Assembly: GCF_037042905.1 (NCBI RefSeq)
Contig: NC_087251.1
Span: 21,206,001 to 21,270,000, forward strand
Length of the DNA stretch: 64,000 nt
Direction of reading: 5' to 3'
Source of the DNA: Lytechinus pictus
Taxonomy: Eukaryota
Shown: piece by piece, positions 1-64,000 of the stretch
Layout of the letters: the number at the start of each line of letters is the position of its first letter
Position numbering within the stretch: the stretch's first letter is position 1
Position numbers and translations under genes: made by a program
The notes under the pieces: model-generated
Database searches by the model: none
Told to the model about the DNA's origin: nothing
What the model saw: the letters and a program-made list of their open reading frames with translations, nothing else

Positions 1-1190
1 TGGCAATGCATGATATGCAACGCACAATCTTATTGATCAATATTCAGTAGTGTGTGTCCTCTTTGCATGATCTGACCAATGCAGTCATGCCTTTTATATC
101 GCACACAACTAGACACCTCCCCTGGAAGAAAATTCATGAAGCTATACATGTGATAAAGTATAACCTTACAACCAATCAAGATATGGAAACCCTATAGTGT
201 ATGTCTTGATCACAATTGATAGCTTAAACTGAAACACAAAGACAAATTAATTGATATTTTTGCTTTTAAATGTATTTTCAGGGCAAAGTAGACTTTTGGC
301 ATCTGAGTGGTGATTTCCCCCTGGGTCTTGCAATATCTTCTCATTATCACCCGATGCCCGTCTAGCCTCCTCACATTCTACTGCAAACATTTGTGCCATG
401 TTTTGTTCCTATATTTACATACAGATTCAAACATTATTTAAAGACAAGCAATGAATCAACATAGGGCCAATGGGTTCAAGGATCCAAACAATGTCCTCAA
501 AATGGCAATTGACAATCCAAAACTGTACCCAACATCTTGAAAACATGGTGAGACTCATCTGGCATGCAGGTAGCATCCTGGCTGCGATGGAGGAAATACA
601 AGCCCATGGCTGGGACCCACTAGGCCAAGATACCAACCATGAATATTGGCATTTAAAATAGCCATGAGACTGGGTATAAACAGTAACATGAGCCTGCCTC
701 ACGGCATGTCACTCACTTCAAATCAAGTGAACTAATAACAACGAATAAATGATGCCAAAAAGAAATTGCTTTTCTTTTAGGCTAATTATGTTGGAGCCTT
801 GACACTCACACTGCTTCTCTCGCTGTCAAATCAAATGCTAAAACTTGAAGAGGATCAAGCTGTACAGGAAGCATATCTCCAGGGAATTGTTGAGTTGAAT
901 TATTCAACTTTTTTCAGATTACACATGCAGATAAGTACTTTCCAAACTAACCCATAAAAATTATTACAAAGAATGCTTTTACATATAACTCAACCTTAAA
1001 AAAAATTGATATGATTTCAGCTTATATCATAACCCACTGCCTATTGCAAATGCCATGTTTACAAAGTATAAAAATCATGTTAATGAATAAACAATTCAGT
1101 CGAGTTCAACTCCAATGCAATCCAAGTCCTTAAAGAACCCGTTTGAATGTACAGTAACTTTCCTGGACTGAGAATGGTCAAGCAGTCCTG

Positions 1191-1506
1191 GGAGCGTTTC
1201 ATGAAAGGACTTGTTGGATGTTTTATCCCAAAAGTCCCATTTTATCCGACAGTTACCATAGGAACTGTGACTCTTAGCCAATCAACATCAGGGGAAAGTT
1301 TAATCAACATTTTTTTTGTCCAACAAGTTGTCAGATCTGACAACTTTCCTTGGTTTTGATTGGCTAAGAAGCGCTGTTACTACATGGCAACTGTCGGATA
1401 AATTGGGACTTATCGGAACACATACAACAAGTCCTTTCATGAAACGCTCCTCAGGGAAAGATGTCAGATCTGACTTGTGGATGAAAATGTTGATGAAACG
1501 CTCCCC
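1191..1506. mobile_element. Short MITE (GGAGCGTTTCATGAAA termini) with an inverted same-family copy nested at about 1303-1450
   Basis: One left terminus at 1191 and right-type termini ending at 1450 and about 1505. Related copies at about 52619-52765 and about 36840-36965. Confidence 0.7.
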
Positions 1507-1736
1507 ATGCAGGACACCACTTCTTGTCAGCACCAACAAGTTGTCATTCTTTGACATTTACCATCATACCAGTCAGAGACTAGTACCCTCAGCTAATCAA
1601 AACAAAGAATATCACTGTTATTGTGAGAGCTGACAAGTGACAAGTCAGTGCTGACAGCTTTCAAGAAATGCCTCCATGGAATAATCAAAGCAATCTTCTG
1701 GAGTGACTGGAGTGATCCAGAAAACAACCTTACAGA

Positions 1737-2222
1737 AGGTGGTTTCAGGCCGCCTCGAAGTTCGTCAATTCCAGGTATTTTCAGATTGGGATATTTACCC
1801 CGATCAGGAAATACCAGGTACATGTAATATTGGCAATGTGAAAGCAAATCATACGTAATCTCCCCAAAAGAAAATACCCACTAAAAAAATAGTAGGCACT
1901 TGTCACAATTTACGAGAACTGTCGTGGGGATTTTTCCAAGGTTGCAGGTATTTTGGCAGTGTGAAAGCAATTTACGGGAACTTTTAGCTCAGCGTGTAGT
2001 AGGGTGCGGGCACCGTGAGTGGCCGCTGAGCTAGTGATTTTGAATCTTGCGCCTTGCTTTCTTATCAGACCATACTGCGCATGCTTGTAACTTCAGGAAC
2101 TTATCCTGAAGGCTTTGTTTCGGTGCGGTGTGAATGCAGGAATAATAAATGTGTATTTTTTTAGCGTAAAAAAGTTCTTGTAATTTAACGGGGATTCTTA
2201 TGATCGAGGTGGTGTGAAACCT
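1737..2222 (-). mobile_element. About 480-bp PIF/Harbinger-like MITE, copy A
   Basis: Reverse-complement homolog of 2295-2770, with terminus AGGTGGTTTCA. Confidence 0.8.
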
Positions 2223-2294
2223 AGTGATGGTCTCTTCTGGATCACCTTGCTTCTTAGAGGGGGGGTGTTTCACAAATAATAAAGGCATGACTTA

Positions 2295-2770
2295 AGGCGG
2301 TTTCAAACCGACTCGATCACAAGAATCCCCGTTAAATTACGAGAACATTTTTAGGCTAAAAAATACCCATTAATTATTCCTGCATTCACACCGCCCCGAA
2401 ACATACCCTTCGGAATAAATTCCTGAAGTTAGGAGCATGCGCAGTATGGTCTAATAAGCAGGCAAGGCGCGAGATTCAAAACCACTAGCCCAGCAGCCAC
2501 CCACGGTGCCCGCGCCCAACGACACGCTGGGCTAAAAGTTCCCGTAAATTGCTTTCACATTGCCAAAATACCTGCGACCTTGGAAAAATCCCCGCGAAAG
2601 TTCTCGTAATTTCGCCAAGTACCTACTATTTAGCGGGTATTTTCTTTCGGGGAAATTACGCTTAGTTTGCTTTCACATTACCAAAATACCTGGTATTTTC
2701 TGATCGGGGAAAATTTCCCGATCAAAGAATACCTGGAACTGACGAACTTCGAGGCGGTCTGAAACCACCT
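2295..2770 (+). mobile_element. About 480-bp PIF/Harbinger-like MITE, copy B, nested in a smaller MITE (about 2261-2911)
   Basis: TTA|AGGCGGTTTCAAACCG...CGGTCTGAAACCACCT|TTA gives a 3-bp TTA TSD. The host has GGGTGTTTCACAAATA/TATTTGTGAAACACCC termini and resembles the fragment at 1-120. Confidence 0.85.
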
Positions 2771-3036
2771 TTAGAGTCGCACTGAAATGTCGACGCGTAC
2801 ATGTTACGCAACGCGCAATCTTATGGATCAATACGTAGTAAAGCGCGTCTTCTTGGCATGATCTGACCAATGGGGTCATGCCTTTTATGCAAATATTTGT
2901 GAAACACCCTCCAGGGCCTAGTAACCGAGCTGATTCTTAGGATTGGTCATACAAAATAATCAATGCACTTGCCATAGAAATCAGCCCAATGATCAATTGC
3001 TAAGCTTTATGTTATCAGGCCCAGGTAAGGAGTTAA

Positions 3037-3334
3037 AGGGTACTCCAGGCTGAAGATAATATGATTTAAACAGATTAAAGGAAAAACAAACAAACCAAAC
3101 ACTGAAAATTTAATAAAAATCGGACAAGGAATAACAAAGTTAAGGCATTTTAAAGATTTGCATAATTCTAGTGAACAGTTCTAGGCATGTCTTCATGAAT
3201 ATTCAATGAGCAAACTTAAATTCATTAACTTCTCTATTTGATAGAAGATTTTGATGAAATTTTCATCATTTTGCTCAGTGAATTTTACTCTATTTATTAT
3301 TAAGATATAAATATTTTCAGCCCGGAGTCCACCT
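3037..3334. mobile_element. Kolobok-like non-autonomous element (TTAA TSD)
   Basis: TTAA|AGGGTACTCCAGGCTGAA...TTCAGCCCGGAGTCCACCT|TTAA. Confidence 0.7.
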
Positions 3335-3391
3335 TTAATAGTGAATTAAAACCATACCAAGAGGTACTAACTATTGTGCTTCTCAATAATA

Positions 3392-3794
3392 AGACACCGT
3401 TCTCATTACAAACCTAAAAACTAGTTACTGGAAACCGGTTCACAAAACCAGTTTGCATTGCTAGCGTTCCCATTTGATAACCCAAAAGTGGTTTTCAAAA
3501 CCACTTCACGGAAAGCGACCTTGTTGCTATGGGTACGCTCTCAGCTTCGCACAAAATTTCAAACCGCAGCGTCAAACATCACGGTGCGAAGATTGCTTCC
3601 CGAAGAACGGTTGTGCCCTCACGCTAAAACCAGTTTAATGAATCTTGAAAACTACATCGCAAGGTGGTTTTCTGAAAGGGTTTGGAAGATCGCTTCCAAG
3701 ACCGCTTCGACCGTTCTCATTACACGTTAAATTAGTTTCCACTAAAATAGTTTCCATTAAACTAGTTTTAGGAAGGGTAATGAGAACAGGGTCT
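3392..3794 (+). mobile_element. About 400-bp MITE (AGACACCGTTCTCATTAC TIR), Harbinger-like
   Basis: TIRs at both ends, with an inverted homolog at 52016-52425. Confidence 0.75.
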
Positions 3795-4882
3795 TTGATG
3801 GATGAGAGAGGGGCATGCAGAAAGGAGAAATAGACAGGAGTTAGCCAAGAAGAGACAGAAGAAAATTCTAGCTAGCTCTAAGGAACATGATTGTCACGCT
3901 CTCTAAATGAGTAGTGGCAAATAATATTATTACAACTCCTTGTGTTTTACTAATATAATGTAATTTTCAGTCAACAGAAATGGAGATTGAAATCAATTTG
4001 CATTGGAGAAAATTAAACACATCATTTGCTGTTGAGAGTGTTGGGGTGGCCCTCCCTTTTATATTCAATCTTATGACAAATCACCAATACATAACAAACT
4101 GTGGGAATGGGAATGATCTGATGATAGGCAGCAAATGTATATCTGACATACATGCACATTTGTTTGGAAGTAGAATATTCATACCAAATTAAAAAAAATA
4201 TAGGCATGTTTCGGTCTTGACCAGTGAATACTTTAAGAAAGATCAACTATTCATAGCCATTCTCTTTTTTATTCCTCTCTCCATATGATGGGTTTTTTTT
4301 ACCTGATCTAGAAAATAGTATGGAATAGTCTAAATTTCTAATTACATGAAATTGATGGAGGCAAATGCTGAGAAAGGTGAAGTCTAGATATGACAAGGGT
4401 CATATTTTTTAATGTGGTGTATACCATTCTAAGAACTTATCAGTATTTGCAATCATAATCATAATTACAATCCGCATTTTTTAGAAAATCAATTGCAGTA
4501 ATTTATTTAATTGGTCAACATGATATCTTATTCATTACAACAGTTAAAATCATTCGATAGTGTGCCATGAGCCATTTTTTTGGTCTTAGGTTTCAGAGAT
4601 TCAATTTATTGTTTATGTAATATACACTACTCAAAAAAAGTTAAGGACCACTTTTTAAAACGTACATAAAGATTTTATACAAGGTGTTTTATTTCTGGAA
4701 ATACCTCAGTACAACTGTCCTAAATGTCCTTAAACACGCTGTAATCAATTTCACGCATGGGTGGTTTCAGTTGTTGCACAATGTCTCTCGCATCACTGCA
4801 CATCCTGAAAAGTGGGCCCCGAGGGGTATCAGCTACCGACATGAAGTGGTAAAAACGAATGTCTGAGTGTCTTTCAGGCAGT

Positions 4883-5911
4883 TCAGTAACGAGTGTGACC
4901 ACCTCCTGCAGCAATAACGGCTTCACAGCGCTGTCTCATGGAGCTGATGAGGCGATTGATGTCTCTGACGTCCAGTGCATCCCATGCAGCCTCCAGAGCC
5001 ACACCCAGCTGCAGCAGTCCAAGTGGATGGGCTTCGAGCTGCTCGAGACTCCTCCCCATCATGTCCCAGACGTGCTCTATCGGGTTTAAGTCCGGGGACC
5101 TCGCTGGCCACTCCATACGCTCAATCCCCTGGCCCTCAAGGAACTCGGTCACCACCCTAGCTCGGTGGGCACGGGCATTGTCATCCATGAAAATGATGTT
5201 TTGTCCCACATTTTCTGCAAATGGCACCACTATAGGTTCAAGGACCTCATCCCTGTACCTCACTCCTGTCATTGCTCCCCCTGGGACCACGTAGAGACGA
5301 GTACGGTTGGCGTAGGTGATGCCTCCCCACACCATGACGCTGCCTCCCCCATAACGGTCATGTTCTGCAATACAGGGGTCTGCAAATCTCTCTCCTGGTC
5401 GCCTCCAGACTCTCGAACGTCCATCATTGTGGTCAAGGGAAAATCTGCTCTCATCTGTGAACAGAACTCTACGCCATTGCTGTCTGGTCCATCTGACATG
5501 CTCCCGGGCCCAGTTGAGACGAATTCTTCTGTGAGCAGGGGTGAGTGGGACACACTGAGCTGGCCGTCTGGCATGCATATTGGCTCTGTGAAGTCGGTTA
5601 CGGATTGTTTGAGTGGAAACAATCACTCCAGTTGCTGCAGCGAAGTCATTGTTGAGGCGGCGTGCACTGTGAAAGCGGTTGCGGAGGCTGAGATTCGTCA
5701 AGTAGCGATCATCTCTAGGGGTTGTCGAAACTGGTCGGCCACTGCGGGGTCTCTCGGAGTATAGCCCTGTCTCTCGGTGTCTTTGATTTGCTCTGCTAAT
5801 GACACTGTGTGACACGCCCATCATTCTGGCTACTCTTCGCTGACTGAGGCCAGCTTCCAGCATCCCTAGGGCTCTGGCTACATCTGTTTCACTTAGGTGG
5901 TGTCTTGGCAT
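4883..5911 (-). CDS. Tc1-family DD34E transposase, intact copy 1 (342 aa from ATG 5911)
   Basis: N-terminal HTH, GRP motif, FTDESRF, VMVWGGI, MDDNARAH and SPDLNPIEHVW, with 34 residues between the second D and E. The ORF track start at 5926 is a TTG. Confidence 0.96.
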   Translation of the reverse strand: MPRHHLSETDVARALGMLEAGLSQRRVARMMGVSHSVISRANQRHRETGLYSERPRSGRPVSTTPRDDRYLTNLSLRNRFHSARRLNNDFAAATGVIVSTQTIRNRLHRANMHARRPAQCVPLTPAHRRIRLNWAREHVRWTRQQWRRVLFTDESRFSLDHNDGRSRVWRRPGERFADPCIAEHDRYGGGSVMVWGGITYANRTRLYVVPGGAMTGVRYRDEVLEPIVVPFAENVGQNIIFMDDNARAHRARVVTEFLEGQGIERMEWPARSPDLNPIEHVWDMMGRSLEQLEAHPLGLLQLGVALEAAWDALDVRDINRLISSMRQRCEAVIAAGGGHTRY

Positions 5912-6307
5912 TGCTGTTGTAGGCAAGTTGTTGATTGTACAGACTAAAGACGGAAAATGCTTTGGAAGACACTTGTCTTATGGCCCACTGCAATGATGCC
6001 AGAGACATCATGAAAGAACTGCATGTGTGAAATTGATGTCATTGTGTTTGATGGCATTCTGGACAGCTGTATCTTGGCATTGCTATTGTCAGCAAGTTGT
6101 TGATTGTAGAGACTAAAGACAGAAAATGCTTTGGAAGCCACTTTTGTACGGGCACATTGCAATGATGCAAGAGACATGAAAGAACTGCATGTGTGAAATT
6201 GATTTCATTGTGTTTGATGGCATCCTGGACAGCTGTATCTTGGCATTGCTGTTGTCAGCAATTTGTTGATTGTAGAGACTAAAGACAGAAAATGCATTTG
6301 AATCCAC
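5880..6307 (-). repeat. Same 428-bp loop in inverted orientation
   Basis: Reverse complement of 8004-8431, with CTTGGCATTGCT at 5904, 6073 and 6239. Confidence 0.9.
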
Positions 6308-6725
6308 AGCCAGAGCCCTAGGGATGCTGGAAGCTGGCCTCAGTCAGCGAAGAGTAGCCAGAATGATGGGCGTGTCACACAGTGTCATTAGCAGAGCAAA
6401 TCAAAGACACCGAGAGACAGGGCTATACTCCGAGAGACCCCGCAGTGGCCGACCAGTTTCGACAACCCCTAGAGATGATCGCTACTTGACGAATCTCAGC
6501 CTCCGCAACCGCTTTCACAGTGCACGCCGCCTCAACAATGACTTCGCTGCAGCAACTGGAGTGATTGTTTCCACTCAAACAATCCGTAACCGACTTCACA
6601 GAGCCAATATGCATGCCAGACGGCCAGCTCAGTGTGTCCCACTCACCCCTGCTCACAGAAGAATTCGTCTCAACTGGGCCCGGGAGCATGTCAGATGGAC
6701 CAGACAGCAATGGCGTAGAGTTCTG
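6308..6725 (+). pseudogene. Truncated transposase arm (DNA-binding portion only, broken just before FTDE)
   Basis: Matches 8432-8849. The ORF 6324-6731 (135 aa) runs across the junction into inverted flank sequence and stops. Confidence 0.9.
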
Positions 6726-7006
6726 ACATAAGTTATTTGAACATATTACACTACTCAAAAAAAGTTAAGGACCACTTTTTAAAACGTACATAAAGATTTT
6801 ATACAAGGTGTTTTATTTCTGGAAATACCTCAGTACAACTGTCCTAAATGTCCTTAAACACGCTGTAATCAATTTCACGCATGGGTGGTTTCAGTTGTTG
6901 CACAATGTCTCTCGCATCACTGCACATCCTGAAAAGTGGGCCCCGAGGGGTATCAGCTACCGACATGAAGTGGTAAAAACGAATGTCTGAGTGTCTTTCA
7001 GGCAGT

Positions 7007-7987
7007 TCAGTAACGAGTGTGACCACCTCCTGCAGCAATAACGGCTTCACAGCGCTGTCTCATGGAGCTGATGAGGCGATTGATGTCTCTGACGTCCAGT
7101 GCATCCCATGCAGCCTCCAGAGCCACACCCAGCTGCTGCAGTCCAAGTGGATGGGCTTCGAGCTGCTCGAGACTCCTCCCCATCATGTCACAGACGTGCT
7201 CTATCGGGTTTAAGTCCGGGGACCTCGCTGGCCACTCCATACGCTCAATCCCCTGGCCCTCAAGGAACTCGGTCACCACCCTAGCTCGGTGGGCACGGGC
7301 ATTGTCATCCATGAAAATGATGTTTTGTCCCACATTTTCTGCAAATGGCACCACTATAGGTTCAAGGACCTCATCCCTGTACCTCACTCCTGTCATTGCT
7401 CCCCCTGGGACCACGTAGAGACGAGTACGGTTGGCGTAGGTGATGCCTCCCCACACCATGACGCTGCCTCCCCCATAACGGTCATGTTCTGCAATACAGG
7501 GGTCTGCAAATCTCTCTCCTGGTCGCCTCCAGACTCTCGAACGTCCATCATTGTGGTCAAGGGAAAATCTGCTCTCATCTGTGAACAGAACTCTACGCCA
7601 TTGCTGTCTGGTCCATCTGACATGCTCCCGGGCCCAGTTGAGACGAATTCTTCTGTGAGCAGGGGTGAGTGGGACACACTGAGCTGGCCGTCTGGCATGC
7701 ATATTGGCTCTGTGAAGTCGGTTACGGATTGTTTGAGTGGAAACAATCACTCCAGTTGCTGCAGCGAAGTCATTGTTGAGGCGGCGTGCACTGTGAAAGC
7801 GGTTGCGGAGGCTGAGATTCGTCAAGTAGCGATCATCTCTAGGGGTTGTCGAAACTGGTCGGCCACTGCGGGGTCTCTCGGAGTATAGCCCTGTCTCTCG
7901 GTGTCTTTGATTTGCTCTGCTAATGACACTGTGTGACACGCCCATCATTCTGGCTACTCTTCGCTGACTGAGGCCAGCTTCCAGCAT
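7007..7987 (-). CDS. Tc1 DD34E transposase copy 2, lacking its natural start (326 aa from an internal Met)
   Basis: The arm ends at 8003, so the first codons (MPRHHLSETD) are missing. Carries the HVC and LQQL variants. Confidence 0.85.
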   Translation of the reverse strand: MLEAGLSQRRVARMMGVSHSVISRANQRHRETGLYSERPRSGRPVSTTPRDDRYLTNLSLRNRFHSARRLNNDFAAATGVIVSTQTIRNRLHRANMHARRPAQCVPLTPAHRRIRLNWAREHVRWTRQQWRRVLFTDESRFSLDHNDGRSRVWRRPGERFADPCIAEHDRYGGGSVMVWGGITYANRTRLYVVPGGAMTGVRYRDEVLEPIVVPFAENVGQNIIFMDDNARAHRARVVTEFLEGQGIERMEWPARSPDLNPIEHVCDMMGRSLEQLEAHPLGLQQLGVALEAAWDALDVRDINRLISSMRQRCEAVIAAGGGHTRY

Positions 7988-8003
7988 CCCTAGGGCTCTG
8001 GCT

Positions 8004-8431
8004 GTGGATTCAAATGCATTTTCTGTCTTTAGTCTCTACAATCAACAAATTGCTGACAACAGCAATGCCAAGATACAGCTGTCCAGGATGCCATCAAACA
8101 CAATGAAATCAATTTCACACATGCAGTTCTTTCATGTCTCTTGCATCATTGCAATGTGCCCGTACAAAAGTGGCTTCCAAAGCATTTTCTGTCTTTAGTC
8201 TCTACAATCAACAACTTGCTGACAATAGCAATGCCAAGATACAGCTGTCCAGAATGCCATCAAACACAATGACATCAATTTCACACATGCAGTTCTTTCA
8301 TGATGTCTCTGGCATCATTGCAGTGGGCCATAAGACAAGTGTCTTCCAAAGCATTTTCCGTCTTTAGTCTGTACAATCAACAACTTGCCTACAACAGCAA
8401 TGCCAAGACACCACCTAAGTGAAACAGATGT
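8004..8431 (+). repeat. 428-bp loop: about 2.4 tandem copies of a 166-169 bp unit plus the transposase start
   Basis: AGCAATGCCAAGA recurs with its ATG at 8065, 8231 and 8400. Confidence 0.9.
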
Positions 8432-9428
8432 AGCCAGAGCCCTAGGGATGCTGGAAGCTGGCCTCAGTCAGCGAAGAGTAGCCAGAATGATGGGCGTGTC
8501 ACACAGTGTCATTAGCAGAGCAAATCAAAGACACCGAGAGACAGGGCTATACTCCGAGAGACCCCGCAGTGGCCGACCAGTTTCGACAACCCCTAGAGAT
8601 GATCGCTACTTGACGAATCTCAGCCTCCGCAACCGCTTTCACAGTGCACGCCGCCTCAACAATGACTTCGCTGCAGCAACTGGAGTGATTGTTTCCACTC
8701 AAACAATCCGTAACCGACTTCACAGAGCCAATATGCATGCCAGACGGCCAGCTCAGTGTGTCCCACTCACCCCTGCTCACAGAAGAATTCGTCTCAACTG
8801 GGCCCGGGAGCATGTCAGATGGACCAGACAGCAATGGCGTAGAGTTCTGTTCACAGATGAGAGCAGATTTTCCCTTGACCACAATGATGGACGTTCGAGA
8901 GTCTGGAGGCGACCAGGAGAGAGATTTGCAGACCCCTGTATTGCAGAACATGACCGTTATGGGGGAGGCAGCGTCATGGTGTGGGGAGGCATCACCTACG
9001 CCAACCGTACTCGTCTCTACGTGGTCCCAGGGGGAGCAATGACAGGAGTGAGGTACAGGGATGAGGTCCTTGAACCTATAGTGGTGCCATTTGCAGAAAA
9101 TGTGGGACAAAACATCATTTTCATGGATGACAATGCCCGTGCCCACCGAGCTAGGGTGGTGACCGAGTTCCTTGAGGGCCAGGGGATTGAGCGTATGGAG
9201 TGGCCAGCGAGGTCCCCGGACTTAAACCCGATAGAGCACGTCTGTGACATGATGGGGAGGAGTCTCGAGCAGCTCGAAGCCCATCCACTTGGACTGCAGC
9301 AGCTGGGTGTGGCTCTGGAGGCTGCATGGGATGCACTGGACGTCAGAGACATCAATCGCCTCATCAGCTCCATGAGACAGCGCTGTGAAGCCGTTATTGC
9401 TGCAGGAGGTGGTCACACTCGTTACTGA
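8400..9428 (+). CDS. Tc1 DD34E transposase copy 3, full length (342 aa), W-to-C in NPIEHVW
   Basis: Open frame from ATG 8400 with the same motifs as copy 1. Reads HVCDMM instead of HVWDMM. Confidence 0.95.
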   Translation: MPRHHLSETDVARALGMLEAGLSQRRVARMMGVSHSVISRANQRHRETGLYSERPRSGRPVSTTPRDDRYLTNLSLRNRFHSARRLNNDFAAATGVIVSTQTIRNRLHRANMHARRPAQCVPLTPAHRRIRLNWAREHVRWTRQQWRRVLFTDESRFSLDHNDGRSRVWRRPGERFADPCIAEHDRYGGGSVMVWGGITYANRTRLYVVPGGAMTGVRYRDEVLEPIVVPFAENVGQNIIFMDDNARAHRARVVTEFLEGQGIERMEWPARSPDLNPIEHVCDMMGRSLEQLEAHPLGLQQLGVALEAAWDALDVRDINRLISSMRQRCEAVIAAGGGHTRY

Positions 9429-12400
9429 ACTGCCTGAAAGACACTCAGACATTCGTTTTTACCACTTCATGTCGGTAGCTGATACCCCTCGGGGCCCACT
9501 TTTCAGGATGTGCAGTGATGCGAGAGACATTGTGCAACAACTGAAACCACCCATGCGTGAAATTGATTACAGCGTGTTTAAGGACATTTAGGACAGTTGT
9601 ACTGAGGTATTTCCAGAAATAAAACACCTTGTATAAAATCTTTATGTACGTTTTAAAAAGTGGTCCTTAACTTTTTTTGAGTAGTGTAATATGTTCAAAT
9701 AACTTATGTCAATATGATATTGAAGGAAACATGCATCACACAAATTAATTTAATGATAATGAAATGGAGAGTTTATCACCACCAAAAAAATGTTACAAAT
9801 CTATACTATTCTGTGCAGCTATTGTAAACTTGTTACTTTTTTATTAATATTGCTCATATAAGTGAATAATTGGAATATTGTGTTCTGACATAACAGTTTA
9901 ATAAAATATCTTATCTTGTCTTATCTTGATACTAATGCATAAGACACTAAAAGGCAAATCAGAAGTGGGTTGCTTACTGAACTTAAATAGCCCCCGCTTC
10001 TTCAAATGATCCTTGTGCAACAGGTATAATGACAATTCTTTCAAATGGCGCAGCAATGTAGATTATGGGAAACCACTCTCAAGTTAGTTTTCAGACTGAT
10101 ATGCATAGGCCTTTGGGACAATGCATCCCCCTTCCTTCCCTAGCCTTTGTCCCTCTGTCACTCTCCCCAAGGATGGAATCTTTAGAGCTATCCAATGTAC
10201 ATCATGTACCTAAACAATAAATACGATCAAATAAATTGATTTCTATTCATCATTTATGTCCATTTTGGTGCATTCAAGACAAGTTTGAAATGGAAAAATT
10301 CGATATTTTCAAGATTAAGTCTGTGACGTCAAGAAAACTTCAATGTCAAGAAATCTGAAATGAACAAAAGAGAATGGTTGAAAACTGATCTGCTTGAATT
10401 CATCCTGCAGCGCATGGAAGGATTCACATGGCAGTTCTGAAGTATGTACTGTACAGTCAACTCCCAGAGGACATTAGGAGGGAGTGCAACAGCATGGTAT
10501 CTAATTGCACCCAAGGCTGAACGCAAGAGACATGAGTCGCATTCAATGTGTCTACTTTACAAGAAAACAGGAGTTCAAGAACTCACATCACTTGGACATT
10601 CATGTATGCCTGCTACACACAGTAACTATACACCCTGACATTTTCACAGTGTTTCGTTTTATGAATAACAGGAGTTCACCATCATGAGTTCACAACAATT
10701 TTCAATTCAGTGTGTGGCTACAGCTACTACGCATGAAAGCTAAATGTTACATGAAAGCCATTTTTATTTATGACAGAACATAGAACCCCTGCAACTTTGA
10801 TATTGGCTTATTTTAATAGCAGATTACATAAATGTGTAAAAATAAAGTTGTGATGATGACACTTAATACTGGTTAAAGCATAAACTGGAGTATATAATTC
10901 ATCTTCACCCATGCAGTAGGAGCCATACAAAATACATCCATTTAAAATAAAGCTATACAATTTAATCTTAATCACTCTATTCTACTTCTCTCTCCCACTC
11001 TCTCTCTTTCTCATGTTGTATGATAGATCAGTGAGTTTTTTTCACAAGGAAAACTAAAATCAATGGAGTAATCAAAGTGTATTTGCCTGATTTTTGTTGT
11101 ACATATATCTTAGAGATATTATGATTCATTTGTAACATCATCAACTAAAATAACAACCAGACCAAATATCGAAAAAAGTACTATTTTGATATTGTAAAAA
11201 GAAAGCACAATATCAATGATTTATTAAGCTTGAGTCAAGACATGACAAAAAATGTTGAAGAAAGGAACAGGCATAAAGTGCATAAGAAATAAACTGACAG
11301 AATCAGAAAAAGAGACAGACAGAAAGAGAGATAGATAACAGATGGACAGTAAGGATATACAGATAGATAGATGCAGAGCAAAGATAGATAAAGAGACAGT
11401 GAAACAGAGACAATACAAACAGGAGAGACAAGATGAAATAAAGGAAAGAGAGGGGGATAGGACAAGACATAATTCATGAAGGCATTTAAAACCAAGGACA
11501 AAGCTTATACTGTACCTTCGTAAGGATACACAAATTATATTAGACTGGAAAAAATGATTTAAAAAAGAGATGACCTCTAAAAATCCAAGAGGGGATGGGT
11601 TGACAACAAACCCTATAATCAAAAGCAATAGAAAGAGGAGATAAGAAATGGACAGTGAATGATGGAGATATAGAAGAGCGAGCTAGGATATGGGAGAAGA
11701 TTGAATGTTACAAGTGTCTATAACAGCCAGAGGGTGATCTGCCAACCAGGAGCATCAAATAACAAAGCTTTCAAACTGACAAAGTGGAAAAAAACGCACC
11801 AGGGGCTGACGTCTCATTAATCGTCACATGGTCTCATCAACGGGAGAGTCTCAACTCCCATGACAGCCACATGGTGCGTCTGCCATGGCTAACTCTCAGG
11901 AAGGGTGCTGGTACATTATCCATGTGATCAGTCATGTGACACGATGCCGCTAAGGCCTTGAAATTCTCTCAATAAACATGAATAGCGCAGATTTAAAATT
12001 GAATAAAAAACCCTTTGTTCATGCTTAAAGAGACTTCACATTTGCTTTCCATAGACAAAGCTTCTTTTTGATCCACTTTCGGTATAATCAATTCTATTTG
12101 TTCTTTATAACATTTTAAATAATAAATTTGATGAAATTGACATCAAGACAATAGAAAATAAGAAGACAATTAGATGCATGATTTTATGATCAAATAAAAA
12201 AAAAATTGATAAGTAAATTTGATTTCCTCATCTAACTGTACAAGTAGTGAACAATAGCAATACACATTGAATGAATACACAGGTAGGCAGTGTTATTCCA
12301 CTATTGTTTACAATATTAGGAGGTCAAATTTAGTTTACAGACCTTTGTGTTTAATAGAAATTCAAAAGAGGGGAAAATCCCCACAGTATTTGATGGAGGG

Positions 12401-14316
12401 CTCGTTCAGTGGGATTATGGTAGATATTTTTGACAATGGAATGACCAAATAATGGATCGTTTTTCATGGATCAAACGTGTAATTTAATACATGTCATACC
12501 AATACTGATCATGGTGTCCAAAATCCTTCTCTTAGTTAAAGGATAAGGCTAGTCATGATTATCAATGTTATTGTTTTATCTGAAAAATGATGCAAAGGAT
12601 ATCATAAGCTTTATTTAGACCTCTAAAACAAAACATATTCAAACCTCTTATAAATATGCCTGCAAAGTGTAAAACTGTAAAACTTACCAAGCAATAAGAA
12701 GTAGATTAGCAAAGATAAAATCTGTACTTATATGTTTCATAAAAATATGTTAAATAACAAACAACTAGAAGGAACATTTTTTTCCCAGGTTAGCAAGACG
12801 AAGAATGAATTGAATCTGTTAGAAAGTGTGTGGGATAAAAGCAATAATTGCACAATGTAAATACAAAAGTTATTATGACATGGGTTAATGCCACTGCTTC
12901 AAAGAGAGAAAACATTTAAAAAGAGTGATTTTTATAATCATGTAAGACAGTGTGGTGATGGAATACAGCATATAACCAGTTGAGACTAATAAGTTAATTT
13001 ACAAGGAGAAGATCGCATGCTTGAAGGTAACATAAAGAAGAATGAGTAATGAAGATCCAAGAACAGAACGAAAAGCAATTAATGTAATGAGAAAGTCAAA
13101 TAGGAAACATTCTCGGTGTTTGTCATTGACTGAGAGAAATCGGCAATAATCTAATGAGCCGCAAAGGGAATGTGATTCGCAAGATCCTTTGAATCAAAGG
13201 TCTCATTATCCTCGCCCAGAGATAATACAATTAGGAGCTCCCCAAGGCCACAGTTCATTACAATACAATCTTGTTTGTGCATTATCTGAAGCTGCTCTTG
13301 GGAAAGCTTTTTACTTTGAATAAAAATTGCTTGGTGGAAAAAAGAGGGTTAGTGCAGGAAGTGATGGGTAGGGGGGAGATGCCTTTGTATAGGAAGGGGG
13401 TCTGAGAGAAGGAAGGGAAGGAATGGAGAAAGATATAAGATAAAGGGGGACAGGGAGAAACAGGAAATGAAGGAGAATGAAGAATACAAACATGACATAT
13501 GAATAGTACTGTTGTCTAAAAACAAGTAAAATAAAACATATCGACATCTACCTAAGATAGGCAATATCATCAAGGAGGCAACACGGAGAGGGGGGAGGAT
13601 TAAGACAGATAGGGGAGGTGGTGGGAGAAATGTGAGAGAGGTAGTGAGAGAAGTTGTGAATAGCCAAGTGGTAAAAAGCAAGAGAATTTACAATAATGAT
13701 GAGAACGCCCCAAAACACACACAATACGTTCACATCTACTTAAGATCTATACATGGATCTAATAAAGAACGTTCCAGAAAAGGGGGAACATTTAGTATAT
13801 AATAAAATCAATATAGATGGAAAGAAATGAGAAAAGTGAATTAACTTTAAGAGAAAGCAAGTGATCCCTGTATTAAAAATCATTGAAATAAAACTTCTTC
13901 ATCCACCTAAGATGTTGACTATCACAGTCAGAGCTCATTGCTACAAAATCAGTCAATCCTGGTTAGGTGATTCCTACTCAAGAAGCAGGAGTGGGAATGA
14001 TCTACCAATAAAGCAACTTCCATTACTCTTCTTATCCATGATTGGCCCGGTGAACCATCAAGAGTAACAAGAAGCAGCGTGAGTAGGCCAATCGGATTAT
14101 CCAGTCATGAGGATTAATGGGGCACCACCTGGAGTAGATTAACCGGCTGTCACAGACACTCCAGACGTGCTCTTCTCATTCTCCCTAATCTCTATCCCAA
14201 ATCTGATGCACCTTCACACTGCATCGCATTTCCTTCACTTTAAACGCTCCACTTTCAATGAACTGTTTATTAACCCTGTCGTTGCTGCAGGATGGAACAC
14301 CACACACGATGTCCAG

Positions 14317-15111
14317 GAGTGGTATTCTGAGATCCATTTTATCTCAGATAAAATAAAATATTTTATCTCCTTTAAAATCAGTGAGATAAAATACCCTTAA
14401 AATCTCTTTGAATTGGTATTCTGAGAACAATTTTATCTCTGTAAGATACACCTATTTTTTTATCATTATCCAATTAGAAACGCGCTTTTATAGCTTTCTC
14501 ATATCACTCAACCAATGGAAATCCATTCCGCTAGGAGGTGTGGCGAAGGAGTGAGATTGCGTCAATTTATTGACTTCAAATACGCTTGCGCGTCCTTTCA
14601 GAGATTTCTTTTTAACAAAACTGACAATACTCTCATCTTTTTTTCGAAGTCTATTTCGCATCTTTTCAAGCATCATTTCAAAGACAATATTAGTCAAGAA
14701 AAGTCGTATGAAATACTTCCCGATTGTACAGGAATAACTTTAAGGTGTTGTTCTCAATGAATATATCATTTTTCTTCATTTTCATGTCAACATTTGGAGT
14801 TACTTCACCTAGAAATATTGACGAAATCAACGTCGTGGAGATAAAATAGCCCCTACCCTCTTTTAAGTTAATTTTATTTTTTCTTCAAAGTAACTTAGGC
14901 GCAAGCACATCACCCGCGTTGCAATGGCCATATACGCGATGGGTATGTCTACGCAGCCTTCGTATCATCATAGATACGCAAGATAAAATTCATACGCAAG
15001 ATATAAAATATAATTTTATCTGAGAGATAAAATGTCATCTCAGAATACCAATTTCATTTTATGAAATAAAATAAAATATTTTAAAGATAAAATGACCTCA
15101 GAATACCACCC
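14317..15111. mobile_element. 795-bp MITE with CAG TSD (Harbinger-like)
   Basis: CAG|GAGTGGTATTCTGAG...CTCAGAATACCACCC|CAG, with internal repeats of the TIR core and many GATAAAAT/TTTTATCT motifs. Confidence 0.8.
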
Positions 15112-18071
15112 CAGAGCATTACTGCCATACCGGAATAGTGAGTTAGGCAGTTAAGACACAGCTTCAGACATTGCTTATCCTCCAGACATTGTATTATATC
15201 CAACAGAATATTGTGAGCTACCTTTTTATTATGTAAATCCTCCAAGATGAGTTTTCCTGAAAATCCTATTTTACCTCCTTTATTGAAATTGACTTTTCCA
15301 ACAAAACATATAAGTTCATATATACATGTAGGACCCATATTTGTCAGATATGACACTCTGTATTCAGATCTGGTTGATAGATTTTCCATGATGCAATGTT
15401 TTCTTTTCTTCAATTCTGCTTTAACTTAGATGTTTTCACTGTATTTTTAACGATTCATTTTTTAACCTGAAAATAGTTTTTCCCAGAATTCTTTGAATTA
15501 TGTATTCACCCTTGCCCCACACTGCAGAAAAAGGGGACTTTAAATTTGACCTTCCTATTCTCCTGTACAAAGGACATGAAACCAAAGTGAAAGCTCATAT
15601 CAATTTCTAACTATCCCTAAGGATGAGCTTTCAATACTTTATCTTGAGAATAAATTGATTTGACTGAAGAACTATAAAACATTTATAAAAGACGATTTTG
15701 CACATTCAATTGAAGAGTAAGAGCCTGTTTTACATTCATAACAGAAAGTTGATAAGGCTCTAACTTAATCACATCATCAAATGCATTGAAAGAGATGGCT
15801 TGTGGTGGCAGTGTCCATTCTCGTTTTTCTCTTTCATAATTAATGCTATCCTAAAAATGCTCATTATTTTTCATTCAATGATTACATTTTCACTAATATG
15901 CTTGTTTGATTTATGTCTGTTTGTTAAAATTAACTCAACATCAGGATGAAGTACTCCCTTTAAATTTATCGATCTTGAATTTGAGAGAGCCACCCCTCAT
16001 TATGACATTTTTTTTTTTTAAGCAATACAGCACAAAAATGAGTCATGGCACTCATTAGGTATATCAGATGGATCTGCTCATTATCACTTTATGATCTGCA
16101 GTAAATGTTAGCTCTAAATCTCATCTCTGTAAATGGCGAAATTATGGATAAATGCTGAATGCATTCTCTCAAGCCTGTAAATATCCAAGATAATGAGTAA
16201 ACGTTGAATGCCAACAATAAAAAAACCTGTATCAATCATCTAAAATGGAATTGATTAAAAGCTGAGATATGAGTGTAATGAAATGAAAATGTGAAATTAT
16301 TAATTTGTATTGAATAATTAGGGTACTCCATAAAAAGGACAAGGAAGATGATACTGTTAATTGCGATGTCAACAACTGTTAGATCCCTAGACACATCAAT
16401 TGCATTGCTTGATACAACGATGCAATATCATACTCATCCATGAGAGAATTTAATATCTACGAGACTATTATCAGTAGTCAGTACGATGAACTCAATCTTG
16501 ACAGGAATTAAATAGAAAATCTGGGCGATTGTTTCAAATGGAGCACATCTCATTTCGCGCTTCATTTTACCTCTTCACCACATTCTGTTCAAGAGTCATT
16601 ATATATCACGGTTTTAAATGACAGGTAATGCTTTCTCACATGAGAGTAAATGTCTGGAAAGATGTTGAAAGAGTGATTGAGAAAAGAGGCAGTCATTGCT
16701 ACGACACGAAGACCCAAAGACGGCTCGGCAGAATGAGGTGCCCTTGTACTTGCCACCTGACGTCAAATCTCACAAATTACTTGGCTGCAAGCGGAAATTG
16801 TCCTGTTGAAAGACACCTCGCGTAATTCAACGCTTGGCTCCCTTGATGAGACCATGTTAAGACAATCGAACACAACCAAGTGCTACCAAGATGTAGTCTG
16901 TTCTTACAGACTCCATTCTGATCAATCTGTTGATTTTCTGCTGACCACTAATCCCAAGAAACATGCACCAGTGTTTTCTCACTAGCCAAATTCATGCCAC
17001 CTAATATGTAACTTACATTTTTCAAGAGAACTTTGGAAAAAAATACCGAAATATTAAAGTGAAAAAGCATACCGCTAATTATAAAAAATCATTTAAAAAA
17101 GAGACCTGATGAAAATTCATATTTTTTCTTGGCCACTAAGCTTCGTGTCTGCAATAAAAAGCAGAATTTTCAGCAGTCAGCATGAATCTGCGGTCTCTTC
17201 GTATCATGAAGACAGATCTTTCCAAGTATTAGAAAAGACAGCTCTCTTCTTTCTTTGTTCTGTGAGTGTCAAATGTATGTCAAGTTGAAAGCAGGAAGTC
17301 TAAGTCATTCTGCCCTAGAGCTTTTTGTATAATGTTACATGTTACATAAACATAGAAATGCATGAAGTTTCGAAGGGGAGTTTCACTTTTATGTAATTCA
17401 ATCCAGCCTTACAATTTACAGAAATAATTTTGCCTATACCACTGAAGATTTCATTTTGTAACTAAAAATATAATGACAGAAGTAAAATGAAATACTAGTA
17501 TAGAATATTCTATTAAATCAGTACTTAAAAGGGGGAGGCTGACAAATTTACATGTACATCTACATTGGGACAGAAGATATCATACATTATCATCTATATA
17601 CAGTGTTTTAGCGATGCATTAAAAACACATATTTTGGTCTTCATCAATTTCACGTGCAGTATCAGAGCGTTTCCCTAAAAAGGACCCAAATCTGATGAAT
17701 ATCCCATAGGCTCCTGTACAAAATTTGCCACTGAATATGAGACCATATTTAACAGTCTAGTGCGCATGTGCAAAAGATACAACGCATACAACAATGAAAC
17801 TAATGTGATGCGCAGCATAGAGCACAACTACGCTCGATGATGTCATAATGACTACATGCAAGTCCCATGTCAATGACCAAATTAAATCCTATGAAATGAT
17901 GATGCCATAATGTGATAAGTGATATGACTTGTTCAATCAAATTTTCCCTCTTTTTTGGGGGGGTGGGGTGGGATGGAAGATAATTATATTGGAAGGCTTT
18001 ATTTCATGGAATACCAGAAATATTCCAGTCCTTAGGGCCAATATAATATAATTATTTTGAAAACTAATAAA

Positions 18072-18661
18072 AGGAATGGTCCAGGCTGAAAATATTTATA
18101 TCTAAATAGAGTAAAATTCACAGAGCAAAATGCTGAAAATTTCATCAACATTGGATAACAAATAACAAAGTTATTGAATGTTAAAATTTATCAATATTTT
18201 GTGAAAATAGTTATATGCACATCGTCATGAATATTCATTAGGTGGACTGATGTCACATCCCCACTTTCCTTTTTCTTATGTTATTTCATGAAATAATAAA
18301 TGTTTCATTTTTCATATATGTGTAAATGATGTGTCTCCGTTATGATGAAATAAGTTGCGGCAATAAATAACTAATGCAATTAATCAGTTGTTAATCCAAT
18401 TGTTTTAGTTCTTGGTAGAAAAATTTTGAATAAACCTAATTTCATATACATGTAATAAAATACAAAAGAACAAGTGGGGATATGACATCATCAGCCCACC
18501 TAATGAATATTCATGAAGACATGCCTAGAACTGTTTCACCGGAATAATGCAAATCTTTAAAATTCAATAACTTTGTTATTTATCAGAATTTTATCAAATT
18601 TTAGGCATTTTGCTTTGTGAATTTTATTGAGATAAAAACATCTCCAGCCTGGACCATCCCT
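18072..18661. mobile_element. Kolobok-like MITE with long imperfect TIRs
   Basis: AGGAATGGTCCAGGCTG...CAGCCTGGACCATCCCT|TTAA. Related to 3037-3334. Confidence 0.75.
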
Positions 18662-18864
18662 TTAAGGCTTAACGACAATATGCTGCCAGAGAGAGTGGCC
18701 TCTCCCCTACCTATCCCTTTTTTAACATAAAATGTATGCATGTATACGCTCATACTACAGATATATGTTTTACTTCTATTTTGTGAAAAGAAAACAAAAT
18801 ATATTAGAGATTTCTAGCATTGTTTTGTGAATGGTATTAATGCAAAATTATCTCTGTACCATAG

Positions 18865-19035
18865 GGGCCCGTTTCCTAAAGCTGTTCGTAAGTTACGAAT
18901 GACTTTACGCATGACTGGTGACCCTTTCTTGTGCTATATGATATATCCCTATGTAGCTGACTTATGGATAAGAACATGTTCTAGTCATTCGCAAAGTTGT
19001 GCGTAACTTTACGAACAGCTTTATGAAACACCACC
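18865..19035. mobile_element. Short MITE, related to 51691-51876
   Basis: AAAGCTGTTCGTAAG / ACGAACAGCTTTATGAAAC inverted ends. The 51691-51876 copy has a CTG TSD. Confidence 0.7.
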
Positions 19036-20069
19036 CAGGGTGAATGACACTGACAACAGCAATGACAAAGGACTATAAAAATGATGAGGATGATGATGGC
19101 AATTATATTGCCAATGAAAGAGGCAATGACAATGAAATGACACAGATTAAGAATATTGTACCAAGCCGCCAACATCAACCTCATGAAGTTGTTGGGCATA
19201 GAAATGAATACAGCATCACAGTACTGTAGGCACTGGCACCAGTTACATTAGCTGAATATCACTAACAAGGTAAATAGTTTTTTTTTTCAAAAAAATGTCT
19301 TAATTTGTAGACTAAGCTGCTTTACCAGTTTGGTAAAAGCGTTTTGTAAAACTGGAGCAAGAGAAAATAGAATTTTGCTAAAGTGCATCTCAATTCCCTG
19401 CTTCCTCCTTTACAAGGCATAAAGAGACATGAATTTTGGGTCACAGAAAATGATCTCATTAAAAAGGGAAGAAAATGGAGTCCAAACACATACAATTAGA
19501 AGTGAAGGAGGGAAGGGTACCCAAGGGGACTGGATGAAGTCAATTTGAAAACAATCCCCTTAAGTCTTCAGACCTGGTTCATTGGTAACCGGGGAAAATA
19601 TGTGATTAAAAAACGTAAAAGACATAAAACCTTCACAAGAATTATTAGTACCCATAGAGTGAATTTGAAGACCAAATTCAATAACTCGTAGATTGTAGCC
19701 GTCTATGGTGCTCTTAAGATTTTATGAAAATTTGTGGATGTACGACATCAGTCAACTCTATTTCTAATTTGTCTAATGTATGAATGCTTGAAAGATACTA
19801 AATATCTTAAATCACACGAGACTGCATAACTCACCATTAGCTTAGGATCTAGACTAGGAGTGAATTTAACCCTATCTAGCACGGGGAGGGGGTGCAGGTT
19901 ATTTTTAGCCCCCCATCAACATTTTTTATGATAACTCTGTAATGCAAAATAATGCGCCACAAGGTTTCATGACTTATTGCTCGCTGCAAAACTATATGGA
20001 TATATACAAGAGTTAAACACACAGTAAGTCAAGAAAATTGGGTGAAGGAACAGGAAGTTGAATACTTAC

Positions 20070-20156
20070 AACGGTTAGCATATTATATCCTGATCTTGAA
20101 AGAAGATTTCCGATGTCTTGCATATCAGCAAAAGGTGATATATGAGGTGCAAACCC
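20070..20156 (-). CDS. NDUFAF5: NDUFAF5 internal coding exon (87 bp): GFAPHISPFADMQDIGNLLSRSGYNMLTV
   Basis: Acceptor tttttgcAG, donor GTT|GTAAGT, phase 0/0. Continues the family motif GFxPHISPF...DxGxLLxRxGxNxLTV. Confidence 0.95.
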
Positions 20157-20230
20157 CTGCAAAAATCACAATAAACATTAATAGGAAAGGACATTGAGGA
20201 AATGAAGGGAAAATATCTACATCTACCTCA

Positions 20231-20483
20231 CCGGTGTGTTGGCTCAGTTGGTAGAGCGTCCGTCTCACAACCGGGAGGTCGGGGGTTCAAACCCCAGCCG
20301 CGTCAGACCAAAAGACGTTAAAAGATGGGAGTTGCTGCTACCCTGTTTGGCGTTCAAGGGATAGAGCCTCATTGATCTGGCGCTGCACAGTGGCTGCCGG
20401 GCCCACGATCAATTGGGCAAAGCAAATTTTCGGAGTATTTCATTTCATGTCTATTTCGAATAATAAATTATGGATTTTCATTT
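20231..20483 (+). mobile_element. tRNA-derived SINE
   Basis: A box TGGCTCAGTTGG, B box GGTTCAAACC, a CAC anticodon-like loop, a non-tRNA body and an AT-rich tail. Confidence 0.85.
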
Positions 20484-21131
20484 TATAAATAAGGAGTAAC
20501 CCCTTAATCTATTTACTGTCACAATATGATGTTATGACAACCATTGACCACAAAAAATACAAGAAATCTTTCTTGTTTGGACTGCTAAGTTTCAACAGAT
20601 GTAGCAGAGAAAGCACATCCCATGCACAAGTAAACTTGCAACTTCACACTGTTATAAATATCTTTTAAATCTCTCCCTAAATTCCTCTACATTAAAATCA
20701 AATGGTTAGATTTGATTCAACTGATTTAATTTTGCAATGGTATATTTAAAACTTTGATCTGTCCACAAATCTTAGCAATTATTTGACCATCTTATTAAGG
20801 GTGATGAGTTGAGCAGTGACAACTTGGCCAAAGTAAGAGCGACGTCTTTCACAAAGAAATTTTTCAAGCATAGTTGCATCGCAAATCCTCACATTTCAAC
20901 ATAAATAAAACAATGTGAAACACAGGAATACAGAAAAACTGCAGTGAAAGATTAACAGCACTTTTGATTCATGCTAAAAAGTCTAAAGGCTAATTCCAGA
21001 ATGCGAGAATTGGCGATGAAATGATGCTTCCTTTATTCCTGCAGATGCGCCTCTGCCTTTTCATTTGGTAAGGTAACTTACCTAGCCACCCCCAGAAAAT
21101 AAATTGAAAAAAAAAAAAGCTGTTAGCTTAC

Positions 21132-21242
21132 CCCTTCTCTCTCTAGTTCAGCCAGCTGCAATGAACACCTCAGCTCAAAGAGAGTATCCCCTCCAAATAT
21201 AGCTCCAATGAATGCTCCATCTTTCTTCAATGCTGTGTGGAT
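21132..21242 (-). CDS. NDUFAF5: NDUFAF5 internal coding exon (111 bp): [37 protein letters not shown]
   Basis: Acceptor caacAG, donor GGG|GTAAGC, phase 0/0. Matches the family motif [21 protein letters not shown]. Confidence 0.96.
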
Positions 21243-21418
21243 CTGTTGAGATAGGGGGGTATGGGGGAAAGGAAGACAAAAGGCCATTATGTAATATTTG
21301 CAACATTAAAATTTGCTTGTTATTTGATCATAAAATTGAGAATTACCCAGGTTGTGTGGATTTTCATCAATGAACTTTGAATCTGAATGTGGATCTGTAA
21401 AAAGAAAATGGTAAAAAG

Positions 21419-22248
21419 ACAAGGCAAAAGCGATTTTGTGTCTCGCCCACTTATGAAAATAACCAGAAATATTGTGACTTGCGAACGTACGCAACAGAAT
21501 TGTATCGAAACTTCATTGTGAAATGAATGGGATGGAATAACACTTGTCATAAGAGCCTTGCACGTAAACTTTACCGTTGACCTGAAAATGACCTTTGACC
21601 TTACCATGTGACCTCCGACTGCAGCATAACATGCAGGTCCCCCAAGTCCATCTACCATCCAAGTTTGGTTGAAAAGCGACTTACGGTTGCGGAGTTAGGT
21701 GTCATAAGAGAGTCTTGTATGTAAACTTTAAAGTTGACCTGAAAATGACCTTTGACATTACCATGTGACCTCCGACTGCAGCATAACATGCACGTCCCCC
21801 AAGTCCATCTACCATCCAAGTTTGGTTGAAAAGTGACTTACGGTTGCGGACTTAGGTGTCAAGAGAGTCTTGCATGTAAACTTTAACATTGACCTGAAAA
21901 TGACCTTTGACCTTACCATGTGACCTCCGACTGCAGCATAACATGCAGGTCCCCCAAGTCCATCTACCATCCAAGTTTGGTTGAAAAGTGACTTACGGTT
22001 GCGGAGTTAGGTGTCATAAGAGTCTTGCATGTAAACGTTGACCTGAAAATGACCTTTGACCTTACCATGTGACCTCTGACTGCAGCATAACATGCAGGTC
22101 CCCCAAGTCCATCTACCATCCAAGTTTGGTTGAAAAGCGACTTACGGTTGTGGAGTTATGTGTCATAAGGTTTGTGACGGACGGACGGCGGACGGATGAC
22201 ATTTGGATCCCTAAGTCTCGCCTTCACCTCTGGTGGGCGAGACAAAAA
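21419..22248 (-). mobile_element. Helentron-associated (HINE/DINE-1-like) element with 4 tandem units of about 155 bp
   Basis: SubTIR TGTCTCGCCCAC/GTGGGCGAGACA, terminal hairpin GTCTCGCC...GGCGAGAC, a (GACG)n microsatellite and A-rich flanks. Units at about 21576, 21733, 21888 and 22037. Confidence 0.8.
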
Positions 22249-22572
22249 GGATTCCATTTGCAAAGGCAAAGGCAAGGGTGATATAAATTGGATTAGTGAG
22301 ACAGAGAGAGAGAGGGTGTGGGGGAGGGAAGATGGAGTGATGAAGGATGAGGGATGAGTGTGTGTGAGAAAGAATATAAACAGAGTGAGCAAGAGAGCGA
22401 GAGAAAAAAAGAAAGTACATGTAAGCGGAAACATCAACAGAAAACAGTAACTAACAGAAAGAATAGAACATGAAAATAATTGTAGAGAAGTGAAAGTGTT
22501 AATTATATATGAAATAAGATGGCAGAGAGAAAAAAAGGAACACACTCATGACAAAACATGTCTACGTAACTA

Positions 22573-23089
22573 AGGGTTGTTCAATGTCGATTTGCAAAGT
22601 TAAACAGCAACATGAGTCATGAATGCAAACTCAATTACAAAACACAGAACACAAACAAGATAAGCGGTGCACTGTTAAGTGCCGAAAATATACAATCTGA
22701 TCATTTTTTAATCATGTTTAAATTTCCCACTTTCATTAATGCAGCTTTATTAAGCAATTTGACCCATCACAAAAAAGGTAAATTCTAGTACTAGTGGATG
22801 TATGCTTCCAATGCAGAGCAAGTTTAAAGACGTTTCAAAAGTCAATTGTGTTCAATGTCGCATTCCCAATGCTGAAGGCCATAAAATCTGAGCTGATCGC
22901 GTTTCCAAATGTCCTTTCCGCATTTAAATTTTCCTTCCAATTACAATTGAGAGAAGTTTACTGTTACAACCAGGAATGGGGAACATTGAACACATCCTTT
23001 GTTTCTCTTATATCCACGTTTTGTAATAGCGTTTTAAATCATGATTCATGTTGCTGTTGAAAATTGAAAATCAACATTGAACACACCCT
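22573..23089. mobile_element. About 515-bp MITE
   Basis: AGGGTTGTTCAATGTCGATTT / AAATCAACATTGAACACACCCT termini, with internal copies of TGTTCAATGT. Confidence 0.65.
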
Positions 23090-24551
23090 ATGTATCCTTT
23101 AGAAATGAAGAGCAAAACTTGTTTACTGCAATTATTGATGACTTCCTATCCAGTCTGTCCTTGGGGCATATTTCAAATTTGACAAGATCGGCAGAATAAT
23201 AGATCTTCAAGATAGATCCTCTTACAACAGGTCCATGTTTCAAATGTGTCAGTGAATTTCACTATCAGGCCCTCTCAAATGTACAGTCATTAATGCACAA
23301 AGGCAAATGAAATGGGTCAGAGATGTACACGTAAATAGGTCACACGCCCCTTTTTCTCCTTACCATTAATCATATGAAGAAAGATCTTTCTCCAGGCAAC
23401 AAGCTATAACGTAGTCATGGGTCATAACAGATCCTAGTAACCTTCTCAAGATTGATGGTAACAACTTATTGTAGTACTGGTATAACGCATAATTGAAATT
23501 TAGATGTGAGTAATGATGAGTAAACATACAATACCAATGAGTATCGACTTAATTTATAATTTGCAATACTAGTACCTAGTATTACGAGATGAATTGTGGG
23601 AAAATATTAACCCACACCCAATCAGCCCATTTAATATTGTCTGAGAGACAAATCAGCTCTAATGAAATTTCAATCCAAAGATTCAAATGACATATCGAGA
23701 GTAAATATTGAAAACGCCTTGATTCATATACAGACAGTTGATCGATCGAAAAGTGATTTTTACTGTAAAACAGAAACACAATATGATCAATTCTATCCAT
23801 ATCATAATTCAATGAATTCAAGAATATGTTTGATTTCACGAAACAATCATATCTACTTTTTTCATGCAAACAAATCCAAATGATTTGCATGGATGAGACA
23901 TTTTGAATACTTTTTAGTGTGCACAAACAAATCCAAATGATTTGCCTGGCAACATTAGTAAAACCAGTTAACACAAAATATTGCCCACAAATTCTTTTGA
24001 TCTTTTTGGCTAATTCCCAACTGTTACATATTTTCTTACCATATCAATGATAAACATGACACCATGTGGAAATAGAAAACCTTTTCCCACTCTCATACTA
24101 CCAAAATATACAATGGATATATGAAACATTTGAATATTTTCTAATTTTAGAAATGCATCCAAAACAACTCATACAAGAGAATAATAATTTCAGAAATATA
24201 TTAAAAAACTTATGATACACTGGTAGTCAGTGTGCAAGCAAAGTAAGACAACCCTACAAATTTGCACAATACAGGTGATAATTGAAGGTTTGATATTCTG
24301 ACTCTGAATTTTTGCCATGGCCCATTCCATCAAGTCTCTTGCCTTACTTTCGAACAAATCAACTAATCACGATATTGTACAATGTATGAGATGATATATA
24401 TGATATGACAGTGACTTTTCAGATACAATGGCTGTTTGATATTATGTCCTCTATTGAAATATTACATCATATGACCATTCAGAAACATATCCAAAGGTCC
24501 TATATATGCAGCATGTCCCAACATCCTAATAATTTACAAATTCAAGTTTAT

Positions 24552-26882
24552 GGGCATTTTCACCACAGATGGACAGAGGCAAAAAAATCAAGTTGATATA
24601 CATGTCAAATGCTTTATGTTTTTTAATAAAACAAGACCTGAAGTTTCTGAGACAAAATTTTTTTCCGACTCTGGCAGCCATTTTTTATTTCAAAATGGCT
24701 GCCAAAGTATGGATACAAATTAGTGTTGAAAATAGTATATTGATACATATTTTGTTTTGACAGATTTTTAAAGAACAGGTTTGATCATGATGTTTTCGCC
24801 TGTGATTTAGCTTGCTATTATAACACTTTTTAAAATCCCACAGAAAGAAACACCAGTCATTCATTCATCTGATAAAAAAACATTGATGAAGTATGTGATA
24901 TGGTATGTAATGTCAGTTACCGAAAACATGAACTTTTTTTCTCATTTCCTGGAAAAGAGGATATATTATATGAAACTTGGTAGATTTCCTCTCTAGGTAG
25001 CACCCCTCCCTTCGACACCAAAATTAAAGATTACCAATTAACAATGAAGCCATAGGGTACCATTAAATATATGTAATGTCAGTTACCAAGTGGAAAATGT
25101 AATGTCAGTTACCGAGATGTAATGTCAGTTACCATGATAAAACGTTGGTTACCAATATTGAAATGCAAATATGTGGTCAATTTTATGGTGAAGAAATATT
25201 GTATACATGTACTTGTTATTTAAGTCTTTCACTTTAAAAGTCACACCAGAAGGAGCTTGCTATTGACTTTTAAAAGGTATAGTTCACAAGGAATACTATA
25301 TGAAATTATGAAGGAAGTTGCATTCCCATCGTGCAAAAAAATTTACAATGAAATTGTTTTGTACATGCACTTACCAAGTACCTAATTGTTTGTATCAGAC
25401 AATATTTTATTTGGTTATCGGGGGGGGGGGGGGGGTAGGGGGTACTTTTCCCAACCTATTGCCTAAATCTGCAACATTTTTTAAGCTTAACATTGTGATG
25501 AAGGGGATTTCCAGGGTCCCTTTTTTAGTTTCTAGGATTCTTTTGAGCATTGCCTCGCTAAAAGTAAATTCCTGGTTTTTATACCTGTTAGTAGTGTGGA
25601 TGTGTGATACAATTTTGTTTTTGGTTTACAAGTATAGATGAAAAGTGAAATTTGACAGTTCTGATCAATGTTGCATGGATCTACTAAAACTGTGTTTTTT
25701 TTCTTCAAATTTACAAATAGTTCAGTTTCAGTTTAGAAGCTGGAGTTTATTTTTTGTTGACAGCTTATAAAAGAAATTAGCAAAGAAAATGATTAAACAA
25801 ATTATGAAGAGAATTGAAATCCGACAGATATGAACAAGCATTGATTGCACTGACCAGAATAGAAATCAATAAAACTACATGGCTGCATGAGATTTGGGGG
25901 AGGGGTACATGTAGCCTAGGGGAGGAGACCCTTATTCATTTTGCCTTTTTTGAGGGGAGGGGGAGGTTGGAGAAGTAAAAGGTTTAAAAAGTCAATATAA
26001 AACTGATGAATATATTATGGGTGTATAATCAGAAAAATCCATGTGTACAGTCAATGCAATATTAAATTACTATAGGAAAACATGTAGCTGCTATGACAAC
26101 CCACCCCCACCCCCCCCCCCCCCCCCCGACTAAGTAAAACATACATTTCTTATCTTTGGATAATTAAAAATGTGAAGTATTATGAAACTTTTATGATTTT
26201 AAAAAGCCTTACATATAAGTACCAAGAAAATTATGCCTTTGAAAATCATATAGCACTGGTAAATGTTAATGTGTATTGTCAGTTACCGACAAGTAATGAT
26301 AAAAATGTTCAAATCAAAGAAAGGAATTAAGAAAAAGAAAAAGTTTTTTCATTGAAATGTTCCTAAAAACTCGGGTATACTTCCACATCAAGCTCACTTT
26401 CATGTGAAGCCCTGCACAGAAGATACAATGCAATGATTCCACACATTTGACTTCCATGTGTTATCTCTATGGCAAATTAAGTGTAATGTCAGTTACCAGC
26501 ATGGTTGTGGAAAAATTATCATAGTCCCCAAAAGACAAAAACGAATTGTTTAATATTTTGACACATCTTAACCTAGTAACGGAGGTATATTTACATATTC
26601 AAATTATTACTCTATCTACTCAGGGACATGAGATATTTCAATTTTAATGAACACCCTGAAATTGCATGTCCTTTTGCGTAATGTCAGTTACCGACACATT
26701 TTTGCTTGCTGATGCGTAAAAAGATGTGGTTACATAGGAAAACTTAGTATCAGAGTATACAGCAAGGTTCACTTTATTAACTCTATCAAAAGCAAACTCC
26801 CATCATTTGTTGTTTACAGATACACACAATGAAAGGTGTGAAAACATTGTGCTGTGTAATGTCAGTTACCGTGAAAATGCCC
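24552..26882. mobile_element. 2.3-kb non-autonomous DNA transposon with 4-bp TSD (Sola-like)
   Basis: TTAT|GGGCATTTTCAC...GTGAAAATGCCC|TTAT, with eight internal TGTAATGTCAGTTACC-type motifs. Confidence 0.8.
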
Positions 26883-26987
26883 TTATATGAATAAAGTTTG
26901 CATATTTCAGCAAGCTCAATTCATGTTGTATTTTCTGTACATTTCAAAGGCCTTGATTCACTGGTTTTGAATTTACAAGCCCTTATA

Positions 26988-27497
26988 CAGTGCATCCCAG
27001 AAAAAGGAAACCTGGATTCCGACATCTTTTTTTCTTCAAAGGCAAATTGATTATATTTCATTTACATCATCATCATCCAATTCAATTATTCCTCTACATT
27101 TTGATACCTAATATGTAATGAACTCTTCACACATTAATTAGCAAAATGAGATTGAAATTTTAATGTCAAAATCAGGTTGCGCAGAAACACAAGATTGGTT
27201 TGTGATTTGACAACCGTGCTTATCCAACATTTGACTCATTTGAATTTCCTTTGTATTCTTTGTTAAAGTTCTCTGACTGATCCCCGAAATGAGAGTCGAT
27301 TCAGATTCTTATGTGAGTTTCTGATAGGCCTCAATATTTATTGATTGCAACCTGCCATGCGTGAATGATTTGCTAAGCTGGTGTTCTTAAGATGAGATTC
27401 TACTCCTACCATGAGAATCAAATTCATGATAAAAACATGTTTGACAATCGTGAAATTCATCTCTGAAAACCTGTTTCCATTTCTGTGGGATGCAGTG
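26988..27497. mobile_element. Tc1/mariner-type MITE (TA TSD)
   Basis: TA|CAGTGCATCCCAGAAAAAGGAAAC...GTTTCCATTTCTGTGGGATGCAGTG|TA. Confidence 0.75.
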
Positions 27498-29841
27498 TAT
27501 AACAGCAGTGTTTGATAGTCTCCATTCCAAGTTTGATAATTGAGAATTTAAATTCAGGGGACGAATGGATTGGCCATATCAGGGAAATATCCCTGCCTAT
27601 ATCTTGGATGTTCAAATGGCAGTTGACATGAAAGAGACAATCCAGAAATAACAGTGCTTTAAACTTGGAATGGGCTGAAAAGCACCACTATTATACAATT
27701 GTCTATTCAAAAGGGTGGAAGCAAAACCATCTATTTGATGAGCTTTTTATTTCTGCTCATTTAATTGAGATTAAAACTTAATTTTAGAATTTCTTCAGAA
27801 GTATTTCTTTTTGTGGGGGGATGCACAGTGGGGCTCAAAAAACAAATTGTTGACGTGGCGTAACAAGGCCAATAAAAATTTGGGTAGGTAGGGTGGATTT
27901 TTTTTTTTTTTTTTTTTTTTTTGGGGGGGGGGGTATTGTCGTTATCGTCGCTTATATTTGCATACATCAAAGTAGCAATTTATACACATACATACATACA
28001 GTGGCGTAGATAGGTCCTCGGACAATATGTTCAAATAACTCTCCACACACACACACACACTAATATACATGTATATGGACACAGAATGAGCCAGAAATTG
28101 TTGAAATCTTTTTCCGCATTGCGATTTCGATATTTACGCAATTGATATCGGATTAAAAAATAAAAAAGCATAGGGTTGGTGATAATTTTAGGGTCAGGCA
28201 GATTATGCCAAGTAAACAATTTTTTTTTTGCCACGTGTTTAAAATATCAGGTTCGTCTAAAAGAGATGTGTGTCTCACATAGCTGCACAGCCATCTTTTG
28301 CCAATTATCATTAAATGTAATTTGTCATAGCTAGTACAGTTTACAAGTATATTGGCTATTATCCTGAAGCACTTGACCTCATTTTTAATGGACCCATAAA
28401 GAGTGTGTTTTCAGTATCATTTGTTGTCCTAATTGAGGTTCTGTGTAATGCAATGAATGCCTCAAATAAAAGTGCATTCCGATTAACAACGAAAATAGTG
28501 GCGCCTCATATAAAACAGTAGGAAACATGTCCGTACTCATTTCATCACTTATCAGCTTTATGCCTTTTTTTTGGTGGTCGCCTCCTACCGCATCAAGATT
28601 TACGTTTCTAAAATTTGTTAGACCGGTTGGACTTACATTAGCCATTTGGGATTTCTGTTAAATATATAAGGAATTTTCATCGTAATCATACTCATTCAGA
28701 ACCTATATTAAAACAAATTTTATATGGTTTAAAGACATTCACATCTGACGTCATGTTCAAAATAAAGATTATACGACAAGCGGTGGACTAAGGTAATGGG
28801 TATGTGGTTTTAAGACAACCTAGCGATAATGTATTTGACCCACTTCAGACTAGGACTCTGATTTCCAATGGGAGAGTTCAAAGTGATGGATCGATCTTTC
28901 TCAGATCCTAATGATATGGTCACACCTCCAATAATAACCCCCACTTCATCAACCAAAACAGGACTAGGTAAATTTGTACCATGTGAGTACTGCAAGAAGA
29001 CAAACTTGTAATTTTAGACTTGAAAGGAGATTAACTTTTTTAGTACGATTTCTGAGTACAAACCTTCAATTTACAGCTGCATTCTTTTCATGGTGATATA
29101 GGTAATCAAATTTGAAATAAGCTGTCCAAATTTGCAGTCAATCTTCTCTCATTATTTTTCAACCTTTATAAAATATAAATCTTTTAAGAGATTCCTATTT
29201 TTCTCTCCTGATAATTTTTTGTTGTATTGTTACTTGCTACTGTGAAAATTGTATTCCTAATGTTTCATTTATGTTTATGTATTCATTTTGTAGAGTAAAA
29301 GGAGCCCATTACCTTACAAATACTGGCTCTATATAGATCTTGTGCTTAATCAATTATCGCTAGAGGGTATTCATTTGTCTCGCAATCTACTATGGTCAAC
29401 AAGGAAATTCGTGATCACTCTCGCAAAAAGTGTTCACTTGCTTTCTAGGAAATTCGTGATCACTCTCCCAAAAAGTGTTCACTAGCTTACAAGTTCACGA
29501 GCTTTCGAGTGCCCCTGCAACTCTTTATCAAGTGACAAAAATTATCTGATAGCGTAGTCTATTTATACCAATCCCCAGGACCGAACACACGAACGCGGGA
29601 ACAATAGGTGGGCACTGATCCGTTATGTGATTGGTCAGGCGTATATGCAAATAAGCCGGAGGTATATGCAAATACGCCGCGAGTCGGCAATATGCAAATA
29701 ACACAAAATTTGGGGTCGGCATGCACTGCCAGATAAGGGGGTATTGTGCTGTCGGATGGTTCGCATCCAGAAATCGGGGATGTCGATTCCGCTGTCTCTG
29801 TTGAAGTTGTTAGGACAAAGATGTATACTAATTGCCTCCTT

Positions 29842-29973
29842 AAGCGCGATGTTCGGTTACAGCGAACCGACACATCCGCGGTAGCAGAACATGCTTGGGA
29901 GAAGCAACACCACCCAGATTGGGAGGGTGTACATTGCGTTGCCAAAGAGAGACATTGGTATACACGCAGGATC
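29842..29973 (+). pseudogene. Penelope-like retroelement GIY-YIG endonuclease C-terminal fragment
   Basis: KRDVRLQRTDTSAVAEHAWEKQHHPDWEGVHCVAKERHWYTRRI fits the PLE pattern SAVAEH-x5-H-x2-DW...ExxWxxR. No RT domain seen nearby. Confidence 0.75.
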
Positions 29974-32900
29974 TACATCCTCCAGTCCAATGGATTAATG
30001 GATTACTAAGTATACCCCTTTGATAATTTCTGATGCAAAAATGAGAATAATTCTCACACAGAGATTTGAAAATATATTCTAATCTCTGTCAAGGCTTTGC
30101 ACGTACACACATACTTATTCATTTTTTTTACCTCACATATCAAGTACACATAACCACAGGACCACACCAATGTATTGCCTTGGACTATTAACTCATTGTA
30201 CATGTAAATCCATCCTCAGATCCAGAATTTCTTTTCAAACATTGATTATCCTATAAATTCACTGTAATCTTGTCTTACACCCCATGATTGTCCGAAAAAG
30301 CCATCAAATCATGTATTGGCTTTCACAAAGAGCATCTGACACCACTTTCATTACCGCTTAAGCTGGCTGTTGTACAAGATGGTGTACTATATCCAACTTA
30401 CTCTGTTTTTGGTTGCTTTATTCCTAACCATATTCTAAATTGTTGTGGCAAAGGATCAGAGCACGAGGACGACCAACAACTAGTGTATCTGACTCTTCCT
30501 TGACCTAGATACAGATCCCTAAGGAACATGCAAGCAAAGCAGCGAATAAACAGGCATTCCCTGGGAAAAAAGAAGTATGATGGGTAATTTTCATTTTCCT
30601 GTTCATTTACAATCAAAATTAAAGGGGACTTTCAAGTCACGTCTAAAATATTTATATTCCCCCCTTTTTTCTTGGGGGGGGGGGCGGTCCCCATTCCTCT
30701 AATGAGGACTATTTCAAGCAATTAGTAATTGGCAAAAAGGTTTGCATATTCCATGGATTTTTGTTCAATAATGTTCAAGCTTATATTTGTTCAATTACCA
30801 ATGATGCAAGAAACTAACACATATTTTTGCAAAATCAATCCAAGCTGTTACTCTTTGTTTTACATATAGACCTACACTTTTAATTCTAATGTGGCTCAGA
30901 ATGGCAGAAGCGAAAATTACTTTCATTCCAAATTAGAGGGACTTGGCTACATATATAATGTTGAGCCGTACTCAAAAGGAAATAATTTATAGCAAAAATC
31001 ATAAAAAGCCCCATCAAATTTAAATTTTAAGCTCAGAATGGAGATAACTCTCAGCTAGTGCCTTCCTCAGTCAAATTCTTCTCTAGAATGAAAAATGGTG
31101 TAGTTTACTCCGTATGAGATGGAATCTAATAGCAAGTCAGAAATGACGGAAATAAAATTCTAAAAGAAATCATAGACAAGTATGAATCTAATAAGTCTGG
31201 AAATCCATGGACAATTGTATAATTAGTGAATGGATTTAGAATACATTTCATTCAAGACTTTAAAAATTACGATAATAATTATATTTGATATTTTTACAGC
31301 ACACATGTCTACCATGTCTACAAGGCACTTGAATATTAACCTGAAATAAATAGCTTGGCTATGTTTTACAGTGCTCACAAGTCCCGACATACATATAAAC
31401 TCTTCCTGCTGGTACCCAACTATGCTACTATGATTTACAATAATTCACAATAAACTACTTTCAAATATGGTAGTCTATCATTTATAAAGTAAATTGCGCT
31501 TCTCACTTTTGCCACTTATACAACACAGACACAAATATGATGGTGAGGAAACCTTTGAGGGATGTAGTTATGAGCAAAATCATACCAGGCATCTTAAGTC
31601 ACTAGAAGGTTCAAACAGTAAACTAGGTCAGTTTTTCACAGCTTTGCCTATGTGACATGAATGAGTAGGTTATATTGCACGCAACTGTCATATCAAATGA
31701 GCCCATGATCAAATATTCATTGCCTGTACACCTCACGATAATGATACATATATTCCAATGATGGCAGCAATTAAGCAAAAATAGGAAGCTTGGTTAAAAA
31801 GTCAAGAAGTCAACATCCTTACCCTGTAAACAAACATCTTTCCCTAAAGACCCGGGAGATGATAATTGGTCTAAGGCTGCCAAGAGAGGGCTCTAAACAT
31901 CTACTTCCAAGAGGGGATGGAGTGGTTGATTGACACGCACACCTACAAAGAGCTTTTGCCCGTGGCAAAAAGCGACTACTAATATAGGGCGCACATGAGA
32001 GTTGGAAATTAGGTGACCATAATTAATTCTCCTGTGAGAAATTTGTTTTATTGACCCTAAAATTTGCCTGCCAGCAAAACGGTAATTTCTTCTCCATTCT
32101 CTCTTGCATTTAGAAAAAAAAAGAAAGATGCACTTACTTATTTCTCGCATGGGAAATAAAAATGATTTCTGACGCCTACCGCTTCTGTTTAAGTTGCTTG
32201 TTGGGAGGACGAACAGCTAAACATCTGCATTATATAAAGCTTTCCAGGACTAATCAAATTTTGTTCTTAAATTTTAATTTTTAAATTTTGTTCTTAACAA
32301 TTTTGGTGAAGGGGAAATCTTTAAAATTTATATCAGTTTGTTTTAAAAACTGAAAGTTAACTAGAGATTTGTTCTTTCAACTGACCATTCATCAGTTGGC
32401 TGTTATTTGGTTTACAATGTACAAATTTCCTTAGATTTTCACCTCTTCATTTTCATCTCTCACATGATTTAATGTTAATTGCTTCATTGCTTTCAAATGT
32501 TATCAATATTGGTTAATAAAAACTACTAGTACGAGAAAGGTTTGGCTATTTACTTTGAGTTTACTGATGTCATGTGAAGACAATTGATATCAAAATGGAG
32601 GTTTTTTTTCAAGGACAGGTAATAGAAGTTCAGTAAAACAAATTATTTAGCACACCAAATAGGTGATATATTTGAGATTTTTTTTTCTACAATTGCTCTG
32701 ATTTTGTTACATTTGCATCAAAAGTCGAGAAAATCGTGTTCAAAGTTTGGATGTTTTTCAGATGCTAAAATCAATCTTTTTAGCAGAATTCCTTGTGCAC
32801 TTCATGATTTACTTCTACTTTTATCCATAACTATTTCAAAATTTTGTGCATATCATTTTTATAAACTTTTTAAAGGTTAATGGCGACACTGAAGTGGTAA

Positions 32901-34327
32901 GATTCATTGATAGTCACATTGCCATTTGCTTAAAGAAGCCTGAACCAATATTTGAATGTAGGAAAAATTTCAGGATATTACAAAGATATCATTTTGTAGG
33001 AATATTTCAAAATGTAACCCTGTTTTTTATATGCAGTGTAGTACAGTACAGTCATATCACTTTCATTTAATTTGATTTAGTATTTTGAGAATAATGAACA
33101 AAATGTTTGTTTGTATCATGGTTAATTGAAATACACTTGAAGCTTGAACCAGCAATCTGTATTTATACTCATCAAATTAATGCCACTAACAGTACCAAGT
33201 TCTCACTTCTGCTATGCAGAAATAAATGAGAAATAAAATTATGATAAAAAATAATAATAATTTCATTATTATTATCAATGATTCTCATCATCTGCAAAAA
33301 GATCAGAATATCCAATAGGCATCATTCCATGAACAATGTATATCCCTTTTAAAAGTATGTGCAGTGTACATGTACTGCCATCGCACGTACCATTCAGCCA
33401 CTAATACAGTAAATCAACTTTTACATGAAATTCATTAAAATTCTGCCTCGTCTTAACTGTCTTGGCATAAAATTTGGCTTGAAACTTGCTGACAAAGCAC
33501 AATCAAGCATCATCTGCCAGGGTAATCCTTTCAATTCCTGTATATAAATATCAGAAAATTGCTACATTGAAAATTCCTGAAAATTGCAGAAAATTCCCCA
33601 AATTCCCAATAAATTCCTGTTTATTCCCATGGAAAGTTTCCACCACAAAAATTCCCGGGAATTTTGCAACCATAGACGTCACTGTGTCGGGCTTCTTCCG
33701 GTTGACTCTTGCAAAGCTCAAGGCATGTGCTATTATGTGCTATGCATGCATTTCTTGCTACGTGCATTTAACTTCAAGTTCTGTGTTGGTCATCGCATCG
33801 TTTTTGCTGCTTTTGCTGCTTTTCATTTTTTTTGTCAAGTTCTAGTAAATGAACTAACTGGACAATGATCTAAGTTGTTGTTGAGTTAACAGTGTCAATA
33901 TTAAATTGGATCTACGCTGAAATTCACTTCCGAACACCATTTTCAATAAACTGAATTCTGTAAGCAAAAGATTGATTTTTCAAGAGCCCAAACACCTAAA
34001 CTTCGGGTGTCAAACTGCGCACTGGATCAGCCCGAATCCCAGGAGAAACAGCGTTAGAATGAAGGTCATCTAAACCCTGATTCTGAGGTATTGTACAATG
34101 CCTACTTAGCTTGTTGTACGCGAGCAAATGGGAGACTGAATGTCACACATTTGTACCATTGCACACACCACGTACCATCCAAAGTGTGCCGTTGCAGTAA
34201 AAATTTGCGTTAAGCTTGCTGGATTCATGTGCAATTCTGCCCGAGGTCATGTGCGCTTGTGGGATTTTTCTTTTCGCTTTCAATATTTTTGCTCATTGAT
34301 TTTCGCTAAACTCTGAGGCATTGTACA

Positions 34328-34495
34328 ACACAAATAGCGAACATTCTTATTCATGCAATGGTGCAAGATTTTGCATTCGGTGAAAGAAAGAAAACCTCTA
34401 TTCAACTCGGCTAACGCCTCGTTGAATAGAGCATCTTTCTTTCACCTCATGCGAAATCTCGCACCATCGCACTCATGCCTATTCGCTGTTTGTAT
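34328..34495. repeat. About 165-bp imperfect hairpin, probably a transposon end
   Basis: GGTGAAAGAAAGA..CTCTATTCAAC-TCGGCTAACGCCTC-GTTGAATAGAG..TCTTTCTTTCACC, with outer arms out to ACAAATAGCGAA/TTCGCTGTTTGT. Confidence 0.8.
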
Positions 34496-37400
34496 ATTGT
34501 GATTCATGTTTGTGTGCCCCTTCTTTTGTAAGTGAGGACTTTTTTTTTGCTTGTCAAATTTTTCCTCGGGAAAATGTGCCCCCTTTTGAAAAATCCTAGA
34601 TTAACCGCCCCTGCTGGTTACCTTTATGCCTAAGTTTCATAGAAAAGATTTATAAGTTAAGATGACATTTCAAAAACTTTGACCTTGCTTGGTGAAGATT
34701 TTGTTGCTGATACTGCCCTCTGAAAAGCAAGGCCTAACTTACCGTCTCACTTACACTTCTGGCAAACCCAATATGAAAGAACATCGACTTCAATAATTGT
34801 TTCTTAAAGGATTGCAAGACACAAGCTTAATATTACATTAGAAGAGAAGCAAGACAAGCTATGTTACCAAAATAGCTCACTGATTATTGATAATTCAGAA
34901 ATTCTAGACTAAAAACAACATCTGCTTTACATTATTTTGTTTGTTCGACTCAGATATTTTGTTGAGTTTTGGGGAAGAAGTGGTCATTTGAATAAAAAAG
35001 GCTGCATTTGCTCATGGCGTAAATGACCCTATTCCCTGTGAAAACATTTCTTGCTAATAGAAGGCCTGTCCTTTAATTCCCTTGCATCTCTAGGTATGAT
35101 ATCCATCATTCCACAGCATGATTACTGTCGAAAGCTACTCCAAACCTCACAGCTTAAAACACCCATTCATCATCAATACCCCTCACATGATTTGGGTCTT
35201 GGAGGCACATGTAAGGCGTTTCTAGATATAATTCATATGTTTGGATAAGATCAATCATTTTATTCATTTCAGTCCAGGGTATACATTTCAAAGGGTAGAA
35301 TTTGCATTCTGATAGATGGCAATTCTCTTTCTACTAGGACAATTCTTTTACCGTGATATACCTTGTAGGCATAGCATGATGCATCCTGAAATGTACTACT
35401 CCATTTAAAAACTGCAAACTCTCATCTTTTTGTTATTATATACTTCCTTTGACAGTAAATTTGCTTCTCACTTTCACTTAAAAAAAATGTTTCCACAGCA
35501 AACTCTCCATTTCTTGCATGATCAAGCATTTTGGTAATATCTTGCCCTTAAATTTCTTCATGGTCCTCTATCAAGCTATGAGTTTTCCATCCATTATTGG
35601 GTATCACCTCTGCAGTGATAGTAGAAGAACTAAAACCCCATGGTTTCAGGGATTAAATTGGCCTGCCGGATTCCCAACAACTTGTTAATCAGAAGAAAGA
35701 ACATTTTTTTAATTTTTTTTTGCATGTGAATTGTTCCTCTGAGTAATCCAATCAATTATGCTCTGCTATGTAAAATAAAGCATTAATAAAAAATAAAGAT
35801 AAAAAAGTTTTTAAAAAATTTAATGGTAAGAATGATGAGATTAACAATGATGATGATTAAGATGATGGTGGTAGTGGTGGTGATGATGTTTTTCTTATTA
35901 AACATAATTCTGCAATAAACGTCTGATTTTCATCTACATGTACTTTCAACCTTAAAAAAAATCCCTCTCTCTCTTTCTGTATCTCTTCTTTCTTGCACAC
36001 TCTCGCCCTCTCCATCCACTTATTTATCTGTCTACATCTTTCCTTTTTGAAATATATTTATCGTCCTCTTTCTTTAGCTTCCGCTCTTTCCCCTTGATCT
36101 ATATAAACAAAGGGAGGAGAAGAATTCATATTTTTTACCTTTACCCATGACTAATCACACTACCCCAGTTTGCTATGACACAGCACCTATGGTCTGGCGA
36201 AAGTTTTGATGTCTGACTGATGACAGTAATCAACAATATCTTACTGTAGTTTTTACAATGAACCTGTAAAACCTGGGGCCCTTCTTATACAGAGCTGCCA
36301 TAAATTCAAATCACAAACTCAATGTAAGATTGTTCTCTTATTGTGTAATCAAGAGATAGAAAATGAATTCAATTAAAATTGATCAAAGCTCTTTGTAAGT
36401 CATGGCCCCGAGATGCAATCATCCTTTTTGTTAGTATTCACATGACCCCACCTCCTTTGTTGTGACCATCACATGTCGAAACATAAAAAAGTGAAGATTC
36501 AAACATCAGAGGACAAAAAGAGAAGAGATAATAGAACTATTCTCGGAAGTATCCCCTTTGTGCATCCGTCATATCTTTCTCTTTCCAAATAAAGGACAAA
36601 AAGGTAAAAGTATAATGTCCCATCCTTTAAAATCCTGTGAGGATTCTGCCTCTGCCACTGGCAAGATCTGTTTATAGTTTGCAGGTTAAGCATATTGTAT
36701 GTAATGTCCCCTTAAGACAACAATTACTCAAACTATCTTAAATTTGAACAAGTACATAAGTTTTATGTCTATACATAAAACCAGAACAATATCTGGGCAT
36801 ATACCGGGAAGGCATTTCAGGGCCCATTTGTCTTCTTAAAAGCTGTCAGATCTGACAACTTTCCTCTATTTAATTGACCAAGAATCAAGGACGGTCTTAC
36901 TTTTACTATGGTATCTGTAAATAAATGAGATCTACTAAGTGCTAAACACTCTCACGAAACAACCCTCTGTACAGTTTCTGGAAACACAATACAAGGTACA
37001 CGTATAGAGATCTCACATTATGTTTTCAGAAAATTTGGAATAGTTTGTCTTTTTTTTATTTTTTATTTCTGTATTGTCAGCATTTCCATCACACACCCAT
37101 CCATAAGGGACTTAACTCATGAAGTAGCTCAAACATGAGTGTGGACTAAGACACTAATATTATAATTAATGAACACAAAGTTAACAAAGCTTTGGGAAAA
37201 GCAGAGTTAAAAATTTGCGGCACGAGGACAAAATGAGAATTCATGAAAATGCAATACAAGAGTATCCAAATTGTCCTTCAACCTTAAATGAAAAATAAGA
37301 AAATTGTCTTCTGATTTAGTACAGTGGTCTATGGGGGAAGATCCAGGATAGAGCCATGGGGGAAATGTAAATAATGTCCATGCCAGTAATGCGAAGCTAA

Positions 37401-38046
37401 TACATGAATGTCAAGTATAGTTTACATGTAATAACCGAGGATTTTGACTCGTCTCAAACTTTATCTACAAGATTAGAGATTTGCTATTTGATAAGGTGTG
37501 CAGTGTCTCCATGGATAATTTCTAAGCATAAAGAAGAGCATAAAGGGGAGTAGACAAGCAGAAACAAGATACAAGTTTATAGTTGGTTATGTCACACTGA
37601 TCAGGAAAACTTCCTTGTATCATTTTATCCAGTATTCTAAGCCAACATTTGGCCACTATACGCACATGTATAATACAAACTCCACATCCCCTGCTAAGTA
37701 TTAGGTACTGTATCAAGATTAAGAGAACTTCTTCTAAGATTAATTTGCAGGTGAATGAGCAATGTGAAAACATAATTATAAGAACTTAAATCCCATCAAT
37801 CATGAGCGCATGATGATTGTACATTCTTCTGTATAAAAAGAATGTCCATGTTCTTTACAATGAGAACTCAAATACCCTAGACAAGTTTGATTTGGGAGGT
37901 GCAAATGCATGAAATAAATCAAGGGTCGGAAACGAGTTCTTGTAAAATATGGATATTTCACTGATCAGGTAGGTGTGGAAGTATCCAGTGTAAACTTTGC
38001 TGCAGGGTGCTTAATGCATAGTAGCAATGAAGAAGAGTATACTCAC

Positions 38047-38086
38047 TTGACGTAGGGTCCCTGGCAGGTCATTCACCCAATGGAGG
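38047..38086 (-). CDS. NDUFAF5: NDUFAF5 internal coding exon (40 bp): (S)LHWVNDLPGTLRQ
   Basis: Pyrimidine-rich upstream tract, acceptor tacAG, donor CAA|GTGAGT. LHWVNDLP is the family hallmark. The phase matches the previous exon (AG+C = Ser). Confidence 0.95.
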
Positions 38087-40089
38087 CTGTACAGAATGGG
38101 AGAAGGTGAAAGACAAGGTGAAAGGGAAGAGAGAAAGGGATGGAAAGAGTAAGAGAGAGCGTGAGAGGTAACGAGAAGGGGATGTAGAGATAAATAGGGA
38201 AAAGGAGAGAGAATCACAATGAATATGTAGTTTAGCAGGAGCAAAAATATCTTTTAAAAGAGTGATGAGGGAACATCAGCATCACAAATCTGTCAGACTA
38301 TGTGAAATGCTGAGGGTGACAGCAATAAAAGTGATATGAATCTCTGAAGTTGAGTTAAATGAGCAATTATCCAGCAGACTGCAGTATCTTTCTTTCCAAA
38401 TCCACTGACAAGTGTTTCCTCTAATAAGGTGATAAAAACAGACGAGATATAAGATAGGCTTCCCATTGTGCATTGGCAGATCAAGATAAATTGGGGAGGG
38501 GGGCAGACTTTCACCTTTCCCTTTTTTATTTTTTAAACTATGTTTAATCTACAATTTTATTGAAAATAAAGAAATATGATTGTGGGCTAAGACAAATTTT
38601 AATAAAACCGAATATTTTAGTAAATTACTTGTATTTATTGAAAATTGATATGAATTTGATATTAAAATTTAGTAGCTTCTAAAAACTGGTCATGAAAATT
38701 AAAGACACAATTGGTTCATGAAATGTTCCCATGTAATTCTCATTTTGTATTTCTAATCTGCATGTACAATGAGCTACACTCTCAGAAAAATATCAGGTTG
38801 GATATAGGCCTGGGATGAATACTCTTTTTGCCATTTGACTGTTCACCAGGTTAAAACATCAAATATTTCAAACAGTCAAGATTCCTAAATTATCAGAAAC
38901 CACAAAAAAATTTGCATGACCTTGTGTACCAGTGGTCACACATGAGTGAGGTGATTCAGTCAAGTATCCCAGTACAGTGCCTATGAAATTTACATCAACA
39001 CAGCTGAATGATGCCAGCTGTCATTGTCATGTCTTGAAAGAGTTACAATGATTAGGAATTCATTGAATTTCAGCATAAATTTCATGTTATCTTGCACTTA
39101 GTTGTCAAATATCAACGATAATAGCCATATAACTTTTGGTATCCTGACTAAATACCATGACCTGCAGTAGATTCACATCTACATTAGATTTGGAGCAAAC
39201 TTCATGAAGCAAATTACTAGACATTTTATTTTAAAATGTGTTCTTACCAATCATATACAAACTTAGAGCAACTCATAACAGCAGTCATTGAAAAATCAGT
39301 GACAGAATGTTTACGGGAGTGTCCCAAGTCATTCCCCATTCTTTACTTTCTTGTTTCAAGCCACATTATCTCATAAAAACAGGTAAATTGATTGGCTAAT
39401 TAATGTGCAGTGATGCTAACATCAGCTATTAATAATATATTGTTTAAAATATAATTTACGTCAGGGGCCTACTGGGTTCCATTACCTTCAATACATTCAT
39501 ATCTACCTTAGATTTAGTCGGGTTTCATAAAGCATCTCATCACTGAACTTGACATTCAATCATGTTACTAACCAATCAGATACAAGGATTTTAGTAGCTT
39601 CTAACAACTGTCACTAAAAATAGAATGCTTCATTCACTGTTACTCAATTGGACGTACATATGTATATCATAATATATTCTCTATTTTCAATAAGAATTAA
39701 GATATTTAAATCAAAGCGATTTGATTGGTTCATGTCAAATTTGCAAAATGAAATACAAATTTCATTGATTACAAATTTGGTTTTTTTTTTACAGGTGGGG
39801 GCTGCTTCCTACTGGTTTCTATGACCTACCATGTATTGACATCTACCTTAGATCTAGGGAGCCTTTCACAAAGTGTATTTGATCACTGCCCAAACAAAAG
39901 GTTCAGTGAAAATCACTGACCACTTGCTTCATGAATTTCTCTGTTATATTTTTAATACTTGGTTCATGCTGTCAATACTAGCTGATCTTTAAGGCTCCAT
40001 TTTAACTTATAATTGGTAGGCCCTCGTTAGCAAAACTGATGCTGTGATGTACCCTTTTCTCATTCAAATGTATGAATAATAGACATCAG

Positions 40090-40381
40090 GGCCCCGTCTT
40101 ACAAAGAGTTCGATTGATCCGATCACTCACAACTATGGAAAGCCAGCAACGTCAACATCTAAAATTACATGCTGGTCCAAAATATTTTCTAGAAATGATG
40201 TATATTCATTCATTCATTCATTCATTCATTCATTCATTCATTCATTCACTGTTTTCTTGACAATTCAGTATGCTTCTCTTTGTTTTCAAAGGACATTGAG
40301 TAAATTTCCAAAAATAATTATGACATTGATGGATTTCCATATTGAGATGGGATCAATCGTAACTCTTTGTAAGACGGGGCC
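40090..40381. mobile_element. MITE with CAG TSD containing a (TTCA)n microsatellite
   Basis: CAG|GGCCCCGTCTTACAAAGAGTT...AACTCTTTGTAAGACGGGGCC|CAG. Confidence 0.85.
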
Positions 40382-41662
40382 CAGGTGATAAAAATTACTC
40401 TCTTTGGTTACATTAAAACCAATAACAGCTTTGTCTGATCACTGCACCAATTGATGCATGATCACATCCAGGGGGTTGCTTGAGCCATGAGGGCAAGGCA
40501 AATATGACTTTTACATGCTACATGTACACCCACTATAGAAATAATGATGAGTAGAATATCATTCAGGATATCTTGTATGAAAAGCTTGGCACTTCATTAA
40601 ATCAGTTTCAGTGTAACATTTACTCTGATACTAAAACTGGAGATAACCTTGCATAATCCAATACAATCTCATCTTGCCTCAATTTCTTTCTTTTACCACA
40701 ACTGTGGCGTAGGAAAAAATCTTCTCAAGAAAAAAGGACTATATCTTTTTTTTCTCTCCCTCTCTCTGCTAGAAAAAAAAATGAATTTGCAAAATCAATG
40801 CGCTGTTTCCAATTACTATTTGAAATGAAAGTGCTATACATGTACATCAGGACACTGCAGAAACATTGATCTAGATAAATGGAATTGTGTATGTTGTAAA
40901 CAAAATAAATTGGAGTTTTTTTTCCAACACGATTCAAGACTGACTTCACACTTTCTTGTGTTACAAACCACACACATTCCGTTTTTTACATGCTGGTATC
41001 AAAACAAGAAATTAGTTCTTTCCATCATGAAGACAGAAAAAAAGAAACGCAGCCCTGTATTCTGGCATTGAAAAATGGGTGGTTTTATTCCTACTTCATT
41101 TATTTTGGTTTATGATTGTTCTCCATTTCACAAAGAAAGGGCATTTGAATACTCAGAAGTAGAAAAAAATGCAACATGACAGCAGAAGGCTCCGTTTGAT
41201 ATCATGATACAACCTCAAGTTTACTGTCCTCAAGTTCAGTGCTTCATACCATTACTTCACATTTAATTTCTGAGCTATACTGAATCTGATAAAAGCTAGT
41301 CCATAGATGCAATCTGAAACATGGACAGGTAAAGGGTCACTTGGATACAACTTGCCTAGTCAACTGGGGTGGATGCTGCAAATGAAAAGTGCCAATAAGT
41401 GAAATGGAAAGAAATTGACTGAGATTGTGAGCTGAATTGAAATAAAGTTAAGATAAAAATAGAACTCCACAGATCTGCATACTATAGTTCAATCAGGATC
41501 TAGCATCATCTTAACTTACAATTATAACTTCAGTCTTTTATGCATACAATGTAGGTGAGAATAAACAAACATTGAATTTCTTATAATAAAAAATACTTGA
41601 AGATTGTGAATACTAAAAATGTGTTTCCCTCTTCTGAGATGAACTGTACATCCATACACTTT

Positions 41663-41970
41663 GGCCCGTATTCTGAAGTCGGGTTTAACTTAAACCCAGG
41701 TTTAAAGTTGTGGTTTACATATGGACAGCCAATTGTTACAAAATCACTAACAGTAGAGATATAATATTTCAGCTCATTTGGCTCTCAAATCATTCGTAAT
41801 TGTCTAGGAAGTATAAATAGATGATTGCCTTCACCATCGATGAATCAGGAAAGAGCAGTTAGTATAAGAAACATGCAACTTAATAAAAACTTTAACACTT
41901 TTGGCTTCCCATAATTTTAGCACAGAGTTAGACCATGGTCTTAGTTAAACCTGACTTCAGAATACAGGCC
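41663..41970. mobile_element. MITE
   Basis: GGCCCGTATTCTGAAGTCGGGTTTAACT / AGTTAAACCTGACTTCAGAATACAGGCC. Confidence 0.8.
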
Positions 41971-42391
41971 TATGAAACAGAAGTGGTCAGGGACTCAAAC
42001 ATATACAGTAGGTAATGCATTGCATTCGATGAGAAACTTAATTTATTGCACCTCATTCACTAGATGCAAACATGATTTTTAAAAACTCCTTGATCAGGGA
42101 TGAGGAAAAACCCTGAAGGCAAGTCCGTGCCCTTTATAACGATGGACTATATTGGTTAGAGGGATGGCTTAGCCTAATTTTGCAGGTTCCACATGAACAG
42201 CACTGCCGATAAAAATCTGTCAAATCCTTCAAGTCAGGCCCCTCTTTGGAAAACTCAAAATCAAATCATAGAATCCTACAGAAAATTTGCTCATCCAATC
42301 AAATTGCATGATTTCAGTAGCTGATAACACTAGCTTATAACTTGCTTCTGATAGCTTTTATGAAACAGAGCCGTTAGAAGCTACACACCAG

Positions 42392-42521
42392 GGTACCATA
42401 ACACAAAGGTTAGCGATTAATCGTACGCTTGATTTTCACGATTGATTGTACATTGTAGTCAATGGAATTAATTGTACAAAAATGTGTCTACGATCATTGC
42501 TAAGCTTTGTGTTACGGGCCC
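42392..42521. mobile_element. 130-bp MITE with CAG TSD (degenerate relative at about 2915-3021)
   Basis: CAG|GGTACCATAACACAAAGGTTAGC...GCTAAGCTTTGTGTTACGGGCCC|CAG. Confidence 0.75.
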
Positions 42522-43640
42522 CAGCAGGCCACAACTACTTCACTCTTATTCTGGACCCTTGATGAAATATCCAATATTACTGTACTTCTGTTCATACATG
42601 AATACATAAGATGCACTAGAAATAGTGTGAAAATTGCATTCAGAGATAAGATATCAATCAAATCCTGGAAGCAATTTGGTCTAAGGATTATGTACAATTT
42701 ATATGATTGTTTTGAAAAGCCTCAGGAACTAGTTCCTCTATACATTTGGATTAAGCAAGCACATATGGTGAAGAAATTGGGTTTGTAGAACACACAAAAC
42801 ATTCCCTGGGTAATTCAAATACAGAATGTATCATGTCTTAGCTTGCCCATATATTGGCCTCTTCAAGAAAATGTTCCGTATATTTTCAAATATGAAAATA
42901 CACCATTTCTAACGTCAGATTAAGTTATTACAAAACAAGTAAAAGATCAGGTCATGTGAAAAGTTGTGCATAACTTAACAGCTTCATGACACAATCCCCC
43001 CTCCCCCCAAAAAAATAATAACAATGAATGAATCAACAAATAAATAAACAAATCAATTAACTAATTAATTAATCAATAAATTAATAATAATACTATGAAT
43101 AAAATTATTAAAAAATAAAAAATAAGTGTTTCCATAAAAAAATGGTTGGAGCCTTGGAGGACCCATTAGTATATTCTATTTCCTCTGAACTAAATACACG
43201 TATCTCTGTTGGCATATAGGTACAGTCTACTCCATGTGATGACCAGACAAGCCATTTAATACCTTTCCTGTTGTCACATTCAAGATCTAGATATGTCTGT
43301 TATACAGGTGTCATAATAGTCACGTGACTAACTTGATGCTTCTCAATAACCAAAACAGAGGGTATAAGATATCACCATGTACTTTTCAGCAGTATCTGTA
43401 ACTAATAAAGGTTCAAAGATAACTCTAAGTTCACTTCATATGGAATCAAATTTAGGACGAAACTAAATTTTCATCAATAGCACCAAAACCTCAGTGTGAT
43501 ATATTGCAATTGACAAAACAATCAGGAATGAACTGTTTCTGTGTATTAGTAACATGATGCTCTGAACACTACATGGAACTATACACACAAATATTCTCCT
43601 TGAACATTTCAACTGCTTTTTTGGGGAGTCTTGTTTTTAA

Positions 43641-44244
43641 AGGACAAGTCCACCCCAACAAAAAGTTGTTTTGAATAAAAAGAGAAAAATCCAACAAGCA
43701 CAACGCTGAAAATTTCATCAAAATCGGATGTAAAATAAGAAAGTTATGACATTTGTAGATTTCGCTTAATTTCACTAAATTGTTATATGCACATCCTGGT
43801 CTGTATGCAAATGAGGGAACTGATGATGTCATCCACTCACTATTTCTTTTGTATTTTATTGAATGAAATATGAATTATTCTAATTTTCCCCTTTTTGTCA
43901 TGTGAAAGAAAGTTTTGTTCCTCTCTGAACATGTGGAATTACCATTGTTTTAACATTTTATGATTCAATCAAGTTGATCCCTATTGTCAAATTTGTAAAA
44001 ATTGAAATATTGTGTAATTCAAACAATAAAAAACAATAGAAACAGTGAGTGAGGGACATCATCGACTCTCTCATTTGCATGTTGCTGACTTGTTCATATA
44101 ACTATTTTGTGAAAAATAAGCAAAATTTTAAAATGCCATAACTTTCTTATTTTACATCCGATTTTGATGAAATTTTCAGCGTTATGCTTGTTGGATTTTT
44201 CTCTATTGTTTCAAATCAACATTTTTCTGGGGTGGACTTGACCT
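43641..44244. mobile_element. Kolobok-like MITE with long TIRs
   Basis: TTAA|AGGACAAGTCCACCCC...GGGGTGGACTTGACCT|TTAA. A second copy lies at 62893-63481. Confidence 0.85.
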
Positions 44245-45388
44245 TTAATGTTAAGGCATTTTTGTCCACAATATTCTTTCAAAATTATGTGAAAAGAACT
44301 CGGAAATTCACAACGATCGTTATTAGCTTTCAAATACGGGAACACATTACAAAAGTATATATGATAATTTATTTTTTGTAGTCTTCTCACACAATGCATG
44401 GACCTTCTTATAGCCTGAGCCAAGTCAAAATTGCATTAAAAAAATAACTTTAAAAAAAGGAGAGGAAATTACCTAGCTTAAATATATATACATTTATACA
44501 AATTAAAGAAACCAAAGAAAGGGAACAAAGTGTAATGGGCAGTAACAATAGAAAAAAAAGTTATGAGAAAAAAATTGAAACCAGGAAAATGGCAATGGAA
44601 ATAGAACTCTTCATTGTTTTAGACTAAATAACGAGTCAATTAAAGCTAAAGACGACAAAACTGGATGAGTTGAATGAGCGAGCAAAGGGAGTTCATTGAA
44701 ATTTCAATTCCAACAAAACAAGATGAGATTATCACATAATCTATTCAAGACAGAGGTAAAAGATAGCTTCAAATGGTGACCAAATAGCAGTATCGATCTC
44801 AATGGTGAACTTCTTTGCCCTGTAACAAGAACTGAGCAGCTCCAAGGTTCCGACATTACATGTCTGTTTTTTTGTGAGACTTGAAACAGAACAAGTCTTC
44901 TCACGGCAACAGGATGCAGAAAATGTTAGATGGGGAGGGGAATAACCTCAGTATGTAAGAGATAGATCTGAAGATCAATGAACATAAGGTGAATGGTTGT
45001 ACTCTTATTTATCTCCAGCTCATTGCTAGCCAGCACAGCTCAATGATTCCACTCGTACGAACCAACAACTTCTTTCTGCATCACTGTCTACTTTGATTGC
45101 TTCAAGAAGAAAAAAAAGAAGGAATACCATGAGCAGAGTACTACGAGGATGTTCACTCATTCCAAAGTATCTGTCAAGGACCAAAACATAAAGTTTTCTT
45201 CTCTGTTTTTCACTTCCTCTCAAAAGGGTTCTGTTTTTACACTTACACAAAAAATCCTTTACATAAAGTGATCAAACTTAATCCCCCCATTCTCTCTCTC
45301 TCTCTCTGCATCTATCTCTGTATCAGTCACTTGCTAACTCTGTGTTATTAATTGATTATTTTTTCTCTCATACATCTTTTTTTATTAT

Positions 45389-46887
45389 TAGGTGATCTGT
45401 CAGTTGACAGATCACCTCTTGTGTTTCTACGAATTTTCTTTTTTATTTATTTTTATTTCTTTTTCTTTTTCCACCCTTTTCTTGTTCCACCAAAATAAAA
45501 AAAAGTGCTCGATCAATTTTCATCAAAATATTGTCAATTATGCACAGTTATCATGCGATGTGTACGAAACAAGTTCAACGTCAAATGGTCATCGTGACGT
45601 CATCTACGCGCCATTTTGTAAAATCACATTATCAACAATATCTTCATCATCAATCATCAAAAATGAACAATATTAACATAAAAATAACTTCAGATCATGG
45701 GTCAACTGTCCATGTCATCAAACGTCATGAACACGTCACGACGCGCATGTACGCGCGTGTCAAAATTTTAAAATGCTCAAAATCACTTTTTGATCAAAGT
45801 AGAGTACGAAATAGGTCATTTGAAGCATTTCAAGAATTTGCGCGCTCACACGTTTTCGCGCGCGTTCACGCGCGTAACGTCGGTATGCAATGTGAAATCG
45901 CCGTTTCTTTTACGTCAATGCATTTATTATGAAATTCTGATTAATTTGATACCTTGATCAACCTTCTACGACCAGTAGTAAAGGAATTAGCTTCAATCAA
46001 ACTTTGAATCATGCGCGCACGCGCGTTCACAATAGGCCAAATATGTGCAAAAACATGCCTTTACAAAATTCAATATAACTCTTCAGATAGTCCGTTGACC
46101 CCTAAATTTTCTTTTATATTCGGATGAAGTATAAATTGTAGATGTGATTTCATGTCACATTCGACCCTACATTTTATCATGACGTCATCAAAATGGCGTC
46201 GGAACTAAAATTTTCCATTTTTGTTTCATGACGTTTTAATAATTTTACAAATATGACTATTACTCCGTAATTGTTGGTCATTTTTCGCTCAGATTTCGAC
46301 ATATTGTAGCTGAGCTTATACGCTTACTAAATATTTTCTAAAATTTTCATTTATATTAATTATTAATCCTCAAAATTTAGAATTTATAGAGGCATATCAC
46401 AATGGCAATTTTTACTGTCATAAATCAATTCAAGATAATATTCATTCTTTGAACGACGAGAGTTTGAGAAGTTTTGTGGTCTAATGGATAGCACACCTGC
46501 CTTGCAACGCGAGGATCCTTGGTTCGAAACTCACTTGACAATGTTTTTTTTTTTGCTCATGTATTTGTGTGTAACCTCTATTAATACTGATTTTTCTCAA
46601 AACTTGATTCTACATTCTTGGATTCCAGCAACATTATTTTCACTATTTCGTGTAGTCACTTTCGAAATCGCATTTGGCATCTCTAATAAAACAAGATCTT
46701 TTACACAACCTAATTTGTTGTCTTCAGCTGTATTTAATATGTTCTTCCGTTGATAAAAGTTTGTTTATTATGATGATGATCATATTGAACTGCATTGACA
46801 TGGTTGTAATAATCGAAAATTAGATCGTGATCATGAGAATGACAGACAGATCACCTAATTCGTCCACAAGACGAATTAAAATTCTAG
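45389..46887 (+). mobile_element. Non-autonomous Helitron/Helentron-type element, unit 1
   Basis: 5' hairpin AGGTGATCTGTC-AGTT-GACAGATCACCT. The 3' end has subTIR GACAGATCACCTA, hairpin AATTCGTC..GACGAATT and CTAG|T. Confidence 0.75.
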
Positions 46888-48534
46888 TTTATTTATTCTT
46901 TTTATTTATTTTTCTTTTTCCACCCTTTTCTTGTTCCACCAAAATCAGAAAAACTGTTCTATCAATTTTCATCAAATTATTATCAATTATACACAGTTAT
47001 AATGCGATGTGTACGAAACAAGTTCAACGTCAAATGGTCATCGTGACGTCATCTACGCGCCATTTTGTAAAATCACATTATCAACAATATCTTCATCATC
47101 AATCATCAAAAATGAACAATATTAACATGAAATTAACTTCAGATCATGGGTCAACTGTCCATGTGATCAAACGTCATTAACACGTCACGACGCGCATGTA
47201 CGCGCGCGTCAAAATTTTAAAATGCTCAAAATCACTTTTTGATCAAAGTAGAGTACGAATCAGGTCATTTGAAGCATTTCAAGAATTTGCGCGCTCACGC
47301 GTTTTAGCGCGCGTTCACGCGCGTAACGTCGTTACGCAATGTAAAATCGCCGTTTCTTTTACATCAATGCATTTATTATTAAATTCTGATTAATTTGATA
47401 CCTTGATCAACCTTCTACGACTAGTAGTAAAGGAATAAGCTTCTATCAAATTTTTAATAACGCGCGCACGCGCGCGTTCACAATAGGCCGAATATGTGGA
47501 AAAACATGCCTTTACAAAATTTAATATAACTCTTCGGATAGTCCGTTGACCCTCAAATATTCTTTTATATTCCGATAGAGTATGAATTGTAGATGTGATT
47601 TCATGTCACATTTGACCCTAAATTTTATCATGACGTCATCAAAATGGCGTCGGAACTAAAATTTTCCATTTTTGTTTTATGACGTTTTAATAATTTTGCA
47701 AATATGACTATAACTCCGTAAATATTGGTCAATTTTCGCCCAGTTTTTTAATATGTTGTAGCTGAATACATACTCTTTCTAACTTAATGGCTATATTAAC
47801 ATTTAAAGGAACGGATCATCCTGAAAAATGGCAAGTTATAGAGGCATGTCATTTTCGCTCATTTTGTGTGCAATCTCTATGGGAAATGGCTTTTTCTCAA
47901 AACTGGATTTTACATTCCTCTATTTCGCGAGCCATATCTCCATTTCTAATCGTCGGTTTTCTCTTAGCTTGGAGTATAATGTAGCTGAGATTGTAAGCTA
48001 TCGCAATCTGGTCTTATTTTTCTGATAAAAAGCCGGGATCATGCCCGTATTTTTCTTGAAAAATTGGATTTGAGATCCCCTCAATTTGCTTATGTGTAAA
48101 GTCGATGGGAAATAGTGCTTATGTGTATTAGTCTATGGGAAATAGTGTAGCTCAGTTGATAAGGCACCAGACTTGCGTCCTTAGGGTCGAGGGTTCGAGC
48201 CCAGGGGTGAATATGAGAATTTTTTTTTCTTTTTTGTTTATTTTCAACATTTCACAAATGGTCCTTTATGACCATTACAAGGTATATATTGCACAATAAA
48301 ATAGTTTTAAAACCCTTTTATTATAACTTGTACATATACCATGTGTAACACTTATTTCACAAAACTTTTCATTTCCCTCTTTTCAAGGGTATTCAACATG
48401 TTCTCTTCGTAATAAAAGTTCAGTTTTCAATATGATCATCGTATTGATCTCAATAAACATGGTGATTGTATTCGTGATCATGAAAATCAGAGACAGATCA
48501 CCTAATTCGTCCTCATGACGAATTAAAGTTCTAG
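46888..48534 (+). mobile_element. Non-autonomous Helitron/Helentron-type element, unit 2 (head-to-tail with unit 1)
   Basis: About 870 bp is homologous to the 5' part of unit 1, followed by a divergent middle and the same 3' subTIR-hairpin-CTAG end. Confidence 0.75.
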
Positions 48535-49707
48535 TTATTATTCTTTTAGAATCTCTATTTTCTTCTTTGTAATTAATTACTTAAGGTGTGAGATCTGATC
48601 CACAAAATGGTCTGAGACTCCGAGGTTAAGTCCTAGGCTCATTTCATAAATTATTTTTATTAATGGCAAATTTCTACTGTACTGCTGCAAGGTACTGAAA
48701 TGTACCAGTTTGATTGGTCAAGAGTATAATCTTTGATAGAAAGCTGGCATTATATCTAAAACACACTCAACTTCATGAAATGGGGCACAAGACTATAGGC
48801 CTACACTGAGGAAACACAGTGAAAATAACAAATTGCGCCGCATCCAACATTTCAGATGGAGTGTGTCCTTATGCTAAGGTGAGCACATTAACAATCAAAG
48901 ATTGATGTTTACTCAATGTTCACATGAGATTGATAAAACCCAGACCACCTCAGTCCCCTAAAATAGCTGCAGCCATCCAATAAATCAATGTTAATCCCAC
49001 CTGCCACATGTTTGCCACTTTTCCTCTGATCTTTCCTCATTAATTCTCTCCAATGCCTGAACTGATGTGCAAGAAAAAAAAATGAAACGCATCATGTGTT
49101 TGCAGTCTATCTTGGATGAGAAAGGGAATTTTATCAAACTTTCCCTGGATAACAAAGAAACATTCACTGCAGTGTACATCTGTGTGATGATATTTTGACT
49201 TTAATCAATAAAAAAAACTCCAGAAACATAAAAGTTGGCTGTTATGCTTCATGATTTTCAATAATTAAAATCTGGAAAAAAAAGAAATATACAGCTCTAA
49301 AATTTAAAAGTCAAAAGATGAAACAACAAAATATGTGTCTTTTCCATCACCGGTACCGTAAATGATAACTATTAATAAAAAAAATTAAGTGACAAAGCTA
49401 CATGTACATTTTTAACAAGAAATTCTCTTTACAATACAATGAATTGATGCAAGCCATACAACTTACAAGTTCTGCAAAGTACATGTAACTCAACATTTAA
49501 TATTTTCCAAACCCTCAGTTTTATGGCACTAAAGCAAGTCCAAAATGGTTCAGAATTTATATTATTCTTACAGTCTTCATTATAGGAAATTGAACATAAA
49601 AGATGCAAGAATGCAATCTACTTCAACAGAAAATCATTTAGGTTGCTAGGACTCCATATATGTGTAGTACGACTATGTCGTTGGTGGAATCATCCTATGA
49701 TTTATTC

Positions 49708-50022
49708 TGGGGGGGGGGCCACTTACATTGACAAGTGGATACCATGCGCGACCAAAAAAATATGTAAAAAGGGTGTCTTTTTCAAGATAGGGCACATTAC
49801 GTACGTAACGTAATAAGGGTGTCAAAAACACTAAAATAATGAAAAAAGGTATTATATTTTCGCTAGAAGAACCAGGGGTTCAATTCAGGGTATACTTGCC
49901 AAGAGTATCGTTTTGTTTCCAATACTTGTTAAGGGTAGGGTTTCACACTCCAATACTTGTTTGAGACCCCTTGGTCGCGCATGGTATCCACTTGTCAATG
50001 GAAGTGCCCCCCCCCCCCCCCG
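49708..50022. mobile_element. MITE with poly-G/poly-C capped TIRs
   Basis: G-run-CACTTACATTGACAAGTGGATACCATGCGCGACCAA and its inverse, with GATTTATTC directly repeated on both sides. Confidence 0.85.
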
Positions 50023-50817
50023 GATTTATTCATGGAAAATGTTCTGCTACTGTAACTTGGTGATTTGAGAGGAATGATTTAAGTGTAGTTGAAACTTTAG
50101 GCAATACAATAGTACAGACAACTTTCACTGTTGTTGTTTTGGGTTGATTATTGATAAAATTTAAATAACAAAAGATGAAAGAGAAAAATAAAGCAAAGGA
50201 GATTTCTATTACCAAGATTAAGAAGTCTTATAGAGAAAGGACAGAGAGAGAGAAGACAAGAGACATATAAAGATAGAGACAAGCAAAAAGGAACATACAA
50301 ATAGGGCATAGAAAGATTATTTCAATTATGCCCATAAAAAATAAATTAGTTATAAAAAAAAGAGATTTCCTGTGGGATAAACAGATCAGACATATAGGGA
50401 AAGGCAAGAAGAGGCCATAATTTGCAAGAGTTGAACATTGGGGTTGCTCGAAACCTCTATTAAGAGGTGAAGTTCACCCTGACAAAAACTTCAAGGTTAA
50501 AATAAAAGAATAATTAAATTATTGGGGTAGGTTTAAGGAAAATCCATCAAAGATTACAAAAGTTATTGGAATTTTATTTCATTTTTTTTATTTGTAACGT
50601 TATACGCGAGCAACTTCACCATTTATCGTGCAGTCAAAATCAATGAAGGTCATCTTTTTTAAAATTGAATTTATTTGTTGGTACTTTCAGTATATCAACA
50701 GACAAATTATTTCACACCTGAAAGAAAATAAACTTAATTCCTCACGAACATTAAACATTGAAATTTATGCATTTTCTATTACATACTGTATGCCTGCACA
50801 TGACCTCACGTATCACA

Positions 50818-51325
50818 AGTCTCGCCTGATTTTGTGATCAATAAAATATGCAATATGATCTTTTGACCCATAGATGGCCTTTGACCTAATAATTCACATA
50901 ATGTATGTGTTATATTACCCAATGATTATTTGTACCAAGTGTAAACACAATTGATGCAGAAATAAAGAAATGAGAGCAAGATGAACAAAAACTTGACCTT
51001 TTAACACTGATGATCTTTGATCCCAACATCCTCAATGAAACACATGTGGTATTACCCAGGGATCATTTGAAGTTTGAACCAAGTGTGATCAAAATGGATG
51101 CAGAAATAAAGAAATGAGAGAAAGTTGAATTGAAACATTCTCATTAGCTCACATGTGGTATTTAATACCCAAATGTCATATGTACCAAGTATGAGTATAA
51201 TTGATGCACAAATAAAGAAATAAGAGAAAATTGAACAAAAAGTTTATTTTTTGTAGTAGACCAATAGACTAACAGGAAAAGTGATCACTAGGTCTCTCCC
51301 GATTTTCGTTCAGGTGAAACAAAAA
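50818..51325 (-). mobile_element. Degenerate HINE-like element
   Basis: GTCTCGCCTG near one end and GGTCTCTCC...CAGGTGAAACAAAAA at the other, with three GATGCA(G/C)AAATAAAGAAAT repeats. Confidence 0.5.
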
Positions 51326-52015
51326 TCAACATACTTTTTTTAGGGGGGGGGGGTTGAAACTCTCTTTTTGAATCACAAAGGGATGGTGAGGAAGAAGAGT
51401 ATACACTGTAAACATATGTTACAATAAGTCTATAAAATCCAGTGTAAGAGACTGTACTTGTGCCGTTGTGGTAGGCAAAACTAGAGAAAGGGGAAGGACG
51501 AAAAATGAAGATTAAACAAGAAATGTCTGAAGATTGAGCTCTGCAAGGAATAGTGTGACTGTATAATATTTTGCTGGCATTTGCCTCTTAGGTGATATGT
51601 TATTTCTTGGGTGTCGATTCCCTGAGGCTGCATGACAAGACCAAAAGCGTCATTCATCTTATACAGAGCCATGTTCAGATCATTGCTCTGAGGGCCGTTT
51701 CACAAAGCTGTTCTTGAGTTAATAGCGACTTTAAGAACGACTAGTCAACCTTTCTTAATACGCGCTAATAAACCATCGCCAATGAGCACTTTGGTGTATA
51801 CAATTTACCACAAGAAAGATCACCAGTCGTTCTTAAAGTCGCTCTTAACTTACGAACAGCTTTATGAAACACCAACCTGGTGTTTTTAGCAACATAGTCT
51901 GAAGTATAATACAAGATGCATAAATACTTCCAGAAGTATTAAACTTTCAGTACAGGTGTGATAACTTTGTAAAGAGTACAATATTCAACATTCATGTCAG
52001 AAGTAATATGAATTT

Positions 52016-52425
52016 AGACACTGTTCTCACTACCTCCCTAAAACTAGTTTAGTGGAAACTAGTTTAATGTGTAGTGAGAACGGTCGAAGCGATCTTGGAA
52101 ATGATTTTCCAAACCGGTTCAGAAAACCACCTCGCGATGTAGTTTTCAAGATCGCTTTGCCTCATTAAACTGGTTTTAGCGTGAGGACACAACCATTCTT
52201 AATGAAGCGATCTTTGCACATTTTGAGCGCGCTACTCCACACGACAGGTATAGAATGCCTATGCCGCGGTTTCGAATTTCGCGCAAAACGTGTCACCCCA
52301 CTGAGAGCATTTTCATAGCAACAAGATCGCTTTACGTGAAGTGATTTTGAAAACCACTAGCAAAGCGATCTTCCAAACTGGTTTCCAGTAAACCAGTTTT
52401 AGAAATCGTAATGAGAACGGTGTCT
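52016..52425 (-). mobile_element. About 410-bp MITE, inverted homolog of 3392-3794
   Basis: AGACACTGTTCTCACTAC / GTAATGAGAACGGTGTCT termini. Confidence 0.75.
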
Positions 52426-54484
52426 TAGAGAGTGCATCTGCATGGGTTTGAGCCCAACAGGGGCATGATACTGAAAGAGTTGTTGTGTTTAATTGCTGCA
52501 ACAACAAAAAAATCATACACAAGTCCCAAATGTGTGCTTCTAATTGGTTGAACATCAGATCTGCATTTTAATTATTTGAGTAGCATTTGAATGTAACTCT
52601 TTCTGCAATGGGGGATAGGAAGCATTTCATGAAAGGACTTGTCGGACATTTTTGTTCTGTTTTATGGATAGTTACCATAGTTTAATAGTGCTTAGTCTCA
52701 GCAAATCAAAATCAAGGAAAATTGTCTGACAACTTGTCGGATAAAACTCTTCATGAAATGCTACCCTGAAGACAATACAGGATGTTGAACATAGCTCACA
52801 GAATGAAAAGATCAGTAAAATGGAGACTATTATTATGGCAGTTAACAATCCCATCATTGATATAGATTCATATACACAGCCCGATTTAGTTTAATACTTT
52901 CTAGCAATTCACTTAAAAATTGAAGCTTTACATTGCAAGGCAAGGCACTATATTTCTTTTTTTATCTCAAAGATAATAACCATCACGTGGATAATGTTCA
53001 TGTCTGCTCTTCCATCTAAGCCAAGTGATAGATAATGTGATTAAAAAAAGTCAGACAATTTTCCCCTCAGGGATTTTACAGAAAAATATCATGAAAATGA
53101 CAACACAACCTTGAATATCAAAAGTAAAAAAAATGTACATCCTCCGATTTTTTCAGGTAACTAGAAACACTTCTTCTACCTGCCACTTAGAATGCCTAGG
53201 GCTATAGATGGCAGGCCAATTTGAATTTCATGTTACTCCTCACTTGCACGCTAGATTGCTTCATGTGATGTTACTTGCACTTCAACAAGCTCACATTCAA
53301 CATTCAACACAACATTGGGAATGTTTAGCCTATAAACAATACATACATGGCTAGACAAAACACCAACCCATGCAGAGATAGAATAGCCTGCTGCTCCTTA
53401 CAAAAAAAACTTTTAAATGACAATGAACTTTGTGTTTAAGACAAGTACTTTGCCCTAAGACATTTGTGTAGCCCACTCCCACCCTCTGCCAAGATCATGA
53501 ACTGCATGTATTTAAAAAATAGATACAAGCACTACCCACCTTTATACAAGTAAACTTTACCAATCATAGTTCCCTGGTCTTGGAATGCTGGTACGTAATT
53601 GTCTTTTAAAAGTTTTTTTCTTCATATATGCTTGAAAATCAACCAGCAGTTTTGAAGAGGAAAAAACCTTTCACATTGGCAATAAAAGTCATTCAATATC
53701 AACTGAATATGCAAGCAAGCAAAGTCTTTTTTATTTGTATCAATCAACCTATTATTAAGGTGGTCTGATGGTGTTAAATATAAAACAATTCCAAATTTCA
53801 AATCATAATTCAGTCACTACAAATCGCAACAGTGAAAACAATCTCATGTGTAGAAAATATGTGAAGAGTATTTCCTTTTCAATTATAACAAATTGCATTG
53901 ACAAATTTCCCACTTTGTCGGAAAAAAATCATACTATTCTACAAAGCCCATTCACTTTTCTAAGGGGTTTGGAACCCTTTGCATTTTTATCCATTTTAGG
54001 AAAGTGCAAATGACAAACTTGGATGAAGCTAAGTAGAAAGGGGTAAAAGGATGAATTAGCCTCACACTTTTCTTTCAATTCTCTGTCATAAAATAATTAG
54101 TACATTGCATATTTATTACAGATTTTTTTTTTTGGGGGGGATTGTTTCATGGCAATAATTTGGTGACACAAGACTTTGTGAAAAGCACTGTAAATGTCTA
54201 GCTGCATCTTTGGGGATTATATAATTCTGCTGTCCCACCGCCACATACATTACCTGGTCTGCTTCAGGCATTCTCTGGCTAGGGAATCTGAAATTGTGAC
54301 TTTATACCATTTGGTAACCTACAAACACTGTAGTAGTATACAGTGTCTGTTGGTTGTAAAAACTTGATTCCATTCAGGGTAATGGGTAACCAATTCCTTT
54401 TGGATGAACACCATAGTGGTGTTAATGAATGCTGATTCCTTAAAGATAGACTGAACAGGAAATCTGTTTGGCTCCTGTACAAAA

Positions 54485-55676
54485 ACAAGTGGAACGCCTC
54501 TGGCAGTCTCGCCTGCATTACGCAATTTAATATAGCAGCAGTGCTAACTTTGAAAACTACTATAAAATAATCATTAACAAAAACATCATTCATATAATGA
54601 CATAATACCACGTTCATTGACCATAAATGACATTTGAACAGAGACTTAAGACTGTCAACTACACCCATGTCCACATTTCATTCACTCTATCCATAAACTT
54701 TCAAAGTTATGATGGCACTTCAACAATTACCCCAACATGGCCTAAGTTTATTGACCTTAACTGACCTTTGACTTGGTTTTGTGACCTGAAACTCACAGGG
54801 GATGTTCAGTGATGCTTGATTACTCTTATGTCCAAGTTTTATGAACTAGATCCATAAACTTTCAGAGTTAGGATGGTAATTTAACATATACCCCCAACAC
54901 GGCCAAAGTTCATTGACCTTAAATGACCATTGACCATGGTCATCAGGTCATGTGACCTGAAACTCGCACAGGATATATTCAGTGGTACTTGATTAACCTA
55001 ATGTCTAAGTTTCATGAACTAAATCCATAAATTTTCAAAGTTATGATGGTAATTCAACAAATACCCCCAACTTGGCCAAAGTTCAATGACCCTAAATGAC
55101 CTTTGACCTTGGTCATGTGACCTGAAACTCAGGCAGGATGTTCACTAATACTTGATTAACCTTATGTCCAAGTTTCATGGACTAGATCCATAAATTTTCA
55201 AAGTTATGATAGTAATTCAACAAATACCCCCAACTTGACCAAAGTTCATTGACCCTAAATGACCTTTGACCTTGGTCACATGACCTGAAACTCGAGCAGG
55301 ATGTTTACTAATACTTGATTAACCTTATGCCCAAGTTTCATGAACTAGGTCCATATACTTTCTAAGTTATGATGTCATTTCAAAAACTTAACCTTCGGTT
55401 AAGATTTTGAAAATAATTTTCCCAACATGGTCTAAGTTCATTGACCCTAAATGACCTTTGACCTTGGTCATGTGACCTGAAACTTAAGCAGGATGTTCAG
55501 TAATACTTAATTAACCTTATGTCCAAGTTTCATGAACTAGGTCCATATACTTTCTAAGTTATGATGTCATTTCAAAAACTTAACCTCAGGTTAAGATTTG
55601 ATGTTGACGCCGCCGCCGTCGCCGTCGGAAAAGCGGCGCCTATAGTCTCGCTCTGCTATGCAGGCGAGACAAAAAA
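54485..55676 (-). mobile_element. HINE-like element with about 6 tandem units of roughly 135-190 bp
   Basis: SubTIR GTCTCGCCTGCAT/ATGCAGGCGAGAC, a terminal hairpin, a (GCC)n tract and the repeated core TTCATTGACCCTAAATGACCTTTGACCTTGGTCATGTGACCTGAAAC. Confidence 0.8.
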
Positions 55677-55704
55677 TGAAAAAGAATTTCATAATGGCAC
55701 TCAC

Positions 55705-55811
55705 CTGAGACTACTTATGACTAGATCTAAGGATTCCTCTTTGAAAGGAACAAATTCTTCATCTGCAACCAGCTTTATCGTCTTTACACCCTCTGGTGTT
55801 GGGACCTGGTC
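55705..55811 (-). CDS. NDUFAF5: NDUFAF5 internal coding exon (107 bp): DQVPTPEGVKTIKLVADEEFVPFKEESLDLVISSL(S)
   Basis: Acceptor tttttgtaacAG, donor CAG|GTGAGT. The peptide resembles the NDUFAF5 motif [21 protein letters not shown] as I recall it. The phase-2 end joins the next exon in frame. Confidence 0.93.
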
Positions 55812-57253
55812 CTGTTACAAAAACAAACACATAGATATCACATGTAATTATGCATTAAGGCAGAATCAGTTTGGATATAAAGGGGTAAACTCAGATCATA
55901 AAGTAGTTCTCAGGAGTAGTAATAATGTTCTTTTTTTTAAAGGCTTCTAAAATTGCCATGTTTTGTCAGGCAAGGATTATAATCCTCTAGTGCACTATTG
56001 AGCGTTCAGTAAAGAAACCACATTGGGCAACATCCAATACTGACATTCTTGAATGAGCATCGAGTCAAATTGCTGAAAATAATCATAGTAGTAAGGCTGA
56101 GAGTTTGAATCCCTGCTCTGCCATTGTCTCCACTTTAATGAATAGGCCTACAAGTAATTTTGGTCATCTATATGGTCAGCCACTATGTCTGATTAATTTA
56201 GGCGTAAAATGATTCCTATGTAAATAGTTGTATACCAGCTTGGCGTTATACCAGCAGAAAGCTATCCTACAGAGTTCCTATGGGAGTTACCATAGCAGAA
56301 ATAGTTAAGCATTATTGAATCAGCATGTTATTTACTCTATTGTGTCATTCAGTGTAAAAATCTAGATACTCCCATTAAATCCTTTCTTTCACATACATGT
56401 AGTACAAACTAGGTAAACAATATAAAGTCCACACAATTTGAAAAATTAACATTAACATGCATAAAGTGAAGACAAAAAAACTGCATCAAATTTATGTGAT
56501 TCATCATTTGCAGAACAATCTCTACAATATGAAATTTCTCAAAAAATGAAGTACGATTTTTTTTCTTTCATAAAAATGCACAAAATAGCATGATGAGTAT
56601 TTGTGACAAATTTAACAATTTTCTGCAAATATTAAATGGAATGAAACTAGGTTTAAAACTAAGGAGTTAGAATGTATACATGTAGTACATTTTTAGTCCT
56701 TTTCAAAGAATATAATCATGAATGCATTTAAGGTTTTATGGCTCACTCCAATCCTTCATTGTTCATCTACATTGCCTTTCTATATTTTCTCATTCTTTAG
56801 TTGCTCGTACCTAATCCCCCCCCCCCTCCTACCCACTCTCTCTTCTCTCTTCCATCTTTCTCTTTTCATATCTCTTTTCCATTTCCTTCAATCTCACTCT
56901 AGTTTTCAATTATTTTTATCTCTCTCTCTCTCTCATAAATACACAAATAACATAATAAAATTAGCTTGAAAACACACCACCACTATTATCCATCAACTTT
57001 CCCTTCTAATTCACCAAAAAGCACAAGAAACACGACTTCACACCAATCTAATCAGAAAGAGAAATTTCAATTTTGAAGTCAGTCGCCCTATGGTGACTCC
57101 TACCAATAATGGATGTCTCCAGCAGCTGATGTTTGGCTTCAAGACGGCAGAAGACCAAAACACTCCTTGGGGTAAAGAACCAATTATTGCATCAATGTGT
57201 TTTCTGTCATGGCTTGCGTCAAGATTCACGCCTTCCAAAATTGAAAAGCTTAA

Positions 57254-57644
57254 AGCTAAATGACAGTAGTTGCAGTAAAATACTGATTTCGTGAGAAAGT
57301 CTGTAAAACCAAGGTTAAGTATTACTATATCATTGTGGATCTAAATCTGGTACAGTTACATAAACTGAACTTTGTGAAATCATAATAAGCTAAAAAACGA
57401 TCACACTGAAGATCGCCAACACAGATAGGCACACGTGGGACAGTGTATTATTATTGCTGTAATAAAGACCCGACGGAAGTGACAGAATCCGCACTTATTT
57501 TGCTTATTTCTCAGCAATTACACAATTTCTTCCAGAATCCTTTGGCACATATTTTTTATTCATACAAACAGACACTTTGGTGATCATTATATTAAATTCT
57601 GTAAAAAGTCATTTTGAGATCATCCCCACAACTGGAATTTATCT
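57254..57644. mobile_element. Kolobok-like element (TTAA TSD, diverged TIRs)
   Basis: TTAA|AGCTAAATGACAGT...ACTGGAATTTATCT|TTAA. Confidence 0.55.
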
Positions 57645-58754
57645 TTAAAATTGCATTCCAATGAATAAATAGTCTCGTTTAAATAATGCATGATACACCC
57701 ATCACGCATATACAGGGATTCTCAGAAGTTACTATATTTAATAGCATGGAGATGTTTGGGCGTTAGTTCAGAGGATAAGCAGAAAATGACAGAAAACATA
57801 AATTAAGGCTTGATATTGACTTGTGATGTCACACGTGAACAGTTGCCCTAGTATATGTCATATAATAATACAAAATCCCAGAAAGTGTAATTTTCATGCT
57901 TCACGCTGACTGGGTTTTCTTTCATAGAAGCATGTATGATATACATGTACCGGTATGTAATATCTGATGATGTATTCAATTCACAGCCTTTTTCAATTTT
58001 CTAAGGAATTTATATGACACCTCATACAGAGAGTGGCTGTTTGCATTTTAAATCTCAACATAAAAGCTAAAGAAAAATCAATCATTCTTTCATGATTGTC
58101 ATTCTTTACTGAATTTCACACTTACATTAATGGGTAGGCCTATACTCCTTTCTGCTTTTAACGATGTAACTAATAACACCTTATATACAGCATCTGATAA
58201 AAAACTTACCGGTACATCAATAAAAATTCACAAGGTTTTATTTCCATTTCAGTTTTCACTGCATTTGGCATGGATGTAAAATAATCTATCCATCATTTCT
58301 CTGGAACCATTATTCAATCAATTGCCTAGTGGAATAAGGTGATCTATGCAAAAAGTAAAAGTGAGTTGCAGAATTCAGGGGTGAAGGGATAATTGATGCA
58401 CTCATGATTAATCAAAATAATAGTAAGTAGTGTACACAGAGTTTCCTGAGTGCTTTGAAATCAAAATTGAGTAAAATCCAGTAGCGAATGGAAAAGGCTT
58501 TTTTTCAAACAATATTAGAACCCAATTATATAAAATCTACACATTAGGAACACCCTTGTATTTTTCATGAATTAGGAAATTATTTTGGCGAAGGTAAGAC
58601 ATTATAGTATCTGTCCTCCCCTGAAACAGGGATGAAGACATCACACAAGCACAGAGCCATTGGGATAGGGGCAATACATGCATCTAGCATTAAAAGAATC
58701 ACTCCCCTTAATTAATTCATCATTTTAAATAATCTACAATTGAAAAAAAAACCA

Positions 58755-58990
58755 GGGCCCTGTTGCATAAAAATTTATGTCATAATGACATAAATTTCGA
58801 TCATGACATAAAATCATGCATAGCTTATGCCGTTGACATAAATTCCGTTGCATGAAAATATTTATGTATTGTTTTAGCTTATGACGCGATTTAATCATCA
58901 TTACATAAACTGAATAGTCATGAACGAGCCTGTTGACATAAGTTGTCATTTTTCAGCCGCAGCAACTTCTTGCGAAAAAGGGTCATCGGC
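58755..58990 (+). mobile_element. Left end of a Harbinger-like element; matching right end not seen
   Basis: CAG|GGCCCTGTTGCATAAAA start followed by repeated TGACATAAA motifs. Confidence 0.5.
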
Positions 58991-59866
58991 TTCCCATTTT
59001 GACGGGATAGAGGCATATTTTGGTATGTATCCAATTTTCATTGTTATATATCATAGATAATAGATCTATCTCACGTTCTGACTAAAAATTAAAGTTTCTA
59101 AGTATTAAGAGATATTTTAAATTAATTGTTATCGCCGTCAATTTTATGAAATGATTGCTTGTAAACTCTCCGGCTGCTTTTAGCCGTACAACGCCGGCAG
59201 TGCTAGCCGGAGGTTCCGGCGTCTGACACAGACAAATAATGCATAGAATCAACACCGTCAAAAAACAGTTTTAAATAATCTTCACGACATTGGACATTGT
59301 TTTAAAGGTTCCTGTGTCGGATGAACATGAATAATGCGTGGAATGAACACCGACAGAAAACAGTTTTAATTCATCTTCACGACATATTGGACATTGATTT
59401 TTAAGTTTTTTTTTTAGAGCACCCCCGCCCTTTCTGGAAAATTGTTGTTGTTGTTGTTTTAGCTTATACGGCGCGTGTCATTCAGTAGTGAATATTTGCG
59501 CCAGCATAATTTGCGGTAATTTTATTTATAACTTTTCTGTACTTGAATCAATTCTAAATCTAGTCAGTAGTCTTTCTAGAGTCTAAATTCTAACGTTAAC
59601 AAGTTGGATCTAGTCTAGGCCTAACGTTAGATTCGACTAGACTAGACCCTCTAGTTAGGGCCTAAAGTCTATCCAGCTCTGTCACTCATTGACCGTCGCG
59701 TCAGAGCCAGGCCCTAGACTTTCTAGCCCTCGGTAAAGTCTAAGACAAACTAAGTAGTAAGTAAGAATAAGTTAGGGCCTAGCCCAGGCCAGACCTATAT
59801 AAGTTATAACAGAGCCTATGTTAGTAGATTAAAAAAAATTAGGTTAGAGAGTAGAGCCTAGGTATG

Positions 59867-60029
59867 GCCTACCTCAAGCGAGGGTTCGTACATGTATAGG
59901 CTCCACTATAGATAGTACATACTTCACTACCGCTACCGTCCGCTCCACTATCAGATAGGTGGAGCGGAGGGTAGCGGTAGTGAAGTGTATTGGAACCTAT
60001 AGTCTATAGAGCCCTCGCCTGAGGTAGGC
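59867..60029. repeat. About 160-bp palindromic element
   Basis: Outer arms GCCTACCTCAAGCGAGGG/CCCTCGCCTGAGGTAGGC and inner stem ACTTCACTACCGCTACCGTCCGCTCCAC/GTGGAGCGGAGGGTAGCGGTAGTGAAGT. Confidence 0.85.
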
Positions 60030-62892
60030 AGGGCCAGGCCCTAGCTATATTAGCTATATTAGCTTGGCCCCTTTGTCACTTCTAGTCTAGATCTGCAGTA
60101 GTCAGTAGATCTATTCTGATCTAGTTTTCTATCTAGGGTCTAAGTTAGACTTAGACTAGTCACTAGACCTCCTAGATCTAGATCTAAGAAATTTAAATTT
60201 GTCTTGGTTAGCTGAGCTGGCCCTACCATTGTATTACTACTTTACTAGATCTACATGTAGGCTTACCCCGGTTTGGGCCTTGGTTCTGGCCAGGGAATGA
60301 GGTGGTGCAGCCCTGCATGCCCCTGGACCGGGTCTGGCTTGGGTTCCTTCCATTCATGCTTTTATTATAGATCAAAATCGAGACCTAATTCGGGACCCAA
60401 TTAGCAATACAAGAGATCTGAAATAGATGTAGCTCAGGCAGAACCAGTGATCGCTTGTAATTTATTTGTATATTCTAGGGCCCAAAATTGAAACTGTCTT
60501 TGCATCATTAGTAAGCTAATCATTTGTAGGGCCTATCTATCATAGATTATCTAACATTATGGATCTACTAGAACTACAAATGTTACTCTAGATCCATTCT
60601 ATGTCTAATCTTTAGCCTGGCTTCTTAACTCTGACATTAAAATTCAAATTGAGTCTAGTACTGTAGGTTCTAACTTAGACCTTTGGAAGGCGGTGCCTCT
60701 GCTGCCTACGCTACGGTGGTGGAGCCCCCTGGGTTTATGACAGAGCTATGGAATAGGGTAGTCTAGCTCTAATATTGTTTTCTAATGCCAGGGGTAGAGG
60801 CCTAGATCTAGTCAAGATTCATCAGTCGGAAGATGTGCACTACAATAACATGTAGAGTATAATACCCTAGAAGCGAGTTGGGGGGGGGGGAGTCCCTCTC
60901 TGTTAAGCAAAAAAAAAACAACTGAAATGATTGGTGTGTATTGTGATAAAATAATCTAGAAAACCCTGGGACACCCTCTGTGTTAACAAAGACTGGAGAC
61001 TACTGAACAGGAAGGGAAAGAAAGGGGGGGGGGAGAAGAATTATGATAAATGATGACAACATTGTATGTTGATATCTAATATAGATATTAATGTACATCT
61101 TCGATTGATATTTTAGACTCTTCTAATTTTTAACAAAAGCAATGAGTTGAACATGCAGTCAACAACAAAAAAATAGATCTACATGTATGTATCCTCTGTG
61201 TTTTCTGATTTGAATATATTCTCTGCGAGCTGGCTGCTGGCCTGTAGACAAGCTACCTGTTTGATAAGTTTAATACACTTCTGAGGATATAGTGCACATT
61301 TTAGTTCTTTGATTTGTTTAACAGGTTAAAAACCTTATCAAATGCCTTTTATATTAATTTTAAACCAATGCACAAGTAATATGCTTTGAGAAAAGGCATT
61401 TCCATTACCGGTAACTACAAGATTTGGTTTCTGATCTGTGGATAAAAATAACCATGATAATTGAAATTCTCTTGGAGACTGTTATCAAGATTTTTTTTAC
61501 TATATTCTATTTCTTTTACCTATTTACTCTAAAGGATTTTTTAGATAAATCATTAAAGGGGTGCTTTTTTTAGAAAAAAAAACCTTGGCAATTTGAATTT
61601 TTAAAAATCCCTAATTTTTGTATAAATAATAGAATTATAAGGCCTACAATTTTCTTACCTATCAAAACCTATCTTTAGAAGTATTCATATATTGCGTGTG
61701 TAAATCATTTTTCTAACATATTTTTCTAACAGAAAAAAAGGAATTTGAAGCCTTAATGAAACACTTGTACTCTCCTTGCAATATTGCATCCTAAGTGATA
61801 AAAGGTGCAAAAATTGACCTTGTCATTATTGTTTGCACCCAGAAATGTTCGTTTGCACAATGAAAGGGGCAACATTTTACCTTTTAAGGTGCATAATAGT
61901 ATTACTTAAACATTAAAAATGTTCAAATCTTTTAGCCTTTATTACATGGTTCAAATCTGCTACACCCATAAAGGTGCACAAATGAGCATAATCGCTCTCA
62001 TTGGCACTCCTTATTGTACCAACCCCTAAGGTTCAAATTTGAACCTTCTTAGTGTTTTCATCAAACCATTTCAAGGTTGAATGACTAGACCTTATTTGCC
62101 TTTGATTAGTATTCTCAATGCACTCATGGATAGAATTCATTTTTACACAGTTCTGAAAAAAGCCAGTGAAACTGTCCCAACACCCCTGTCAAATATATTT
62201 GACAAAATCTGTAATGATTAAATATTTTTTTAAAGAAGGAACTTCAGTTGTTTATTCAAAATGTAAATATGAATTCATTCTCATCTGTTACTATTAAAAA
62301 TTTTGTATTCACTTTCCTAACAGTTGAACCACACAAACGATGAGAAGAGGTAGAAATAAAGAGGGGGATTGCAACTGGAAGGAGATGGAAGTCCAGACAC
62401 TCTGCCACTGTGTGCCATTGAACAAGAAATATATTTTAGTATGAAGGTGAGTTTTTATATAAAGTTGTGTTTATTGAATATTCTACTTGTAAATACAAGT
62501 ATACTGTACGGTAATATTTATTTTAACTTATTTTATTGTTTTTAAGAGCAGTTGTAAATGTGATGTACTGTTATATATCATTCATTTTCAAATATGAATC
62601 TCTTTTACAATTCATCTCATACAATTCATCTCAACAAAGAGACTAACAATGTGAGCTTACAAGCATAAACACAATATAAGTGCATTTAAGAATAAAATAG
62701 TGGTAGGAGTAGAAGGGAGAGGTCGCAAGTTGATAACATAAACATGACCTTGACCTCAATTTTGTGTTGTTGTATTTTTTCGCCACATATGAACATTTTC
62801 TCCAATGACTTGATTGAAATGAAATATATTCTTACAACCATATAAGGGTATAAAAAATAATATTCGGAGACTATTAACCCATTTTTTATTTT

Positions 62893-63481
62893 AAGTCCAC
62901 CCCAACAAAAAGTTGATTTGAATAAAAAGAGAAAAATTCAACAAGCATAACACTGAAAATTTCATCAAAATCGGATGTAAAATAAGAAAATAATGACATT
63001 TTAAAGTTTTGCTTAATTTCACAAAACAGTTATATGCACATTCTGGTGGGTATGCAAATGAGGTGACTGATGACGTCATCCACTTACTATTTCTTTGGTA
63101 TTTTATAATATGAAATATGGAATATTCAATTTTTCTCCTCATTGTCAAGTGAAAGAACAATTAATTCCTCCCTGAACATGTGGAATGAGCATTGTTTAAT
63201 ACTATATGATCAGTCAAGTTGTTTCTTATTGTCAAATCTATATAAAAAAAAAGAAATATAGTATAATTCAAACAATGAAAAACAAAAGAAATAGTGAGTG
63301 AGGGACATCATCGACTGTCTCGTTTGAGTTGTGCATACAATGTTTTGTGAAAAATAAGCAAAACTTTAAAATGTCATAACTTTCTTATTTTACATCCGAT
63401 TTTGATGACATTTTCAGCGTTTTGCTAGTTTGATTTTTCTCTTTTTATTCAAATCAACATTTTCTGGGGTGGATTTGACCT
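62893..63481. mobile_element. Kolobok-like MITE, same family as 43641-44244
   Basis: Collinear with 43641-44244 and ends GGGGTGGATTTGACCT|TTAA. The first few bases are missing. Confidence 0.8.
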
Positions 63482-64000
63482 TTAAATCATATTTATACAG
63501 TCATGATTAAAGGACATGGGACAGGTAACAAGATTACATTGTTTTACAAATTTTAATGTGAATTTATTTTAAAAGTAATAAATTTACATAAAATGTCATT
63601 CTTTTTGCTTCATCTCTTTGTTCGTTTTTTTTTTATTGAATCGGGAGGGGGTGGGGTGTGGTTAAAATATGATTTGCCCCTCAGAACACACTTGTTTCCC
63701 TCCTAAAAATAGTAACTAATATTTGTAGAAAATTGTATGATTGTTTTTTTTATGAACTCTGAATATTTTCCCATAAATTGTCAAATTGGGAAAATAATTG
63801 ATTGAGATGAAGATTTGAAGTAGGAAGGGCGAGAAATTAAAAGAAATTTCATATAAAAGTGAGAAAGATCCAGAGATGCAAAGATTACACTGTATAGGGA
63901 ATAATGAGAGAGAGAGGGGGGGGGGCGAGGTGAAGTAGAACGGGAAAAAAAAAGTACTATAAATGTGAAGGAGTCATTAACAGAGATAGATGTATTGAGA

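Follow-up and report, generated by a model that had tools for sequence, protein, structure and literature searches.

Architecture of the locus

Three arms of transposon sequence stand in inverted arrangement on Lytechinus pictus contig NC_087251.1, raising the question whether the locus is an in-situ inverted triplication of the DUP-TRP/INV-DUP type, as an earlier note had proposed, and which template switches would have produced it. We analysed the 64,000-nucleotide stretch that contains it (the window). Self-BLAST and base-by-base comparison verified the inverted arm and loop layout, the repeats being far above chance (BLAST E = 0.0). The order claimed previously, armL(-), loop(-), 418 bp of armR(+), 25 bp of inverted flank, arm(-), loop(+), arm(+), agreed exactly with the base comparison, as did the identity of 6724-6748 with the reverse complement of 9687-9711. 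The features are as follows.

4623-4624: TA at the left outer end (the Tc1 target dinucleotide), presumably from a single-site duplication
4625-5879, minus strand: arm 1, the right-hand 1255 bp of Tc1, from transposase codon 11 to the stop, then the right terminal repeat
4883-5911, minus strand: complete 342-aa Tc1 transposase ORF, start codon inside the loop (D153, D244, E279)
5880-6307, minus strand: first loop copy, corresponding to the 5' region native to the element, with 2.4 copies of a 166-bp unit and the first 10 codons
6308-6725, plus strand: first 418 bp of the right arm, attached to the loop at the fold-back junction J1
6720-6731, plus strand: junction J2, a 12-mer spanning the join, same as 9882-9893; nominal overlap TG at 6724-6725
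6724-6748, minus strand: the opening 25 bp of the right flank (9687-9711) in inverted form, TA included, by base comparison
6749-8003, minus strand: arm 2, identical to arm 3, with the derived C282 allele and without codons 1-10
8004-8431, plus strand: second loop copy, matching the first at every base
8400-9428, plus strand: complete 342-aa transposase ORF, C replacing the family's W282 beside E279
8432-9686, plus strand: arm 3; the homology switch must fall in its first 813 bp (8432-9244)
9687-9711, plus strand: TA and right flank, the source of the copy at 6724-6748; its segment 9704-9711 forms half of an 8-bp inverted repeat
9882-9893, plus strand: probable junction template, composed of segments 9882-9887 and 9886-9893, outside the 4625-9711 span first described

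Arms 2 and 3 together with the 25-bp flank are 100% identical across 1280 bp, the two loops are identical across 428 bp, and no arm differs from the 418-bp piece over its length. J1 at the 6307/6308 side is the same junction as 8003/8004, and 6749-9686 is on its own a perfect palindrome with TA at each side. The 64-kb window holds no other duplication of at least 95% identity and at least 60 bp, and hence no sign of widespread false duplication. When 239 flanking frames of at least 55 aa (of 366 of at least 48 aa) were scanned for host genes, none rose above the Pfam cut-off in a scan that would miss short exons; three weak matches fell below it and were not kept.

The arms and loop belong to a young Tc1 transposon

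Each arm corresponds to the right-hand 1255 bp of a young DD34E Tc1 transposon, whose normal 5' region makes up the loop. Both transposase ORFs (2/2) exceeded the cut-off for PF01498 (E = 6.9e-19) and PF13358 (E = 2e-17 / 3.3e-19), giving the paired HTH and DDE domains. The second D (D244) and E279 are separated by 34 residues, hence the DD34E spacing, and we take D153, D244 and E279, by motif, to be the catalytic residues. The terminal inverted repeats are bounded by TA at 4623-4624 and 9687-9688, and both ends are right ends. The natural left end has been lost: at 8003/8004 (J1) the inverted arm stands in its place, and loose ends at 9492 in 3 of the 4 runs compared run on into the loop start and so reveal a left terminal repeat that is absent from the window. 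The precursor would thus have been a 2938-bp Tc1 derivative with two right ends between TA dinucleotides. The Tc1 identity supplies the inverted repeats and likely the source of the break.

Nearly identical copies of this Tc1 occur under several host labels. The back-joint of the 166-bp loop unit was found in 4/4 sequencing runs compared, all from other hosts, and a local origin of the loop tandem was rejected since the tandem occurs in every one of them. A transposase scan of viral contigs confirmed none, and one of metagenomes returned 14 loci at 28-44% identity, too distant for use. The J1 pattern had 0 matches in JGI metagenomes, which says little about other genomic sites. The best internal direct repeat in the right terminal repeat reached 13/28, and a bacterial promoter scan of the loop, ill-suited to animal DNA, stayed at chance level. 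Among the papers listed in literature searches, none concerned this Tc1 family or a re-duplicated right-right Tc1.

Allele differences point to arm 3 as the source of arm 2

Over its 1255 positions, arm 1 departs from arms 2 and 3 exactly twice, at 9245 and 9298 (arm-3 coordinates), so that arm 1 reads HVW and LLQL where arms 2 and 3 read HVC and LQQL. The earlier note had read both variants as linking arms 2 and 3. HVC is indeed shared and derived: the allele at 9245 is absent from 4/4 runs compared (G at full depth), 11/11 aligned cluster relatives and 6/6 other homologues, and arm 1 has the family-type W282. LQQL, in contrast, was rejected as a shared derived allele, being the family state; the change at codon 300 (L; the family has mostly Q) is private to arm 1. 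In the three-arm base comparison arm 2 was identical to arm 3 and not nearer arm 1. Because the derived allele at 9245 is common to both, these data support the view that arm 2 was copied from arm 3.

Reconstruction from a proposed two-armed precursor

A two-switch path from the 2938-bp precursor rebuilt all 64,000 bases exactly, with return points 0-813 bp into the arm. The homology switch must lie within the first 813 bp of the arms, a stretch over which they do not differ. The proposal that two switches account for every feature therefore stands as far as this exact rebuild by one homology switch and one microhomology junction goes, but there were probably three, the additional one via 9882-9893. 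A three-copy segment arises for 418 of the 814 compatible return points, all below 418 bp, while the others leave an inverted segment in one copy or none, and copy number never exceeds two; beyond those 418 return points the event is an inverted duplication, not a triplication. Three arms are present because the precursor already had two. The DUP-TRP/INV-DUP designation agrees with the proposed homology junction in the inverted repeats and with the non-homologous junction and strand change at J2; its triplication holds only for that subset of return points.

Junction J2 has a probable template in the flank

The TG overlap at 6724-6725, claimed as microhomology, is present but of chance-level length: 14-16% of 4000 random joins per setting show at least 2 nt, and with about 15% of random joins matching it, TG was rejected as evidence of microhomology. 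The 12-mer spanning J2 recurs 171 bp into the flank, at 9882-9893. Matches of 12 nt appeared in 10, 9 and 19 of 4000 random joins within 250, 500 and 1000 bp, respectively, in a test that was post hoc, the recurrence having been noticed first. Holding the flank breakpoint constant, 12 nt within 1 kb was reached by a single one of 1200 arm positions, the observed one; holding the arm breakpoint constant, 12 nt was reached within 250, 1000 and 2500 bp by 9, 18 and 23 of 2023 flank positions, respectively. When the template was sought across the whole window, 67/600 random joins reached 12 nt.

The motif consists of two repeats, of 8 and 6 nt, overlapping by 2: 9882-9887 directly repeats arm positions 8844-8849 (6 nt), and 9886-9893 forms an inverted repeat with 9704-9711 (8 nt). 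A pair of microhomology switches via 9882-9893 probably accounts for J2 better than the bare TG overlap does, pointing to a probable third, hidden switch with 6- and 8-nt microhomologies. DNA folding of 9700-9897 gave -10.4 kcal/mol, with the 8-bp pair absent from the best structure.

A probable two-stage rearrangement and its alternatives

We favour, as the probable reading, a recent in-vivo U-turn between the inverted arms that was closed by templated microhomology joining, in a local rearrangement of two stages. In the earlier stage, whether at this locus or at a donor site, the left end of a young Tc1 would have been replaced by an inverted copy of the element's right-hand 1255 bp, yielding the 2938-bp right-right palindrome between TA dinucleotides. 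In the second stage, at this site and read from the right, a nascent strand would have synthesised 442 bp or more of right-arm sequence before homology carried it over to the left arm of an intact template (the sister chromatid), reversing its direction; it would then have copied the loop, the entire right arm and 25 bp of flank before detaching. The detached strand would have used the 8-nt inverted repeat at 9886-9893 in the flank for priming, been extended by 4 nt, and then paired through 6 nt with the left-hand end at arm position 418, for a net gain of 2124 bp. The existence of the precursor, the order and direction of the switches, the third switch and the sister-chromatid template are inferred. 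The event is tied to this site because 25 bp of unique flank were copied. The trigger may have been gap repair after the element's own excision or, as a second guess, fork collapse at the palindrome. Stage-2 copies show 0 differences, where about 3 would be expected if they shared the age of the arm differences (a rough estimate, with P(0) about 0.05).

The same identity would also be predicted by a library or assembly artefact, in which the true allele is the 2938-bp palindrome and either a chimeric molecule, from strand-displacement amplification or fold-back, or mis-joined haplotypes with opposite loops were assembled. Long near-perfect palindromes favour re-priming, and inverted chimeras are described as the commonest amplification chimeras and as reaching assemblies (10.64898/2026.06.11.730069). 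Among the 24 matches listed in a run search, 20 contained part and 0 contained half or more of the 552 words, the best share being 0.30, and the element alone makes up 0.305 of the distinct 31-mers used; no run with the flanks was among them, so J1 and J2 are without read support. The four runs compared left 9761-10300 uncovered and showed no strand-change joint at either 8432 or 8849; coming from other hosts, they are silent on the junctions. We nevertheless consider an artefact unlikely, since it would take two or more switches within one molecule, or a chimera combined with a loop-flipped allele, J2 looks templated, and no other near-identical duplication lies in the 64 kb. Base accuracy is high, with one difference from run X1 across 1440 bp, and haplotype collapse alone should not be able to create a new junction with inverted flank. 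Moreover, 862 bp separate the breakpoints and the path comes back to the forward strand, unlike fold-back read artefacts, which are defined by a turn within 200 bp (PMC12870357).

If the structure is real, another history could have led to it: two head-to-head Tc1 copies joined by a deletion before stage 2, or a precursor with the opposite loop and two homology switches. Each arm has one private change, none common to the arm 1 and arm 2/3 types, a pattern that two independent insertions would explain no less well than a fold-back shortly after the element arrived. The single target duplication is presumed, and the identical proximal 813 bp would hide any switch. Such histories require an extra step or an extra copy, and we regard them as quite improbable. 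Tc1 cut-and-paste joins the element end itself to TA without carrying inverted flank, and J2 sits 25 bp outside the terminal repeat, not at TA, a position that largely refutes direct transposition as the maker of J2, which was rejected. Despite the palindrome 6749-9686 with TA at both sides, the two full ORFs, and the transposition in vitro of elements with identical ends (PMC4505599), it is thus very improbable that a transposase-catalysed local hop or alternative transposition put a second palindromic copy in or beside the first, as in maize Ac composite insertions.

The two-stage U-turn, if real, would represent a compact, base-resolved invertebrate case of the inverted-repeat U-turn, one that had a transposon for its substrate and a templated second junction. 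It would suggest that rearrangement of palindromic Tc1 derivatives is ongoing, and a survey of their junctions could weigh excision repair against fork collapse as the driver. With no gene detected and no supporting reads, one such locus changes little on its own. As a long shot, excision-gap repair of a palindromic right-right Tc1 might be a repeating engine of in-place inverted amplification of the DUP-TRP/INV-DUP type, the locus being a pre-mutation, second-round product. With three right ends available for use, two whole transposase ORFs and several kilobase-scale hairpins, it could then move in two sizes and serve as a new hairpin silencer of this Tc1.

Comparison with known systems

The proposed mechanism is already known from human duplication disorders, and the present example is small in scale. 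DUP-TRP/INV-DUP rearrangements are described with one junction hidden in inverted repeats by homology and one non-homologous junction with short microhomology, in some cases with a templated insertion; both junction types are alike here and follow the same logic as the published model (PMC11293582). The reported cases span 417 kb to 7.4 Mb, their smallest repeats being 926/917 bp and 318 kb apart (Grochowski et al. 2024, PMC11293582), whereas the locus here is only 5 kb, with 1255-bp arms 428 bp apart. It also differs in having no unique sequence in three copies, its three-copy segment being conditional on the return point, and no detected gene dosage effect. Inverted Alu pairs are named as substrates in the same source, so transposon-derived repeats are not new in this role.

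Goblin is described as a MITE from the Tc1/mariner element Ozma, in which the left part was replaced by the inverted right subterminal region, through a model of excision gap repair, a terminal-repeat switch and microhomology joining (PMC3814204). That model fits stage 1 of the locus and, if repeated, stage 2. Goblin is given as 213 bp, without transposase and with 6-8 nt of microhomology (PMC3814204), whereas the precursor here would be 2938 bp, keeps the full ORF and has about 1 nt of overlap at J1; moreover, the locus would have been rearranged a second time, with read-through into the flank.

Mu killer and the Ac composite insertions of maize resemble the locus in taking both ends from one element end and in carrying a kilobase inverted duplication of transposase sequence (PMC3440606; bioRxiv 2020.01.07.897926). 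Such a long inverted duplication is present here as in a Mu killer-type silencer. The maize elements are reported as silencers with transcripts and siRNAs and have the 5' end duplicated (same sources), while the present locus has the 3' end duplicated and is known from DNA sequence alone.

J2 resembles SD-MMEJ products as described in PMC5728401, in which a seemingly short overlap belongs to a longer repeat nearby: its 12-nt repeat motif, where SD-MMEJ asks for at least 4 bp, combines a primer repeat (8 nt, inverted) with a new 6-nt microhomology. However, the motif lies 171 bp from the join, over the 30-bp limit of SD-MMEJ, and primers of 8-9 nt are described there as disfavoured. J2 is therefore better called an MMBIR-type templated junction than SD-MMEJ.

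Layout of the locus

Self-comparison of the window returned five near-perfect matches, all within 4623-9711, and base-by-base comparison agreed with it, confirming the order of segments described in the earlier note.

Segments of the locus and transposase reading frames
4625-5879, minus: arm 1
5880-6307, minus: loop, first copy
6308-6725, plus: 418 bp of arm
6724-6748, inverted: 25 bp of right flank
6749-8003, minus: arm 2
8004-8431, plus: loop, second copy
8432-9686, plus: arm 3
4883-5911, minus: transposase ORF, 342 aa, PF01498 and PF13358 above cut-off
8400-9428, plus: transposase ORF, 342 aa, PF01498 and PF13358 above cut-off

Base by base, arms 2 and 3 including the flank piece run for 1280 bp without differences, the two loop copies (428 bp) are identical, and arm 1 differs from arms 2 and 3 at 2 of 1255 positions. 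Elsewhere, self-comparison revealed a direct duplication (45429-47851; 1.4-kb spacing, 90%) and two tandem arrays (21545-22169 and 54667-55599; units ~155-165 bp). Older palindromic MITE-like elements (arm identity 74-83%) lie at 1736-2771, 1187-1455, 43637-44248 and 62893-63486, the last two form one family at 85%, of which partial copies also occur near 3044-3326 and 18070-18663. TACATGTA occurs 22 times in 1-64000, against 2.7 expected under a third-order model.

A Tc1 element with two right ends

The arm derives from a DD34E-type Tc1 element (D153, D244, E279) and spans transposase codon 11 to its right terminal repeat; the start codon sits inside the loop, and TA lies outside each end of the locus. 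Contigs of four sequencing runs under four organism codes (4 of the 20 runs with part of the window) were compared over 8243-10300, and differed from the window element once over 1440 bp (X1), twice (X2), once over several pieces (X15) and once plus a 2-nt gap (X18). The loop comprises 2.4 copies of a 166-bp unit whose back-joint was present in all four runs, so the loop is the ordinary 5' region of the Tc1. In three of the four, a loose end at 9492 leads on into the start of the loop and represents the natural left terminal repeat; the window element lacks this repeat and carries the inverted arm in its place, and arm-loop-arm is therefore a Tc1 with two right ends. The loop/inverted-arm junction, J1, occurs twice (6307/6308 and 8003/8004; ~1 nt overlap).

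The 5' region (8004-8431, 5880-6307) is a family feature, its 166-bp unit including the first transposase codons as well as a degenerate stretch of inner terminal repeat (72% to 9511-9601). Within the family (9492-9686), the terminal repeats of the two ends seem alike only over ~74 bp inside and a ~30-bp tip, with 87 unlike bp between (joint 9565-9653 in two of four runs). The Tc1 (8243-9682) is 99.9% identical in contigs of the four runs, which come from four studies under four organism codes and leave the flank uncovered. The 20 runs carry 8 organism codes in addition to metagenome labels and belong to 13 studies, and a relative with 90% identity is assigned to Nymphon striatum. This distribution suggests that the element spread horizontally among marine animals very recently, with codes hiding host kinship and contamination possible.

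Arm 2 was copied from arm 3

The earlier note had arms 2 and 3 sharing two variants (HVC and LQQL, against HVW and LLQL in arm 1). Position 9245 is G at full depth and 9298 invariant in all four runs; W282 occurs in 11/11 cluster relatives and L300 in none (codon 300: 7 Q, 3 R, 1 H). Arms 2 and 3 thus have one derived change in common and arm 1 a private one of its own, so that copying of arm 2 from arm 3 stands, on a single shared derived variant. The C for W282 (9243-9245) in arms 2 and 3, where 17/17 aligned relatives have W, may impair the right-hand ORF.

Rebuilding the locus from a precursor

From a 2938-bp arm-loop-arm precursor, a path leaving at arm position 418, entering the opposite strand in the flank and returning between the arms at point x yields the entire window sequence, whichever value between 0 and 813 x takes. 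With x < 418 an inverted three-copy segment exists; with x > 418 there is one inverted copy of the middle segment, a DUP-NML/INV-DUP pattern, to use a label not encountered in PMC11293582. The proposed triplication holds for 418 of 814 compatible return points, so its odds are about even; the count of three arms is due mainly to the two that the precursor already had, and only 25 bp of unique host DNA were duplicated.

The earlier note's two template switches suffice for this rebuild, but the arm/inverted-flank junction J2 (6724-6725) is suggestive of a hidden third. Its TG overlap is present but shows nothing alone, since 14-16% of random joins have a 2-nt overlap. Twelve bases across J2 (6720-6731) recur exactly at 9882-9893, 171 bp past the flank breakpoint; the 6 nt on the left match the arm breakpoint (8844-8849), and the 8 nt on the right form an inverted repeat with the flank breakpoint (9704-9711). 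Random joins reached 12 nt in 10, 9 and 19 per 4000 within 250, 500 and 1000 bp. When the flank breakpoint was kept constant, only the observed one of 1200 arm positions did so within 1 kb (3/1200 within 2.5 kb); when the arm breakpoint was kept constant instead, 9, 18 and 23 of 2023 flank positions did within 250, 1000 and 2500 bp; in a whole-window template search, 67/600 random joins did. As the match was seen before the test was designed, the evidence for a nearby template (~0.2-1%) is suggestive. The template is too distant for the 30-bp SD-MMEJ criterion as outlined in PMC5728401; Table 1 of PMC11293582 includes a human case with a templated insertion at the second junction.

Probable origin and alternative explanations

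A recent in-vivo U-turn between inverted arms, closed by templated microhomology joining, is the probable origin. A library or assembly artefact is unlikely. In its favour, no listed run has the flanks (best share 0.30, about the element's 0.305 of distinct 31-mers), and identical copies from the later re-duplication are equally compatible with an artefact and with a young event, ~3 differences being expected if their age equalled that of the differences between the arms (P(0) roughly 0.05). Inverted chimeras from amplified libraries do enter assemblies, according to 10.64898/2026.06.11.730069. Against an artefact, other near-identical duplications are absent from the 64 kb, the breakpoints lie 862 bp apart, whereas PMC12870357 defines fold-back reads by a 200-bp limit, and the HiFi sets presented there contain hardly any fold-backs, which would bear on this assembly if it was built from HiFi reads. 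Another real history is more doubtful still: a deletion may have joined two insertions lying head to head, or the precursor may have been loop-flipped and undergone one more switch. Direct transposition is highly improbable: J2 is not at TA and lies 25 bp off the element end, so this join was not made by transposase.

Comparison with known systems

The U-turn, read from the right, keeps the order outlined for DUP-TRP/INV-DUP in PMC11293582 (inverted-repeat homology switch, reverse synthesis, NHEJ or MMBIR closure). The locus works like such an event, as the earlier note proposed, and is a candidate member of the class, whose three-copy segment would be present here or not depending on x. The path also matches the Goblin model as summarized in PMC3814204, in which excision gap repair is followed by a switch between the element's inverted ends and microhomology joining. 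Such a route would account for J1 when the precursor was made; it may then have run again with inverted repeats of 1255 bp, and the reversed strand would have continued 25 bp past the element end.

Since identical-end mariner elements transpose in vitro (as described in PMC4505599), mobility of 6749-9686 or 4625-9686 is conceivable in principle. Pfam gave no match above cut-off for any of 239 flanking frames, and read-through from a host gene is therefore not known. Literature listings, which include few subscription papers, held no report of this Tc1 family or of a re-duplicated right-right Tc1. The parts and mechanism are of known kinds. As portrayed in PMC3440606, Mu killer has both ends derived from one end and a kilobase inverted duplication, a plan that this locus resembles, as it does that of the maize Ac composite insertions sketched in bioRxiv 2020.01.07.897926.
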